From contig OZ244937.1 of the NCBI GenBank assembly GCA_965222075.1, positions 4,800,001 through 4,864,000 on the forward strand: a stretch of 64,000 nucleotides of DNA, in the 5' to 3' direction. The notes beneath the pieces are model-generated. The model was not told the origin of the DNA, searched no databases, and saw nothing but the letters and a program-made list of their open reading frames with translations. The stretch comes from Candidatus Latescibacterota bacterium. Its GTDB lineage: Bacteria > Latescibacterota > UBA2968 > GCA-2709665. The position numbers and the translations under genes are program-made. Below, piece by piece: positions 1 to 64,000 of this stretch. Positions within the stretch are counted from its first letter, which is position 1. Each line of letters starts with the position of its first letter.

Positions 1-394
1 AGGCCGTATGGGTGCGTCCCCGGGAAGGCACACCGGTGGCTCCGCAGTAGAGGACCATCAACGATAGCAGCGTCACCGTGTGCCCTACAAGAGGTATAAC
101 GGCCGACTGCCTGAAACGGTTCCACCCCCACAGAAAAACCAGCGTCGTCAGGGCGTAAGCGCCATAGCCCACAACAAACAGAAGATGGTAGGAAAGATGG
201 CCGCCCACCCACCCTGCCAGATTCTGTGTCAACTCCGGAGGGCGGCTCGAGTTGGGAGGGTCTTCCGGCGAGTGCGAAACCAGGCTGACCGCCATCAGCA
301 GGGCCAGCGCCATCAGAAGCACCCCCAGAATCTGGTAGTGCAATCCCGATCGGTTAGACCGTTCCTCCTTCACAATCTTCGACGACTTGCTCAT
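1..394 (-). CDS. ftsK: DNA translocase FtsK/SpoIIIE, N-terminal 4TM region (runs off left edge)
   Basis: Not in the ORF track because it is open at the edge. ATG at 394 gives MSKSSKIVKEERSNRSGLHYQILGVLLMALALLMAVSLVSHSPEDPP...QNLAGWVGGHLSYHLLFVVGYGAY, matching the FtsK_4TM pattern (SL.SY.P.DP...N..G..G...+...+G..A). Confidence 0.7.
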   Translation of the reverse strand, partial: MSKSSKIVKEERSNRSGLHYQILGVLLMALALLMAVSLVSHSPEDPPNSSRPPELTQNLAGWVGGHLSYHLLFVVGYGAYALTTLVFLWGWNRFRQSAVIPLVGHTVTLLSLMVLYCGATGVPSRGRTHTA

Positions 395-516
395 GGTACA
401 TACCTGCCTGTTCAAGAATCATCGAAGGGGAGATACAGTGGGGAAGCATCACTCCCGGTGCGGGGAAAATCGCACCGCATAAACATCCATACTGACCCCA
501 GACCCCAGACCCTTGC

Positions 517-2184
517 CTAAAGACCCCTTGCCAGCACCACGGGCGTCCTGGCCCGGTAGACCCGGCCATCCGGACCGGCCGCTTCTAAGTAGAGGATATA
601 AATCCCCGGCTTCAGATGTCTCCCTCTCTCGCCCGCCCCATCCCAGTCCACCCGACGCCGGCCCCCACCCGGTTCGGCGTTCAACAGCGTCTTCACGCGG
701 TGTCCCAGGCGGTCGAAAACCCACAGGTTCACATCTGCGCGTGAAATCGACAGGGAATACGTAATCTCCACGCGCTCGCGAAACGGGTTGGGAGAGGCCG
801 AAAGCCGTACCCCTTCCGACTGCCCCTGCCGGGACACACTGTTCGTCTGGCCCGGCGTCGCCCCGGCCCCGTCCGTGCTAAACAGCCAGTTCTCCGAACC
901 GCTGCTTGCCCCGTCCGGATCGATCCGTTCCAAAGATCGGTGGGATGCGGGCGCGGTCTGCCTGCCGTAGACCATGCTGTCCACCACACATCCTGTGGCA
1001 TCTCTGATCACCACCGCATCCCCCCCGTCGTTCAGGCGGGGCCACCGCCCCGGCGCCACAACCGGCGCCGTCACATCAGGATACCGGCTCCGAAACCGTC
1101 CGGTATCCTCGGCAACCACCGCATATCCACCCGGCAGCAGCCTCAGGGAACTCGGACCAGACAGCTCGACCGCAGCAGGCCGGCTGTCCTGAATCTGCCA
1201 CCCGGACATGTCCAGGACCTGCTCCGATCGATTCAGAAGCTCAACCCACTCCGGTTCCCTGGCCGGAGGCACAAACATCACCTCATTGACCACCACCTGA
1301 AAGGGGTGTGCGCCCACCACCACCTCCCAGGAGACCCGGTTGTTGGAGGTATCTTGATCGGCCCTAAACCTCGCCCTCGCCGAATAGACATACCGCCCCG
1401 GGGCCACGCCCGTAATCGGATACGCCACCACCAGCGAATCGCCCGGCGCCAGCGCATCCCCCGTCTCTGCCCACACCAACGCCAGCGCCGTGTCGGAGAC
1501 CTCAACCTGGAAGTCCTTCGCAGCCCGTTGTCCCCGGTTAACCACAATCAGTTCAAAGGTCTCCTGTTCCCCCGCTCGAACCTCAAGAGGCGTCTTCGGC
1601 AGTATCAAAAGTGCAAGATCGTCCGCCTTTGGGCTCACACTATTGATCCGCCCGGGCGTTCCCCCCTCCCACCGCGAGTCGGCCCAATTCTCCGGCCCAT
1701 CGCCCGCCCGCGGATCGATCTTCTCTTCCGAATGCCCCGGTCTGTTGCCCACACGGTACGTCATCGACGCGATCGTATCCTCAGACGGCGCAATCAGCAC
1801 AACTCGTTCCGGCCTGGCGTTGCCAAGCCCCCCCTTGCCCAGCGTTGCATCCTCCACCGTTAAAATCAGCGCCTCCTCCGGCAGGGGAGCATAGCGCGTC
1901 GAATGCGCGAAATAGCCTGCATCCAAGACAAGCCCGAACGCCCCTGCCTGCAGTAGCGTAGCCCCTTCCCGGGGAACAATCTCGTCGGTCTCCTCACCGT
2001 CCCCCAAACGCCACCCCTTTAGATCCACCGGCTGCTCGCCCAGATTCTGAATCTCGATAAACTCATCGTAAAACTCGCTTCCTGAAGGATCGAACATCAC
2101 CTCACTGAGGATCACCTGAGCCTCCCCCGTCCCAAACGCTGCCAGCACACCCAGGCATCCCACCAGCGTCTTTACCGCTTCCAT
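517..2184 (-). CDS. Secreted lamin-tail-domain protein (2x LTD, CARDB-like Ig, C-terminal FlgD Ig-like domain)
   Basis: Signal peptide; LTD motifs VILSEVMFDP..EFIEIQN and VVVNEVMF..EWVELLN..RLNDGGD; C-terminal SPNPF...YDRLG-like...WDG...PGIYI. Start could be 2202. Confidence 0.8.
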   Translation of the reverse strand: MEAVKTLVGCLGVLAAFGTGEAQVILSEVMFDPSGSEFYDEFIEIQNLGEQPVDLKGWRLGDGEETDEIVPREGATLLQAGAFGLVLDAGYFAHSTRYAPLPEEALILTVEDATLGKGGLGNARPERVVLIAPSEDTIASMTYRVGNRPGHSEEKIDPRAGDGPENWADSRWEGGTPGRINSVSPKADDLALLILPKTPLEVRAGEQETFELIVVNRGQRAAKDFQVEVSDTALALVWAETGDALAPGDSLVVAYPITGVAPGRYVYSARARFRADQDTSNNRVSWEVVVGAHPFQVVVNEVMFVPPAREPEWVELLNRSEQVLDMSGWQIQDSRPAAVELSGPSSLRLLPGGYAVVAEDTGRFRSRYPDVTAPVVAPGRWPRLNDGGDAVVIRDATGCVVDSMVYGRQTAPASHRSLERIDPDGASSGSENWLFSTDGAGATPGQTNSVSRQGQSEGVRLSASPNPFRERVEITYSLSISRADVNLWVFDRLGHRVKTLLNAEPGGGRRRVDWDGAGERGRHLKPGIYILYLEAAGPDGRVYRARTPVVLARGL

Positions 2185-2315
2185 CCGTATCGTCTGTCCC
2201 ATATTACCCCTGCACCCTGGTTCAAAGTTCGCCCCTCCCTCCGTCAACACCACCCAGTTCCTGGTTCCTCCCGTCCTCTTTATCCCTATCTGCCACCAAA
2301 TCTAACTTTGAACGT

Positions 2316-4478
2316 TCATATCATTCTCCGCCTACGCCTCACCGTCCACTCTACGGCCAGCAGACAAACGAGCAAAAAGAACGGCCAGGCCTGCCCCCAG
2401 AGCCTGGATCGATAGCGTACCGTAACCGGCTGAGGCGCAAGGGAGAGATCTCGAACGGCCGCCGGGAATGCATCGGGCCTTACAAAGGCGCCGCCGCTGT
2501 TCGCGGCCAGGTCTTGCAGCAGTTCGGCGTTCATCCGCACCTCTTCATACTCTAAGCTGTAACGTCCCACCGTAAAACGCCCGGTTCCACCGCCCAGATC
2601 GGCCGCACCCTTCACAGCGCGCACCTGGAACGCATAGTCTCCCTGCAGCATCCCCCCCATCCGTCCGCTGTACCGCCCCTCTCCCTCATCTTTGAGCGCC
2701 ACCTCACGGACGTCCCCGTCCTGTGCAACCAAGACCGTCACTGTGGCCCCTTGCTGAGGCTGGAGCAGTTCATCGAACACCTGCGCGTGGAACGTCACCG
2801 GCTCGCCGCTCCGGTAGATCGGTTTATCGGGCACGGCCCTCACACGCGCCACGTCCTCCCGGATTACCAGCCATCGAACGGCGTTCCCCCAGAACGTCTG
2901 CGAAATCACGTCGGTCTTTCCAATGCCCCACATCATCAGCCCAAACCGCCAGAACGTCCTGAACGCCACGGCCATCGCCTTCCCGGCCCCGGCGCGTGTA
3001 ACCGCAACAAGGGGCATCTTTTTGTTGCCCACCCGCTCTGTCGGGTGCTGGAGGAGAACCACGGCCCCCGGCCGGACACCGCGGTTCTGGTTGTAGGCCA
3101 GCAGCGGCGGCAGTTCCGCCCATTCCAGACGATCCGCCAAGGGATCGTCGGAAATCCGCAGAATCGGATGTCGGTATGCCGCCTTCGGTATCTCAACCTG
3201 GAATGGATCAACCCGGTACGTATGGTCCTCCCCGGAGAATGCTAAGGGCAACACCTCTGCCAGGGGTGAGAGGGCATACCCCTGGTGAATCTCGCCTCCC
3301 ACCACCAGCACCCCTCCACCGGCCCGCACAAACGCGGCCAGACGCCGCTCGGGTGTCCCGGAAAGAATCGCCCTGGGGAGATCGAACAGAATCACGAGAT
3401 CCCGGTCGTCGGGCCGGCTCAACAGATCCCGCATCCGGTAGGACCATTCCCCCGACCAGGTCGCGAAAACCACCTCCAACTCCAGGTTCGGGTCGGCTTC
3501 CAGACAGCGGCGCAAATAGGCCAGATCCACACTTGGGCTGCCCGCAACCATCAGCACGCGCACCCGGCTTTCCAGCACTTCCGTAGAGACAATAACCAGG
3601 TTGTTCTCCCGCGACCGCTCCCCCGGCTGGGGGGCCATCGAGATCCGGTAGGCGTGCCGTCCGGCCCGCTCCGGCCGCACCTGGAACCGCACCGTCTGCT
3701 CACCTTCTGAAAGGGTGATCGGTTCTGCGGCAACCCGCCGCCCTCCCTCCTCCAACACCAGCAGGTCCTGAACCCCGCCAAAACCGCTCACCTTCAGGCC
3801 GACCGATATCGAAATCTCCCGCCCCACATATCCCAGCGGATCGATCACCGCCGAAACCAGGGCCAGGTCTTTGGGAGGTTCTGCATCCCCTATGCCTACC
3901 GCAAAAATGGGCGCCCCTAAGTCCACAGCGGCCCGTTCCGGACGGCCGCCTAAGTTGTGCGCCCCATCCGAAATCGAGAAGGCGGCGACCAGCCCCTCCC
4001 CGGCAGTGACCTCCCGCAGGGCATCCAGCGCCCCGGCAATATCGGTCGCCCGCCCGTCCCAGAGGAGAGAATCCACCCCGGCCTCAGACAGGGGGTGTAA
4101 CGCGTCTGAAAACCGGTACCGCACAACCCTCGCACGTGCCTCCAAATCGCGCACGGCGTCACCCTGTAACAGATCCAGCGCCTTGTCCCGGCGCGCTTTG
4201 CCGCCCTCCTCAACCTGCATACTCTCGCTGTTATCCACCAGGAAGGCCACCAGGGGGTTTCGCTGGCGCTGCACCGTCACGGCCAGGGTCGGCTCCATCA
4301 TCAGCGCTAAGAGCAGCACAAACGCCAGCCCCCTCAAAACCATGAGCCACCACGCCCCTCGCCACCTGCCGGCGCCGGGCCGGTAGACCTGGTAGGCCAG
4401 ATAAATGCAGACCGGGATCAGCAGGCCCAGCAGCAGGCCATCGGTCAGAGCCAAATCGAAATCGGACAGGTGGAACAT
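2316..4478 (-). CDS. Membrane-anchored VWA + GATase1-like (class I glutamine amidotransferase-like) domain protein
   Basis: N-terminal TMs, MIDAS-like VDNSESM, TDIAGAL, SDGAHN, FVRAGGGVLVVGG, C-terminal LLAVEWTVRRRRRMI typical of this family. Confidence 0.75.
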   Translation of the reverse strand: MFHLSDFDLALTDGLLLGLLIPVCIYLAYQVYRPGAGRWRGAWWLMVLRGLAFVLLLALMMEPTLAVTVQRQRNPLVAFLVDNSESMQVEEGGKARRDKALDLLQGDAVRDLEARARVVRYRFSDALHPLSEAGVDSLLWDGRATDIAGALDALREVTAGEGLVAAFSISDGAHNLGGRPERAAVDLGAPIFAVGIGDAEPPKDLALVSAVIDPLGYVGREISISVGLKVSGFGGVQDLLVLEEGGRRVAAEPITLSEGEQTVRFQVRPERAGRHAYRISMAPQPGERSRENNLVIVSTEVLESRVRVLMVAGSPSVDLAYLRRCLEADPNLELEVVFATWSGEWSYRMRDLLSRPDDRDLVILFDLPRAILSGTPERRLAAFVRAGGGVLVVGGEIHQGYALSPLAEVLPLAFSGEDHTYRVDPFQVEIPKAAYRHPILRISDDPLADRLEWAELPPLLAYNQNRGVRPGAVVLLQHPTERVGNKKMPLVAVTRAGAGKAMAVAFRTFWRFGLMMWGIGKTDVISQTFWGNAVRWLVIREDVARVRAVPDKPIYRSGEPVTFHAQVFDELLQPQQGATVTVLVAQDGDVREVALKDEGEGRYSGRMGGMLQGDYAFQVRAVKGAADLGGGTGRFTVGRYSLEYEEVRMNAELLQDLAANSGGAFVRPDAFPAAVRDLSLAPQPVTVRYRSRLWGQAWPFFLLVCLLAVEWTVRRRRRMI

Positions 4479-4539
4479 ACAAATAGGGGAGGGTCCAAAA
4501 TGAGACGCCGGGCCGGAAAAGGTACGGAATGGCTGAGTA

Positions 4540-5625
4540 CTACCCGTCCGTATCGCCTCTTGGCCTTGCGCCTGGAAGTTTCAATCGGGGATCGGCGTTC
4601 AGATCCAGCCCCGAACGCTCCCCGCTCGCCAGCCGGAACGCTCCGGCGCTGGCAATCATCGCGGCATTGTCGGTACAGAGCGCGGGAGAGGGGTAAAAAA
4701 CCCGGACGCCTGCCGCCGCGCCGGTCCGCACCATCTCCGCCCGCAGTCTCCGGTTCGCCGCCACGCCCCCCGTCAGGAGCACCTGCTTTGCCTCTGCGGC
4801 GGTGGCAGCCTGCATCGTCTTGTGGACCAGCACATCCACCACAGCGGCCTGGAAGCTTGCGGCCACATCCGCAAGCTCGGCCTCCCGCTCGACCCCGGAA
4901 CGCCCCTTCAAGTGGTACAATACCGATGTCTTCAAACCGCTGAAACTGAACTCGAACCCCTCGGCGTCCATCAGTCCTCGCGGGAAATCAAACGCCGTTG
5001 CATCCCCCGCTTCGGCTGTGGCCGACAGCCGGGGGCCTCCCATCGTCGTTTCCCCCTCCACCAGCAGCCCCAGCATCTTGGCCACCTTATCAAAAGCCTC
5101 CCCGGCGGCGTCGTCCCGAGTCTGCCCCCAGACCTCGTAGGCCCCCGGTTGCAGCACACGGATCAGCTCCGTATGACCGCCCGAGACGACCAGGGCCAGG
5201 AAAGGGGGCCGCAGATCGGAATGTTCCAGCAGACCCGCAAGCAGGTGACCCTCGATATGGTGAACACCGATCAGCGGCAGTCCGGTCCCCAGAACAATCC
5301 CCTTGGCGGCCGATATCCCCACCAGCAAACAGCCGACCAGCCCCGGCCCCTGCGTTACCGCAACCCCGCCCAGCCCATCCAGCGTTATGTCCGCCTCCTC
5401 TAAGGCCTCATGGATGACCGGCATGATCTTGCGCACGTGGTTGCGCGACGCCAGTTCTGGAACCACCCCCCCATACAGGCTGTGCTCGGTCTGTGAAAAG
5501 ATCACATTCGATAAAATACGGCCGTTGCCCACCACGGCCGCGGCCGTTTCATCACAGGACGTTTCGATCCCAAGCACCGGCTTATCCCACGTCCGCAGCC
5601 AGCGTGCATTCGTTTCGGATGTCAT
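4540..5625 (-). CDS. tsaD: tRNA N6-adenosine threonylcarbamoyltransferase TsaD
   Basis: LGIETSCDET, GGVVPELASRNH, HHIEGH, SGGHT, DDAAGEAFDK, FSFSGLKT, CTDNAAMIA motifs. Confidence 0.97.
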   Translation of the reverse strand: MTSETNARWLRTWDKPVLGIETSCDETAAAVVGNGRILSNVIFSQTEHSLYGGVVPELASRNHVRKIMPVIHEALEEADITLDGLGGVAVTQGPGLVGCLLVGISAAKGIVLGTGLPLIGVHHIEGHLLAGLLEHSDLRPPFLALVVSGGHTELIRVLQPGAYEVWGQTRDDAAGEAFDKVAKMLGLLVEGETTMGGPRLSATAEAGDATAFDFPRGLMDAEGFEFSFSGLKTSVLYHLKGRSGVEREAELADVAASFQAAVVDVLVHKTMQAATAAEAKQVLLTGGVAANRRLRAEMVRTGAAAGVRVFYPSPALCTDNAAMIASAGAFRLASGERSGLDLNADPRLKLPGARPRGDTDG

Positions 5626-6039
5626 TGGAACTTGCGTGTGGGCTCTAAAGGGGATAGAAGAGGAAAGTAACCAGATCTACACTGATGCCATCAACCCGTT
5701 AGAAGCTGGAAAGAGGAGATAGGTACTCCAGAAGGGAACTGCCCCCGCATAGGGGAAGTTATGCCCCGACAATCGATCCAGGCGGACCTCAAAAACCTTT
5801 GGCCGGGGTGCCAACACTACATCCTGGGGCAAACTGGGAATGCGACGACCATTTTTGGAGAGAGTTTCGATTGTGCCGTGCCCCCTGGGAGCATCGCCAG
5901 CAGAAAGCGTTCTGGCGGGAAAGAGGGGCATTTTGCGGATGGAGCCACCAACCCAGTATTTCAAACCGTCAAGAGCCTTCTGTTTGAGGACCAAAATATC
6001 TCTTGAAGACGCACCTGTCAAATTCTTTGTGGTGGCCTA

Positions 6040-6237
6040 CTACTTATACGACTCGGTAATATTTCTTCCCATACTGATTTCGCCGTTGTCAATCCGTAAG
6101 TTAAAGCCGCAGTCCGGATTGTTGCAGACCCAGGCTTTATAATGGATAGCAGCCCCATCTCGACCGTAATCCGACAGAGGGAGCAGTATTCCCTTTTCAC
6201 ACTTTAGACACAGTGGAAATTGACGATCGTTATCCAT
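6040..6237 (-). CDS. Small (65 aa) Cys4 zinc-ribbon-like conserved hypothetical protein
   Basis: MDNDRQFPLCLKCEKGILLPLSDYGRDGAAIHYKAWVCNNPDCGFNLRIDNGEIS; strong RBS GGAGGGGAGGAAAGG before ATG 6237; CxxC and CxxxxC. Confidence 0.85.
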   Translation of the reverse strand: MDNDRQFPLCLKCEKGILLPLSDYGRDGAAIHYKAWVCNNPDCGFNLRIDNGEISMGRNITESYK

Positions 6238-6394
6238 CCTTTCCTCCCCTCCGCTTGTCTTTTCGGCTCCATCCGCATAAAGCCGAAACCCTCTACTGAG
6301 AGACCCCACCAAAACAAAACAAGCCCTCTCGGCCACCGGTAGGGCGATTGTGCAACCAAGACGGCAGACCTGCTATAACCTCATTTCACATATA

Positions 6395-6423
6395 AATTTA
6401 CATAAACTTTCCCACAAAGTCAA
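6395..6423 (-). promoter_or_regulatory. Sigma70-type promoter for the small Cys4 gene
   Basis: Minus strand TTGACT-17 bp-TAAATT; implies a leader of about 150 nt. Confidence 0.55.
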
Positions 6424-6469
6424 ATCATTTTCTCTCTTGCTCAAACGCCAGCAAAACCTTCAAAGTCGA

Positions 6470-6498
6470 TTGACAAATGTCTTTAATTTACTTATACT
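6470..6498 (+). promoter_or_regulatory. Sigma70-type promoter for the NhaC-family gene
   Basis: TTGACA-17 bp-TATACT in an AT-rich divergent intergenic region. Confidence 0.7.
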
Positions 6499-6607
6499 TC
6501 AGCGTTAATTCAGGTCTATTTTTTAATTTCTCGGTTATCTTTCTACGGCACGGTATGCGCTTTTGGCATCCGGAGAGATTGGTGGCCACTAACCACGGAG
6601 AAATCTT

Positions 6608-8395
6608 ATGGCAGGCGCTCTAATGGACCCGAGAACCCTAACCGGAGTCTTTAAAAAGACAAAAAACTTCGGACTCTTTATTTTGGCTCTCATTGTTTCA
6701 CTTGTGGTAGGAACATACGTTTCTCCAACTTGGACAGTTGAAAAAGTGACATTGGATGTCCAGGAGGCCGAAGGCGATAAGCTGTATTATATCTATCGGG
6801 GGAAACCCAAATACCTGGAAGGTGTTCTTTCCTATCAAGATGCGCATCTCAACCCGGAAAAGATCCGCGCCCTGAATGCAGCAAAGCAATCTCCAGGCGT
6901 CCAGGAAGAATTTACCTACCGAATAGAAGAAAAAGACGGCCAATCTCAAAAAATCTATTATCAGCTGATAGCCAAGCGTCACTGGGAATTCTGGTCTTTG
7001 CTTCCAGCGCTTGTTGCCGTATTGTTCTGTTGGCTGACCCGTGAACCGGTCACATCCCTCTTGGCAGGCATTATGACCGGCGCTATTCTCCTGGGAAAAT
7101 ACAATATCACAGGAGATGTTCTTGTGACGTCGCTGGCGACAAAAGGCGCGGCGAGCATTTTGATCCTTTACCTGTGGTTTTTAGGGGGTCTCATGGGAAT
7201 ATGGTCCCGTACCGGGGCCGCCCAGGCTTTTGCCGATTTAATGACCCGTCGTGTGGTCAGGGGGCCGAAAACCGCCAGGCTGGTGGCCTGGTCTCTTGGA
7301 ATTATCTTCTTTCAGGGTGGGACCGTCAGTACCGTATTGGTAGGAACATCTGTTAAACCGATTGCCGACAAAGAAAGAATCAGCCATGAAGAATTGTCCT
7401 ACATCGTGGATTCGACCGCTTCGCCGATTGCCTCTCAATTGGCCTTTAATGCCTGGCCTGGTTATATACAGGCCTTTATTTTTGTTGCCGGTGTAAGTTT
7501 TCTGGCAACGGAAGCTGATCGAATTATCTTTTTCTTCAAAAGCGTACCCTTCTGTTTTTACGCCATCTTTGCAGTTCTGGGCACCTTTCTCCTGAGTATT
7601 GACAAAACGCCCTTTTTGGGAAAAAAGATGAAAGCCGCGATCGTGCGGGCTCGGGAAACCGAAAAGCTGGACGCAGATGGCGCCGAGCCCCTCAGTGCCA
7701 AGGAACTCCAGGGTAGCAACGTACCTGAAGGTTATCGTCCCCACGTCCTGGAATTTTTTATCCCGCTTTTCACTTTGATCGGAATTGCAATTGGAACTTT
7801 TATCATTAAAGGGTCTCCCAACGTTCTCTGGGCATTCGGATTTGCCCTTCTCATTGCAGCGGGGCTGGCGCTCGCCCGGGGAATGTCGCTGAAGGATCTG
7901 ATGGTGGGGTTTCAGGATGGGATCAAAGGGGTGGTCCTGGGATCGGTCATTCTGCTTCTGGCCATCACCATTGGCGGCATCAGCAAAGAAGCGGGAGGAG
8001 GGATCTATCTCGTTGAACGTCTGGGCGGCCATATTCCCTATTGGGCCTTGCCGGTTATGTTTCAAATTCTAACCATCATCATCGCTTTTTCTACCGGAAC
8101 CAGTTGGGGAACTTATGCAGTCGCGTTTCCCCTGGCAATGCCACTGGCCTGGGCCGTAGCCAATGCCCATGGCCTGGCTCACCCGGAATTTTTCATGACC
8201 ATCTGTTTTGCAGCGGTCATGGATGGGAGCGTTTATGGAGACCAGTGTTCCCCCATCTCCGATACCACCATCTTGAGTTCGATGTGCACGGGGTGTGATT
8301 TGATGGACCACGTCAAAACCCAGATTCCCCAGGCCAGCATTGCCGCCGGCCTGGCTGCTATCTGCTGGACTCTGGTTGCCTTCCTTGCGGCTTAA
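6608..8395 (+). CDS. Na+/H+ antiporter NhaC-family (amino acid/Na+ transporter-like) membrane protein
   Basis: Many TMs; SHEELSYIVDSTASP, AFSTGTSWGT, GDQCSPISDTTILSS...DHVKTQ signatures; extra soluble loop after the first TM. Confidence 0.88.
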   Translation: MAGALMDPRTLTGVFKKTKNFGLFILALIVSLVVGTYVSPTWTVEKVTLDVQEAEGDKLYYIYRGKPKYLEGVLSYQDAHLNPEKIRALNAAKQSPGVQEEFTYRIEEKDGQSQKIYYQLIAKRHWEFWSLLPALVAVLFCWLTREPVTSLLAGIMTGAILLGKYNITGDVLVTSLATKGAASILILYLWFLGGLMGIWSRTGAAQAFADLMTRRVVRGPKTARLVAWSLGIIFFQGGTVSTVLVGTSVKPIADKERISHEELSYIVDSTASPIASQLAFNAWPGYIQAFIFVAGVSFLATEADRIIFFFKSVPFCFYAIFAVLGTFLLSIDKTPFLGKKMKAAIVRARETEKLDADGAEPLSAKELQGSNVPEGYRPHVLEFFIPLFTLIGIAIGTFIIKGSPNVLWAFGFALLIAAGLALARGMSLKDLMVGFQDGIKGVVLGSVILLLAITIGGISKEAGGGIYLVERLGGHIPYWALPVMFQILTIIIAFSTGTSWGTYAVAFPLAMPLAWAVANAHGLAHPEFFMTICFAAVMDGSVYGDQCSPISDTTILSSMCTGCDLMDHVKTQIPQASIAAGLAAICWTLVAFLAA

Positions 8396-8441
8396 AGAGA
8401 TCTGAACAAGTTCGCCTCTTATCCACTGGCCACTGACTTTC

Positions 8442-10142
8442 ATGTCCTACGCACCCGAAAATCCCCTCATCGTCCAGAGCGACCTCTCCGTGCTGGTGGA
8501 GGTGAACAGCCCCCACTACGAGGAGGCCCGGGATGTGCTCGCCCGGTTTGCCGAACTGGAAAAAAGCCCCGAACACATTCACACCTACAAGATTAGCCCT
8601 CTCTCCCTGTGGAACGCCGCTGCGGTCGGCTTTTTTGCCCCCGAAATCTTGAGCACCCTCGAACGCTTCAGCAAATACGACATCCCGCAGAACGTCGCCG
8701 TAGAAATCCAGGAAATCATGGGGCGCTACGGCCGGATTCGACTCGACCGATCCGGGGCTGACCTGGTCCTCTCGGCCGACGATCCCATCCTGATGGCCGA
8801 AATCTGGCGTCACAAGGCAATAGCGCCCTACCTCAAGGGCAGGATCGATGAGTGCCGCGTGCGCATCGACCTCTTCTACCGGGGGCACCTCAAGCAGGCC
8901 CTCACGCGCATCGGATTTCCGGTCAAGGATCTGGCCGGCTACTTCCCTGGCAAAAAACTGACCCTCCATTTTCGAACCACCACCGCTTCGGGCGTGCCCC
9001 TCCAGATACGCGACTACCAGAAAGAAGCCCTGGAAACCTTTTATGCCGGCGGCGGCCCCGAAGGCGGCAGCGGCATCGTCGTCCTCCCCTGCGGGGCGGG
9101 CAAGACCATGGTGGGCATGGCCGTCATAGAGCGCCTCCAGTACCAGACCCTGATCCTGACCACCAATATCACCGCCTCCCGGCAGTGGAAATCAGAACTC
9201 TTAGACAAAACCAGCCTGACCCCGGACCAGATCGGCGAATACTCTGCAGAACGCAAAGAAATCCGTCCCATCACCATCGCCACCTACCACATCCTCACCT
9301 ACCGTAAAAAAAAGGGAGACGCGTTTCCCCACTTCGCCATCTTCAACCAGGGTAACTGGGGACTGATGATCTACGACGAAGTCCACCTGCTGCCCGCCCC
9401 GGTCTTCCGCTTTACGGCCGAACTCCAGGCCCGCCGCCGCCTGGGGCTTACCGCAACCCTTATCCGGGAAGACGGCCTGGAAACCGACGTCTTCAGCCTG
9501 ATCGGCCCCAAACGGTTCGACGTCCCCTGGCGAGAGCTTGAGGCCAAAGGCTGGGTCGCCACCGCCCAATGCTGCGAGATCCGCGTCCAACTTCCCCAGG
9601 ACCTCCGGCTCGACTACGCCGTAGCCGGGGGGCGGGCCAAGTTTCGAATTGCGTCGGAAAACCCCCTCAAGACCCCCTTAGTTGAAGCCCTCATCCAGAA
9701 ACACCGGAACGACCAGATCCTGGTCATCGGGCAGTACCTGGACCAGCTTGAAGGACTCACGCGGCGGTTGAAGGCGCCCATCATCACGGGAAAGACGCCC
9801 GGCAGCGACCGGGACCTCATCTACGGCCGGTTTCGGCGGGGAGAAATCGGGCTCCTGATCGTCTCCAAGGTGGCCAATTTCGCAGTCGACCTCCCCGATG
9901 CCAGCGTGGCCATTCAGGTCTCCGGAACCTTTGGCTCCAGGCAGGAAGAGGCTCAGCGCCTCGGACGCATCCTCCGCCCCAAAACCGACGGCGCCCTGGC
10001 CCACTTTTACACCCTCGTCACCCGGGACACCCGGGAGCTGGAATTCGCCAGAAAACGGCAGACTTTCCTCACCGAACAGGGCTACCGTTACACCATACAG
10101 GGCGCCGTCGATGTCTTCAAAGAATCGGATACCGCCGCCTGA
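8442..10142 (+). CDS. DNA repair helicase XPB (Ssl2/Rad25-like)
   Basis: PLIVQSD, FAELEKSPEHIHTY, LPCGAGKT, DEVH, LGLTATLIREDG, SKVANFAVDLPDA, GSRQEEAQRLGRILR. Confidence 0.95.
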   Translation: MSYAPENPLIVQSDLSVLVEVNSPHYEEARDVLARFAELEKSPEHIHTYKISPLSLWNAAAVGFFAPEILSTLERFSKYDIPQNVAVEIQEIMGRYGRIRLDRSGADLVLSADDPILMAEIWRHKAIAPYLKGRIDECRVRIDLFYRGHLKQALTRIGFPVKDLAGYFPGKKLTLHFRTTTASGVPLQIRDYQKEALETFYAGGGPEGGSGIVVLPCGAGKTMVGMAVIERLQYQTLILTTNITASRQWKSELLDKTSLTPDQIGEYSAERKEIRPITIATYHILTYRKKKGDAFPHFAIFNQGNWGLMIYDEVHLLPAPVFRFTAELQARRRLGLTATLIREDGLETDVFSLIGPKRFDVPWRELEAKGWVATAQCCEIRVQLPQDLRLDYAVAGGRAKFRIASENPLKTPLVEALIQKHRNDQILVIGQYLDQLEGLTRRLKAPIITGKTPGSDRDLIYGRFRRGEIGLLIVSKVANFAVDLPDASVAIQVSGTFGSRQEEAQRLGRILRPKTDGALAHFYTLVTRDTRELEFARKRQTFLTEQGYRYTIQGAVDVFKESDTAA

Positions 10143-10998
10143 GGCCCACCGTCCGTATCCCCTCCGCGCTTCCCCGTTCCTCGCCGCTCTGGAGATTACG
10201 CGCCCCCACAACTGCGCCATCACATTCGCCTCCGTGCTCCTGGGAGGGTGGCTCGGCGTTCACCTCCTCTCCCCGCCCCTCCTCCTGGCAGCCCTCTCCG
10301 CGGCCCTCATCATGGCAGGCGGCAACACGCTCAACGACCTCTGCGACATCGAAGCAGACCGCGTCAACCAGCCCGGTCGCCCCCTTCCGTCTAACCGCCT
10401 GCCGGTCTGGGCGGCTCGTATGGAAGCCTTTGGCCTGTCGGCGCTTGGCATCGGGACCGGCCTGGTCCTCCCGCCTCCGGTCCCTGTCATTGCCCTGATC
10501 GCAGCCTCCGGCCTGGTCCTCTACACCACCTCTCTTAAAGGCATCCCCCTCCTCGGCAACCTTCTCACCGCCCTGCTGTGCGGCCTTACGTTTCTCTACG
10601 GAGGATTCGCTGTCAACGCTCCCCTTCCGGCATGTATCCCGGCCCTTTTTGCAATCCTCTTTCACTTTGGCAGGGAAATACTCAAAGATGTGCAGGACAG
10701 GGAAGGCGACCGCCGCCTGGCCGGCAGCACGCTGCCCCTGCGCTGGGGCCGTCGAAACGTTTATATCCTGATCACAGCGATCTACCTCCTGCTGATCCTG
10801 GCCACCCCGTTGCCCCTGCTCACCGGCGATTACGGCATCCGCTACCTCGTCCTTATCCTCCTGCTCAACGGCCTGTTGATCGGTTTTATTCTGACCCTCT
10901 GGCGCAGTGACACACCCGAGAGCCTGGCGCGCCTCAGCCGTCTCTTAAAGGTCGGCATGGTGCTCGGCCTCTCCGCCATCTTTATCGATAGCCTCTGA
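10111..10998 (+). CDS. UbiA-superfamily prenyltransferase, digeranylgeranylglyceryl-phosphate synthase-like
   Basis: RPHN, NDLCDIEADRVNQPGRPLPS, Y..LK..PLLGN, REILKDVQDREGD; about 8 TMs. Start chosen at ATG 10111, overlapping the XPB end. Confidence 0.8.
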   Translation: MSSKNRIPPPEAHRPYPLRASPFLAALEITRPHNCAITFASVLLGGWLGVHLLSPPLLLAALSAALIMAGGNTLNDLCDIEADRVNQPGRPLPSNRLPVWAARMEAFGLSALGIGTGLVLPPPVPVIALIAASGLVLYTTSLKGIPLLGNLLTALLCGLTFLYGGFAVNAPLPACIPALFAILFHFGREILKDVQDREGDRRLAGSTLPLRWGRRNVYILITAIYLLLILATPLPLLTGDYGIRYLVLILLLNGLLIGFILTLWRSDTPESLARLSRLLKVGMVLGLSAIFIDSL

Positions 10999-11089
10999 AT
11001 TTTTCAGGTTAGCGAAGGGCGTAAAACGTGAACAGTCAAACTCAAACCTGTTTCGTTTCACATTCGGCCGCAAATCATACACTTTTTTC

Positions 11090-11118
11090 TTGACACAACC
11101 CATTGATTATGTTAATTT
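11090..11118 (+). promoter_or_regulatory. Sigma70-type promoter upstream of the IHF/HU gene
   Basis: TTGACA-17 bp-TAATTT. Confidence 0.6.
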
Positions 11119-11359
11119 AAGCGCTCCATCATTATCTTTCCATCGAAATGACATCACCCTCTTCTCAGACCTTTTGCTCTCCTCTTAGAGGAGGAACCTG
11201 ATTTCGTCAGCCAACAATCCAGAGGCGGATGGATTGAGACTCCCCTGTCGAATAACAACCGATTGTTCAGATCAGATCCGTAAGTGAAATTGATCGACCT
11301 TCTATGCGATATCCAATCCCCGCACAAGGCGATATCGATCCCCAGCAAGGAGGTAACCA

Positions 11360-11665
11360 TTGGCGACGACCACAAAAAAGGATCTTGCGTTGAGGGTAAG
11401 TCAGGATACAGACTGTAAAAAAAATCTGGCTTCAAAGATGGTGGATACGGTCTTTGAAGCCATGCGAGAGAGCCTCATCAACGGCAATCGGATCGAAATC
11501 CGGGGATTTGGAGTCTTCCAGGTCAAAGAAACCCGCCCCAAACCAGCAGCGAGAAATCCTCGAACCGGGCAAATCATCTACGTCCCCGCTCGCCGGAAAA
11601 CACACTTCAGACCGGGCAAACTCCTCAAGGAGGAACTCCACAAGCCGATAGAAGCACAGAGCTGA
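11360..11665 (+). CDS. Integration host factor / HU family DNA-binding protein
   Basis: RIEIRGFGVF, ARNPRTG, HFRPGKLLKE; RBS AAGGAGG then TTG start. Confidence 0.93.
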   Translation: MATTTKKDLALRVSQDTDCKKNLASKMVDTVFEAMRESLINGNRIEIRGFGVFQVKETRPKPAARNPRTGQIIYVPARRKTHFRPGKLLKEELHKPIEAQS

Positions 11666-11700
11666 TTTTCACCAGATCCGAAACGGTTCACCATATTGCC

Positions 11701-12177
11701 ATGAAACAGGTCTTGGAAACCCCGGAAGCCTACCATCACCGGGGCGCGGGCGGGGTTGTGGTCAGTAGCCTCACCCCGGACGCCTCGGTTGCCCTCCTCC
11801 ACCGCACGAACGGGGAATGGACCCTCCCCAAAGGTCATATCGAGGGAGATGAGTCCTCCCAGGAGGCCGCCCTCAGAGAAATTGCTGAAGAGATCGGCCT
11901 CTGGGAACTCAAAATCGTCGGCGACCTCGGGACGATCCGGTACACCTTCCAGGATCCCAACACCCCCAAGCTCCACCACAAAGAGGTCATGTTCTACCTC
12001 GTCCTCTCTCCCCCCGGACGCCTTCCCCTCACACCGGAAGATACCCCCAAATTCGACGACGCCCGCTGGATCCCCCTCCACGACGCCGAACGCCTCTGCA
12101 CCTATGATACCACCCGGAAAATCCTTCACCGCGCCCGAAAAGCCCTCCAGGATCCTCTCCCTCACCAAAACGCTTGA
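11701..12177 (+). CDS. NUDIX hydrolase (Ap4A hydrolase-like)
   Basis: WTLPKGHIEGDESSQEAALREIAEEIG Nudix box. Confidence 0.9.
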   Translation: MKQVLETPEAYHHRGAGGVVVSSLTPDASVALLHRTNGEWTLPKGHIEGDESSQEAALREIAEEIGLWELKIVGDLGTIRYTFQDPNTPKLHHKEVMFYLVLSPPGRLPLTPEDTPKFDDARWIPLHDAERLCTYDTTRKILHRARKALQDPLPHQNA

Positions 12178-12287
12178 CAAACCCTTCCGTACCCTTAAAT
12201 TTGCTTCTACAGGGCGCTTACCGGTTCCGTTTTCGTATTCAATATCCTTAAGCCTTACCCCCCGGCCTCCTCTCCCCTTCAGAATAA

Positions 12288-14342
<2,055 letters not shown>

Positions 14343-14384
14343 GTCTGCTCAATGTCGGTTTATAAAATTAGAGACGGTCGAGTA

Positions 14385-15536
14385 TTATATCCACACAGCG
14401 TCTTCGGCCAATAGGTTGGAGAACCGGGAGAACGAAAAAACCTCGATACCGTCTGCGGTTTGCAATTCAGGCCCTTCGGGATAGACCACCATACGCCGGC
14501 GCAGTCCCTTCAGGCCGGCCAGCGCTCGCAGCCCCTTGCACCAGGCTTCGGCAAACGTGTTACCGGATTTTACCTCGATTGCGACGAAATCCTCTCCGCG
14601 CTTGAGCAGAAAGTCGACCTCGGTCTGTCTCTGGCCGGCGATTCCCCAGTAGAAGAACTCGTCACACAGGTTGCGGTAGTCTCCGTAGGCCCGGATCAGC
14701 TGGGCGACCAGCCCCTCAAATAGAGCTCCGCGTTCCTCTGGAGCGGGGGAGCCGGACACCCGTTTCATCGCCCGCACAATGCCGGGGTCGCACCAGTACC
14801 ATTTGGGCAACCTGCGTTCGCGCACACGCAGCCTGGCTTCATAGGCAGGCAGCCGGAAGCACAGGAGCGTTTCCTCCAGGATATCCAGATAGCCGATCAC
14901 CGTTGTGCGGGCAACACCGGCTTCCCTGGCGATGTTGGTCACATTCACAGTCTGGCCGTGGAACAGGGCAGCAACGGGCAGGAAGCGTGCAAATCCAGGC
15001 AGGTTGCGCACCAGGGCTTCGGCCTGAATCTCTTCCTTGAGATACATCTGAGCGTAGGCCGTGAGCGTCTCCTCTCTTGCATCTGAGTCCCACACAATCG
15101 GCAGCAGGCCATATCTCACCGCGTCGTCAAGTTTGAAATGTTCGGCCAGTTCCTCAGGAAGGAATGGGTGCATAGCACGATACAGAGCCCGCCCGGCAAG
15201 CAGGTTGGCACCTGCACGCTTGAGCTTGCTCGCGCTTGATCCACACAAAACAAAGCGCAGTCCTTTTTCTTCAATAAAACGATGTACTTCGTTGAGAAGG
15301 GCGGGCAACCGCTGCATCTCATCCAAAACCACCCAGCGGTCGTCAGGAACAGCCCTCAGTTCTGCCGCAAAAAGCCCGGGATTGGCCAGCAGACGCTGGT
15401 AAACACCTTCGGCGAGCAGGTCGATGACGTGGGCATCGGGAAAGTTGATTCGCAGATAGGTGCTCTTTCCAACGCCGCGCGGCCCCACCAGGAAGAAGCT
15501 CTGCGGGGGTGATTCAAAGATACGAGGGATTCTCAT
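14385..15536 (-). CDS. AAA+ ATPase (AAA_14) with C-terminal DUF4143 / PD-(D/E)XK-like domain
   Basis: GPRGVGKST, LDEMQR, GSSA, LAGRA, GALFEG, EVDFLL..AIEVK. Confidence 0.9.
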   Translation of the reverse strand: MRIPRIFESPPQSFFLVGPRGVGKSTYLRINFPDAHVIDLLAEGVYQRLLANPGLFAAELRAVPDDRWVVLDEMQRLPALLNEVHRFIEEKGLRFVLCGSSASKLKRAGANLLAGRALYRAMHPFLPEELAEHFKLDDAVRYGLLPIVWDSDAREETLTAYAQMYLKEEIQAEALVRNLPGFARFLPVAALFHGQTVNVTNIAREAGVARTTVIGYLDILEETLLCFRLPAYEARLRVRERRLPKWYWCDPGIVRAMKRVSGSPAPEERGALFEGLVAQLIRAYGDYRNLCDEFFYWGIAGQRQTEVDFLLKRGEDFVAIEVKSGNTFAEAWCKGLRALAGLKGLRRRMVVYPEGPELQTADGIEVFSFSRFSNLLAEDAVWI

Positions 15537-15769
15537 TTGTCCACCTTGCCGTCATTTTTCATAGTAAATTGATGATAATATATACATATTACACAAAATT
15601 GTCAAGAACCAGGCGGTCCGAGGAGATGTAAGAGAACAGAGGCGCGCTGGTCTGGGAACTGGCGGATGACGTTAAAACCGAAATCGACACCTCCCGAACA
15701 AATGCGTCGAGGGAGATGACATCGTGCGCCCGGTATGGATGGGCCGTGCGGAATTGATCCCCTTTTCCC

Positions 15770-15798
15770 TTGACAGAACTCCCTATCTTTATTACACT
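15770..15798 (+). promoter_or_regulatory. Sigma70-type promoter of tRNA-Ala
   Basis: TTGACA-17 bp-TACACT just upstream of the tRNA. Confidence 0.65.
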
Positions 15799-15820
15799 TC
15801 CTCCACATTGCATATGAGGT

Positions 15821-15896
15821 GGGGCTGTAGCTCAGATGGGAGAGCGCTTGACTGGCAGTCAAGAGGTCGTGGGTTCGATCCCCATCAGCTCCACCA
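15821..15896 (+). tRNA. tRNA-Ala (anticodon GGC)
   Basis: GGGGCTG acceptor stem with G3:U70, anticodon arm CTTGA-CTGGCAG-TCAAG, GGTTCGATCC T-loop, encoded CCA; 76 nt. Confidence 0.97.
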
Positions 15897-15905
15897 ATAA
15901 AAACA

Positions 15906-15943
15906 AGGGGTTACGTAAGCAAGGCGTAACCCCTATTTTTTTC
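15906..15943 (+). terminator. Intrinsic terminator after tRNA-Ala
   Basis: AGGGGTTACG-loop-CGTAACCCCT followed by a T run. Confidence 0.8.
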
Positions 15944-16001
15944 TGTCCAGAATATCCTCCATGAAAGCGACAAACGCTGCATTTTGCTCAGGAGGTGTTG
16001 T

Positions 16002-16844
16002 TCACCTTTGATTCTTCAGGAAGTTTTGCAGATGCGCCCTCAATGGCGCTATGTCGCACCTCCCATCCCTGGAGGCATAGGGGAATGCACCCTTCTTCCG
16101 CATGAGGTTTCCGTTGCGTTCGTGGAAGCGTCCGTCTCTGGCCACCAGCTGCCCCCACCAGTTGAAGGAGTAGCCGACCTCGGCGACGGAGCGATCATCA
16201 GCGGCCCACCCGGGTGGGAATAATACCAGGAATGGAGGGAACGAATTCAGCCAGCTGTTGCAGCCGATTTGCCGCAGTCCCGGCTGCCTGGCGCAGGCCG
16301 AGTCCAAGAGGTTCAGCAATTCGGTGGCCCGCGCTTGCATGTCCCGAAACGGCGAGTCTGGCATGCAGCTGTTTGCGATATGAATATCGAGGGAATCGCT
16401 GCTTTGGGAATGCTCACACGCGAAGATGCCCGATAGCTGATCTTCGGGCAGGGGGTATGGGGTATACCCGGAAGGGAGCCACGGCCACGCCTTGATATCC
16501 CTTTCCATTCGGGGCTCGAGGTGCGACAGGAGGAGCTGGAGGCCCGTTTCCTCAAAATGCTCCGCTGTTGTGGGAGAATCCCGGCACAAGGCTTGCAGCT
16601 GAGAGGTAATTTGTCCAAAAGGCGCCGCCGCCCACGGGAAGTCGGCCTGGGATGGATGGGACACCCCATCCCAGAATTCAGTCAGACGGTATACCGGCGT
16701 CTGGCTGCTCAGAACCTCCACGATGGAACCCCCGTCATTGGAATGGCGCCAGGAGTACCACAGACTCAAACGCGTGATTTTCAAGACGAAATCGCGTCTA
16801 TTCGCCAGCGTGTAGGGTGATTTCGGCGTCATTTCGGAACTCAT
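16002..16844 (-). CDS. Hypothetical protein (280 aa), last gene of the amidohydrolase/Rieske/NHL run
   Basis: Start overlaps the upstream stop by 4 bp; natural protein-like composition; family not recognised. Confidence 0.7.
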   Translation of the reverse strand: MSSEMTPKSPYTLANRRDFVLKITRLSLWYSWRHSNDGGSIVEVLSSQTPVYRLTEFWDGVSHPSQADFPWAAAPFGQITSQLQALCRDSPTTAEHFEETGLQLLLSHLEPRMERDIKAWPWLPSGYTPYPLPEDQLSGIFACEHSQSSDSLDIHIANSCMPDSPFRDMQARATELLNLLDSACARQPGLRQIGCNSWLNSFPPFLVLFPPGWAADDRSVAEVGYSFNWWGQLVARDGRFHERNGNLMRKKGAFPYASRDGRCDIAPLRAHLQNFLKNQR

Positions 16845-17710
16845 CCTGAGACCCGCACGAATTTCTGCAGCCGTTGTCCCCGATTGATTTCGGCCACGTA
16901 GATACTCCCTTCATCGTCCACGCAGATCCCGTGCGCCGACTTAACGTCTGGGCCTGAGAATCGGCTGATTCGTTCTCCCTCCGGCGACCAGACGCTGACG
17001 CTATCACCCCCATGCTCTGCCACATAGATCATATTGTCCTTTGCAATGCACACCCCCCCCGGACCGACCAGGTCCGTCCACTCCTCGATAAACGCACCGT
17101 CCGAATCGAAGATCTGGATCCGGTTATTCTCCCGGTCGCAGACCAGCACCCGGCCCGTTCTGTCGCAGTCGATGTTGTGGACCACGGCGAACTGGCCGGG
17201 GCCGTTGCCCCCTTCGCCCCACGAAAACAGGTGCTTCCCCTCCTTTGAGTACTTGTGCACGCAGCGGTTGCCGTAGCCATCCGAAACGTACATCGACCCA
17301 TCCGGGCCGATCGCGCCCCCGGTCGGTATGTTGTACTCGCCCCGGTAGTGTGTCATACCGGCCACCCCGGGTCTTCCCCATTCTCGTTCCATTTCGCCCA
17401 GCCGCGTGTACCTGCGCACGATGTGCTGGAGCGCGTCGACCAGATAGACCTTGTCGCCAGGACCGATAAAAATCCCGTGGGGCTCACTTACCAGAGGTGA
17501 GGTGAGGCCGAACTCTCCGTATCCCCACGACGTGATGAAATTCCCCGCCTTATCGAACACAATTACCGGATGCTTCCCGCGTGTGAATGCGTAGATTCGC
17601 CCCTGGGAATCGACCGCCGCATCGGAGACCAGGGAAAAGACCCATCCCTCTGGAAGATTTCCCCACCCCTCCACGGCTTCGTATTTAAAATCTCCCTGTC
17701 CCAACGCCAT
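16841..17710 (-). CDS. NHL-repeat beta-propeller, peptidyl-alpha-hydroxyglycine alpha-amidating lyase (PAL)-like family
   Basis: RGKHPVIVFD, PHGI, YVSDGYGN, GPGQF..VH, DRENNRIQIFD, HGICVD; RBS AAGGAGG. Confidence 0.88.
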   Translation of the reverse strand: MALGQGDFKYEAVEGWGNLPEGWVFSLVSDAAVDSQGRIYAFTRGKHPVIVFDKAGNFITSWGYGEFGLTSPLVSEPHGIFIGPGDKVYLVDALQHIVRRYTRLGEMEREWGRPGVAGMTHYRGEYNIPTGGAIGPDGSMYVSDGYGNRCVHKYSKEGKHLFSWGEGGNGPGQFAVVHNIDCDRTGRVLVCDRENNRIQIFDSDGAFIEEWTDLVGPGGVCIAKDNMIYVAEHGGDSVSVWSPEGERISRFSGPDVKSAHGICVDDEGSIYVAEINRGQRLQKFVRVSG

Positions 17711-17849
17711 GGTAAACCTCCTTACCGGCTGTAAAATAATGGGTTGGAATACTTAACTTTGCCATTGAGGCAGGCTCCATTATCTCAGAAGATATATGCA
17801 CAACTACTTATTTCTCCCTTTTTGTACCTTGAAGTTGCCGCACACGACG

Positions 17850-18233
17850 TCACGGGCGGGGGGCAAGATAGAGGACGATTTTGTCGCCTTCCAGGAAGAC
17901 GGGATACGTTCTGACCCGGAGGGTTTCGTCGCACAACGCACGTCCCGTTTTGATGTCGAATTCCCACTGGTGCCAGGGACATTTGAGGATCTCGCCTTCC
18001 TGCTGGTGGTCAACCCGGTAGACATCAGATGCGACCACAAGGGGGCGGAGCCTGCCGCGGCAGAGGGGGCCTCCCTTGTGGGGACAGAGGTTTCGGAGGG
18101 CGTGGAAGTTTCCGTTGATGTTGAAGATACCGATTCCCCGGCGGGCGATCTCGACGATTTTCCGCTGGCCAGGGGGCAGGTCGGCGGCATCTGCAACGAC
18201 GTATCGAGTCTTTCCACCAAGGTCAGAGTCCAT
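17850..18233 (-). CDS. Rieske [2Fe-2S] ferredoxin
   Basis: CPHKGGPL...CPWHQWEFDIKTG. Start at 18233 or 18248, overlapping the amidohydrolase stop. Confidence 0.93.
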   Translation of the reverse strand: MDSDLGGKTRYVVADAADLPPGQRKIVEIARRGIGIFNINGNFHALRNLCPHKGGPLCRGRLRPLVVASDVYRVDHQQEGEILKCPWHQWEFDIKTGRALCDETLRVRTYPVFLEGDKIVLYLAPRP

Positions 18234-19350
18234 AGAGTTCCGTGGCATTTCCGGCCATCACCCGGCGCCGAAGGGGTTCGTCGAATCCGGTGAGAAGCGT
18301 GGCGGGTTCGTCCCAGTCCCAGTGGGGGTAGTCGCTGGCGTAGATCAGGACTTCATCGGCGTGCAGCCATGCCAAGAAGGTCTCAAGGTCGGCGGCCGTT
18401 GGGGGCTGAAGCATGGGCTGGGTTCCAAAACGGATGTGCTGGCGGAGATAGTCGCTGGGCAGGCGCTTGACCCAGGGGGTGTAGTCTCGCAGGGCCTTCC
18501 AGTCGGCATCCATATGCCACATCAGGCCGGGTACCCAGAAGATGTCCTGCTCAATGAAAAAGAACCGGAAGTTGGGGAACTTTTCGAACACCCCTTCGCA
18601 GATGAGGCTGACCACGTGTGCCATGGCGACCTGGGGCCGGGCCATTCGCATCTCCAGGTAGTAAGAGGGATATCCGGCTGCGGTGGGGGGACCTGCGACG
18701 CCGGCGCCCTCGCTGCCGAAGTGGACACAGACGGGCAGCCCCTGGCGTTCGCAGGCGGCGTAGATGGGGTGGTAGAAGCGGTTGCCAAAGGGAAGACGCG
18801 CCCCGGCAGGCATTAGAACCTGGACAAATTCGGAGCGGGGACCGAGGCGGTCGATTTCATTGACAGCCTGCTCGGGGTCTGTGGGTGCAATATGAATGGA
18901 TGCCCGAAAACGGGAATCGGCCGAGACCCAGGTTTCCAGGGTCCAGTCGTTAAATGCCCGGCAGTAGGCCGCCGCGTAGTCGCAGTTGGGGTGAACGGCT
19001 GCCGCGTAGGGGCCGCCGGTGAGGACGGCGATGTCGATATCGTAGGCGTCCAGGTGTTTTTGACGGGCCACGTCGACAACCGTGGCAGGGTTCACATCGG
19101 AATCGGTCCAGAGGTCGTGGCGGCTCCCCTTCCCGGGCATATTGGTATACCCAATTTGAGGCATCATGCTGTCGAAGTCCTGGATGTATTCAACGTAATG
19201 CCTGGGAAGGTAGGGGAAGAGGGCTTTGGGGCCGGGCAGTAAGTGGTGCACATCGCAGTCGATCAGGTGGATCGGTTTTGCCGTTTCCCGGGCAGAGGAC
19301 GGCTGCAGCCTGCGGGTGGGTTCTGCGATTTTGTTCACAGGGGTTGACAT
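18223..19350 (-). CDS. Amidohydrolase-2 family metalloprotein (candidate amidohydrolase-related dinuclear oxygenase)
   Basis: IDCDVH, AFNDW, PIYAAC..LPVCVH, EGVFEKFPN, SDYPHWD. Confidence 0.88.
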   Translation of the reverse strand: MSTPVNKIAEPTRRLQPSSARETAKPIHLIDCDVHHLLPGPKALFPYLPRHYVEYIQDFDSMMPQIGYTNMPGKGSRHDLWTDSDVNPATVVDVARQKHLDAYDIDIAVLTGGPYAAAVHPNCDYAAAYCRAFNDWTLETWVSADSRFRASIHIAPTDPEQAVNEIDRLGPRSEFVQVLMPAGARLPFGNRFYHPIYAACERQGLPVCVHFGSEGAGVAGPPTAAGYPSYYLEMRMARPQVAMAHVVSLICEGVFEKFPNFRFFFIEQDIFWVPGLMWHMDADWKALRDYTPWVKRLPSDYLRQHIRFGTQPMLQPPTAADLETFLAWLHADEVLIYASDYPHWDWDEPATLLTGFDEPLRRRVMAGNATELYGL

Positions 19351-19441
19351 AGGGACCTCCGGGAGAAGGTTTTGGAAGTTCGTTGTGCAGGTTCCTCTTC
19401 AGTTCCCAAACCGTGCGCTTGAAAAGCCCTTCTGGTGAATA

Positions 19442-20503
19442 TCAGCGTGCAGGCGCACGCCATACGACCACCTCATCTTTCTCCACGTTCCATTTCGTTC
19501 CCAGCGGCGTCGAAAGTCCTCCGACGGTGTGGACGATCTGTTGCCCCTCCGCACTTTCCAGCGACACGATTCGGGGTTGCCCCACCTCGTTTCTCCAGAC
19601 AGGCGCAAAGGAGACTTTTGTCAACGCCTTTTCCCGCACGGCGCAGTGGACCAGCAGTCCGTCCCGCTGGAAAGCGGCCATCCGTTCCCATCCAAAGATG
19701 AAGTTTCCCAGGCTGTAGAAGATCGCCCGCCCGTTGTAGATCTCCATCCCCTGCGGCACGTGCGGGTGGTGGCCGATGACCAGGTCTGCCCCGGCGTCGA
19801 TGGCAGCGTGTCCGATTGCCGTCTGGTAGGCGACCAGTTTCTGGCTGCCCGAGACGCCCCAGTGGCAGGAGACCACGAGGATGTCCACGCGTTCTCGAAG
19901 CGCCACCACATCCTCCTGCATTTTTTTCAGTTCATCCTCGTCGGGCCAGGAGACGACAATCGCCGGAGCGCCGGGCATCTCCAGCACGCGGTGGTGGGGG
20001 CGATAGGCGGTATGCCCCTTAATCGTTGCCACGCCCGGCTGTGCCGGTCCGGCCGCGTGCCCGACAGGCCAGAATACGGATGTATAGGCCAGGAATCCGA
20101 ACCGCGTCCCCCTTTTTGTTAGCACGACCGGCTGCCGGGCCGCCTCCCGGTTCTCACCGGCCCCGGTATGGGCGATGCCGTGCCGGTCCAGGTGTGAGAG
20201 CGATTCCAGGATGGCCTCGGTGCCGTAGTGGACGTTGTTGGCGCATCCTACCGCATCGAATCCCGCGGCGGCCAGCCCCTCGACGGTTTCGCGGTTGGGA
20301 TGAAACCAGCCCTGTTTGTAGGGGATCTCCACGGCCGGATCTGAAAAACAGCCCTCACAGTTGCCGAATAGCAGGTCGGCCGCGTCGAAAGTTTCCTGCA
20401 CATGCGCAAAGGGCGCATTCGGGTCCGTGACATTTCTCAGATTGACATCGCCCACCAGGATGATGGAGCGCGCGTCGCCGTTCAGACCGATCCATCGGGC
20501 CAT
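19442..20503 (-). CDS. CapA/PgsA family metallophosphatase-fold protein
   Basis: VGDVN, GNCE, ANNVH, HWG, DLVIGHHPHVPQ, YSLGNF. Confidence 0.9.
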   Translation of the reverse strand: MARWIGLNGDARSIILVGDVNLRNVTDPNAPFAHVQETFDAADLLFGNCEGCFSDPAVEIPYKQGWFHPNRETVEGLAAAGFDAVGCANNVHYGTEAILESLSHLDRHGIAHTGAGENREAARQPVVLTKRGTRFGFLAYTSVFWPVGHAAGPAQPGVATIKGHTAYRPHHRVLEMPGAPAIVVSWPDEDELKKMQEDVVALRERVDILVVSCHWGVSGSQKLVAYQTAIGHAAIDAGADLVIGHHPHVPQGMEIYNGRAIFYSLGNFIFGWERMAAFQRDGLLVHCAVREKALTKVSFAPVWRNEVGQPRIVSLESAEGQQIVHTVGGLSTPLGTKWNVEKDEVVVWRAPAR

Positions 20504-20947
20504 TGCTGCCTCCTGAGCGTTTTTGGGTAAGCAAACAGGTCGACAGGCCATGAAGACTCACACGGAGGCACAGAGAACACAAAGAAAAAGATCTTGGTGC
20601 TTTGTGTGAGAATTAGGGGGGGTGCTGCAAAATATAAGCGTCCCATTCCCGTGTCAATGCCAATCTGGTCCGGTCCTGCCGGATTGTTCGGGGTAGGGGA
20701 GATTCTGCTTGACAGATGAATGCTTTAAGGGATAATTATGAGAGCGTGCGCCGATTCAGGCCCGGATTGGATGCTTAGAAGCTGCGGACATGGGGCGCGT
20801 GGGCGGGTGAGGTTCGGCGAATTGGGGACATCGGCGATTTTGAGGGCTGGAACAGAGATGCAGAGAAATACGCCGCCGCTTTTGAAGGGCTGCTGGAGGG
20901 TTTGGGGGTGGCGGAGGCCGCCCCAGAGGGTGAGAAAGGAGTTTGTT

Positions 20948-21481
20948 TTGAGGTTTGCTCGTGCGTACGTGCAATTTGTGAACCGGTTGAACGAAATAAT
21001 CGGTTTTGGGGTATCATGGGTGACCACGCTGCTGGTGCTTGTGGTTTGTTATGATGTGTTTACACGCTATTTGCTCAAAAACAGTGTCGTGGCCGTGCAG
21101 GAACTGGAATGGCATCTGTTTGCCGTTATTTTTTTGATCGGCGCGGCCTATACCTTAAAACAGGACGGGCATGTGCGGGTGGACGTGTTCTATACGCGGT
21201 TTTCCCCCAAGACCAGGGCCTGGGTCGATTTTACCGGAAGCCTTATTTTATTGATCCCTTTCTGCCTGGTTGCTGTGTGGAGTTCGAAAACGTTTGTTGT
21301 CAACGCCTATATGATCGGTGAAACTTCGCCGGATCCGGGCGGGCTGCCGGCGCGGTTCGTGCTGAAGGCGGTGATTCCGATCGGGTTTTTTCTGCTGATT
21401 TTACAGGGGTTCTCGCTGGCGCTTCAATCGCTGTTTGAGGTTGTGGGTATGGAAGGCGACGACGGGGAGGCCGGCGCATGA
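20948..21481 (+). CDS. TRAP transporter small permease (DctQ)
   Basis: QELEWHLF, GAAYTL..DGHVRVDVFY, SPDPGGL; RBS AAGGAG then TTG. Confidence 0.92.
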   Translation: MRFARAYVQFVNRLNEIIGFGVSWVTTLLVLVVCYDVFTRYLLKNSVVAVQELEWHLFAVIFLIGAAYTLKQDGHVRVDVFYTRFSPKTRAWVDFTGSLILLIPFCLVAVWSSKTFVVNAYMIGETSPDPGGLPARFVLKAVIPIGFFLLILQGFSLALQSLFEVVGMEGDDGEAGA

Positions 21482-22797
21482 TTGAGGCGATGCCCCTGAT
21501 TCTTTTTGCGGTGCTATTCATCCTGCTGTTGGCCGGGTATCCCGTGGCGTTTACGCTGGGCGGCGTGTCGTTCATTTTGGGGTATTTGACCTTTGGTATG
21601 CATTTTTTTAACCTGCTCCCCTTGAGAATATGGGGGGTGATGACCAATTATGTGCTGATTGCCGTGCCGCTGTTTGTCTATATGGGGGTGATGCTGGAGA
21701 AATCGGGTCTGGCGGAGGAGCTGTTAGAGACGATGGCGCTGCTGTTTGGACGGCTGCGCGGCGGGCTGGCGATTTCGGTGGTGGTGGTGGGCGCGATGCT
21801 GGGGGCTTCAACGGGCATCGTAGGGGCCACGGTGGTGACGATGGGGCTGTTGAGTCTGCCTACGATGCTGAAGCGGGGCTACCGTCCGGAGTTGTCAACC
21901 GGGACAATTTCGGCGTCTGGGACGCTGGGGCAGATCATTCCCCCCAGCATCGTGCTGGTGCTGCTGGGCAGTATTCTCAACGTTTCGATCGGCGATATGT
22001 TTATGGGGGCGGTGATTCCAGGGTTTGCGCTGGTCCTTCTGTACCTGATCTGGATCGTGGTGATCGCAATGACCAAACCGGATTGGGCGCCGACCATGCC
22101 CAAAGAAGAGTTAGATCGGTTCAGGGGCCGGGCGATGGTAAGACGGGTGCTGCAGGCGTTTGTCCTGCCTTTTCTTCTGATTTTTGCGGTGCTGGGGTCT
22201 ATTTTTGCCGGGATTGCCTCGCCGACCGAGGCCGCCGCTGTGGGGGCTTTAGGCGCTACGGTGTTGACGATTGTTCAGGGGAAGTTTTCCTATGAGACGT
22301 TAAAATCGGTTATGGCCGGAACCACCCACCTGACCTGTATGGTGTTCATCATCTTAGTGGGCGCCACGTCGTTTGGGCTGGTGTTTCGGGGGATGCGGGG
22401 GGACGACTACCTCACCCGGCTCATCCTGGACGCGAATATGGGGCCCAATACCTTTCTGGCCCTGGTGATGGTGATTATTTTTATTGCCGGATTTTTCATC
22501 GATTTTATCGAGATTACGTTTATTATCGTGCCGGTTGTGGCGCCGATTTTCGTTACGTTCGGCGTGGACCTGCTGTGGCTGGGCATTCTGATTGCGATGA
22601 ATCTGCAAACGTCATTTCTGACGCCGCCGTTCGGGTTTTCCCTTTTCTACCTCAAAGGGGTTGCCCCTCCCGAAATCCGAACCGGTCAGATCTACCGGGG
22701 AATTGTTCCTTTTATTGTGATTCAACTGGTCGGGCTGGGGCTGGTGATTTGCTTCCCGGAGATGGCGACTTGGCTGCCGCAATACCTGACGAGATAA
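21478..22797 (+). CDS. TRAP transporter large permease (DctM)
   Basis: GYPVAF, ASGTLGQIIPPS, PTEAAAVG, NLQTSFLTPPFG. Confidence 0.95.
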   Translation: MIEAMPLILFAVLFILLLAGYPVAFTLGGVSFILGYLTFGMHFFNLLPLRIWGVMTNYVLIAVPLFVYMGVMLEKSGLAEELLETMALLFGRLRGGLAISVVVVGAMLGASTGIVGATVVTMGLLSLPTMLKRGYRPELSTGTISASGTLGQIIPPSIVLVLLGSILNVSIGDMFMGAVIPGFALVLLYLIWIVVIAMTKPDWAPTMPKEELDRFRGRAMVRRVLQAFVLPFLLIFAVLGSIFAGIASPTEAAAVGALGATVLTIVQGKFSYETLKSVMAGTTHLTCMVFIILVGATSFGLVFRGMRGDDYLTRLILDANMGPNTFLALVMVIIFIAGFFIDFIEITFIIVPVVAPIFVTFGVDLLWLGILIAMNLQTSFLTPPFGFSLFYLKGVAPPEIRTGQIYRGIVPFIVIQLVGLGLVICFPEMATWLPQYLTR

Positions 22798-22817
22798 GCA
22801 ACCACCGATAGCTACAG

Positions 22818-22850
22818 AAAAAGCCCCGGGTTTTGCCCAGGGCTTTTTTT
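22818..22850. terminator. Bidirectional intrinsic terminator between convergent dctM and dctP
   Basis: AAAAAGCCC-CGGG...CCC-AGGGCTTTTTTT. Confidence 0.8.
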
Positions 22851-22871
22851 AAATGGATGAGGGAGTCGTCC

Positions 22872-23990
22872 CTACAGGCTGATCTTGGCGTAATACACCT
22901 TCTCGGAGACCTGGGACCAACCCGTGACGTTTTTTCGGAAGGCGCTGAAGGACTCGAATACTTTCTTGCTCATCGGGTCGGTTGCCACTACTTCGTCCAC
23001 GACTTCCTGTGAGAATTTCCTCAGAGTTTGCAGCACTTCATCCGGGAACTGCCGGAGCTGGACGTTGTGTTCATTGATCAATTTTTTCATATAGATGTTG
23101 TTTTTGGATTCAAACTCGGAGAGGGTCCACACGTTGGACCGCGCGGCAGCGGTCCGGACAATGGTCCGGAGGTCTTTCGGCAGCTGCTCAAAGGCGTTTT
23201 TGTTGGCGAACAATTCGATGACGGTGCCCGGTTCGTGCCAGCCGGGGTAGTAGTAATATTTGGCGGCTTTGTAAAATCCCATCAGATAATCGTGATAGGG
23301 GCCGACCCACTCGGTTGCGTCGATGACGCCGCGCTCCAGGTTGGTATAGACCTCGCCTCCGGCAGACAGGACGGGCGATCCTCCTGCTTTATCGATCACT
23401 TTGCCGCCCAGGCCGGGGATCCTCATTTTCAGGCCTTTGAGGTCGCCTACGGTGTTGATCTCTTTGTTAAACCAGCCCCCCATCTGGAAGCCGGTGTTGC
23501 CCACCGGCATGGGGACCAGGTTGAAGGGCATGTAGAGTTCCTCCCAGAGCTTAAGCCCGCCTCCGCCCAGGATCCAGGCGTTCATCTGCTGGGCGTTCAT
23601 GCCGAAGGGGACCGCCGCAAAGAATTGGGACGCGGGCACTTTGCCGGCCCAGTAGTAGGAGGCGCTGTGGCACATTTGGGTGACACCCTGGCTTACCGCC
23701 TCGAACCCCTCAAAGGCAGGGATCAGTTCATTCGCGCCGTAGACGTGGATTTTGAGCCGGCCCTCGGACATTTCTTCCACCCATTGGGCCAGCATATCGG
23801 CGCTTTCGCCCAGGATGGGAAAGTGGGGCGGCCAGGTGGTGACCATTTTCCACTCATAGGTCTTGGTTGAACGGACGGACGGGGCTTCCTCCTGTTTGGG
23901 GGATGCGCAGCCAGCCACCAGCGCGGCCCCACCGGCCAGGGTGGCGGCCGAGGCTTTTTTAAGAAAGTCACGCCGTTCGAGCTTGTCCAT
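22872..23990 (-). CDS. TRAP substrate-binding protein (DctP/TakP-like, 2-oxoacid type), Tat-exported lipoprotein
   Basis: ERRDFLK Tat motif, LVAGC lipobox, WKMVTTWP, GNTGFQMGGWF, KMRIPG, DATEWVGP, YYYPGWHEPG. Confidence 0.93.
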   Translation of the reverse strand: MDKLERRDFLKKASAATLAGGAALVAGCASPKQEEAPSVRSTKTYEWKMVTTWPPHFPILGESADMLAQWVEEMSEGRLKIHVYGANELIPAFEGFEAVSQGVTQMCHSASYYWAGKVPASQFFAAVPFGMNAQQMNAWILGGGGLKLWEELYMPFNLVPMPVGNTGFQMGGWFNKEINTVGDLKGLKMRIPGLGGKVIDKAGGSPVLSAGGEVYTNLERGVIDATEWVGPYHDYLMGFYKAAKYYYYPGWHEPGTVIELFANKNAFEQLPKDLRTIVRTAAARSNVWTLSEFESKNNIYMKKLINEHNVQLRQFPDEVLQTLRKFSQEVVDEVVATDPMSKKVFESFSAFRKNVTGWSQVSEKVYYAKISL

Positions 23991-24406
23991 TGAGATCCTC
24001 CAGGTGGCATTCCCAGGTCCGGTCACTGATCTTCACCCAACAGTTCGTCCACGGCCGCCAGCATCTCCCGGAGCCATATCCCGCATCACAGGGTCATCGT
24101 CAACCCTGGGGCGACCGTCGAATATCCCGTCTGTCAGCTCCGGCGGCGGATTGATTCTCAGAGGCTGTCACACGTTTTGGTCATCCTACCAAATATAATG
24201 TGACTCCGGCTTTCGTGCAAGAAAAAGGCCACAGGGTCGCTCCTCCTGGGGATCGGTCGCTGGGCGCAGCTGCGCATGTTGAATTTTCTATTGTTGGTCA
24301 AAATCTGTTTGACAAACAGCGGTTTGAGTTTCCGCTTGAACCATGCCCGCGATTGTATTATTATGGATGCGTTGGTTCAACCCGTCTGCGGTTAGAGGGA
24401 GGGCGT

Positions 24407-24703
24407 ATGGGAACTGTAAAAAGAGCGGATCTGGCACGTATTCTTTCCAGCGAGTTGGGCTGCAGCAAGACACTGGCCCGGCCTGCCGTGGATACGGCGT
24501 TTGAGGCCTTGATCGGCGCCATCAGCCGGGGGAACCGGGTTGAGATTCGGGGGTTTGGGGCCTGGACCGTTAAGGAGACGAACGCACGGCCGGACGCCCG
24601 TAATCCCAAGACAGGGGAACGGGTCTTTGTGCCTGCGCGGCGGAAGGTGGCTTTCAAACCCGGCAAAATTCTCAAGGAGGCGCTTTCAAGATCATCGCCA
24701 TAA
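24407..24703 (+). CDS. Integration host factor / HU family protein (second paralog)
   Basis: RVEIRGFGAW, ARNPKTGE, FKPGKILKE; RBS GGAGG. Confidence 0.9.
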   Translation: MGTVKRADLARILSSELGCSKTLARPAVDTAFEALIGAISRGNRVEIRGFGAWTVKETNARPDARNPKTGERVFVPARRKVAFKPGKILKEALSRSSP

Positions 24704-24853
24704 CCGGCTCAGGGAAAGGTACAACCGTCTGCCTGCGGCCAAGTATCTGGGCGCTCAACGCACGTTGATCAAACCCTTCTTTACCAGGGAGGAAATGCTG
24801 GGGGTGGTGTAGGAGGGTTTGGATCAGGGTTGAAAGAAAAGGGGAGATAGTGT

Positions 24854-25096
24854 ATGGCGGATTTTGCCGAACGAAAAGTTGGCGCGTTAATGGTTCGTAT
24901 CGATCGGATGACGTGTGCGGCCTTCAAAGATTGCATCGGACTGGCCCCCGAGGCGTTCGAGCTTGGCGAGGACGACATTGTGGCGTTCAAGCATCCCGAA
25001 CAGATAGACCGGGAGAGGCTGATCGAGGCCTGCGCCATCTGCCCTGTCAATGCGCTTATTGTTCTGGACGAGAATGGAAATCAGATTGTACCGTAA
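24854..25096 (+). CDS. Single-cluster ferredoxin ([3Fe-4S]/[4Fe-4S] type)
   Basis: IDRMTCAAFKDC..APEAF...CPVNAL; RBS GGGAG. Confidence 0.85.
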   Translation: MADFAERKVGALMVRIDRMTCAAFKDCIGLAPEAFELGEDDIVAFKHPEQIDRERLIEACAICPVNALIVLDENGNQIVP

Positions 25097-25221
25097 AGCA
25101 CAGCGGGCAAAGCATATAGCGTTCCTGTTTTTGGCGCTATACGCTTTGCCTTTTCTCTTACGTCCAGCGAAGTAGCTGCTGCCCCTCCATTTTGAAATCT
25201 TCCAATCCGCAATATGCATCC

Positions 25222-25539
25222 CTATTGCATCGGTGAGAAGGCGGTGGGGATGAGGACGTGGGAGATAACTTCGTCGACGATGGGGCCGTTGGCCTCGGTT
25301 TTGTCCCGGGCTGCGATCCAGTCGGGGTCGGCGCGAAAGGCGTCCCAGGCCTTTTCCATGGCCTCCTCGCTTTCGTATTTGCAGATGTAGACGAGTTCGT
25401 TGACGTCCGTCCGGGTCCAGAAGCCGACGACCTGGATGCTGTGCTTGTCGAAGAGGTTGAAGGTGATCGTTTCAAACCGGTTGAGGATGTCCGGCATCCG
25501 TCCACCGGGGATTCTATAGGTGCGGAGTTCATAGACCAT
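25222..25539 (-). CDS. NIPSNAP family protein
   Basis: YELRTY..., LFDKH..VGFW, WDAFRADPDW, L.PT.FSP. Confidence 0.92.
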   Translation of the reverse strand: MVYELRTYRIPGGRMPDILNRFETITFNLFDKHSIQVVGFWTRTDVNELVYICKYESEEAMEKAWDAFRADPDWIAARDKTEANGPIVDEVISHVLIPTAFSPMQ

Positions 25540-25717
25540 TGGGGCCTCCTTTTTGTGACCCGGTTCGAGGTAGGGCGTGGCGGGTCCTTTTTGTCTGAGA
25601 CGTGGGGCCTCTTTATAGTAAACGAAATCCGGGCAGATGAAAAGGCCTGATTTCGGAATCTCGCGGCTGCCCTAACGATCCACGCGTTTGCCTACGTTTA
25701 CGCCCGTCGCCACTATA

Positions 25718-27652
25718 CTACTCCTCACTTCGGACGGCCAATTCGACCGGCCCGTCGAGGCGGCGATTCAACCACAGCCAGAGTTCGTCGTGCCGCGCCG
25801 GTTGGACGAACACGTCACCGTCGCTGGCTGGCTGGCCGTCGAGGGTGCAGAGCGGCTCGGCACCCGCCGGCCAGTTGCGGATCGTGAAACCCGCGGCCCG
25901 GCGGGGGACGGCGCCCGGGTCCAGCTTCACGTTCACGGCACCGCCGTTGGCCGCCACGACATAGCGCCCCGAGGCGCGGTCGAAGCAGCCGTCGAAATCG
26001 ATCGCCTCTCGCGGCTGTTCCAGGGTCGGGTCGTAGGTGACGGTCCGGCCCACGACGGCCTCGACCCCCATTGGGGCCGTCCAGTCGTCCCTCAGGTTCA
26101 GCACCTTCTGCTCGGGGTCGGCTTCGCCGCGGCACCAGCTGACGAGGGTTGAGTAGGCGTATTCGATTCCAGGCGTGGTTGGAGCGATACGGAAGTCGTG
26201 GCTGGCCGTCAGGCCCCGAGGGCACTGCCAGGCGAACAGGCTCGTCGGCAGGTCCGCATCCGCGGGGTAGCGCAGGTCGATCACGGCCAGCAGCCACCAC
26301 CGCGAGCCGCCCAGATCGAAGGGAAAAGCGGCGGCTACGGGAAAGGGCATCGCCTCATGGCGCATCCGCTGCGTATCGCCGGTGGCGGGCAGGGTCCAGG
26401 GCCGAAAGGATCGCTCGCCCGCCAGTGCGACGCGGGCCGGGCCGGCCATGATTCGCCCGAGAAGGTCGAAGTCCGGCCCCACCGAACGTCGCACCCAGGT
26501 CAGGACCTCGTCGGCGATGACGATTCGGTCCGGATAGAAGTTCACCTGGCCGCGAGCCGCGCCCCGGATGTCTCGGGACTGATCGAAGAACTTCGGCATC
26601 GGGCCCTGCCAGGTCACGGTGGTGGCAACAGGCCCCGCAGCCACGACCTGCTGGCGGGCGTCCTGCGTGAATTTCAGCTCCGAGCCGCCGATGTGCCCGA
26701 ACTGGATTCCACTTTCCCAGCAGAGGTTCTGGTCGGGGGCTTCGCTTTCAAGAAGCTGCAGCAAGGACACATTTCCCGGCCTCAGGACCGCACGGTAGGC
26801 GTCACGTTTGATCGTGTGTCTCGGCACAGGCTGTGTGGTGGTCATGGACCACCGGCGCCAGTGGACGCTTCCCGCTGTTGCGAACAGGCCGGCGACCGTG
26901 ACGCCTCCCATGAAACCCTCGTCCGCCTCGAGCACCACGGCGCCGTCGACGCAGACCTGTTGCTTTGATCCATTCAGATTCCAGACCAGTTCGGTCGGTC
27001 TTCGGCTGCCGAGAGCCTGGCCCTCGGCGAGGGTGGCGCACGCCTGCTTCACGGCGGTTCCTCCGGCACGCACCAGTCGCAGCCGCAAGGTATCCGGCCC
27101 TCTACGGCACTCGAGTCGGATGTGGGCGAACGCGTTGTAGTGGCGGGCGATCAGGCCCCAGGAAACGTTTTCGTTCGGCGGGTCGTCGAGCACGTACTGG
27201 GCCCGCATCTCGCCGTGCATCTCGCCCTCGGCGAACAGATAGGCCGCGTCGGAGGCGACGCCCAGGCTCTCTGACCCCGGCTCCCACCGGCCACATGTCT
27301 GCCAGCGCCGCCTGCCTGCGCGGCGCACCGCGCTGCAGGCAGGCGTGAGGCTCAGCTGCTCGGCGCTGACCGATGTCAGGTCGAAGTCGAACAGAGTGCG
27401 CTCGGCGACGTTGAACGACGCCGCGTCGGACCTGCCCGGCTCCCACGTGTATCGATACTGCCCCGCGGGCAGCACGCTGCCGCCCACGAGCGGGCCCATG
27501 AAGTCGCCGTGGTGGGCGTCTACGCGGACGGCGTCCGTCTCTGGAGCCAGTCCGTGGCTGCGCCATACGAGGCGTCCGTCGTCCACCCGCTCGACCTTCA
27601 CGCGGACGGCGGGTCTCTCACCGATCAGCAGCGTTGGATTGCCGTAAGACAT
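25718..27652 (-). CDS. Hypothetical protein (about 644 aa), possibly carbohydrate-related beta-sandwich; contains an in-frame palindromic segment
   Basis: Start MSYGNP at 27652 directly after the SDR gene; the 5' extension in the ORF track is off-frame SDR sequence. Confidence 0.7.
   Translation of the reverse strand: MSYGNPTLLIGERPAVRVKVERVDDGRLVWRSHGLAPETDAVRVDAHHGDFMGPLVGGSVLPAGQYRYTWEPGRSDAASFNVAERTLFDFDLTSVSAEQLSLTPACSAVRRAGRRRWQTCGRWEPGSESLGVASDAAYLFAEGEMHGEMRAQYVLDDPPNENVSWGLIARHYNAFAHIRLECRRGPDTLRLRLVRAGGTAVKQACATLAEGQALGSRRPTELVWNLNGSKQQVCVDGAVVLEADEGFMGGVTVAGLFATAGSVHWRRWSMTTTQPVPRHTIKRDAYRAVLRPGNVSLLQLLESEAPDQNLCWESGIQFGHIGGSELKFTQDARQQVVAAGPVATTVTWQGPMPKFFDQSRDIRGAARGQVNFYPDRIVIADEVLTWVRRSVGPDFDLLGRIMAGPARVALAGERSFRPWTLPATGDTQRMRHEAMPFPVAAAFPFDLGGSRWWLLAVIDLRYPADADLPTSLFAWQCPRGLTASHDFRIAPTTPGIEYAYSTLVSWCRGEADPEQKVLNLRDDWTAPMGVEAVVGRTVTYDPTLEQPREAIDFDGCFDRASGRYVVAANGGAVNVKLDPGAVPRRAAGFTIRNWPAGAEPLCTLDGQPASDGDVFVQPARHDELWLWLNRRLDGPVELAVRSEE
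27311..27343. repeat. 33-bp palindromic element inside a CDS
   Basis: CCTGCCTGCGCGGCGCACCGCGCTGCAGGCAGG, identical to 35817..35849. Confidence 0.9.
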
Positions 27653-27672
27653 AGGGTCAGCCTGAGGATTGT

Positions 27673-28449
27673 TCACCGTTTCAAGATTCCCCCGTTTACG
27701 TCGATCGTGGCCCCGGTAATGTACGAGCCCATCGGGGAGGCCAGGAAGAGGGCGGCGTAGGCGATGTCTTCGGGGACGCCCAGCCGGGCGAGGGGGATGA
27801 TGCTTTCGATCTCCCTGCGTTTTTCGGGGGCGAGGCCTTCCGGGTTGGTGTCGATGACGCCGGGGGTGATGGCGTTGACCGTGATGCTGGCGGGGGCCAG
27901 GTCGCGGGCGAGGGTTTTGGTCATGGCGATCATGCCGCCCTTGGAACTGGCATAGTGCACGCCGCCGGAGACGCCGCCGGTCTGGCCGCTGATGGAGGCG
28001 ATGTTGACGATCCTGCCGCTTTTCTGTTTTTCCATGAGCGGGGCGACCGCCCGGGCGCAGAAGTAGGCGCCGGTGAGGTTGGCGGAGATGACCCGGTCCC
28101 ACTCCGCCGGGTCGATGCCAATGTACGGGCCGGGGCTGATCAGGCCGGCGTTGTTGACCAGGATGTCGATTCTGCCGAAGGTGTCCAGGGTCTGCTGCAC
28201 GACCTGGTTGACCTGGGCTTCGACGGCGACGTCGGATGGGAGGGCGAGGACGGCGGTCTCCTCATCTTCCGCCGAGAGTTGGGCGGCGACGTCCTGCAGG
28301 GGGCCGGGCGTGCGGGCGGTGAGGGTCAGGTTCGCGCCGGCCTGTTTAAAGACTTTGGCGATGCTCCTGCCGATGCCCCGGCTGGCGCCGGTGATGAGGG
28401 CGACCCGGCCGGAGAGGTCCAGCAGGTGGGTGAGAGATTGTACGGGCAT
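27673..28449 (-). CDS. Short-chain dehydrogenase/reductase (FabG-like)
   Basis: TGASRGIG, NNAG, YASSK, ITGATIDVNGG. Confidence 0.93.
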   Translation of the reverse strand: MPVQSLTHLLDLSGRVALITGASRGIGRSIAKVFKQAGANLTLTARTPGPLQDVAAQLSAEDEETAVLALPSDVAVEAQVNQVVQQTLDTFGRIDILVNNAGLISPGPYIGIDPAEWDRVISANLTGAYFCARAVAPLMEKQKSGRIVNIASISGQTGGVSGGVHYASSKGGMIAMTKTLARDLAPASITVNAITPGVIDTNPEGLAPEKRREIESIIPLARLGVPEDIAYAALFLASPMGSYITGATIDVNGGILKR

Positions 28450-28555
28450 AATTCCTCCGGAGAAATTGCTGTCGAATGGATGGTTGTATAATATACAACC
28501 TCGCCGTATAATAGCAAGCGCGCCTGGAGGCGTTTGCCGTTTCATACGAAGACTT

Positions 28556-28637
28556 ACCACGGAGACCCGGGAACCGCAGAGAGAACCGGATGGTAACCCC
28601 TTTTTGCCTTTCTCCGCGTCCTCTGCGTCTCCGCGGT
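28556..28637. repeat. Intergenic imperfect palindrome built from about 9-bp units (ACCACGGAG...CTCCGCGGT family)
   Basis: ACCACGGAGACCCGGGAACCGCAGAGAG ... CTCCGCGTCCTCTGCGTCTCCGCGGT; related partial copies near 20560-20610, 38697-38715 and 56551-56566. Confidence 0.65.
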
Positions 28638-28660
28638 TCAAAAGGGGAGGGCTATGCACT

Positions 28661-29926
28661 ATGGCGTCGGAATGTTGCGAGAAGCTGGATCTGCTGCTGA
28701 AAGGGGGCCGGGTGATCGATCCGGCCAACCATGTGGATGCGGTTCGGGATGTGGGCATTCGGAAGGGGAAGATCGCCCGGATGGAAGAGACGATCCCGGC
28801 CGGTGCGTCGGCGCATGTGGTGGACGTATCGGGGTTGCTGGTGACGCCGGGGCTTATTGATATTCACGTTCACGCCTACATCACGCGGCAACCCCGGAGG
28901 CCCGGACTTTTTATGGACAGTTTGAACGCGGACGCCCACTTCCTGGGGTCGGGCGTGACAACATGCGTGGATACCGGCAGCGCGGGGAGCGAGGAGGTGG
29001 GGCATTTCAGGGAGACGGTGATCGAGAGATCGATCACGCGGATTCTGGCTTATGTGAATATTTCCGCGCCGGGGATGGGAGATCCCGAGCAGAATATCGG
29101 GACGTTCGATGTGGACGCCGCAGCCGGGGCCGGCACGGCGCACGCCGACGTGGTGGTGGGCATCAAGACGGCGCACTACTGGCCCCGGGAGCCGTTCGAC
29201 GCAGAGCATCCCCCCTGGGAGTCGGTGGAACGGGCGGTGCAGGCGGGAGAACGTTGCGGAATGCCGGTGATGGTGGATTTCTGGCCGCGACCCCCGGAAC
29301 GGCCCTACCCGGACCTGATTCTGAAGATGCTCAGGCCGGGGGATATTCACACCCATGTGTTCGCCCGGCAGTTTCCGGTCATCGATGAGAAGGGGAAGGT
29401 CTACCCGTATATGTATGAGGCCCGGGAGCGGGGGATCTGGTTCGACCTGGGCCATGGAAGTGCGAGCTTCTGGTTCCGGAACGGGGCGCGGGCGATTGCC
29501 GAAGGGTTCGTGCCCGATTCGATCAGCACGGACCTGCACATGGGCAACATCCGGGGGCCGGTGTTCAGCATGTTGAGTACGATGTCCAAGTGCCTGGTGA
29601 TGGGCATGCCCTTAGAGGAGGTGATCTATCGGTCCACGGTGACGCCCGCCCGGGCGATTCGACGTCCGGAGCTGGGGACGTTGAGCGTGGGGGCCGAAGC
29701 GGATGTGGCCGTGCTGGAGCATCTGAAGGGAGAATTTTCCTACCGGGATTGCGGGCACACCCGGATGGACGGCGAGGACCGGCTGGTTTGTAAGCTGACC
29801 CTCAGAAAAGGAGAGGTGGTCTGGGACCGGGACGCGATGACGGTGCCCGGGTGGGAAGACGCCCCGCCCGATTACTGGGAGGTGCCGGAGGTGCCGGTGA
29901 AGGTCCGGCGACACTGGCGGGATTGA
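28661..29926 (+). CDS. Amidohydrolase/deacetylase family metallohydrolase (dihydroorotase-like)
   Basis: LKGGRVIDP, PGLIDIHVH, GVTTCVDTGS, LRPGDIHTH, DLGHG..SF, SISTDLH. Confidence 0.9.
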   Translation: MASECCEKLDLLLKGGRVIDPANHVDAVRDVGIRKGKIARMEETIPAGASAHVVDVSGLLVTPGLIDIHVHAYITRQPRRPGLFMDSLNADAHFLGSGVTTCVDTGSAGSEEVGHFRETVIERSITRILAYVNISAPGMGDPEQNIGTFDVDAAAGAGTAHADVVVGIKTAHYWPREPFDAEHPPWESVERAVQAGERCGMPVMVDFWPRPPERPYPDLILKMLRPGDIHTHVFARQFPVIDEKGKVYPYMYEARERGIWFDLGHGSASFWFRNGARAIAEGFVPDSISTDLHMGNIRGPVFSMLSTMSKCLVMGMPLEEVIYRSTVTPARAIRRPELGTLSVGAEADVAVLEHLKGEFSYRDCGHTRMDGEDRLVCKLTLRKGEVVWDRDAMTVPGWEDAPPDYWEVPEVPVKVRRHWRD

Positions 29927-30005
29927 AGACTTTTTTGTTTAACCGCTATGGCTATTTGAGCTAAGCGCGACCGGCAGGATGTGGATGTAGAAATAGACGG
30001 TCTTT

Positions 30006-30758
30006 TCAGAGGGTGGCTTCCACACTGTCGGGCCGGTGGCCCACAGAGGGCACCGCCAGGATGCGCTTCTGCTGTTCGGTGAGGTCGCTGAATTCGTCCA
30101 GGGTGTAGTAGTTTTGAGACCAGGCGGAGTGCCCGGGGCTGTATTTGTAGAGGAGCGACCTCCGTTCGCGGTCGGCCGTCCAGGGCAGGGTGCCGTGGAT
30201 GAGGGCCTCGGTGAAGATGAGGGCGTCGCCCGCTTCGGCTTCGGGCTGGACAACGTAGTGCGCCGGGCGTTCGAAGGCGCGCACGTCTTTTGGAAGGCTG
30301 GTGACGAAGTTGGATTTGTGGCTGCCGGGGATACAGGCAAACCCGCCGTCGCCGGCCTTTGCAGGGGCAAGGAAGTAGGTGACGACGGTGAGGCCGTTTC
30401 GCATGACGCCGTCTTTGTATTTGTACCAGTGATCCGGCGCCCGGTCGGTTTCCCCGCCGTGGAGGCCGCCCCGTTTTCCGCCTTTTGTCATAAAGATGCA
30501 GTAGTCGTGGTCGATTCTGAACTTGGGGCCTAAGAGTTCGGAGAGGTAGGGGACGATTTTGGGATGGTCGATGAGGTCCTGAAAGGCGGGCCCCCAGAGG
30601 GTGACCCGGCTGACGCCGCGGGTGCCGGTTTCGTCGTAATTGGAGGGAAAGACCTCGTCGGTGGTGGCGTTCATGTCGGCCACTTCCCGGGGGGTGAGGA
30701 CGTTTTTGACGACGAGGTAGCCTTCCAGGTCGAACATGAATTTTTCTTCAGAGGTCAC
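30006..30758 (-). CDS. Phytanoyl-CoA dioxygenase (PhyH) family Fe/2OG enzyme
   Basis: FDLEGYLV, IPGSHK, AGDALIFTEALIHGT, RRSLLYKY; GTG start with RBS AGGAG. Confidence 0.88.
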   Translation of the reverse strand: MTSEEKFMFDLEGYLVVKNVLTPREVADMNATTDEVFPSNYDETGTRGVSRVTLWGPAFQDLIDHPKIVPYLSELLGPKFRIDHDYCIFMTKGGKRGGLHGGETDRAPDHWYKYKDGVMRNGLTVVTYFLAPAKAGDGGFACIPGSHKSNFVTSLPKDVRAFERPAHYVVQPEAEAGDALIFTEALIHGTLPWTADRERRSLLYKYSPGHSAWSQNYYTLDEFSDLTEQQKRILAVPSVGHRPDSVEATL

Positions 30759-30799
30759 AGCTGTGCTCCTTTCCTGATATGGATTTTTCGGGAAGCCGT

Positions 30800-31135
30800 T
30801 CAAAACCCTTTGAGCCATTCAAAATAGGCTTCGAGCCATTCAAAGCCTTCCGGGAGGGGTTCAGCCCACTCCAGCGATGTGATGTCTATGGGATAGGTTT
30901 TGCCTTTGTGTTTGCAGATGGTTTTGAGGCCCAGGCCCGATTCCGGCCACTCGAACCCCGTTATTTCCACAGTTTCTCCCAGGAGTTTCGCTTTGAATGG
31001 ACAGACAACGTTGTCTTCGATCATGGTCAGAAGACCCGTGTGCTGCTCGTCTTCTCCATAGGCATCTACGGTTGCCTCCTCGATGAGTTCCTCAAGGCGT
31101 TCGGGATCTGTGATCGTCTTCCTGCGTTTTGCCAT
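30800..31135 (-). CDS. CcbP-like (calcium-binding family) small acidic protein
   Basis: LIEEATVDAYGEDEQ..G....IED...PF.A...G, W+EAY..W pattern. Confidence 0.75.
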   Translation of the reverse strand: MAKRRKTITDPERLEELIEEATVDAYGEDEQHTGLLTMIEDNVVCPFKAKLLGETVEITGFEWPESGLGLKTICKHKGKTYPIDITSLEWAEPLPEGFEWLEAYFEWLKGF

Positions 31136-31218
31136 GGGTTGTTCCTCCTGGCCTAAGCGTTGGGTATCGGCGGTCAACGTCCGCCTGTGCCTTTTGCTTC
31201 TCGTTTTTTTGCTGGCCG

Positions 31219-33378
31219 CTAACTGCCGGCCGCTGATTTGATCAACCGCACTTCCCGCAGACGATTTCCCTCTCTGTCGATTCCGGCGTAGCCGAGGGTT
31301 TCCAATATTTTCAAGCCGTTGCTGCGGACCGCGCCTGCGCTCTGTTTGCTGACTTTCCGGTGTTCGGCGATGGCCGTCGTGATATCGGCAGCGTCCATTT
31401 TACCGCCGTGCACGGTCAGGATGGCCCAGACGAGGGCAGCACTGTTCCGCTGCGATCCCATGTACGGTAACTTTTCCATGTCTTCGTCTCCGGCAGGGCA
31501 GAGCGCAGCCAGATCGTCGAGCCCCATCTCCTTCACTTGCCTGGGTGTTGCTTTCTCCACCCACGCTTTCCGCATCCGGTCTTTCCACGCCTTGCCCAGT
31601 TCTGCCATGTCGCCAAGCGCATTGATCAGGCCGCTCCGCCGGGAATATTTGTCGATGATTTCCCATATCAGTTTGGCGAACGTCTCCTCATGGTTGGGGA
31701 TTTTCGCCATCTGGCGCGCGTGGTGGGCCGCCTGCCTGTAGATGCCCTGTCCTGTTCCGCTGTTTACGATTTTCCATAATACTTTCTGGTAGATTTTGAA
31801 ACACTCCGCAGGAAAACGATCCTGTAAAACCTGGATCATTTGCGGAAATTCAGGTTCCTCCGTGTGACTCCGGGCACATTCCAGGAGGTCTTCCCAGCGC
31901 TCCTCCAGAGAAAGGATATCGATCAGGGCGTCCGGAGAGCAGTTTGTTTTGATTTCCTGGATCAGTTGTTCGCGTTCTTTGCGGGTTCGCAGGAGGTCTC
32001 TGAGGAAGAGATAGTCGTCAGGTTCGTTCTTTTCAAAGAGGAGCAGTTTGGAATGCTGGATCAGGCGCCGGTAGTCTTTTCGGGGGTCGTAAATCCGGAT
32101 TAGAAAGCGGAGCAGCAGTTCCCGAGTTTCGTCGTGTTCGAAAGATATATGGAGATCGTCGTTTTCCGTTCGTTTCAGAGCGGCTTGCGCGATTTTAATG
32201 GCTTCGGTTCGCTTTTTCACTTCCATCAATTTTTCCGCGAGAGGCAGGGCCAGATGGGGGTGCCGATGGATGGCGTTTTTTCCTACTCGTATGAAGCGGT
32301 CTGTGTCCCCGCTCAGGTTGAGGAGGTGGAGGAGGGCGCCGGCTTTTTCCGAGTCCTGGTTGAGGCGTTTGACCTTCAGGCCTTTCAGGTGGGAGAGGGC
32401 GATTTTGGCTTCACTGGCTGTACGGACCGCCGCCTTAAACGCCTCCTCCCAGTTCTTAGATCCAAGCGAGTAGAGGTCTTTGGCAAATATCTCTACGAAT
32501 CGTTTCAACACCCGTTGCTTGTCTTTTTTTGGCGTGGCTTCGGAGAGCGTTTCCGCCCAGTGCGCAAGGGCTTGTTGAGCTTCTCTGCGGCATTCGGATT
32601 CCAGATAGTCCTCGTAGATTTCATCGTAGTCATCATAGTCTTGATCGTCTTCATCGATTCTTTCCGCAGCAGCCATCTTGGTGCAGGCCTGGACAATGGC
32701 TTCGTGGATTTTGGCGCTTTCGATCCAGTTGCCCTGGGCCTGATACTTGCTTGCGGTATCACGATAGGGCCTCAGGATACCATCTACAGTATCGCTATCG
32801 TCTTCCGCATCGTAATCATCGTCGTAGCGATCGTAATAGTTGTACTCGTAATCGTGCGGCCCCTTGAAGTCACCCGCTTCCAGGTCAGCGGTGATTTCGG
32901 CATCGTAGGCTTCGACGGTTTTGTCCGTTTCAGCCCTGCCCTGAGAGAAGATCTTGAGGTTTTCGGCCAGTTTTGGGTATTCGGAGATTTGGAGGCGCAC
33001 AAAGGACCGCAGTTGCTCGGCGGAGAGAGAGGCCAGGATGTCGTCAACCGGAACCGATTCTTCAGGTTCGGAAACGGAAATGCGTTTCGGGGCCTGCCCT
33101 CCTTCGGGTTGGTCGAGGATGGCGAGCATGGTCGCCACGATGTGTTTGCAGATGCCGCCCCAGTCGTACGGGCAGGTGCAGGAGGCATCGAGGTCGTCTC
33201 CGCTACCCCGGATTCTGACGGTGTAGCGGCGGGTACCGTGGACATGCGCCCGGTAGGCGTCGCCTTCAAGGACCAGGTTGCGCACGGCGCCGATTTCGTA
33301 GTAGTCCTCTCCACGGTAGTAGGAGCTGTCGGTTGCATATGCGCGGATCGTAGATTCTTCAAAGTCTGGAAGGGCCAT
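31219..33378 (-). CDS. SWIM zinc-finger protein with helical repeats and C-terminal HTH-like domain
   Basis: RGEDYY, VHGTRRYTV, CTCPYDWGGICKHIVA (SWIM); acidic D/Y tracts. Confidence 0.85.
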   Translation of the reverse strand: MALPDFEESTIRAYATDSSYYRGEDYYEIGAVRNLVLEGDAYRAHVHGTRRYTVRIRGSGDDLDASCTCPYDWGGICKHIVATMLAILDQPEGGQAPKRISVSEPEESVPVDDILASLSAEQLRSFVRLQISEYPKLAENLKIFSQGRAETDKTVEAYDAEITADLEAGDFKGPHDYEYNYYDRYDDDYDAEDDSDTVDGILRPYRDTASKYQAQGNWIESAKIHEAIVQACTKMAAAERIDEDDQDYDDYDEIYEDYLESECRREAQQALAHWAETLSEATPKKDKQRVLKRFVEIFAKDLYSLGSKNWEEAFKAAVRTASEAKIALSHLKGLKVKRLNQDSEKAGALLHLLNLSGDTDRFIRVGKNAIHRHPHLALPLAEKLMEVKKRTEAIKIAQAALKRTENDDLHISFEHDETRELLLRFLIRIYDPRKDYRRLIQHSKLLLFEKNEPDDYLFLRDLLRTRKEREQLIQEIKTNCSPDALIDILSLEERWEDLLECARSHTEEPEFPQMIQVLQDRFPAECFKIYQKVLWKIVNSGTGQGIYRQAAHHARQMAKIPNHEETFAKLIWEIIDKYSRRSGLINALGDMAELGKAWKDRMRKAWVEKATPRQVKEMGLDDLAALCPAGDEDMEKLPYMGSQRNSAALVWAILTVHGGKMDAADITTAIAEHRKVSKQSAGAVRSNGLKILETLGYAGIDREGNRLREVRLIKSAAGS

Positions 33379-33481
33379 CAAGATCTCCTTCTGAAAAGCG
33401 GGCTGCCTCTTCTGTCCCAATCGTTTATATATGACTGTACCTTGTTATGGTCTGGTACGAATGCTATATTTTGCATTGGGT

Positions 33482-33697
33482 TTACAACAACTCGCCGGAC
33501 TGGATGGGCTGATTATCCCCGGCGGGGAAAGTACGACCCTGATCCAGCTGATGGATGCCAGCAGCTTCTGGAAGCCGCTTGGGGCGTTTGTCGAGGCGGG
33601 TAAGTCGATTAGGGGCACCTGCGCCGGTCTGATCCTGCTGGCGAGAGACGTGTTCAATCCGTTTCGGAAATCCCTCACCGGTATTTTCTGGAAATGA
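33482..33697 (+). pseudogene. pdxT: Internal fragment of PLP synthase glutaminase subunit PdxT
   Basis: LDGLIIPGGESTT and GTCAGLILLA are PdxT signatures; the N-terminal GVLALQG and C-terminal FHPE parts are absent. Confidence 0.8.
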
Positions 33698-33752
33698 CTG
33701 AAAATATGCCATTTCTTTCGAGATCAGATCCGTAGGAGATAGAGATCCATCT

Positions 33753-34926
33753 ATGACACGACAGCCATATCTGAGGGTTAATTTCAGTACACAAAACCCA
33801 GGACGGTCTTTGTCTGTAAACCAGATTGTATCCGGGGTAAAGGATCAACTTCTGGTTGATAACGTTGCCCCAGGCTGTCGGCTACCGCCGGTTCGGGTGC
33901 TGGCCCACCAGTTGGGAATTTCGAAGAATACGGTTCAGACAGCTTACGACGAGCTGGTGGCGCAGGGCGTGGTTGAAAGTAGAAAACGCGTCGGGCTGTT
34001 TGTCGCACCGCACCCACCAGCCGTTGATGTGGTTCCCGAGACGAAGGTTCCGGTTCCCGACCTCGTTTCACTACCGTTGGACCGTGTCCCCGGCCGTAGA
34101 AAGAAAAAATCGATTGATCCGGTCCATCTGAGTAATGTTTTTATCGATCCGGATTTGCTGCCCAGAGAGAGGCTTGCGGCCTGTTTTCGAGCAGTTTTGA
34201 AGCAGCCTGGATTGGAAACGGCCTATCACGCACAGGGGTTTTTGCCTTTAAGGCGGAAGATTGCCGCGCGCCTGAGAAAACGGGGAATCGAAGTTAGGGC
34301 CGAAGACGTCGTAACGACCGTGGGGTCGCAGCAGGCGCTGGATGTTCTGTGCCGGGCGCTGACCAGCAAGACGATTGCAACCGAAGATCCCGCCTATGCA
34401 ATCGGAAAACGGCTTTTTGAGATGAACAACATGACGCCGGTCGGGCTGCCCCTGAACCCCTTCCAGGGTATTGGCGCTCAAAAATGGGAGCGCCGGATTG
34501 CCAGGGCGAAGCCGGGGATTGTCTATCTGACGACGAATTTCCACAATCCGACGGGATATTCTTACTCGACTTCAGAGTTGAACCAGATCCTCGCGTGGTC
34601 TCAACAGTACGGTTTTGGTATTATTGAGGATGACTGGGGATCGGATATGCTGTCCTTTTCGGAATTCAGGCCTTCGTTGCGGGCCAGAGGAGTGGACCTC
34701 TCCCGGGGGCGGTCCGATCCTCTGGCTGGAGGTCCCCGAGGGGATTGACCTCGAAGATATAAGCGTTAGGTTGGAATCGAAAGAGGTGATGATCAATTTA
34801 TCCCATGAAGCCTTTTTCGGCAAGCCCCATCTCAACGGGTTCAGGATCGGCTACGCGTTTCTCCCCACAGAGAGGATGCAGCAGGGGGTTGAGATTTTGG
34901 CCGACGAACTGAAGAAAGCACTTTAA
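33753..34926 (+). pseudogene. MocR/GabR-family (PdxR-like) GntR-aminotransferase regulator, with internal deletion and frameshift
   Basis: wHTH LPPVRVLA..LGISKNTVQTAYDEL, FHNPTG, IIEDD. After RARG the C-terminal WTSPGGGPILWL...FRIGYA continues in another frame; the PLP-lysine segment is missing. Confidence 0.8.
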
Positions 34927-34945
34927 CGATGAGGAGACCTGTAAG

Positions 34946-35674
34946 ATGACCCAACTCAGTGTAAATGTCAACAAGGTTGCGCTGTTGCGAAATACCCGCA
35001 CAATCGGGATTCCCAGCGTGACGCGGGCGGCGCAGATCTGTATCGAGGCCGGGGCGCACGGGATTACGGTGCACCCGCGGCCGGACCAACGGCACATCCG
35101 GCCTTCGGATGTTTACGATCTGGCCGAGATCGTGACGGGCGTGGAGTTCAACATCGAAGGGAATCCGTTTGAAACCGGGTACATGGAGATCGTACGGAAG
35201 GTGAAGCCGACGCAGTGCACGCTGGTGCCCGATTCACCGGAGACGTTCACGTCGGACCACGGGTGGGACCTCTCAAAGGACGGTGAGCGCCTCAGCCCGG
35301 TCATCCAGGAGATGGTGGACCTGGGAAGCCGGGTGAGCCTGTTTATGGATTACGACTCGGATGAGATCCCGCGCGCAAAGCGAGTCGGCGCGGACCGGGT
35401 CGAGCTGTATACCGAGCCGTATGCGGAGGCGTTCCGGGAAGGGAAGGACCTGGAGGGCGTTTTCGAGGGCTATGCAAAGGCGGCGAAGATCGCACAGGAA
35501 GCGGGCCTGGGCGTGAACGCCGGACACGATCTGAATTTGCAGAATCTCGGCAAGTTCTGCTCGATTCCAGGCGTCCTGGAGGTGTCCATCGGCCACGCGC
35601 TGATCGGCGAGGCGCTGGAGATGGGGCTGGCCAATACGGTGAAGGCGTATCTGGAGATTCTGGCAAAGACCTGA
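34946..35674 (+). CDS. pdxJ: Pyridoxine 5'-phosphate synthase
   Basis: LSVNVNKVALLRN, GITVHPRPDQRHI, NIEG, ELYTE, NAGHDL, EVSIGHALI. Confidence 0.96.
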   Translation: MTQLSVNVNKVALLRNTRTIGIPSVTRAAQICIEAGAHGITVHPRPDQRHIRPSDVYDLAEIVTGVEFNIEGNPFETGYMEIVRKVKPTQCTLVPDSPETFTSDHGWDLSKDGERLSPVIQEMVDLGSRVSLFMDYDSDEIPRAKRVGADRVELYTEPYAEAFREGKDLEGVFEGYAKAAKIAQEAGLGVNAGHDLNLQNLGKFCSIPGVLEVSIGHALIGEALEMGLANTVKAYLEILAKT

Positions 35675-35759
35675 AATACATCACGGCACGGAAAGTCCTG
35701 GTTTTTGTTCGGAAGCTGTTTGGAAAATAACCTTTCGGTAGATACCCGGGTTCAACTGT

Positions 35760-36005
35760 TTTTTTACTTTGGCCTTTTTCTTGTTCGCCCAAGAAAAAGG
35801 CCGAAAAAGAAGGGCGCCTGCCTGCGCGGCGCACCGCGCTGCAGGCAGGCCGCTCAGACGCCGCGGGGGCTGCTTTTCCGCGAATAGCCCCTGTGGTGGA
35901 AGCGGAAGCTTCTGCCCTGCGGACCTTTGAGGCGTTTCTGGGCGATGGCGCTGGACGGAACCGCGCGGAAAAGCCCCTTCCCCCCGCCCCAAAGCGGTCT
36001 TCGCC
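35760..36005. repeat. Palindrome-rich non-coding element containing the 33-bp element
   Basis: GGCCTTTTTCTTG-N6-CAAGAAAAAGGCC hairpin, 33-bp element 35817..35849, and CTTTTCCGCG/CGCGGAAAAG long-range pair. Confidence 0.55.
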
Positions 36006-36062
36006 TTGACCGATACCTTTTCGCTCGTGCTCGGGAACTCACCAGGAATTTTAAAACAACTG

Positions 36063-36875
36063 CTAAGCTGTCTCCTTACAGCGGTAGATCATGGGGCAGT
36101 ACGCTGGATTGTCGATGTAGGCCATATGCCCTTCCCTGGACCGGGTCGCCGGGCTGGATTTCTCCGTGCGCATGTGGATCGCAAAACTCCGCCTCGGTTC
36201 TGCTGACCGGTTGGGGCCGCTGCCGTGGTAGGTCAGGTTGTGGTGGAAGCTGACGCCTCCGGGCGGCAGGATGACGTTGACCTCTTCCCAGGTCTGGCCG
36301 GGGGGGATGGCAATTCCATCGCGCAGGGCTTCGAGGTCTTGCTCGTAGAAGAAGCCCTGGTCGAGCAGGCCCCATTTGTTTGACCCACGCACGAGCCTCA
36401 TGGGGCCGGAATCCGGGGTGACGTTGCTCAGGGCGACCCAGGCAGTGAAGAGTTCGCTTCCTTCCTCCCAGTCCTTCCAGTACTGTGCGTCTTGATGCCA
36501 GCCAACGTTTTGGCTCCCTTCCGTATCCCGGGCAAGAGGGGGCTTGTGGAGCAACTGGCCCCACCAGGCCTGGATCCATTTTGCGCCCGTGATCGCCGCG
36601 GCCAGCTCCGCAATGGCCGGATGGGTGAACAGGTCCATGATTGCGCGGTTGGACCCCTGGGGCACGTCGATTTTGCCGAGTTTTTGAGGGTCGTCTCCCG
36701 GCTTCCAATAGCATTTGTGGGGCGGTAGGCCGGTTTCGTAGCGGCCGAATCTGACGGCATCCATGCCTGCAATTGCGCGCTGAATGAGGTCGTCGGGGAT
36801 GACCGGCTGTGCGCAGATGTAAAAGCCGTCCGATTCAAATTGGGCGCGGGCTGTTGCGAGTTCCCGGGTGTGCAT
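36063..36875 (-). CDS. Phytanoyl-CoA dioxygenase (PhyH) family Fe/2OG enzyme
   Basis: WHQD..YW, TAWVAL, GPMRLVRGS, HHNLTYHGSGPN...RR. Confidence 0.9.
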   Translation of the reverse strand: MHTRELATARAQFESDGFYICAQPVIPDDLIQRAIAGMDAVRFGRYETGLPPHKCYWKPGDDPQKLGKIDVPQGSNRAIMDLFTHPAIAELAAAITGAKWIQAWWGQLLHKPPLARDTEGSQNVGWHQDAQYWKDWEEGSELFTAWVALSNVTPDSGPMRLVRGSNKWGLLDQGFFYEQDLEALRDGIAIPPGQTWEEVNVILPPGGVSFHHNLTYHGSGPNRSAEPRRSFAIHMRTEKSSPATRSREGHMAYIDNPAYCPMIYRCKETA

Positions 36876-36895
36876 CGGTCTATTCCTCCGAGGGT

Positions 36896-36963
36896 TTAAT
36901 CTGCGTCGGTGTGATAGATCACGGGGCAGTAGGACGGGCTGGATTTCTGCGTGCGCATGTGGA
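36896..36963 (-). pseudogene. 3' remnant of a tandem PhyH paralog
   Basis: HMRTQKSSP-SYCPVIYHTDAD* versus the neighbour's HMRTEKSSP(15 aa)AYCPMIY. Confidence 0.7.
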
Positions 36964-36986
36964 GACTTCCTCAGGGTGTATGATTT

Positions 36987-38624
36987 CTACCACCCGACCG
37001 CATATCCGTCCCGCCTCGGATCCGAGCCGCCGATAAGGGCGCTGGATTCGGGGTCAATGAGTATGGCCTGCGCACTGCCGGGACCGTCCCAGTCTCTTAG
37101 GATCTGGAGTTCATGCCCTTTTTGGGCGAGTCCTTCACGGACATCTCCGGGGAACCGGCCTTCCAGCTGCAGGACGTCCGCACAGGTGTGGGGGATCGTG
37201 GATTCCATCGGGTTTTGCAGGTTGCGCCAGCGGGGGGCCTCAACAGCCTCCTGGGGGGTCATGCCGAAGTCGAGGATGTGCGTGATGAGCTGGAGGTTGG
37301 TTTGCACCTGCGTGTCCGCGCCCGGGGTGCCGCAGACGAGGAGGGGTTTGTTGTCTTTTGTTACGATGACGGGATTCATGGTGTGGCGCACCCGCTTGCC
37401 GGGCATGAGGCAGTTGGGGTGATCGGCGTCCAGGTGCCAATAGGTCATCCGGTTGTTGAGCAGGATGCCGGTGTTTCCCGCAATGAGGCTCGAGCCGAAC
37501 CCGGACTGGATGCTTTGCAGGACACAGATGGCGTTTCCCCACCGGTCGGCGACGCAGAAACAGGTGGTGTCTTCAAACGATTCGGGCGAACCGGAGGGGA
37601 CGTCGGTGAGCGCCCGGTTGGGGTCGATGCGTTCGGTTTGCCGGGTGGCGTAGGCTTTGGAGAGCATGCCTTTGAGGGGGATGTCGCCCCACCTGGGATC
37701 GGCCATGTATTTTTCCCGGTCTGCAAAGGAGAGTTTTTTGGCTTCGACCATAATGTGGATGCTTTCGGCGGTGTTGCAGCCCAGGGACCGCAGGTCGAAG
37801 TTTTCGACGATGTTCAGTTCCTGCAGGAGAATGTGGCCGCTGGAGTTGGGGGGCGTTTCGTAGACACGGTGGCCCCGGTAGGTTGTGTGGATGGGATCGT
37901 CCCAGTGGGCGTGGTGGTCGGCGAGGTCTTTTTTGGTGAGCAGCCCTTCATAGGCCTCGCTGAATTTGACGATTTCGCGGGCGATTTCTCCTTCGTAGAG
38001 GGTGCCGCGTCCTTCTGCTGCGATTTTTTGCAGGGTTCTGCCGAGGTCTTTTTGATACAGGATTTCTCCGGGGTTAAGCGGCCGGCCGTCGCGGGTGAAT
38101 ACGGCGCGGGTGTAGGGGTCGGAGGCGAAGCGCTCGTTTTCGTTTTTGAGCGATGCGGCGAATTTGTGGCTGACGGGGAAGCCGTTTTCGCACAGCGATA
38201 CGGCAGGGTCGAATACCCGATCGAGGCTGAGTACGCCGTAACGCTCGTGGGCGATGAGCCAGCCGTCCACCAGCCCGGGGACCGAGACGCTGCGGATGCC
38301 TTTCATCGGGATGCCGCCGCTTTCGATGTAGAGGTCGCGGGTTGCCGCAGAGGGGGCGGCGCCGGTGGCGTTCACACAGGTTAAGGCGCCTGTTTCCGCC
38401 CAGTGAATGAGGAGGAATCCGTCGCCGCCAACGCCGGAGCTGGCCGGTTCGACCACGCCCAGCGCAGCGGCGGTTGCGATGGCGGCGTCTATGGCATTGC
38501 CACCGGCCATCAGGATCTGGATGCCGGCCTGAGAGGCGAGCAGGTGGCCGGATGTGACCATGCCGTTTCTACCCATAACCGGGGGACGATATGCTGAAAA
38601 ATGAACACCGTGTGGAGATTGCAT
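36987..38624 (-). CDS. ggt: Gamma-glutamyltransferase family
   Basis: GGNAIDAAIA, GVGGDGF, SVPG, catalytic Thr in DTTCF..D..GNA, PGKR..HT, GTPGADTQ.Q, GSDPRRDG. Confidence 0.93.
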   Translation of the reverse strand: MQSPHGVHFSAYRPPVMGRNGMVTSGHLLASQAGIQILMAGGNAIDAAIATAAALGVVEPASSGVGGDGFLLIHWAETGALTCVNATGAAPSAATRDLYIESGGIPMKGIRSVSVPGLVDGWLIAHERYGVLSLDRVFDPAVSLCENGFPVSHKFAASLKNENERFASDPYTRAVFTRDGRPLNPGEILYQKDLGRTLQKIAAEGRGTLYEGEIAREIVKFSEAYEGLLTKKDLADHHAHWDDPIHTTYRGHRVYETPPNSSGHILLQELNIVENFDLRSLGCNTAESIHIMVEAKKLSFADREKYMADPRWGDIPLKGMLSKAYATRQTERIDPNRALTDVPSGSPESFEDTTCFCVADRWGNAICVLQSIQSGFGSSLIAGNTGILLNNRMTYWHLDADHPNCLMPGKRVRHTMNPVIVTKDNKPLLVCGTPGADTQVQTNLQLITHILDFGMTPQEAVEAPRWRNLQNPMESTIPHTCADVLQLEGRFPGDVREGLAQKGHELQILRDWDGPGSAQAILIDPESSALIGGSDPRRDGYAVGW

Positions 38625-38638
38625 AGCGTTTCCTGACT

Positions 38639-38664
38639 GTAGGGGCGATGCTTGTGATCGCCCT
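38639..38664 (+). repeat. GTAG-type REP palindrome
   Basis: GTAG followed by GGGCGAT-GCTTGTG-ATCGCCC, the architecture of RAYT-associated REPs; only one copy in the window. Confidence 0.6.
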
Positions 38665-38713
38665 TTACGGTTTGATTGTTCGCGGTGGGGGTTTGACTCC
38701 GCGCCTCTGTGGT

Positions 38714-39994
38714 TCAAAAAGATCGAAACAGCTTCGCATAGGGCATCGGGTCTGAGAAGATGCCGCCGCTTTGACGGTAGTACTCATTGTCTAAGACAAA
38801 AGCGCCGGATCGGGGTTTGAGCCAGGTCGCGTCCGGGATGGGGTATGCCGCGAGAAGGTCGGGCCAGGTGGCGTAGGTTTCGGGGCCGTTGGATTCCAGG
38901 ATGCCGCCCCTGACACCGGGGAATGCGGGCAGGCGGGCGATGACGTTTTTGTTCCATTCCACAAGGGTGGGCACACAGGCGTTGTCCGCCACAAAACAGT
39001 AAGCCCCGGCCTCGGCGGCGGCGGCGACCATCTGAAAGGTGAGGGAGAGGGTCTTGCCGGCCGGTTTGAGGGCGACAGCCCCGTATCCCTGCTGGATTTT
39101 GGCGTTGATGTCCCGGACGCTGTGGAGGCTCTCGTCTGCGGCGAATCTGGCCGGGAGGTCCGTGACGTCGACTTCCAGGGTTTCGTCAAAGGGTTCTTCG
39201 AGGAGGATGATGCGGTCGAGCATGCCGATTTTTTGGGCGTGGTCGAGCAGCCGGGCGATGTTTTCTTTTTTCTTATACCGGCCGTTGGCGTCCAGGTAAT
39301 AGAGGACCTTTCCGGAGTCGGTCATCGGGGTCTCGCAGGCGCGGGCGGCCTTGTGGATTCGGGTCAGGCAGTCCATGTCTTTGCACAGCATTTCGGATTC
39401 GCTTCCAGGCTGGCCGATCTTTATCTTCAGGATACAGGCGCCGCCGTCTAAGACGCTCTGGACGACGTCCATAGGGAGGGCGTAGGAAACCAGGGGGACG
39501 CCGGCAAGATGGGTCTGGCGGTGGGAGAGATAGGGGCGATAGGGCAAAGGGATGAGGTCATCGAAGGTGTCGATGCCGTTTTCCTTAGCGTAGAGCATCC
39601 AGGCGGCGTTGTCCAGGGCGACGAGGGAGATGAGAGAGAAGGTGAGCCGCAGGTTGGGGTTGTGGGTCACGGTCTTGCCATAATCGTGCACCTGCGGGAG
39701 GAGATCGGCCAGGATGGCCATGGGGTCTGTATAGTTTCGGCGTTTGACCTGCTGCAGGGCGTATTCCAAAAGGGCGGTCATCAAGACGTTGCCGCCGACT
39801 TCGGTATGCGCTAAGAAGACGTCCCCATCGGCCCACAGGACGGCCAGGCCGCCCAGGCCGAAGGCCTCGTGTTCGGCATCGTCCCGCAGGCGGACGGCAA
39901 GGTTCCATTTTTCGTGGAAGGCGGCGCCTTTGAAGCCGAAGGGGCGCGCAAAGGGTTCGCGCTGGATTTCGAGGTCGGTGTGAACGATATGCAT
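38714..39994 (-). CDS. Enolase superfamily protein (mandelate racemase / Ala-Glu epimerase-like)
   Basis: KIKIG, YLDANG, EEP, ADES, ALK motifs; start MHIVHTD at 39994. Confidence 0.85.
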   Translation of the reverse strand: MHIVHTDLEIQREPFARPFGFKGAAFHEKWNLAVRLRDDAEHEAFGLGGLAVLWADGDVFLAHTEVGGNVLMTALLEYALQQVKRRNYTDPMAILADLLPQVHDYGKTVTHNPNLRLTFSLISLVALDNAAWMLYAKENGIDTFDDLIPLPYRPYLSHRQTHLAGVPLVSYALPMDVVQSVLDGGACILKIKIGQPGSESEMLCKDMDCLTRIHKAARACETPMTDSGKVLYYLDANGRYKKKENIARLLDHAQKIGMLDRIILLEEPFDETLEVDVTDLPARFAADESLHSVRDINAKIQQGYGAVALKPAGKTLSLTFQMVAAAAEAGAYCFVADNACVPTLVEWNKNVIARLPAFPGVRGGILESNGPETYATWPDLLAAYPIPDATWLKPRSGAFVLDNEYYRQSGGIFSDPMPYAKLFRSF

Positions 39995-40008
39995 TCGGTC
40001 TGTTCCTT

Positions 40009-41361
40009 TTAATGTCCAAGTCCATCCCCGGTGAGACACCCCGTTCCCAGGGTTCCGTCCTGGGTCTGGAAGATGGAGGGGAACCGTTCCGCCCACCCGG
40101 TGTTGGCCTCGGGGCAGTACTGCCGCGCGTTGCCTTCGATTGCGGTTACCGTAGGCACACGCGCGGCCAGCCCGGCCGAGTGGAGGAAGGACGCGCCGGG
40201 ACAGGTGAGGTCCTGCACACAGAGGAACATGCCGTATTTCTGCGCGGCCGCGCCCAAAAGCAGGGATTCGGACTGCCCTTTGCAGGCTTTCAGCGCCACG
40301 CCCGAATAGCCGAGTTCGCGGGCGAGGAGCAGGCTTTCGAAGTCGTCTAAGGATTCGTCGATGACGACGGGCCGGATCTGCGCGGCCCGGTGCATTTTGT
40401 TTTCCGGGTTGGCTTTGAGGTCCCGCGCGGTGGGCTGTTCGATGTAGGCGACCCGCTCGAAGGCGCCCGGGCTCTTTTCCTGGATCTGGGCGAGGAAGTC
40501 GAGGAGGTAATCGACGCTCTGGCACTTTTCGTTGAAGTCCAGGGAATAGGCCCAGTTCTCCACACCCCGGGCGGCCTGCGCCCCGGAGGCGACCCGGTCT
40601 ACGCTGCCGACCCGGTCCACGTCCCAGGCCAGGTCGTCCCCGTTGAGTTTGATTTTGAGGTGGGTGAGCCCGTCGGCGGAGATCCACTCGGGGAGGGTTT
40701 CGGGAAGGCCGTCGTCGATGCGTCGGTCGATGTCGGCGTCGGTGAGGGGGTCAAGCGCGCCGACGAGGTGGTAAAGCGGCATCCGGGGCCTGGGCTGCCG
40801 CGAGGTGTACCGGTCTAAGTATTCGCCCTGAAAGTCATCGTTGAGGTAGTGGGCAAGGTCGTGGGTCATGGAGTCGCTGCCGAGTCCGTCGTAGCTGTTG
40901 ATGCCGTTCACTTTTCCGAAGGCATCGTGGAGGGCGGCGTCTATGGGGCTGGCGGTGACCAGGGTGCAAAGTTTGGGGATGGGATCGGCAAGGTCGAGCT
41001 CTTTTCCGACTTCCACCGCCAGGTCGAGAAACCGGTGTTCCAGATCGACCATCAGGTCAATGGGGTGCCCGCTGTCCCGGAGTTGCCGGGTAATTTCGAC
41101 CATTCGGTTGCCCAGGCGCCTCATGGCCGCCATCGATTCGTCGAAGCTGACGCGCTGGGAAGGGAATGACCAGGCGTTTCCCAGGGGCATCGACCCGAAT
41201 CCCCCGGACTGCTTCCCCCCACCGTTTTCAAGCTGGAGGGTGATGTTCATCAGCACACAGTGGGTGGTGATAACCCCGCCGAATTTCAGGGGGGTGCGGT
41301 AGGGATAGTCTTCAAATCCGATTTCGACTTCACAGATCCGGATGTCTGTCTGTTTTGACAT
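40009..41361 (-). CDS. Enolase superfamily protein (mandelate racemase / muconate lactonizing enzyme family)
   Basis: RTPLKFGG, HLKIKLNG, DFNE, IEQP, IDES, ALKACKG. Confidence 0.88.
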   Translation of the reverse strand: MSKQTDIRICEVEIGFEDYPYRTPLKFGGVITTHCVLMNITLQLENGGGKQSGGFGSMPLGNAWSFPSQRVSFDESMAAMRRLGNRMVEITRQLRDSGHPIDLMVDLEHRFLDLAVEVGKELDLADPIPKLCTLVTASPIDAALHDAFGKVNGINSYDGLGSDSMTHDLAHYLNDDFQGEYLDRYTSRQPRPRMPLYHLVGALDPLTDADIDRRIDDGLPETLPEWISADGLTHLKIKLNGDDLAWDVDRVGSVDRVASGAQAARGVENWAYSLDFNEKCQSVDYLLDFLAQIQEKSPGAFERVAYIEQPTARDLKANPENKMHRAAQIRPVVIDESLDDFESLLLARELGYSGVALKACKGQSESLLLGAAAQKYGMFLCVQDLTCPGASFLHSAGLAARVPTVTAIEGNARQYCPEANTGWAERFPSIFQTQDGTLGTGCLTGDGLGH

Positions 41362-41505
41362 GGAGGAGCGCCTCCTCTGCATATTTTGGTGTTGAAGATT
41401 TGGAATGGGGACGTTCTATGATAGCATTTGGATAAGGTGGTGTCAAGAAGCGTCAGGGGCAGGGTAGGGCGATATGACAGAGAGGATGTAAATTGGGGAG
41501 AGGAG

Positions 41506-41595
41506 GTGCGCGACCTGGCTGTTTATGTTGTTGGTATTGCGGGCGGTACGGGATCGGGGAAGACGAGGCTGGCGAGGGCGATTCTGTCGGGGTGA
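41506..41595 (+). pseudogene. udk: N-terminal remnant of a uridine kinase-like P-loop kinase
   Basis: RBS GGAGAGGAG, GTG, then RDLAVYVVGIAGGTGSGKTRLARAILSG and stop after 29 aa. Confidence 0.65.
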
Positions 41596-41604
41596 CTGGT
41601 TCTG

Positions 41605-44292
41605 TCATTCTCCCAATCGCCGTACAATTCCGGCCTTTAACGCGGCGTTGATGCGGGCTGCGGTCTCGTCTAAGTGCGCCCGTGTGTGGGTGTCGGGACC
41701 GGGGGTTGAAAGCGTTTTGTCGATGGCGGCCTTAAGGGCGACCAGGTCGGCGCGGGCCAGGGTGGACGCGTCTTCGGGGGCGCCCCTGACGGGGTTGACC
41801 ACAAGCCGGATGAGCCGGTTCAGATGCGCCCGCTGAAGATTCCTGCGGAAGCTGTTGATGTTTTTTGCGTTCTCCAGTTCGACCCAGATGGCGTTGCGGA
41901 CGTCTTCGAACAGTTCCGGCATGGTGAAGGGGGTTTCGTTTTTGCCGTATCGGAGCTCGAGGTCGAGCAGGCGGCTGAGGCGGATGGCATCATAGAGGCT
42001 GTACAGAGATCCCCGCTGGATGGAGAGGACGACGTCGTGGATGGGGTAGTCGATGCGGCGCATTCTCCAGACGGCGCCGGTGAAGTCCCAGAACCGCTCC
42101 GGGGCGAGCTTGTTGAGAAGGGAGCGCGGGAAGTTGAAGGCGTCCGGGTCGAAGATGTTCGACGTAAGGAACTTGAGCGCTTCCCGCTGTTTTTCCGCCG
42201 GAACCGGTACGAAGGGGAGGCGGCCGCCGGGGTCTCCCACGTGGTCCCGGTGGTGGTAGATGCCCCCGATGTATTTGGTCACATTGGACGCGGCAATCCA
42301 GTACTCCCGGAAACCGCGGGCGAATACCTGCCGCAGCTTCTGGTACCGGTTGCCACTTTTCTCGAATTCCGCTTCTGTTTTGCTCCAGAGTTCCCGGGAA
42401 AGGTCCAGACGGTTTCGGTGGTAGAGAATCGGATCGGATCCCAGGTCCCAGGCGCTGGCGGCCGGGTCGATGCCGCGTGCGTCCCGGAAGGCGTCTTCGT
42501 CCGTGCCGTAGGGTATTTTCGGGTCGGCACCCCGGGCGGCGATTTTTGCCAGCGCTTCCGCTTCTTTTTCCGGGCTGTCGGCGTTGACGGGTGTGTACGC
42601 GTATTCAATCGCCCAGTAGTCGTAGGGGCCCAGGCTTGTCTGGAAATAGTGGCCCTGTTTCTGGCCTTCGGGCGCGATGTTGACCGGGTTGTAATCCATG
42701 ACCGAACTGGTTATCCCCTGTTTTGCGGTCAGTTTTTTGTCCTGAAGCCGGTCGACCGGATGGAGGGTGCTGGCTTTGAAGTTGTGACGCAGGCCCAGGG
42801 TGTGGCCGACTTCGTGGGCAAGCAGCTCGATGAGAAGTTCGTCGACGTATTTTTTGACATCGGCTTTTGTGCGGCTTACCAGGCCCCGAGCGGAAAGGAG
42901 ACTCCAGCCGAAAGCGGCCTGCCGCGAGGCGCCGGTCGCGTGATCGCAGAAGCCCCGGCGAACGTTATTGATAAGCCCCAGAGATGCGGCAATAGAATCG
43001 CCGATGGCCACCGGTCTGACAAATTCTTCGTGTTGCCGAAAGATGTAGCGGAGGTAGTCGGCGCTGATGCGGATGTCCGCATCGTAGATCTCTCCGGTAA
43101 AGGGATTGGCGCGTGAGGGACCCACGGCGTAGCCCCCGCCGGGTGTGACGATCCAGCGCACCGTGTTGTAGCGTACGTCGGCGGGGTTCCAGTCCGCGTC
43201 GTCGGGCTGCTGTTTGACGAGGATGGCGTCTTTGAAGCCGATACGCGCGAAGGCTTTGTTCCAGAGAAGAATGCCCTTCTTCACAGCGTCCCGGTATTCC
43301 ACCGGGATGGTGTTTTCCAGCCAGAAGACAATCTGTTTTCTGGGCAGGGAGCGCCCGGCTTTGGGATCGGCCTTTTCCAGGTGCCAGCGGTTGACGTAGC
43401 GGTTGTAGGGCGAGTCCCGCAGCACCGTGGTGTAGTCCTGGTACATGGTGAGGAAGTGGCCCACGCGGTCGTCCGCAAGCCTGGGCCGGTAGGTGGTTTT
43501 GGGCAGGGTGGAGAGGCTGTAGTGGTAGACATGCTGGAAGGACCGCGCGTCGGGAACCGTGGGGAACAGTTTCGGGTTGTCGCTTTTGAAGTGGAGGACG
43601 ACTTCGATTTCCGTGTTGCGGAGGAACGACTTCAACAGCCCGAAGTAGCTGTTGTCCTTGTCGAAGCTGTACCTGGTCTTTTTGATGTATTCGCTGAAGA
43701 TATAGCCGACCATCCCGATGTCCTGGATGAAGAACTCGCCGGGATCGACCAGGATGCTGCCCCGTTCCGGATGGGTCTGGCTTTCAACGATTTTGGCCGT
43801 TCCCACGATGGAGTTGGACACGCCCCGGCCAATGGCCCGGTGGATGGCCGATTCCCTGTCGGCGCGATAGTAGACATTTTTGTGGATGAACTGGACCTTT
43901 TTTCCAATGCGTTTGAGGATGAAGGGGAAGTAATACATCATGGCGGAGGAGTCGAAGTAGTAGCCATCGGCCGCCTCGCGGGTGATGGAGCAGAGGTAAA
44001 TTTTGTCAAACTGGTCCGGCTTGATCTCCATGTAGACCTTTGCCTCGTCGTCCTTCCGGTAGAGCGTGAACAGCCCTTCGATGATTTCGAAGTCTTCGAC
44101 GACTTCCTCAAAGGTCTTCTTTTTTTTCTTTTTGTCCTCGGCCTTGCTGGTGTCCTGTGCGGCCCCTTTGGCTGCGACTTGAGATGTGTCCTGAGCAGTG
44201 GTGTCGGGGTTGGCCTCTTCCGCGCTGGCAGGTGTGACAGGCGTTCCAACGGGTAACAGCAGGAAGAGAAAGACAAGAATGAACCAGCGCAT
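41605..44292 (-). CDS. Secreted zinc-dependent metalloprotease (DUF5118/DUF5117/DUF4953 Met-zincin)
   Basis: Signal peptide, PRLADDRVGHF, WNKAF..IGF, NPFTGEI, HEVGHTLGLRHNF, SSVMDY, GPYDYWAIEYAY. Confidence 0.93.
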   Translation of the reverse strand: MRWFILVFLFLLLPVGTPVTPASAEEANPDTTAQDTSQVAAKGAAQDTSKAEDKKKKKKTFEEVVEDFEIIEGLFTLYRKDDEAKVYMEIKPDQFDKIYLCSITREAADGYYFDSSAMMYYFPFILKRIGKKVQFIHKNVYYRADRESAIHRAIGRGVSNSIVGTAKIVESQTHPERGSILVDPGEFFIQDIGMVGYIFSEYIKKTRYSFDKDNSYFGLLKSFLRNTEIEVVLHFKSDNPKLFPTVPDARSFQHVYHYSLSTLPKTTYRPRLADDRVGHFLTMYQDYTTVLRDSPYNRYVNRWHLEKADPKAGRSLPRKQIVFWLENTIPVEYRDAVKKGILLWNKAFARIGFKDAILVKQQPDDADWNPADVRYNTVRWIVTPGGGYAVGPSRANPFTGEIYDADIRISADYLRYIFRQHEEFVRPVAIGDSIAASLGLINNVRRGFCDHATGASRQAAFGWSLLSARGLVSRTKADVKKYVDELLIELLAHEVGHTLGLRHNFKASTLHPVDRLQDKKLTAKQGITSSVMDYNPVNIAPEGQKQGHYFQTSLGPYDYWAIEYAYTPVNADSPEKEAEALAKIAARGADPKIPYGTDEDAFRDARGIDPAASAWDLGSDPILYHRNRLDLSRELWSKTEAEFEKSGNRYQKLRQVFARGFREYWIAASNVTKYIGGIYHHRDHVGDPGGRLPFVPVPAEKQREALKFLTSNIFDPDAFNFPRSLLNKLAPERFWDFTGAVWRMRRIDYPIHDVVLSIQRGSLYSLYDAIRLSRLLDLELRYGKNETPFTMPELFEDVRNAIWVELENAKNINSFRRNLQRAHLNRLIRLVVNPVRGAPEDASTLARADLVALKAAIDKTLSTPGPDTHTRAHLDETAARINAALKAGIVRRLGE

Positions 44293-44408
44293 AGCGTCCT
44301 CCTTATTTCTTCATACAGGTTCCAAATTTGAGATTATCGACCGGGTAACAGTATAAGCAACCAAGGGTGTGCACGCAATTCCCACATTGAAGACGCGTAG
44401 AGATATTC

Positions 44409-44441
44409 AAAAGCCCCGTTCCAGACGAAGGAGACGGGGCT
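44409..44441 (-). terminator. Intrinsic terminator (minus strand)
   Basis: AGCCCCGT-loop-ACGGGGCT followed by TTT on the minus strand. Confidence 0.6.
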
Positions 44442-44559
44442 GGTGATTTTGCGTGATGTTCAGGGCACCTTGTCCACCAATAACACCGGCAGGACCTGCT
44501 CTCGCTCGGCGGCTGCCCTCCGGCTTCCTTCCGCACAACATGGTCTTTTTGTACTCCAA

Positions 44560-44886
44560 CTATATCGCGATGACCTTTTTGGCACCTTCACTCTCCGGCC
44601 AATCAATATGAATGCTCACCTCGCAATCGAGGCGTTCAAGGAACCGCATCAGCCGTTCGACGCTGTAATAGGAGAACTTACCGCTTTTAAGCCGGGAGAT
44701 TTCCGGTTGCTTAACTTCCAGAATCCTCGCGGCCTTTGTCTGAGTCAGCTTGCGGTGTTCGAGAATCCGAAAAATCTCCGCACCAAGTTGGGCTTTGAGC
44801 AACTCTTCTTTGGCTTCCTCGTCACTGAATCCCAGATCAGAGAAGATGTTGCCGCTGCTCTGTTCGATTTTAATATCCTCGCCCAT
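44560..44886 (-). CDS. XRE-family HTH protein (HigA-like antitoxin, HTH_37)
   Basis: SSGNIFSDLG..LLKAQL..LTQTKAA.IL..QPEISRL..S+ERL. Confidence 0.88.
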   Translation of the reverse strand: MGEDIKIEQSSGNIFSDLGFSDEEAKEELLKAQLGAEIFRILEHRKLTQTKAARILEVKQPEISRLKSGKFSYYSVERLMRFLERLDCEVSIHIDWPESEGAKKVIAI

Positions 44887-44931
44887 GGTCTTCCTCCTCC
44901 TGTCTGGCCAACTCTCCGGTCGCGTGTGACG

Positions 44932-45381
44932 TCATCGAAAACAACCGTTGACGCCCATTGCAACTGGCTCATACTCTATCTCCTCGCAACTCTGTCGGGT
45001 ATCGCATGACTTCAACAAAATCGCCGGCAACCGTTTCAATTCCTGGTTGCGTGGGTCCACCTCGAAGCCGCCGGACTCCAGTGCCGTTACGCCAAGCAGC
45101 GGTTCGGCACCTTCCTCGCCATATACGATTGTGCCGCCCACGACCTCTCCCTCGAATTCCAGGTCGGCCGTCGTGATCTCCAGGCTGATTTTGTTCCCAT
45201 CCGCAAGGGTGTACTCCCGGCGGCCTTTCGGTTTGAGTCCGATGGCTTCCAGGTGCGCCCTGGGTACGAGCGAGTCGAACGCGCCGGTGTCCACCAGGAA
45301 TGTGCCGGTCCAGCTTCGCTGCAGATCGGCGGGATTGCGGATTGTTACATCAACGTAGGTCGCGCCCATTATGGTTCTCAT
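44932..45381 (-). CDS. Clan AA aspartic protease (retropepsin-like, AF_0612 family)
   Basis: FLVDTGA, LADG, PLLGVTALE..G..VDP; start at 45381 or 45369. Confidence 0.88.
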   Translation of the reverse strand: MRTIMGATYVDVTIRNPADLQRSWTGTFLVDTGAFDSLVPRAHLEAIGLKPKGRREYTLADGNKISLEITTADLEFEGEVVGGTIVYGEEGAEPLLGVTALESGGFEVDPRNQELKRLPAILLKSCDTRQSCEEIEYEPVAMGVNGCFR

Positions 45382-45449
45382 TTCGACTGGCTTTTCGCCA
45401 GCACCATTGTGATTTCGGCGGAAAGGGTTTAGTGAGCAACCCTGCCCGC

Positions 45450-45725
45450 TCACCGCGCCAGCCAGGCGCTGAAGCGTTCGTTCATTTCGTCTGCGTAGTC
45501 GCTCCACCATTCCCAGTTGTTGTGCAGGGCACGCTTCGCATTCTGCGGGCTGGTGGGCATGTGCGGATTCATCTCGACACCCTTCTCGGCGTGCGTCGAG
45601 ATCAGCGGCATCGCGGAGCGGCGTGTGGGGCTGTAGGAAATGTAGCGACCGACGCCGGCCATGGACTGCGCGGTCGTGGCAAATTCGACAAACTTGCGAG
45701 CGGCCCCGAGGTTGCGCGTGCCTGG
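45450..45725 (-). pseudogene. C-terminal fragment of a polyamine-type ABC substrate-binding protein
   Basis: PGTRNLGAARKFVEFAT..YISYSPTR..HMPTSPQN..WW.D...MNERFSAWL; the N-terminal portion is absent. Confidence 0.7.
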
Positions 45726-45943
45726 CGTAGCGCTTCGATGGTCAAAGTTGCCTGGGGCAGAGGCTTCCCGTCCTTCCGATAAAGCACAATCGCCTCCTCG
45801 ACAATCTGGCATAGATCATCAAAGACGACCCTTTCATCTTCTCCGTGACAGCCTGCGTAAATCAGGCCGGGCGCACTGCCCACGTAGCACTGATCCTCTT
45901 CGGACCATTCAACGATCTTCGCGTACTTGGCACTGTCTCTCAT
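45726..45943 (-). CDS. HicB-like antitoxin; stop codon lost, frame reads on to 45602
   Basis: Y..IVEWSEEDQCYVGSAPGL..GCHG..E....L...+EE......DGKPLP. Confidence 0.75.
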
Positions 45944-46236
45944 TTGGTTCGACTGCCTGGCGACGAATCCGGATTCATCCATGCCGGAAGAGCGGTCCCT
46001 GTAGCTTCCGCATACAAGGTCTCCGGTGCTATGTCGATCTCGTTGCCCCACGTCAGAACCCCAAGCTCCTCGTTGATAGCAAAGCTCCGGAAGAACTCGA
46101 GATCTCTAAATCGCTCAAATACACCTCGCCTCTCCAAATACTTTGCGAAATCAACGGTTCCGCATCGACCGTCATCGAATTCTATCTCGATGAGGTAGGC
46201 ACCTCGATAGATAGCTGAAACAACATCGTGTAGCAT
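45940..46236 (-). CDS. DUF2442 family protein (putative antitoxin)
   Basis: Y.IEIEFDDG..GTVDF..L..GVF..FRD..FF....LTWGNEIDIAPETLY. Confidence 0.88.
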   Translation of the reverse strand: MLHDVVSAIYRGAYLIEIEFDDGRCGTVDFAKYLERRGVFERFRDLEFFRSFAINEELGVLTWGNEIDIAPETLYAEATGTALPAWMNPDSSPGSRTK

Positions 46237-46251
46237 ACATCTCTCTCCTTG

Positions 46252-46380
46252 CTATTGAAGAGGTGGTATCTTTCTGGGAGGCCTGTCGCTTCGCGCTTTA
46301 TCCCAGTTGTCCATCAACTCCGGCTGATGTTGAGACGCCCACTCCACGACCAAACCCAGCACCCGGGGAGGCAGTTTTCC
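46252..46380 (-). pseudogene. DUF4160 family C-terminal half (start lost)
   Basis: Read by hand: GKLPPRVLGLVVEWASQHQPELMDNWDKARSDRPPRKIPPLQ*; no start codon between it and the in-frame upstream stop at 46408. Confidence 0.8.
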
Positions 46381-46407
46381 GTATGGTCCTGACCTCTGGC
46401 GGTGCCC

Positions 46408-47154
46408 CTACCCGGCGGTGATTTCCAGACGGACGACGCCTTTGACGTTGGCGCACCGGTCGTCGAGGCCGGGGATGAGGAGGCGCAGGGGGCCGCCCAG
46501 GCTTGCGGGGAGGGGCTGCCCGTTGATCTGGTAGATGAGGAATCCTTTTTCCGAGACGTCGGCAAGGGAGACGCGGGCAGAGAAACCATCCTCTGTCGCG
46601 TGGAAGACGGCGTGTGTGGCGCCGGGTTTGACCGCTGTCAGAAGGGTTCGCACCCAGACGCCGGCGCCCTGCCGTTTTGGAGCGATCCGGCCGATGTCGG
46701 GGATCTGGTCCTGAAGCTCCTGAAAGTCCCGGTAGCTGAGGTCTGTTTGGGCCGCAACCTGGCCTTCTATTTTCAATATCGGCACGTCGGCGCTTCCGTC
46801 CGGTTCCACCTGTTCCATGCGGTCTTGGACGATGTCCACCAGGCGCCGGTCGAATCCGATGGGGGGGGCGATGAGGCATTGTACGTTGGGATAGGCCTTC
46901 CGAACGGCCTCCGCCCTTTCAGAAAGTTCGCGGCGGACCCGGTCCTCCAGGTGGAGGAGGTAGGGAACGACCACGATTTGTGCTGCGCCTTTTTCAACAC
47001 AGGATCGGAGGGCGTCCTCAAAGGAGGGATGCCCGCGCAGGGAGGCTGCTTCCACGACTTCGCCGGTTCCCTCCCTGCAGAGGATGTCGGCAGTCCGCCT
47101 GAGGCCGTCTCCGGCCCCACCCATGTGTCCTATCAGGATGGTTGCCCGCACCAT
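46408..47154 (-). CDS. CbiX/SirB-like chelatase domain fused to a molybdopterin-oxidoreductase-like (Oxidored_molyb) domain
   Basis: N: ILIGH..PSFEDAL..GA.QIVVVPY.L..PPIGFD. C: LKIEGQV..GVWV..DGFS..YQINGQPLPASLGGPLRLLIPG..NVKGV. Confidence 0.75.
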   Translation of the reverse strand: MVRATILIGHMGGAGDGLRRTADILCREGTGEVVEAASLRGHPSFEDALRSCVEKGAAQIVVVPYLLHLEDRVRRELSERAEAVRKAYPNVQCLIAPPIGFDRRLVDIVQDRMEQVEPDGSADVPILKIEGQVAAQTDLSYRDFQELQDQIPDIGRIAPKRQGAGVWVRTLLTAVKPGATHAVFHATEDGFSARVSLADVSEKGFLIYQINGQPLPASLGGPLRLLIPGLDDRCANVKGVVRLEITAG

Positions 47155-47248
47155 TGAGCGATCTTCTCCCCTGTGATAAGGATATTGTATTTTTCCATAA
47201 CTGCCTTATATTTGTAGACCGTGTCCCCCCATTGCTGAGGATGATTTT

Positions 47249-47383
47249 ATGCCCCCTTTTGAAGAACTTCCGGTCTTTATTCAGGTGGTGCTTACGCTTT
47301 CGTCGGCGTTGATTCTGCTGATTGGCGGACACCTGATCTGGCGGATAGTCCGGGCGGTTCTCAGGCGTGACAACTCCAGGTAG
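47249..47383 (+). CDS. Small single-pass membrane protein (44 aa)
   Basis: Below the ORF-track cutoff: MPPFEELPVFIQVVLTLSSALILLIGGHLIWRIVRAVLRRDNSR; GAGGA RBS; TM followed by a basic tail. Confidence 0.55.
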   Translation: MPPFEELPVFIQVVLTLSSALILLIGGHLIWRIVRAVLRRDNSR

Positions 47384-47390
47384 TGCGCCC

Positions 47391-47657
47391 CTACCTTTTG
47401 CGTTTCATCTCCTGTTTGGCGTAGGTGATCGCCATAACTTCCAGGGCGTTTATGAGGTAGACGTCGCGGATGTCGCGTTCGAGGGCCTCTACCATCTGGC
47501 GGGCGAGTTTGGGGATCTCCTCTTCCAGGGGTCCTTTCATCCGGTTCCAGTTGTCCTGGCGCCCATGCTTTTTATCACAGGTTTCCCGGGCGGCGCGGAA
47601 AATGGCCATGGCCATTTTCCGCGGATCGCCGTCGAGCTGGATTTCATCTTTCGCCAT
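47391..47657 (-). CDS. Hypothetical protein (88 aa, helical)
   Basis: RBS AGGAG; follows the large gene by 9 bp. Confidence 0.7.
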   Translation of the reverse strand: MAKDEIQLDGDPRKMAMAIFRAARETCDKKHGRQDNWNRMKGPLEEEIPKLARQMVEALERDIRDVYLINALEVMAITYAKQEMKRKR

Positions 47658-47665
47658 GGGGTTGA

Positions 47666-50600
47666 TTAACTCCTGTATATCGGCTCAAAGAGGACCGTAT
47701 CTCCCACCACATAGTCCACAATTCGGACCCAGGCTCCCTCCTGAAGTTTCAGAATTCTCTCCACATTTCCTCTGCTTTCGTCCACACGAAGGGACGTGCG
47801 GCCCTCTCCCGGTGGTTGGGGCCACAACCTCGGGTTTGCGGCTTCGGCAATTTCCGCCCAGGCGCCGTCGGCTTCAGACTGCAGGCGGGTTTTGTGCAGG
47901 TTGCCGGTTCTGGCCAGGATGGGAAAGCCAAGGTCGATCCGATCGCGGTCTACTGAGACAACTTTTGCCCGACCCAGCACAGAGCTGACATCGAGTTTGA
48001 GATGAACCATGTTCGGACCGGAGGGTTCGACGGCCTCCACTTTGTAGGTGTGGCCGCGGCCCTCCGGGTTGATCCGGATCCGATCCCCCGGCTCGATCTT
48101 CACAAGCCCCTCCACGTCGATGGCGCAGGTCTGACGGTCGATGGCGACGATGCAGCCGGTCTGATGGGCGTTCTCAAAGTGGAAGGTTTTGCCTTGATGG
48201 TGGAGGCCGGATGCGCCTGCGGCGACAACGGTTCCGTCGATGACGGCGGCGAGGGCACCTTCAAGACGGGTGCCGTCATCGAATTGGGTGGGAACATCCG
48301 GGTTGGCCTCGGGAGCCCAGTAAAGGGCGATGCGTCTGCCCCGGCGGGTGGTGAGGCCGATGCCGCTTGCGGTTGTAGCGCCTGTGTGGACGGCGATCGG
48401 TTTTGCCTCTGCGAGGGTGGGGTCTCCCACGCGGGGTTCGAAGACGAGGTCGATGCAGGTCGGCTCCTGCTCGTGGAGGGGGGAGCGCCTCCAGAGGAGG
48501 GTGCGGTACCGGTATTTGGACAGATCGGGTTCACCCATCACGGCCGTGGCGCGGGCGGTGAGGAGTTCGGTGTTGGGACCGGTCCTGAGCTGGTGGAGGT
48601 CGAGGCATACGGCAGGCTCGGCTTCGGACTGCCAGGACCCCTTCCAGACCGGCAGGGCCTCTGCTGCGGCCACGTCGTCCATGTAGGCGAGGGCTGTGTG
48701 GTCGGGGTGAGACAGGGTTTCCATATTTCCCCTGTTTCCCCTGGGGTCTGCCACGGTTCCCGGCCGGGGCGTGAATCCGGCGCCGGGAGATTGACAGGCG
48801 CCTTCCATGCCTTTGCAGGCGCGCCAGTGTTCGGTTCCTCCACGGATTCTGGACAGGTCGATGAGGGCGACGCCATCCCCATCTGTTTCAACAAGCGCAA
48901 TGAGGCGGCGGAAGGTGACGCCGGATTTGTACCACCGGTTCCGGGCGCTGTCCCATGCCCAGCGGTCGGCTTCGACATCGAGGACCTGGAGGCCGTCTGC
49001 AAACAGGGTGCGGATGAGGCTGCCCCGGCCGGCGACCCCGGGATCGGCCGGGCCGGGCAGGGTTGCCCAGACCGTGTTGTGGGTTGCCCAGTGGCCTTCC
49101 CATACCGGGCGGCTGGCCCAGGACTGGGGGTAGCCCAGGTCGGTGAGGAAGGGCCTGCCAAAGGCGAAGAGCTGGACATCTAAGAGGTCCCGGTGCCGGT
49201 GCCCGGGGGTGTCGCCGTAGACGATGCCAACGGCCGCCCGTTCGGGGGCTTCGGGAGTCCGGAGGATGGCGATTCCGACGCCGTCGTGGACGGTGGGGCC
49301 GATGGCCCTGTGCCGGCCGGTCTGCACGGCGGTCCGGATTTCGCAAACGGTTGGATCTTCGGTAAATTCAACGGCCCATTCGAGGATGTCGGCGGAGTTG
49401 TAGACGTAGATACAGTCGGCCTCAAGGGGGGCCGCGCCCTTTCCGTGGACGCCGGACCCTGGCGAAGCGCCGTCGCCGAACTGGAACCAGGATTTGCCGA
49501 TCATGGTGATTTCATGCGGCTGCCGGGCAATGCGGGAGGCCCTGGGGTCGCTGAGCAGGGGGGGATAACGGGACTCGGGATAGGCTTCGGGGTGCTGTTT
49601 GCGAAGCTGCCGGAGCTGGTGTTCGAGGATGAAAAGCCCGTTGGTGTGGATGCTGTTGTAATTGCCTGTGGCCTCCGGGGGGGTGCCGTCGGGGAAAAAG
49701 TCATTGGTGGTGAAAACGCGGAGGGTGTCGGGGCCCTCGTCGTAGAGCCAGTCCAGGGCGTTCCGGGCGTCTGGACGGTCCAGGCCCCGGAGGAGGGTCA
49801 GCGCGCCCAGGCTCTCCCGGGGCTGGTTGCTGCGAGCGCCCCAGTCCAGGATGCACTGGAGGTGGACGGCCAGCATTTCTTCGATGAAGGCAGCGACATC
49901 ACCGGGCGTCCGGACGTTGAGGCCAAGCGCCTGCGCCCGCCTGACCAGTTCCGGATCTTCGCGGACGAGGGGCCAGATGGTGTCGTAGGCTAAAGCGAGG
50001 ATTTCACCGATGTAGGGAATGTCGATGGCATAGCGGAGCAGGCCCTTGGCGGACAGCGCGGCCACCGTGTCGGGCTCGCCGGCCCAGTCGGGCTGCCCCC
50101 ATTCCCAGGGTTGCTCCACTTCTTTGGACGGTCCGTGGCGGTACTGGGGAGCCGATGCGGCATAACATTCTTCTGCTGCATAACGCAGGAGCATGAGGCC
50201 AAGCTGACGGGCGGTGTCCTCATCAAAGCCGTTTGTGCGCAAATGGGCGGTGAGCGCCCCGATGGCGCCGCCGTAGTTCTGGATCAGGTCCCTGGTATAG
50301 CTGGCGGCAAAGAGGAAGATGTGGCCTTCGGAATCGAAATAACCAAAGCCGTCGTCTACATACGCTCCGGAGGTGAAGTCTTCTGCGATCAGGTCGTTGC
50401 TGGGAAAGGTGGTCCCGCAGGAGGGACACTCGGAGCGAAAATCGGCCGGGAGGTGATTGCGCACCCAGGGGTAGAATCCGCCGAATTTGAAGATGGCGGT
50501 GCCGCACTGGGGACAGCCCTGGTGGACGTTGGTATAATGGGCTTTGGGGAGTTCCGCCGGGGGAAACTGGCGCCAGAGCACACCGTCTGGCTGCGCGGTC

Positions 50601-51001
50601 CACCAGGAGACCAGGTCATCGTTGATCCTGGAGGGTTCACGCGTGTCCTGGAGCGTCTGACGGGTTTTGGTGGACCGATAGGGCCGACTTAAAGGCCACC
50701 TGCGGGGCCACCAGGCGCCGTTGTAGGTGTGGGGACGGCGCAGCTCGTCTAAGGTGCGTACCTGGAGCGCGATTTGCGCGGTGCGCCCGTTCCTGTGGGC
50801 GGTGATGGTGTAGTCCCCGGACTGCTGCGGGGTACGGAGGTAGTGGTAGAGGGCAGAATCGGCCTGTACCCACCGGGCGGCGATTGGCTGGAAGCCGTCG
50901 GCTTCCAGGGCGATATTACCGTCGGGCGCCTGGACCGGCAGGCGGAAGGCGCGTCCGGTTAAGATGACGCGGGGCGCCCAGGGGATGCGGAGGTTCGGCA
51001 T
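47666..51001 (-). CDS. Large heparinase II/III-like protein with N-terminal Cys4 motif
   Basis: GCPQCG..CPSCG..DDGFGY; E.TGNYN; FGDG; HRHRDLLDVQLFAFG..TDLGYP..HNTV resembles the Hepar_II_III C-terminal motif. Confidence 0.7.
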   Translation of the reverse strand: MPNLRIPWAPRVILTGRAFRLPVQAPDGNIALEADGFQPIAARWVQADSALYHYLRTPQQSGDYTITAHRNGRTAQIALQVRTLDELRRPHTYNGAWWPRRWPLSRPYRSTKTRQTLQDTREPSRINDDLVSWWTAQPDGVLWRQFPPAELPKAHYTNVHQGCPQCGTAIFKFGGFYPWVRNHLPADFRSECPSCGTTFPSNDLIAEDFTSGAYVDDGFGYFDSEGHIFLFAASYTRDLIQNYGGAIGALTAHLRTNGFDEDTARQLGLMLLRYAAEECYAASAPQYRHGPSKEVEQPWEWGQPDWAGEPDTVAALSAKGLLRYAIDIPYIGEILALAYDTIWPLVREDPELVRRAQALGLNVRTPGDVAAFIEEMLAVHLQCILDWGARSNQPRESLGALTLLRGLDRPDARNALDWLYDEGPDTLRVFTTNDFFPDGTPPEATGNYNSIHTNGLFILEHQLRQLRKQHPEAYPESRYPPLLSDPRASRIARQPHEITMIGKSWFQFGDGASPGSGVHGKGAAPLEADCIYVYNSADILEWAVEFTEDPTVCEIRTAVQTGRHRAIGPTVHDGVGIAILRTPEAPERAAVGIVYGDTPGHRHRDLLDVQLFAFGRPFLTDLGYPQSWASRPVWEGHWATHNTVWATLPGPADPGVAGRGSLIRTLFADGLQVLDVEADRWAWDSARNRWYKSGVTFRRLIALVETDGDGVALIDLSRIRGGTEHWRACKGMEGACQSPGAGFTPRPGTVADPRGNRGNMETLSHPDHTALAYMDDVAAAEALPVWKGSWQSEAEPAVCLDLHQLRTGPNTELLTARATAVMGEPDLSKYRYRTLLWRRSPLHEQEPTCIDLVFEPRVGDPTLAEAKPIAVHTGATTASGIGLTTRRGRRIALYWAPEANPDVPTQFDDGTRLEGALAAVIDGTVVAAGASGLHHQGKTFHFENAHQTGCIVAIDRQTCAIDVEGLVKIEPGDRIRINPEGRGHTYKVEAVEPSGPNMVHLKLDVSSVLGRAKVVSVDRDRIDLGFPILARTGNLHKTRLQSEADGAWAEIAEAANPRLWPQPPGEGRTSLRVDESRGNVERILKLQEGAWVRIVDYVVGDTVLFEPIYRS

Positions 51002-51011
51002 GGGGTGTCCT

Positions 51012-51848
51012 CTATACTGCCATCTCTGCTTTGATCGCCGGGTGATGCTTGTAGTCGATCAGTTTGAAATCACCATAGACGAAATCGTCGATCGTTTTCT
51101 GCCCCCTGTCTTCGATGTGGAGCCGGGGGAGCGGATAGGGCGTTCGACTCAGCTGCTCGCGCACTGCGTTGATGTGATTCAGATAGATGTGCACGTCTCC
51201 CAGGGTGTGGATGAATTCATAAGGCTCCAGATGGGTGAGTTGGGCCACCATGTGGAGCAGGAGCGAATAGGAGGCGATGTTCAACGGGACGCCTAAGAAC
51301 ATGTCGCAGGAGCGCTGGTACATCTGGAGAGAAAGCCGGTTCCCCGCTACATAAAACTGGAAGAAAGTATGGCAGGGAGGCAAGGCAACGTCTTGGGGGC
51401 CGACTTCGGCGGCGTTCCAGGCGTTGACCATGATCCTGCGGGAGTCGGAATCGGTTTTAATGGTGTCGATCGCTTCTTGAAGTTGATCAACGGTTCTGTC
51501 CACGCCCCGCCAGTTCCTCCACTGCGCGCCGTAGATTCTGCCCATTGACCCATCGTTTTCCGGTTGTCCGGTTCTTTTCAGGTAGTCCTGATAGTTGCCA
51601 TCCCACAGACTGTTGTTGGGGTAAAGGCTTTTGAGGTCGTAGATGTTGTCGGACCCGGAGATAAACCAGAGGAGTTCGGTGACCATGGACCTCCAGACGA
51701 GCCGTTTGGTGGTGACCGCCGGGAATCCGTCGACCATTCCGTACCTGGCCTGAAGCCCGAAGCCTGAAATGGTTCCGACCCCTGTTCTATCTTTTTTTTG
51801 CGTGCCGTGGCTCAGGATGTACTGGAGCTGGTCCAAGTATTGTTTCAT
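51012..51848 (-). CDS. thyA: Thymidylate synthase
   Basis: DRTGVGT, ELLWF, YGAQWR, SRR, LPPCH, YQRSCD, NIASY, HIYLNH. Confidence 0.97.
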   Translation of the reverse strand: MKQYLDQLQYILSHGTQKKDRTGVGTISGFGLQARYGMVDGFPAVTTKRLVWRSMVTELLWFISGSDNIYDLKSLYPNNSLWDGNYQDYLKRTGQPENDGSMGRIYGAQWRNWRGVDRTVDQLQEAIDTIKTDSDSRRIMVNAWNAAEVGPQDVALPPCHTFFQFYVAGNRLSLQMYQRSCDMFLGVPLNIASYSLLLHMVAQLTHLEPYEFIHTLGDVHIYLNHINAVREQLSRTPYPLPRLHIEDRGQKTIDDFVYGDFKLIDYKHHPAIKAEMAV

Positions 51849-51905
51849 TTCAGGCTCTTCGTAAGGCTGATGACCACCGATGACCACGGGTAGGGGCCAA
51901 AAGCT

Positions 51906-52382
51906 TTAGCGGTTAGCGGGCGTTTTTCTTTTGTATACCACGAAAACGAACTCGGGGTGGTCTTTCTCTTTTGTGATTTCCCACTCGGTCTGGTCGAATT
52001 CGGGGAAGTAGGTGTCTCCGTCGTAGTCTTTTTTGATGTAGGAGAGGTACATTTTGTCCGCAAGGGGGAGGGCCTGGCGGTAGACCTCGCTGCCGCCGAA
52101 GATGAAGCTTTCTTTTTCGCAGGACCGGGCTTTCTGGATGGCGTCTTCGAAGGTTTTGCAGACGTGGATGCCTTCGGTTTCGGGGAGGGTGCGGCTGATG
52201 ACGATGTTTTTTCTCCCGGGGAGGGGACGGCTGCCCAGAGATTCGAAGGTTTTGCGGCCCATGATAAGGGTGTTGCCCATGGTGAGCCTCCGTAACTGTC
52301 TGCTTTCTTCGGAGATGTGCCAGGGCATGGCATTGTTATTGCCGACCACCCGATTCCTGGTCATGGCTGCGATGATGATCAT
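51906..52382 (-). CDS. folA: Dihydrofolate reductase
   Basis: IIAAM, MPW, IMGRKTFES, PLPGR.NIVISR, GG.EVY, GDTYFP. Confidence 0.95.
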   Translation of the reverse strand: MIIIAAMTRNRVVGNNNAMPWHISEESRQLRRLTMGNTLIMGRKTFESLGSRPLPGRKNIVISRTLPETEGIHVCKTFEDAIQKARSCEKESFIFGGSEVYRQALPLADKMYLSYIKKDYDGDTYFPEFDQTEWEITKEKDHPEFVFVVYKRKTPANR

Positions 52383-53734
52383 GGCCTGACCTCGTTTTTC
52401 AGCGGGGGCGCGATGTGAAGGAGCGGTGGGGGAGAGGTTGTCCGGCCGATGAGGTCGTATTCGAGGGCACCGGTGATTTCGACCTCTGCGAACTCGCCGA
52501 TTTGCGCCGGGCCGGTGAGGGTGACTTCCCCGTCGATTTCGGGTGCGTCCATTCGGGTGCGTCCGATGAGGTCGAAGGCGGGGTCTTCGGAGACTCTGTC
52601 GACCAGGACCTGGAAGGTTTGTCCGACAAATCCCTGGTTGATTTCAGCAGAGATGGCCGCCTGAAGGTCCAGAATGCGGTCGAGGCGTTCCCGCTTTTCC
52701 TCCTCGAATACGTCGTCGATCATGAGCCCTGCGGATGTGCCCTCTTCGTGGGAGTAGAGGAAGCCCACGAGGCGGTTGAACCGGATTTCGTCGATGAAGT
52801 CCAGCAGTTCCCGGACGTGTTCTTCCCGTTCGCCGGGGAATCCGGCGATGACGGACGTCCGGACCGTGAGATTGGGCACACGCTCCCGGAGCGTTCGGAT
52901 GAGTTTTCGGATGCCGGCCTTTGTGGTGCTTCGGTTCATGGCCTTGAGGATGGGATCGGAGGCGTGCTGGATGGGCATATCGACATAGGCACAGAGCTTC
53001 TCTTCGGCCGCCAGCAGGTCGATCAGGTCCTCACGCCAGCCGGTGGGGTAGGTGTAGAGGAGGCGGACCCATTTGAGGCCGTCGATTTTGACAAGCTCCC
53101 GGACCAGGTCCACAAGCCGGGGCCGCCCGTAGATGTCGGCGCCGTAGCGCATGGTGTCCTGGGCGACCAGGGCGATTTCTTTGACCCCGCCGGCGACCAT
53201 CCGGAAGGCTTCTGCGACGAGTACTTCGATAGACTCACTCCGGTTGGGGCCCTTGAAGCCGGGGATGGCGCAGAAGGCGCAGGTCCGGTCGCAGCCGTCG
53301 GAGATCCGGAGGTAGGCCCAGTGGTTCGGGGTGAGGAGGAAGCGCGACGCATCGCCTCTGAGTGTCTGCGCCCGGGATACCCCCAAAAGCCGGTCGCAGT
53401 GGGCCACGATGTCCCGCTCGCCGGCCAGGCCGACGATCAGGTCGGCTTCGGTGAGTTCCGCCTCGAGTTCATCCCGGTAGCGCTCGGCCAGGCAGCCCGT
53501 GACGATCAGGCCTTTGCAGTTTCCGCTTTCTTTGTAATCTGCGGCCTCCAGGGCCGTGGCGATGGATTCTTCTTTTGCAGGTTGAATAAACCCGCAGGTG
53601 TTGACGACGATCAGGTCGGCGTCTTCTGAAGACTCGGTAAGGGCATAGCCGTTGCGTTCCAGCAGCCGGTGCATCCGTTCGGAGTCTACGGTGTTTTTGG
53701 GACATCCGAGGGTGATGAGGTTGACTTTGTGCAT
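52379..53734 (-). CDS. rimO: Ribosomal protein S12 methylthiotransferase RimO
   Basis: LGCPKNTVDSE, NTCGFI.PAKEES, GCDRTCAFCAIP radical SAM, TRAM with APEIDG. Confidence 0.95.
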   Translation of the reverse strand: MHKVNLITLGCPKNTVDSERMHRLLERNGYALTESSEDADLIVVNTCGFIQPAKEESIATALEAADYKESGNCKGLIVTGCLAERYRDELEAELTEADLIVGLAGERDIVAHCDRLLGVSRAQTLRGDASRFLLTPNHWAYLRISDGCDRTCAFCAIPGFKGPNRSESIEVLVAEAFRMVAGGVKEIALVAQDTMRYGADIYGRPRLVDLVRELVKIDGLKWVRLLYTYPTGWREDLIDLLAAEEKLCAYVDMPIQHASDPILKAMNRSTTKAGIRKLIRTLRERVPNLTVRTSVIAGFPGEREEHVRELLDFIDEIRFNRLVGFLYSHEEGTSAGLMIDDVFEEEKRERLDRILDLQAAISAEINQGFVGQTFQVLVDRVSEDPAFDLIGRTRMDAPEIDGEVTLTGPAQIGEFAEVEITGALEYDLIGRTTSPPPLLHIAPPLKNEVRP

Positions 53735-54007
53735 ATGCTTGAAGTGTCCGTAGATTTTTTTATCGACTGCTCTCGCCGGATTTGACATTCCAGGTCAAGC
53801 GGAGATTTCTGATGCCGGTGTGTCTGCACGGTACTGGAGAAATGATCGGATAAGAAGCCCTTTTTGTCAAGCCTGAAGATCCCGGGGCAAAGTCCACAGC
53901 AGGGACGGCGGCCGATATTTGGGCCAAAAAACCCTTGCCTTTTTGACCCGACCCTGTATATTTTACGTCTCTGCATAGTGTTCAGGGTTTAACAGGAGGC
54001 GATCAGG

Positions 54008-54199
54008 ATGGCAGCCAGGTGTGAAATCTGCGGGAAGGGGTCGATGGTTGGGAATCACGTCAGCCACGCGAACAACAAAGTGAAGCGCCGGTTCAACCCC
54101 AATCTGAGACGCGTGCGTGCGGTTGTGGATGGGTCGCCCAAACGGATTAAGGTCTGCACAACGTGTATCAAGCTGGGTCTCGTGGTGAAAGCCGCATAG
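54008..54199 (+). CDS. rpmB: 50S ribosomal protein L28 (Zn-binding form)
   Basis: [27 protein letters not shown]; RBS AGGAGG. Confidence 0.97.
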
Positions 54200-54229
54200 G
54201 GAATGGGCCGATCACGATGGTTCGGTGTG

Positions 54230-54261
54230 AAAACTCACCTTGAGTGAAAGGTGAGTTTTTT
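54230..54261 (+). terminator. Intrinsic terminator after rpmB
   Basis: AAAACTCACCTT-loop-AAGGTGAGTTTTTT. Confidence 0.85.
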
Positions 54262-54300
54262 CGTTGGGCATGGGTGGGTTTATTAACCGGAAAGTGACCT

Positions 54301-56493
54301 ATGGACTATTTTCACAGCAAGCGGTTCTTAGACACGCTGCAGGACTGGGAGCGGGGGGGCGCGCCCCTGGGCCCTCTGGAGGACTATTTGCCCCGCATGA
54401 GGGCGCTGCTGAGCCGCTTAGACGATCCGCAGGCGCAATATACCTCCATTATTGTGGGGGGGACGGACGGCAAGGGGACGGTGGGCAGCCTGCTGGCGGC
54501 GCTTTTGCACGCGGCAGGCCGGGGGGTCGGGCTTTATATCTCACCCGATCTGCATACCATACGGGAGCGGGTGCAGGTGGATGGAAAGGTGGTGGCGAAG
54601 GATCTCTGGGCCGAGGGGGTGACCCACCTGTATGAGAAGAGCAGGGATTTCGAACGGGAGGGGTACGGCGCGTTCAGCAGGTTTGAGGCCCTCACGGCCC
54701 TGGGGGCCCATCTGTTTGCCCGGGAGGGCGTGGACTACGGGATTTTCGAAGTGGGGTTGGGCGGACGGTACGACGCTACAAATGCCTGGGATTCCGATCT
54801 GGCGGTCCTCACGCCGATTCACCTGGACCACACGGATGTGCTGGGAGAGAGGCTGGAGGAGATCGCCGCGGATAAGTTTACCATTGCCCGGCCGAAGCGG
54901 CCGCTGTTTACCACAGCGTCTCAGGCGCCGGAGGTCTTAGCATACCTCCGGCGGCAGAGCGAGCGGAGCGGGGTGGACCTCTACGTTGTGGGCGCCGGGG
55001 GTGTGGACGCTCCTGCGGGGCGGGCAGGCCTTGTCCTCCCTTCGATTACAGAGGCGTTGCCGGATCGCGCTTCCACCTACATCCGGAATGTCCGCCTGGC
55101 CACAGCCGCCGGGCGCTACCTTCTGGGGGAGGCGCTTGGGGAGGCGCTTGTCCGGGAGACAGTGGAGGCCCACCAGTGGCCGGGGCGGTTCGAGGTGGTG
55201 CGAAAGGATCCCTGGATTCTGCTGGATGGGGCGCACAACCCTGCGGCCGCTGCCGCACTGGTGGAAGACCTTCGAGGTATTTCGCAGCAGTGGACGTTTG
55301 TCGTAGGGGTAAATGCAGGACACGATGCGGCCGGTATTTTGCAGGCCATCCGGCCGATTGCAAAGGAAGTTATCCTGACGGAGTCAGGCCATCCAAAGGC
55401 GATTCCGGCCAGGGTGCTGCGGCAATACCTGCACGGAGGGATTTCCGCCCGGTGTGCGTCTGACCGCCTGGAGGCCCTCAAACGGGAGGTGTCCGGTTTA
55501 AAGGCGGGCGATTGTCTCTGCGTGATCGGATCGCTTTACCTGGTTGCCCAGGCGCGAGATGTGCTCAACCTCCCGGGCGAGCGGGACGGGTTCAGTGAAG
55601 ACGTGATCCTGGAGAGCCTGAGATGCGTAGAAGCGGCCTGTCAGAATCTGGGAGTGGCATATACGGCGGTTTCGGAAGACGGAAATGTGCTGCGCCTCAT
55701 CCGGAACGGCAGGCCCGTTTACTTTTTACGCAATAAGCACCCGTTTAACGATTACGTCGGGGCGCGTCTGGCAGAGGATAAGGCGTATCAGTACGAACTG
55801 TTTCTGCAGGCAGGCCTTCGGGTTCCTTATACGCTGAAGGTCTTCAATCCCCTTGCAGCCCCCCGATTTGACCGCTATAAGACCCATTCCTCTGTGGATG
55901 CTATTGTGGAGGATGTCGAGCGGCAGTTTACCTATCCGGTGGTGGTGAAGCGAAAGCGGGGCTCTATGGGGCAGGGGGTGTACCTGGAGACGAACCGCTT
56001 TGGTCTGAAGCAGCGCCTGCAGGCGTTGTGTGAAAACAGCGGCTACTTAGATAATGTCTTTCTGGTCCAGGCCGTTGTGAGCGGTCCGGAGTACCGTATT
56101 GTGGCCAGCCAGGGGGATCTACTTCTGGCCTATGAAAAGAGAAACGACCTGGGCGGGGAATCGGAGGATTTAAATCCTCTGCACCGGGCCGGCGGACGTG
56201 CGGTGCGGGTCGCCGACCCCGGCCTGCACAGTTCGATGGAGGAGGTTGTAAAGGGGATTGCACAGGTTATTGACCTGGGATTTTACGCCATCGATCTGAT
56301 TCTGGCCGAAGATGGGTTCTCCGTTCTGGAGATCAATCCCAACCCGATCTGCTATTTTTACAATTCGCACAACAGCCGTTCGGATTTTGTGCGTATTTAC
56401 GAGTGGTTGATCCGCAAGTATCTGATGGAAGGGGACCGGAGCGAGTTGGAGCGGCCGGATATCGGGCTGGCGGTTGCAGCAAGGGGCGATTGA
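54301..56493 (+). CDS. folC: Folylpolyglutamate/dihydrofolate synthase FolC fused to a C-terminal ATP-grasp (RimK-like) domain
   Basis: GTDGKGT, SP.L..RER, EVGLGGRYDATN, WPGRFE, LDGAHN, GSLYL; then DKAYQY, PVVVK..GSMGQGV, EYR, IDLI, LEINPNP. Confidence 0.88.
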   Translation: MDYFHSKRFLDTLQDWERGGAPLGPLEDYLPRMRALLSRLDDPQAQYTSIIVGGTDGKGTVGSLLAALLHAAGRGVGLYISPDLHTIRERVQVDGKVVAKDLWAEGVTHLYEKSRDFEREGYGAFSRFEALTALGAHLFAREGVDYGIFEVGLGGRYDATNAWDSDLAVLTPIHLDHTDVLGERLEEIAADKFTIARPKRPLFTTASQAPEVLAYLRRQSERSGVDLYVVGAGGVDAPAGRAGLVLPSITEALPDRASTYIRNVRLATAAGRYLLGEALGEALVRETVEAHQWPGRFEVVRKDPWILLDGAHNPAAAAALVEDLRGISQQWTFVVGVNAGHDAAGILQAIRPIAKEVILTESGHPKAIPARVLRQYLHGGISARCASDRLEALKREVSGLKAGDCLCVIGSLYLVAQARDVLNLPGERDGFSEDVILESLRCVEAACQNLGVAYTAVSEDGNVLRLIRNGRPVYFLRNKHPFNDYVGARLAEDKAYQYELFLQAGLRVPYTLKVFNPLAAPRFDRYKTHSSVDAIVEDVERQFTYPVVVKRKRGSMGQGVYLETNRFGLKQRLQALCENSGYLDNVFLVQAVVSGPEYRIVASQGDLLLAYEKRNDLGGESEDLNPLHRAGGRAVRVADPGLHSSMEEVVKGIAQVIDLGFYAIDLILAEDGFSVLEINPNPICYFYNSHNSRSDFVRIYEWLIRKYLMEGDRSELERPDIGLAVAARGD

Positions 56494-56564
56494 GTTGGAA
56501 AAAGGGATAAAGACTGGCCCACCAGGGTCCGCATCGAGTTCGGGTTTTTACCGTGTCCTCCGTG

Positions 56565-59500
56565 TTAAACCTTCACCGGAACCATGCGGTGTGCTTTGGG
56601 CTGGAATTCGCAGCCGGTGAGCAGGCGAGTCAGGGTGTTGGTGATTCGGAGGGTGACCCGGTTTTTCCCCTGCTTCAACCAGGTGGTCTCACCCGTCCAG
56701 TGGTAGGGCGCCCAGGCCCGCACGCCGAGCGAATGGCCGTTGATCTGGACTTCGACGATATCCGAAACGTCTTTGAACGCCTTTTCCAGGGAGATGACAA
56801 AGTGTCTGGTTTTGGGGCACTCCGGGAAGACCACATGCCGCGTATAGGCCACTGTGCCGGCGTAGAAGGGCATCCTCAGATCATCTAAGCGGCCTAAAGG
56901 CCCCTTCTCAACCGGAGCGGTCAGGCGCAGATAGTGGCTTCGCCAGTGATTTACCCCAAAACGCCCGAAGAGGTAGAAGGCGTCCACAAGCCCTTCCGTG
57001 AGTTCGCCCGCCTCCACGCGGACGGCGAGCACGTTCTTGCCCTTTGACACGCGGCGCCCCAGGGCAGAGGTGACATTGGCGTGATCGTACCGAAAGGTGG
57101 GGCGGAAGGTATTGCTGGGCATCTGAGAGCCGTTGAGGTAGATCTGATGGTTTCCAAGAATCGCACTCCGGTCCATCACCAGGGCCAGTTTGCCGGGCGT
57201 CGTATCGGCCAAAAATGCCGTTCGGAACCAGCAGACCAGCGGCAGCTCAATCTCGGTTTTGAGCGGCAGGCCGGGGCCGTCCGAAGCCAGGCTGATGGGC
57301 AGATTGGAAAAGGTAGAGAGTTCCCGGATCTGTTCTACAAGGGGCTTGGGCTCCACAATCAGCCAGCGGCTGTCCCTGTAGTCCGGTTCGTGCCATCCCT
57401 GCTTTATGCCTCTGTTCTGAGGGTCAATCTGCATCCGGAAGCGGTCCAACCGCAGGGCATTGTCTTCTTCGGGATCGACTTTCCAGGGACCACTCAGATC
57501 GAGGGGGAGCTGCTCGGGGGCTTCCAGCCTGCAGGACGTTTGCGCTTTGCCTTCTGAAACCACAATGAGATGGGACTGCAAGCGCTCGAAGGAGAGATCG
57601 ATTGTGAGCCGATTTCCCTCCCTCACAGCGGGCAGGGACGCACGCCGACCGGTTTCGAGGTCCCACCGCTCTACCTTGTTCTGTTTGGAGGGGACCTGCA
57701 GGCCGATCCGGGAATTGAAAGCAACCTGGGAGGTGTTGGTCAGGAAGTAGATCTGTTCCTTTCCGTCCTGCCGTTGATGGCACAGAAGCGTCAATGCGCC
57801 CTTTTTGTCGGTCTCCACGATGACCCGCCGGGGTAGAATCTGGTCGAGGAGGTCGCCCATCGCCCTTGCCCCCAGGTTTTTCTCCACAGATCCCCCCGTC
57901 CGGATCAGATAGAGATTCCCCCGCTGTACAACGTGCACGCCGAATTCGTGCCCGATGTAGTCCCGGATCATCCGGGCCGGTTCCATGTCGGTCATCCGGG
58001 ATAGGGCCTCGACCACCGAGGGGCCATCCTGGATATCTTCGATGGGCAACAGGCCCAGACAGATCACTTTCCCCCCGGCGTTGATAAATTCTCGGAGGCG
58101 TTCAAATGCGCCCCGTTCCAGGTTGGTGATGGGGGGAATGACCAGGACATCGTAGCGGCCGTTGCCCACATGGAGGCGTCCACCGACCACCCTGGCCTGT
58201 TGCAGCATTTCCGGGTCGAGGCAGTCGTAATCGCGCTGCATATAGCTGAGGGACGCCTTCAGGTAGGCCCAGTCTGCGACCAGCCGCGCCGTCAGTTTTT
58301 CTTCATCGGGATCGTAACCCACATAACGCCAGCCCAGGCCTGGGTGTCCCAGGTGGGCCCAGAGGCTTGTGGCCGGATCGAGCAGGGCAAGGTCGGCCAC
58401 GTGCCGTCCCCGGCTGAGCGTATAAGAGATCCGCCCCACATAGTCGGCCAGGAGCCGGAAGTGTTTCCAGTAGGGATTCTGGTGGAACTGGGAGGGGGGA
58501 GCATCGTGTTTGCGCAGGCCGTCCAGGGTGTAGAAAAAGGCGTGGAAGTTAAACAGGTTACACCCCAGGGCCCCCAGCCGGTCGATGGTCCATTTCATGT
58601 CCTGCAGGGTCAGGGACCAGCCCGTGCCGTGAAAGCAGGTGTTGAATACCCGCTGTTTGTCCCTCTGATGCATCAGGGAGGAGGGGAATTTGGGATTCCA
58701 GCGGAATACCGCCGCGTGGTTTTCCCAACCCCTTATCTCTGAGGCGCCGACCTTCTCACGGCCTCCGCTTGTGCCGGGGATATGGACGTCGCTCTGGTGG
58801 GCGTTCCTGAAAACCGGCGCATCGGCTGCGTAGTGCACCCCCCGTTGGGCGCACCAGTCTGCGCAGGCCCTGTGGAAGTTGTCCCGCAGCAGTTCACTGA
58901 GGGTCTGGAAATAGTCGTAGCGAATACGCGTTGTGTGGGGCCCAAAACCGGCGATCAAGGCGGGGAGGCAGTCGAGGAGGTCGTATCCGTTGCGCTCCCG
59001 AAAGGCTTGGGGCAGAAAGGGAGACCAGGGCAACGGGCTTCTCTTGTAAGGGGGTGTCGTCGTTAGAATACCCGGGATTACGCTGCCGAAGTGCGCTCCC
59101 AGATGTGTTGCGTAGAGCTCGTATGTGGTTTCTATAAAATGTTCGACGGCCTTGGGGTTAAACGGGTCGAAATGGGTAGGCGCTTCAAACGCCTGCTGGA
59201 GAAAGACCAGCACCCGCCACCGACCCGTCGGCGCCTTCCAGAAGAGGCGATGCACCGGTTGCTGAGCAAAATACTGCTTGGGATGGTACTCCTTTCTGTC
59301 TGTGGATTCCCTGTAGACCTCCTGGCAGTGGTTGGAGCCGATGTAGCCGTTGATGTCTTCTGCATCTTCCCAGAGGCACCGGTCCCGTCTGAGGGGGACC
59401 GCAATCGCGCGCAATACCGTGGCCCACGGCAGTTCCATATCGACCTGCTGGCCTCCCTGAACCGTGGTTTCTCGGAAGGTAAGGTATTGCGCACGGTACT

Positions 59501-59819
59501 GCGGATATCCCAGGGTAATCCGTTCCCCACTCATCTCGCCCGGGTAGGGGTATCCATCCTGAAGCCAGACCTGGAGGCCGTGGGCCTGAGCGGTTTCTAT
59601 AGCCAGTTTGACCCGTTCGAACCAGACTTTGGAGAGGTATGGAATGTGCAGACCCGGGCGTGCGGAGAGACAAAAACCGCCGATCCCTTTCTCGCTCATC
59701 TCGCGGATCTGCCGGATGATTTCGCCCTCATCTATGGCGCTGTTCCAGAACCAGAAGGGGACGATCCGATACGCGGCCGGGGGGTTGACAAAGGCATTGG
59801 CGTTCATGGGGCGCTTCAC
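56565..59819 (-). CDS. Large glycoside hydrolase (GH106 / alpha-L-rhamnosidase-like)
   Basis: F.NPP..YR..PFWFWN, GIGGF, YLS..WF, LPWS..F....GYDL, HAFFYT.DGLRKHDAPP, C-terminal sugar-binding sandwich. The expected acidic DE motifs look altered (QDG, TTT). Confidence 0.75.
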   Translation of the reverse strand: MKRPMNANAFVNPPAAYRIVPFWFWNSAIDEGEIIRQIREMSEKGIGGFCLSARPGLHIPYLSKVWFERVKLAIETAQAHGLQVWLQDGYPYPGEMSGERITLGYPQYRAQYLTFRETTVQGGQQVDMELPWATVLRAIAVPLRRDRCLWEDAEDINGYIGSNHCQEVYRESTDRKEYHPKQYFAQQPVHRLFWKAPTGRWRVLVFLQQAFEAPTHFDPFNPKAVEHFIETTYELYATHLGAHFGSVIPGILTTTPPYKRSPLPWSPFLPQAFRERNGYDLLDCLPALIAGFGPHTTRIRYDYFQTLSELLRDNFHRACADWCAQRGVHYAADAPVFRNAHQSDVHIPGTSGGREKVGASEIRGWENHAAVFRWNPKFPSSLMHQRDKQRVFNTCFHGTGWSLTLQDMKWTIDRLGALGCNLFNFHAFFYTLDGLRKHDAPPSQFHQNPYWKHFRLLADYVGRISYTLSRGRHVADLALLDPATSLWAHLGHPGLGWRYVGYDPDEEKLTARLVADWAYLKASLSYMQRDYDCLDPEMLQQARVVGGRLHVGNGRYDVLVIPPITNLERGAFERLREFINAGGKVICLGLLPIEDIQDGPSVVEALSRMTDMEPARMIRDYIGHEFGVHVVQRGNLYLIRTGGSVEKNLGARAMGDLLDQILPRRVIVETDKKGALTLLCHQRQDGKEQIYFLTNTSQVAFNSRIGLQVPSKQNKVERWDLETGRRASLPAVREGNRLTIDLSFERLQSHLIVVSEGKAQTSCRLEAPEQLPLDLSGPWKVDPEEDNALRLDRFRMQIDPQNRGIKQGWHEPDYRDSRWLIVEPKPLVEQIRELSTFSNLPISLASDGPGLPLKTEIELPLVCWFRTAFLADTTPGKLALVMDRSAILGNHQIYLNGSQMPSNTFRPTFRYDHANVTSALGRRVSKGKNVLAVRVEAGELTEGLVDAFYLFGRFGVNHWRSHYLRLTAPVEKGPLGRLDDLRMPFYAGTVAYTRHVVFPECPKTRHFVISLEKAFKDVSDIVEVQINGHSLGVRAWAPYHWTGETTWLKQGKNRVTLRITNTLTRLLTGCEFQPKAHRMVPVKV

Positions 59820-59831
59820 CTGACAGCAGGC

Positions 59832-60536
59832 CTATTTAACCTGTTCTTTTGCTGGTAGGATATCGAAGCCTAAGAAATCGGCATCAACCAGGGTTTTCTT
59901 TGCAGTCCAGAGAAGGATCGCGATCAGTACAAAGAGGATGAAGGCCAGGATATAGTTTCGGATTTGTCTGAGGCGTCTTCCCCGCCGCTGAGACCGCCCC
60001 CTGCGGGCCGTCTCCTCTCGTTCTCGCTGCAGGGCCTCTGCTTCTGCGCTGGGTGAAACTTGAGTGGGAAGAGGTTCGGGTAGCGCCTCCGGCGATGTGG
60101 CGGGAGGGGACGCGTGCGGACCCTGTTCGTTTTTAAGGCCTGCGACTGTCTCCCCCGAGACCACAGCCTGTTCCGCCAGCACCTGCTCCACGACGACCAG
60201 CAGGTCGTCCGTTTCAAAGGGTTTCTGGAGAAAGCCGTTGGCCCCCAGCCTGCTCAGATGCTCCATTTTCCCGGCGTCGATGTCAGAGGAGATCATGACG
60301 ACCGGCAGGTCTTTATTCAGTTCCCGGATAAACGCCAGGAGGGCTTCGCCCTGGACGGTGGGAAGGTAAAGGTCGAGGAGGACGAGATCGGGAGGCGTTT
60401 CCTGAAATTGGGCAATCGCCTCTGTCCACCGGGAGGCGGTGACGACCTGGAATCCCTGTTGGGAGAGGTAGGAGGTAACGGTTTCTAAGACATCCTGTTC
60501 GTCGTCCACAAGCAGAATAGTCCGGATGTTTTCCAC
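59832..60536 (-). CDS. Response regulator receiver domain with Pro-rich linker and C-terminal TM helix
   Basis: ILLVDD, PDLVLLDL.LP, MISS, FLQKPF; YILAFILFVLIAILLW TM; GTG start with RBS GGGAGG. Confidence 0.85.
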   Translation of the reverse strand: MENIRTILLVDDEQDVLETVTSYLSQQGFQVVTASRWTEAIAQFQETPPDLVLLDLYLPTVQGEALLAFIRELNKDLPVVMISSDIDAGKMEHLSRLGANGFLQKPFETDDLLVVVEQVLAEQAVVSGETVAGLKNEQGPHASPPATSPEALPEPLPTQVSPSAEAEALQREREETARRGRSQRRGRRLRQIRNYILAFILFVLIAILLWTAKKTLVDADFLGFDILPAKEQVK

Positions 60537-60679
60537 TGTCCACCTCCCAAACTGTGGACCCCATCAGAAAAAGATCAGGGCGGTCCACTTCGGAAGCTTG
60601 GTTTGGATAGTTGAGATGATCGCCTTGCGGTCACCCGGAATGGGGCCCCTGTGTTGTTTTTCACATGGTATTCTGAGCA

Positions 60680-60925
60680 CTAACGCTGGCCCGCACAGAC
60701 TTCACAGAGATATACTACCGTCCGGTATCGATCTTGAAGACGTGTCAATTTGATCCGCCCTTCCCGTTCTCCACACTGGTCGCAGGGGCGTTCCAGTGGA
60801 GGGTTCACAGCCCCTTCCTGCGGTTCTGCACAGGCATCGCATTGATAGAGGCTCTGCTTTTGTCCATTGACGATTCGCGTTAAAACGCGCGTTACAGGGC
60901 GAGTACCACAGCATTCGCAGAGCAA
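60680..60925 (-). CDS. Small protein with two tandem McsA-N-like CxxC...CxxC units
   Basis: MLCECC...LTRIVNGQK..QCDACA and CDQC...LTR...LCEVCA. Confidence 0.7.
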   Translation of the reverse strand: MLCECCGTRPVTRVLTRIVNGQKQSLYQCDACAEPQEGAVNPPLERPCDQCGEREGRIKLTRLQDRYRTVVYLCEVCAGQR

Positions 60926-61274
60926 GGCGTTCTTCCTGTGCAGGCCCGGGCTCTTTCCCGGACCAAATGACCGATGAATCCCGGCAAAAATTTAACGTTT
61001 AGATTCAAAAAGTCAAGATAAATGCGGTATATATATGTTTCAAATATATAATTTTATTTATTTTATGGAAAACAGGCCCCCGATGGCCCCGGTTGGTCCT
61101 GTATGAGCGGACGGGGAGTACACAGACCGCTGGTAAAAAAGAATATTTTGTTGTAAATATTACCCTTATCTTATATTCCCCCTGTCTATCACAGCGCTCC
61201 TTTTTAGTGGTTTACGCGTTCCTTTTTTATTATACTTGAGACATTGTCGATCACTTTTACGGAATTGTCCTCAG

Positions 61275-61895
61275 ATGTCCAAACAGGTCTATGCAATTGT
61301 ACCTGCCGCAGGGATGTCCACCCGGATGGGATCGCCCAAGCAGCTGCTCCCATTTGGGGACAAGACCGTTCTGCAGACGGTTGTAGATACCCTCTTAGAG
61401 GCAGAGCTGGACGGGGTTATGGTGGTTCTGGGGCACTATGCGGAGGCGGTTCGGGAGAGCTTGGGGGAACGACCGGTGGATTTCTATGTTAACAGTAACT
61501 ATCGGAAAGGTATGTTTTCCAGCATCTTATGTGGAATCTGCGCACTGCCCGGTTCGGCCAATGCGGCCCTCATCGTCCTGGGCGACCAGCCCCAGATCGC
61601 TGGAGAGGTGGTTCGCCGTGTGGTGGCGGCCTACCGGGAGGGGAAAAAGGGGATCGTGATCCCGACGGTTGCGGGCGAACGGGGGCATCCGGCGCTGGTG
61701 GACCTGCAGAAGTACGGAGCCGAGATTGCCGGGCTTTCTGGGGAGGCGGGGCTGAAACCGGTGATGCGCGGCCACCCGGGCGATACGCTGGAGCTTCCGG
61801 TGGACGACGCGCGGATTTTGCGGGATATCGATACGCCGGAGGACTACCGGGCGGAGCTGGAAAGACAGGAGGCAGAAGGCCGAAAACAGAAGTAA
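61275..61895 (+). CDS. MocA-like nucleotidyltransferase (molybdenum cofactor cytidylyltransferase family)
   Basis: PAAGMSTRMG.PKQLL, GMFSS..G, LGDQP, RGHP, DIDTPEDY. Confidence 0.88.
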   Translation: MSKQVYAIVPAAGMSTRMGSPKQLLPFGDKTVLQTVVDTLLEAELDGVMVVLGHYAEAVRESLGERPVDFYVNSNYRKGMFSSILCGICALPGSANAALIVLGDQPQIAGEVVRRVVAAYREGKKGIVIPTVAGERGHPALVDLQKYGAEIAGLSGEAGLKPVMRGHPGDTLELPVDDARILRDIDTPEDYRAELERQEAEGRKQK

Positions 61896-61915
61896 ATTTT
61901 ACAGGTGATAAATAT

Positions 61916-63376
61916 ATGATATACAAAAACTTACAGGAATTCATCGCGGATATTGACCGCGCCGGCGAATTGGTGCGGATTGGCTTAGAGGTGGATGCCT
62001 ATCTGGAGGTAACCGAGATCGCCGATCGGGCGATGAAAAGCCCGGGCGGTGGGCCGGCGCTGCTGTTTGAAAACGTCAAAGACAGCGCCATCCCCCTGGG
62101 GATCAACCTCTTCGGTTCCCGGCAGCGGATGTCGATGGCCCTGGGCGTGGCGGACTTGGATGAGATCGGCGACCGCTTAGCCGAGATGCTCAGGCTGGAG
62201 GTGCCCGATTCCCTGATGGGCAAGCTGGCAATGCTGCCAATGCTCAAGGAGATGGCGGGCTACCCCCCCCGGCAGGTCCGGTCCGGTCCCTGCCAGGAGG
62301 TGGTGCTTTTGGGGGACGAGGTGGACCTGGGCCGGCTGCCGGTGGCCACCTGCTGGCCCGAAGACGGCGGGCCTTATATTACGATGCCGCTGGTGATTAC
62401 CAGAGATCCGGAGAGTGGGGTGCGCAACGTGGGGATGTATCGGATGCAGGTGTTCGACCGGAAGACCACGGCGATGCACTGGCAGCGGCACAAGGTGGGC
62501 GCACGGCATTTTGAGCTGGCCAGGCAGCGGAATCAGCGGTTGGAGGTGGCGGTTGCGCTGGGGGGAGATCCGGCCACGATCTACAGCGCGACGGCCCCGC
62601 TGCCCCCGGCGATCGACGAGTTTATTTTTACCGGGTTTCTCCGCCGCCGCCCCATGGAACTGGTCAGGGGGGTGACGGTGGACTTAGAGGTGCCGGCCGA
62701 GGCGGAGGTGGTGCTGGAGGGGTACGTGGATCCGTCCGAGGCGATGCTCCGGGAGGGCCCCTTTGGAGACCATACGGGGTTTTACTCCTTAGCAGATAAT
62801 TACCCCGCATTTTACATCACGGCGATGACGATGCGGCACAGCCCGGTCTACCAGACGACGATCGTGGGCCGCCCGCCGATGGAGGATTTCTGGATGGGGC
62901 ACGCCACGGAGCGGATTTTTCTGCCGCTTACGCGGCTGGTGCTGCCCGAAATTGTGGATTATCACATGCCGGCGGAGGGGATTTTCCACAATCTGGTGTT
63001 TGTGGCGATCGATAAGCACTTCCCCGGACACGCCTACAAGGTGATGAACGGGCTGTGGGGGTTGGGTCAGATGATGCTGGCGAAGGTGATCGTGGTTGTG
63101 GATAAAGATGTAAATGTGCAGGATCCGCAGGAGGCCTGGTGGGTGGCCCTCAACAATATTGACCCGAAACGGGACGTGCATTTTACCCCAGGACCGGTGG
63201 ACGTGCTGGACCACGCGAGTGCGTCGTTTACGTTTGGATCCAAGATGGGGATCGACGCGACCCGGAAATGGCCGGAGGAGGGATTTACCCGGGAGTGGCC
63301 GGAGCGGATCGTGATGAGCGATGAGGTGAAGCAGAGGGTGGATGAGATGTGGGGCGAGCTGGGAACAGGGATTTGA
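61916..63376 (+). CDS. UbiD-family prenyl-FMN decarboxylase (menaquinone/futalosine pathway type)
   Basis: EVTEIADR, INLFGS, WPEDGG, NVGMYR, EGPFGDHTGFY, GRPPMED, DVLDHA, KMGIDAT.K. Confidence 0.92.
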   Translation: MIYKNLQEFIADIDRAGELVRIGLEVDAYLEVTEIADRAMKSPGGGPALLFENVKDSAIPLGINLFGSRQRMSMALGVADLDEIGDRLAEMLRLEVPDSLMGKLAMLPMLKEMAGYPPRQVRSGPCQEVVLLGDEVDLGRLPVATCWPEDGGPYITMPLVITRDPESGVRNVGMYRMQVFDRKTTAMHWQRHKVGARHFELARQRNQRLEVAVALGGDPATIYSATAPLPPAIDEFIFTGFLRRRPMELVRGVTVDLEVPAEAEVVLEGYVDPSEAMLREGPFGDHTGFYSLADNYPAFYITAMTMRHSPVYQTTIVGRPPMEDFWMGHATERIFLPLTRLVLPEIVDYHMPAEGIFHNLVFVAIDKHFPGHAYKVMNGLWGLGQMMLAKVIVVVDKDVNVQDPQEAWWVALNNIDPKRDVHFTPGPVDVLDHASASFTFGSKMGIDATRKWPEEGFTREWPERIVMSDEVKQRVDEMWGELGTGI

Positions 63377-63404
63377 ATTGTGGATTTCGGATTTCGGAAT
63401 GCGG
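63377..63404. repeat. Degenerate heptamer tandem repeat
   Basis: ATTGTGG ATTTCGG ATTTCGG AATGCGG directly after the UbiD stop. Confidence 0.55.
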
Positions 63405-63469
63405 GTTGGAATTAGATTTGGATCGGTAAAATTCCTGAAGTATATTCTGTACTGCAGAAGCGTATTGGA

Positions 63470-63529
63470 CCTGTCTGCCGTGCCGGGCACCTGCTTGCGC
63501 GCTGCGCGCAGGCAAGCGGCACAGGCAGG
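63470..63529. repeat. Nested CCTGCCTG...CAGGCAGG-type palindromic elements
   Basis: Outer CCTGTCTGCCGTGCCG...CGGCACAGGCAGG interrupted by inner CCTGCTTGCGCGCTGCGCGCAGGCAAG. Confidence 0.7.
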
Positions 63530-63564
63530 TGCGAATAACAGATCGATTGTGGGGGGGCACGACT

Positions 63565-64000
63565 ATGGGCGGAAAAACCGTGGGGTTCGGGATCGTCGGC
63601 AGCGGTATTGTGGCAGATTACCACATCGGCGCCGTGCTGGATACCGAGGGTGCGGAACTCGTTTCGGTATACAGCAGGAGCGAGGGACGGGCCCGGCAGA
63701 CGGGTGAGCAGCACGGCGTTGCATGGTATACCGACCACCGGGAGATGCTGCAATCTCCGGATATTGACGTGGTATGCATCTGCACCCCAAGCGGCGTTCG
63801 CATCCCGATGGTTACGGATGCCGCAGCCGCAGGCAAGCACCTGATTATTGAGAAACCCCTTGACGTGACCCTGGAGAACATCGACCGAATCATCCAGGCC
63901 GCACAGGATGCCGGGGTGAAGCTGATGGGGATCTTCCAACTCCGCTATGGAGAGGCGATCAACCGGGTGCGGGAGGCCGTTCGGAGGGGGAAGCTGGGGA
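63565..64000 (+). CDS. Gfo/Idh/MocA family oxidoreductase (runs off right edge)
   Basis: Read by hand: MGGKTVGFGIVGSGIVADYH...DVVCICTPSG...AGKHLIIEKP...FQLRY. Confidence 0.9.
   Translation, partial: MGGKTVGFGIVGSGIVADYHIGAVLDTEGAELVSVYSRSEGRARQTGEQHGVAWYTDHREMLQSPDIDVVCICTPSGVRIPMVTDAAAAGKHLIIEKPLDVTLENIDRIIQAAQDAGVKLMGIFQLRYGEAINRVREAVRRGKLG

Follow-up and report, generated by a model that had tools for sequence, protein, structure and literature searches.

Does a run of five genes in which a gene for an amidohydrolase-fold protein overlaps one for a stand-alone Rieske ferredoxin encode a single oxidative pathway, or a monooxygenase lying beside genes that belong elsewhere? The initial annotation of this locus, which forms part of the 64,000-nucleotide stretch of DNA analysed here (the window), proposed an oxygenase related to AibH and PtmU3 that would cooperate with a PAL-like lyase as a copper-free analogue of the PHM+PAL pair. 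The oxygenase reading is right but has already been published (JACS 2024, JACS 2026), and the proposed partnership with the lyase fails on comparison with other genomes.

The five-gene run and its flanks

When considered from the point of view of gene order, the ORF listing of the window agrees with the layout described earlier, i.e., five co-directional ORFs on the minus strand. These and the flanking features are the following:

22872-24026, minus strand: TRAP solute-binding protein of keto-acid-binding type with a TAT signal (Pfam DctP, 3.2e-62; TIGR01409)
20738-21481 and 21478-22797, plus strand: TRAP membrane subunits DctQ (Pfam DctQ, 2.1e-26) and DctM (Pfam DctM, 1e-87), divergent from the operon
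20629-20657, minus strand: σ70-like promoter match 5' of the gene for the CapA-like protein (TTGACA, 17 nt, TATTTT; 10/12), a consensus match only
19442-20551, minus strand: CapA-like protein of the CapA/PGA_cap family with a metallophosphatase fold (369 aa; Pfam PGA_cap, 1.7e-61)
18223-19350, minus strand: predicted dinuclear monooxygenase (Mn/Fe or Fe2) of the amidohydrolase-related type, orthologous to SfbO (375 aa; Pfam Amidohydro_2, 2.5e-29; PDB 8SM6)
17850-18248, minus strand: SfbR-type stand-alone Rieske [2Fe-2S] ferredoxin (132 aa; Pfam Rieske, 3e-16)
16841-17710, minus strand: PAL-like six-bladed NHL β-propeller (289 aa; Pfam NHL, 3.1e-20)
16002-16844, minus strand: 280-aa protein with a helical N-terminal half and a weakly GNAT-like C-terminal half (no Pfam or NCBIfam match)
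15906-15934: hairpin of 11 base pairs directly 3' of the last gene, listed as terminator-like on the plus strand

The Pfam scores of the four named genes of the run are well past chance. The CapA-like gene is present as annotated, but its end had been placed at position 20503, which corresponds to the internal Met17 of an ORF running to 20551. Both overlaps were described correctly, the Rieske ORF extending 26 nt across the stop of the oxygenase gene and the NHL and 280-aa ORFs sharing 4 nt, while gaps of 91 nt and 139 nt separate the CapA-like gene from the oxygenase gene and the Rieske gene from the NHL gene, respectively. Site prediction placed one promoter-like site in the run, 5' of its first gene, and no terminator-like site anywhere in the 139-nt gap; together with the tight co-directional packing, this makes co-transcription, and a genus-specific functional link, conceivable. 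Contigs from the RNA libraries of a single study match each of the five genes exactly over part of its length, and the hairpin at 15906-15934 possibly marks the end of the transcription unit, a role that we infer for the minus-strand operon. With regard to the transporter, the closest solved chains of its DctP protein are 4pet, 5cm6, 2hzk and 7ug8 ('Ketoacid-binding protein'), with E-values from 5.5e-92 to 4.4e-83, against just 1.3e-6 for the isethionate-binding DctP 8t9t.

The oxygenase and its Rieske partner

The amidohydrolase-fold protein aligns over residues 21-375 with SfbO of Litorilinea aerophila (PDB 8SM6, E 1.3e-195), the two being identical at 269 of 355 ungapped positions (~76%), and it is, on this sequence evidence, an SfbO orthologue. 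The remaining solved AROs follow in the order 8SM7, 8SM9 and 8SM8 (1e-83 to 1e-63), the 6m1w chains AibH2 (3e-53) and AibH1 (8e-51), PtmU3 (6OMQ, 1.1e-14) and DitZ (8UYR, 7.4e-9). The quoted motifs were both located, DCDVH with D33-V-H35 and SDYPHWD with D340-Y-P-H343-W344-D345, the latter followed by W346, and they preserve the two ARO signatures D-x-H and D-x-P-H-x-D, so that the earlier assignment to the AibH/PtmU3-related dinuclear oxygenases is borne out. The accessible text of PMC13154177 covers the definition of these motifs, the SfbO tetramer, SfbR as its partner and the role of W343. Features of low-potential AROs are likewise found in the window protein, namely Val at γ-1 and Trp at γ-4 and γ-5. 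The sulfonate-pocket residues N70, R235, R238 and W344, which correspond to N67, R232, R235 and W341 of SfbO (an offset of 3), are invariant in 74/74 aligned orthologues; for the published fifth pocket residue, 'Y280', there is no Tyr at the mapped number, the nearest being Y290 of the window protein, also invariant.

The Rieske protein contains C55-P-H57 and C90-P-W-H93, and its gene matches SfbR. Linkage of the two genes was followed in 80 SfbO loci from other genomes, spanning several phyla and 64-97% identity. A Rieske homologue lies downstream in 76 of them, directly so in 65 and, on the same strand, 0.8-7.9 kb away in 11; none was found in the examined DNA of the other four. As had been stated, one amidohydrolase subunit is encoded, which fits the SfbO homotetramer, and Pfam reveals no ferredoxin reductase family among the 42 ORFs of the window.

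SfbO itself was found through the logic of Rieske neighbours; its structure has been solved, it prefers Mn/Fe, and it hydroxylates the N-α C-H of MES and PIPES in an O2-dependent reaction that gives sulfoacetaldehyde (PMC10811679). The published enzyme acts on 2-aminoethylsulfonate amines, the hemiaminal collapsing without a lyase, and nothing in the evidence points to the γ-glutamyl substrate that had been proposed. A literature search returned no native substrate of the SfbO family in print, and PMC10811679 gives none.

With orthology, motifs, pocket residues and a conserved Rieske linkage observed for the window genes, the core of the locus is very probably a self-contained, two-gene O2-dependent monooxygenase made up of an SfbO-type ARO and its dedicated Rieske protein SfbR, the other neighbours having been acquired within the genus rather than being conserved components. 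By orthology with the Litorilinea enzyme, the oxygenase, probably a homotetramer, would build a carboxylate-bridged cofactor of Mn/Fe (or Fe2) and would draw its electrons from the Rieske protein, the reductase presumably being encoded elsewhere. An anionic sulfonate-type group would be bound in the pocket of Asn, two Arg and Trp, and the C-H next to nitrogen would be hydroxylated to a hemiaminal, yielding an aldehyde (sulfoacetaldehyde in the case of the surrogate substrates) and an amine. That the same activity occurs in the window organism we infer, with metal content, O2 dependence and chemistry taken from the orthologue only. Against this reading, the genome contains no Xsc above the cut-off (best 257 bits vs. 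676) to account for what would become of any sulfoacetaldehyde.

The neighbouring genes and their possible roles

The assignment of the NHL protein to a PAL-like family holds, as judged from the NCBI name of a 74%-identical relative, from the family profile, which aligns collinearly with the PAL core 3fvz over a single full-length stretch (E 2.7e-31), and from its AF2 model (pLDDT 92.6), for which Foldseek ranks 3fvz third (TMq 0.82, 23% identity), TRIM-type NHL domains equalling the PAL core on fold score. H78, Y146, H178, R193 and H260 are invariant in 28/28 sequences of the family, and we take these His, Tyr and Arg residues to fit a PAL-type metal site. No signal peptide is evident. The 280-aa protein, whose family occurs in 63/168 genomes of the phylum, is modelled by AF2 with a pLDDT of 87, and GNAT acyltransferases head its Foldseek and VIA results, although weakly (E 0.047; Z 6.8, residues 126-265); part of its Atlas clusters carry GNAT_C/NAT_N.

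Neither of these genes, nor the CapA-like gene, follows SfbO beyond the genus. Neighbourhoods of the other SfbO genes vary by lineage, and the NHL, 280-aa and TRAP genes recur in only 1/80 of them, the locus L001 from the same genus, with an SfbO 97% identical. A close CapA-like gene is present in 0/80, the single match showing 25% identity, and the stretch 19415-20622 of the window, containing that gene, has no counterpart even in the otherwise 95-97% identical L001; the CapA-like gene is strain-variable. In a genome of a sister genus (G042), SfbO and SfbR are 78% and 81% identical to the window proteins, and a 93%-identical NHL orthologue is encoded ~1.5 Mb away from them, next to an IS3-type transposase gene and a GHL6-like gene. 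Since the DNA of the NHL gene is closer to the window (91%) than that of SfbO/SfbR (82%), and given the transposase, a recent relocation is indicated. On this reading, the keto-acid-type TRAP transporter and the genes for the CapA-like, the PAL-like NHL and the GNAT-like protein are neighbours that were acquired within one genus.

A possible, though rather unlikely, alternative is that the NHL and GNAT-like 280-aa genes form a small unit of their own, tied to the abundant catabolism of sulfated glycans and amino sugars in this genome and brought beside SfbO/SfbR by rearrangement. The 4-nt overlap of this pair, as opposed to the 139 nt between it and the Rieske gene, argues for such a unit, as do the transposase and the GHL6-like gene in G042 and the same-genome paralogues: three of the 280-aa protein have sulfatases, a GH127-like protein or acetyl-xylan-esterase-like hydrolases as neighbours, and those of the NHL protein adjoin a sulfatase (73-75% identity) or a heparinase II/III-like gene (41-44%). 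However, the pair is adjacent nowhere else examined, NHL being matched in 0/18 other loci with 280-aa homologues (~1.5 kb on each side), and the functions of both proteins are putative, with the GNAT assignment a weak one.

Much less probable is the PHM+PAL analogue, in which SfbO/SfbR would hydroxylate the carbon beside the amide nitrogen of an N-acylated aminoethylsulfonate or amino acid, the NHL protein would cleave the stable carbinolamide, and the GNAT-like and CapA-like proteins would make or trim the N-acyl substrate. On the chemical side, SfbO hydroxylates the C-H α to nitrogen (PMC10811679) and so yields the very type of α-hydroxylated C-N intermediate on which a PAL acts if the nitrogen carries an acyl group; the packing of the genes, the PAL-like features of the NHL protein with its five invariant residues and the recurrence of the arrangement in the same-genus relative are also in its favour. 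Nevertheless, the analogy fails for want of a conserved linkage with the PAL-like gene, a result that the initial annotation had itself named as refuting it. This gene is missing from 79/80 SfbO loci, and metagenome loci with NHL homologues contain a Rieske gene in 0/80 and an amidohydrolase in 1/80 (24% identical). The distance between the orthologues in G042, the sulfatase and glycan-degradation contexts of the paralogues and the absence of the CapA-like gene from the sister strain weigh against it as well, and SfbO orthologues in the range of 64-81% identity retain this pocket and have no PAL-like neighbour.

Finally, an ordinary non-redox PF04909 hydrolase or decarboxylase with an unrelated Rieske gene, to which a generic Amidohydro_2 match without any NCBIfam model might point, can practically be dismissed in view of the ~76% identity to a dinuclear oxygenase known from both crystal structures and enzyme assays, both ARO-specific motifs, which the accessible text of PMC13154177 describes as absent from characterised hydrolases and decarboxylases of that family, decarboxylase matches that reach 1e-10 at best and are weaker by 180 or more orders of magnitude, and the Rieske linkage in 76/80 loci.

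Comparison with known systems

The CapA-like protein shares the PGA_cap domain with MslH, its closest solved chain (PDB 8GQ9, E 4.7e-22), but with 94 bits it falls far under the MslH equivalog cut-off of 700, and its gene lies in no lasso-peptide or poly-γ-glutamate context. Like the PAL core 3fvz, the NHL protein is a six-bladed propeller, and His, Tyr and Arg residues are invariant across its bacterial family; in contrast to it, the protein is predicted to be cytoplasmic, stands alone with neither a PHM domain or gene nor a conserved hydroxylase partner, and has Zn ligands that are only putative.

Among the AROs, PtmU3 and DitZ share the fold and the C-terminal motif with the window oxygenase, but they are diiron 'high-potential' enzymes that, according to the accessible text of PMC13154177, usually have no Rieske neighbour, whereas the window protein has low-potential features. 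AibH1H2/AibG/AibF of Rhodococcus wratislaviensis (6M1W, 8FUL), of the same superfamily, combines a Mn/Fe cofactor and a Rieske ferredoxin partner in aliphatic C-H hydroxylation (PMC10811679); unlike the window, which has one subunit and no reductase, it joins two amidohydrolase-fold subunits in a heteromer and includes a reductase in its operon, and the similarity to it is far lower than that to SfbO. The closest system is SfbO/SfbR of L. aerophila (PDB 8SM6, 8SMA, 9BU9, 9BUA; Liu et al., JACS 2024; JACS 2026). Although the host phylum is another one (Latescibacterota MAGs are the closest named relatives) and the gene neighbours differ, the two systems share ~76% identity over the full length of the oxygenase, D-x-H and D-x-P-H-W-D-W, the pocket of Asn, two Arg and Trp, and a layout in which the one oxygenase gene overlaps a small Rieske gene downstream of it.

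The operon and its predicted SfbO-type oxygenase

All five co-directional genes proposed by the initial annotation were found, every one on the reverse strand, the products of the first four carrying a Pfam family and that of the last carrying none; an NCBIfam scan returned nothing decisive beyond Pfam.

Genes of the operon, with Pfam E-values
19442-20551, (-): CapA-like (PGA_cap) protein, E 1.7e-61
18223-19350, (-): Amidohydro_2 protein, E 2.5e-29
17850-18248, (-): Rieske protein of 132 aa, E 3e-16, overlapping the Amidohydro_2 stop by 26 nt
16841-17710, (-): NHL-repeat protein, E 3.1e-20
16002-16844, (-): 280-aa protein, no Pfam family; 4-nt overlap with the NHL stop

Genes for the TRAP transporter proteins DctQ, DctM and DctP (assigned by Pfam) lie divergently upstream of the operon. 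At its other end, a perfect hairpin with an 11-bp stem, followed by a T-run, occupies positions 15906-15934, in the interval separating the final operon gene from its neighbour. Ferredoxin reductase families were not found by Pfam among the 42 window ORFs scanned, in line with the earlier remark that no reductase is encoded here. A gamma-glutamyltranspeptidase gene (36987-38717, E 3.7e-157) adjoins a PhyH dioxygenase gene (36063-36875), with another PhyH gene at 30006-30818; these genes are situated about 16 kb from the operon, and no tie to it was seen.

The match of the Amidohydro_2 protein to its family profile (PF04909, a TIM-barrel fold; E 2.5e-29) covers profile positions 1-289 of 289. 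In a search of solved structures, the protein matched SfbO of Litorilinea aerophila (PDB 8SM6) at E 1.3e-195, with residues 21-375 aligned without gaps to residues 18-372 of the chain and with 269 of the 355 positions identical, as counted in the alignment. The next matches are 8SM7, 8SM9 and 8SM8 (E 1e-83 to 1e-63), followed by the AibH1/AibH2 chains of 6M1W and 8FUL (about 1e-51 to 1e-53) and by PtmU3 (1e-14), and classical PF04909 decarboxylases match no better than 1e-10. SfbO was found by a search for PF04909 genes beside small Rieske genes; its dinuclear site is carboxylate-bridged, N67, R232, R235, Y280 and W341 hold a sulfate there, and the enzyme carries out the O2-dependent hydroxylation of the C-H adjoining N in MES and PIPES to yield sulfoacetaldehyde, its Mn/Fe form exceeding the Fe2 form by more than 7-fold (PMC10811679). 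PIPES is an unlikely native substrate according to the same authors (PMC10811679), and a full-text literature search found no paper naming one. In a 2026 follow-up (PMC13154177), SfbO is named a sulfonate beta-monooxygenase and described as a tetramer, the neighbouring Rieske protein is named SfbR, and W341 and W343 are said to tune the reduction potential and to take part in the contact with SfbR. That paper defines amidohydrolase-related dinuclear oxygenases (AROs) by an N-terminal D-x-H motif, which provides site-1 metal ligands, and a C-terminal D-x-P-H-x-D/E motif, which constitutes site 2 and has at least ~200 residues before it (PMC13154177).

Both motifs are recognizable in the window protein, whose residue conservation was assessed by aligning it with 73 orthologous ORFs (n=74). 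The N-terminal motif is D33-V34-H35, with the aspartate conserved in 73/74 sequences and the histidine in 74/74; position 34, Val in the window protein, varies to Leu, Ile or Met among the orthologues. The C-terminal site-2 motif, D340-Y-P-H343-W-D345, is invariant in all 74, and W344 and W346, which correspond to the gamma-4 and gamma-5 Trp of the Rieske interface, are present. Four of the five published sulfate/sulfonate pocket residues map onto the window protein and are conserved across the alignment, N70, R235, R238 and W344 being equivalent to SfbO N67, R232, R235 and W341; the fifth, Y280, maps by number onto an Asp, and the nearest Tyr, Y290, is invariant. The stand-alone Rieske protein, whose gene overlaps the stop of the oxygenase gene, carries the cluster ligands C55-P-H57 and C90-P-W-H93. 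Judged by sequence, the predicted oxygenase is not a new one, but a Latescibacterota-type orthologue of the published SfbO/SfbR family, a clade of low-potential AROs. The initial annotation was right to see an AibH/PtmU3-type oxygenase in this PF04909 protein and its Rieske partner, although the family had already been published; two redox-active metals and O2-dependent hydroxylation have been demonstrated for the orthologue SfbO only (PMC10811679).

Gene neighbourhoods of SfbO in other genomes

Eighty loci encoding SfbO relatives (64-97% identity) were taken from one-genome-per-species contigs, most of them belonging to MAGs named Latescibacterota, Poribacteria, Caldilineaceae/Chloroflexota or Gemmatimonadota, and were searched with all eight window proteins. 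The approximately 1,000 ORFs of these loci were also clustered, and the cluster representatives were scanned for families.

Homologues of the window proteins at the 80 SfbO loci
Rieske protein: 76/80; directly downstream in 65, co-oriented and 0.8-7.9 kb downstream in 11, absent from the available DNA of 4
NHL, 280-aa and TRAP genes: 1/80, a same-genus relative only (L001, with an SfbO 97% identical to that of the window)
CapA-like protein: 0/80 with a close homologue; one 25% match

Outside the genus, the surroundings of the gene change with the lineage. About 13 loci of a different Latescibacterota clade (L008-L020 and L026) share a block of genes for, in this order, an APH kinase, a PhyH protein, a Metallophos protein, SfbO, the Rieske protein, a second PhyH protein and an AAC(3)-like protein, in which the AAC(3)-like acetyltransferase gene is followed by genes for an FAD oxidase and an enolase-superfamily protein. 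This conserved block may hint at the native substrate class of SfbO. One of its PhyH proteins is weakly similar to methylphosphonate hydroxylase (1e-9). About 14 Poribacteria loci carry, in sequence, genes for a PLP decarboxylase, a UxuA-like protein, an acetolactate-synthase-type TPP enzyme, SfbO, the Rieske protein, MsrB and PorV, and the remaining loci show assorted arrangements. Several Poribacteria loci (L047, L060-L062, L065, L069, L072 and L073) have SfbO and the Rieske gene 2.4-3.6 kb apart, separated by inserted genes of the HEPN-domain and ORC/AAA types. The SfbO-Rieske pair is the only element conserved across the neighbourhoods.

Two apparent correspondences were discarded. The TPP enzyme encoded divergently from SfbO in the Poribacteria loci was considered as Xsc, but NCBIfam identifies it as an acetolactate synthase (PRK08322, 779 bits), with Xsc not among the top rows; in the source genome, which is 97.6% complete, the best score against the Xsc model (TIGR03457) is 257 bits, compared with a cut-off of 676 bits. 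The CapA-like protein, for its part, was considered as a counterpart of the Metallophos protein upstream of other Latescibacterota SfbO genes; BLASTP revealed no similarity (best E 4.2), and their common superfamily is no evidence of an equivalent role.

Even between close relatives (95-97% identical) the operon region is not constant. DNA comparison revealed that the same-genus locus L001 lacks window positions 19415-20622, containing the CapA-like gene, and 14429-15646, containing an AAA/DUF4143 ATPase gene; both stretches are insertions or deletions between these two relatives and represent strain-level gene gain or loss. The closest solved chain to the CapA-like protein is 8GQ9 (E 4.7e-22). 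Elsewhere in the source genome, about 3.4 Mb from the operon (G000:C1:1366876-1368366; L103:6835-8409), there is a second pair of Amidohydro_2 and Rieske genes, whose products share 39% and 43% identity with those of the window; flanked by genes for a glycosyltransferase and an FG-GAP protein, it indicates at least two ARO systems in this genome.

SfbO/SfbR is a free-standing two-gene module, distributed over lineages that include many MAGs named Poribacteria, Latescibacterota, Caldilineaceae and Gemmatimonadota, and the combination of a pocket invariant in the four residues that map with neighbours that change by lineage bears on the question of the family's native substrate.

The PAL-like NHL protein and its linkage to the oxygenase

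The NHL protein is a member of a large family, of which a search at E <= 1e-10 gave 2,814 relatives. Its family profile aligns with the rat PAL core (PDB 3FVZ) in one full-length stretch (E 2.7e-31; positions 8-285 against 7-318); TRIM NHL domains outscore 3FVZ in this search, but only as repeated partial stretches. With residues 1-125 alone as the query, TRIM NHL domains again came first, and 3FVZ was not among the matches listed. In a Foldseek search with the AF2 model (pLDDT 92.6), 3FVZ took third place; its query TM-score of 0.82 was the highest, other NHL propellers being essentially tied. The predicted fold of the protein is a six-bladed NHL beta-propeller, and its sequence runs collinear with the catalytic core of PAL. 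Invariant in 28/28 family members are H47, H78, H96, D144-G-Y146, H152, H178, C191-D-R193, N195, H260 and E274. In PAL, the Zn-binding His triad and the catalytic Tyr and Arg, reportedly described in the 2009 PAL structure paper, lie in PHG, DGY, VPH, DRENGRIQ and PHD motifs; the invariant H78, Y146, H178, R193 and H260 resemble these and are candidate counterparts. Of the paralogues in the source genome, the 73-75% copy is by a sulfatase gene and the 41-44% copy by a heparinase-like gene.

The initial annotation had proposed a copper-free analogue of the PHM and PAL pair, in which the oxygenase hydroxylates and the NHL protein cleaves the C-N bond, and had named the absence of conserved linkage with the PAL-like gene as grounds for refutation; that absence is what the comparative data show. 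An NHL gene occurs at a single one of the 80 SfbO loci. None of 80 metagenome loci with NHL-family relatives (32-49% identity; many contigs short) encodes a Rieske homologue, and one encodes an amidohydrolase, only 24% identical. When the whole family was searched with the NHL protein, an orthologue of 93% identity emerged in a genome of a sister genus (G042), in which the NHL gene is about 1.5 Mb from SfbO and SfbR, whose products share 78% and 81% identity with their window counterparts. There, the NHL copy (L220:9460-10335) adjoins a shortened Ldh_2 gene as well as transposase genes of the IS3 type, and SfbO/SfbR are flanked by genes for an ion channel, a canonical GNAT and a TPR protein and by an IS66 transposase gene. 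At the NHL locus, the DNA of this genome resembles the window over the NHL ORF alone (window 16849-17724, 91%), compared with only 82% for the SfbO/SfbR DNA; this difference, together with the IS3 genes beside the sister-genus copy, suggests that the NHL gene moved recently and on its own. Thus, the pairing with a partner alpha-hydroxylase expected of a PAL is not conserved for the NHL protein, and a literature search found no paper that connects an amidating lyase to dinuclear oxygenases.

Other neighbours and the reading of the operon

Within the phylum, 63/168 genomes encode homologues of the 280-aa protein, and the source genome has three paralogues (L104:6620-7504, L105:7042-7905 and L106:6816-7748). 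The genes next to these three encode sulfatases, acetyl-xylan-esterase-like hydrolases and a GH127-like protein, clusters that may place the family in sulfated-glycan catabolism. None of 20 family members has a Pfam match at E <= 1. For the AF2 model (pLDDT 87), the matches are weak but uniformly GNAT-type: the best Foldseek E is 0.047, with none at E <= 0.001; VIA gives Z-scores up to 6.8 over residues 126-265, nearly all of the top 50 rows being GNATs, although values below 8 can reflect a common arrangement. An Atlas look-alike search returned clusters partly carrying GNAT_C/NAT_N. For the binding protein of the TRAP system, the best matches (E 5.5e-92 to 4.4e-83) are 4PET, 5CM6, 2HZK and 7UG8 ('Ketoacid-binding protein'); the isethionate-binding DctP is much more distant (E 1.3e-6). 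The transporter was therefore rejected as a sulfonate importer and dropped as support for a taurine-type substrate.

Parts of the window are contained in runs labelled sponge metagenome, including four metatranscriptome libraries of one study, although the presence of a contig in an RNA library is no proof that the DNA is transcribed. Exact-match contigs from these four libraries fall within all five genes (for instance 16167-16584, 17397-17550, 17924-18123, 18664-18939 and 19707-19980), and one, 18101-18280, spans the SfbO/Rieske overlap. Among all contigs of the four runs, none matches exactly across the Rieske-NHL gap (17711-17849), which is uninformative on co-transcription; pieces at 17729-17809, with 3-6 mismatches and loose ends, probably derive from relatives.

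Taken as a whole, we consider it likely that the operon centres on an SfbO/SfbR monooxygenase acting on an anionic substrate. An SfbO-type enzyme with a Mn/Fe or Fe2 site would receive electrons through the Rieske protein from a reductase whose gene is elsewhere, and would hydroxylate the C-H adjoining N in a sulfonate-type substrate; the resulting hemiaminal would then collapse on its own, the other four gene products being recent neighbours. Tight gene packing and the lack of a predicted terminator keep one alternative as a candidate, namely a genus-specific coupling, in a sponge-associated genus, of SfbO/SfbR to a cytoplasmic PAL-like lyase and the GNAT-like protein. N-acyl aminoethylsulfonates, such as N-acyl taurines, would in that case be hydroxylated beside the amide N, and the PAL-like enzyme would split the stable carbinolamide into an amide and sulfoacetaldehyde. 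For N-acyl substrates this coupling is chemically attractive, but the rarity of an NHL gene near SfbO, the lack of a Rieske gene near NHL relatives and the separation of the genes in the sister genus make it highly improbable. If true, it would represent a copper-free bacterial counterpart of the PHM and PAL amidation pair caught during operon assembly; a functional pairing would be a case of pathway invention, which the comparative evidence renders unlikely.

The preferred assignment to an SfbO/SfbR monooxygenase also fits the subunit composition. The AibH1H2 heteromer is built from two paralogous amidohydrolase-fold subunits, whereas the operon contains a single Amidohydro_2 gene, as had been noted from the outset; one subunit agrees with the homomeric SfbO and not with the heteromeric AibH1H2.
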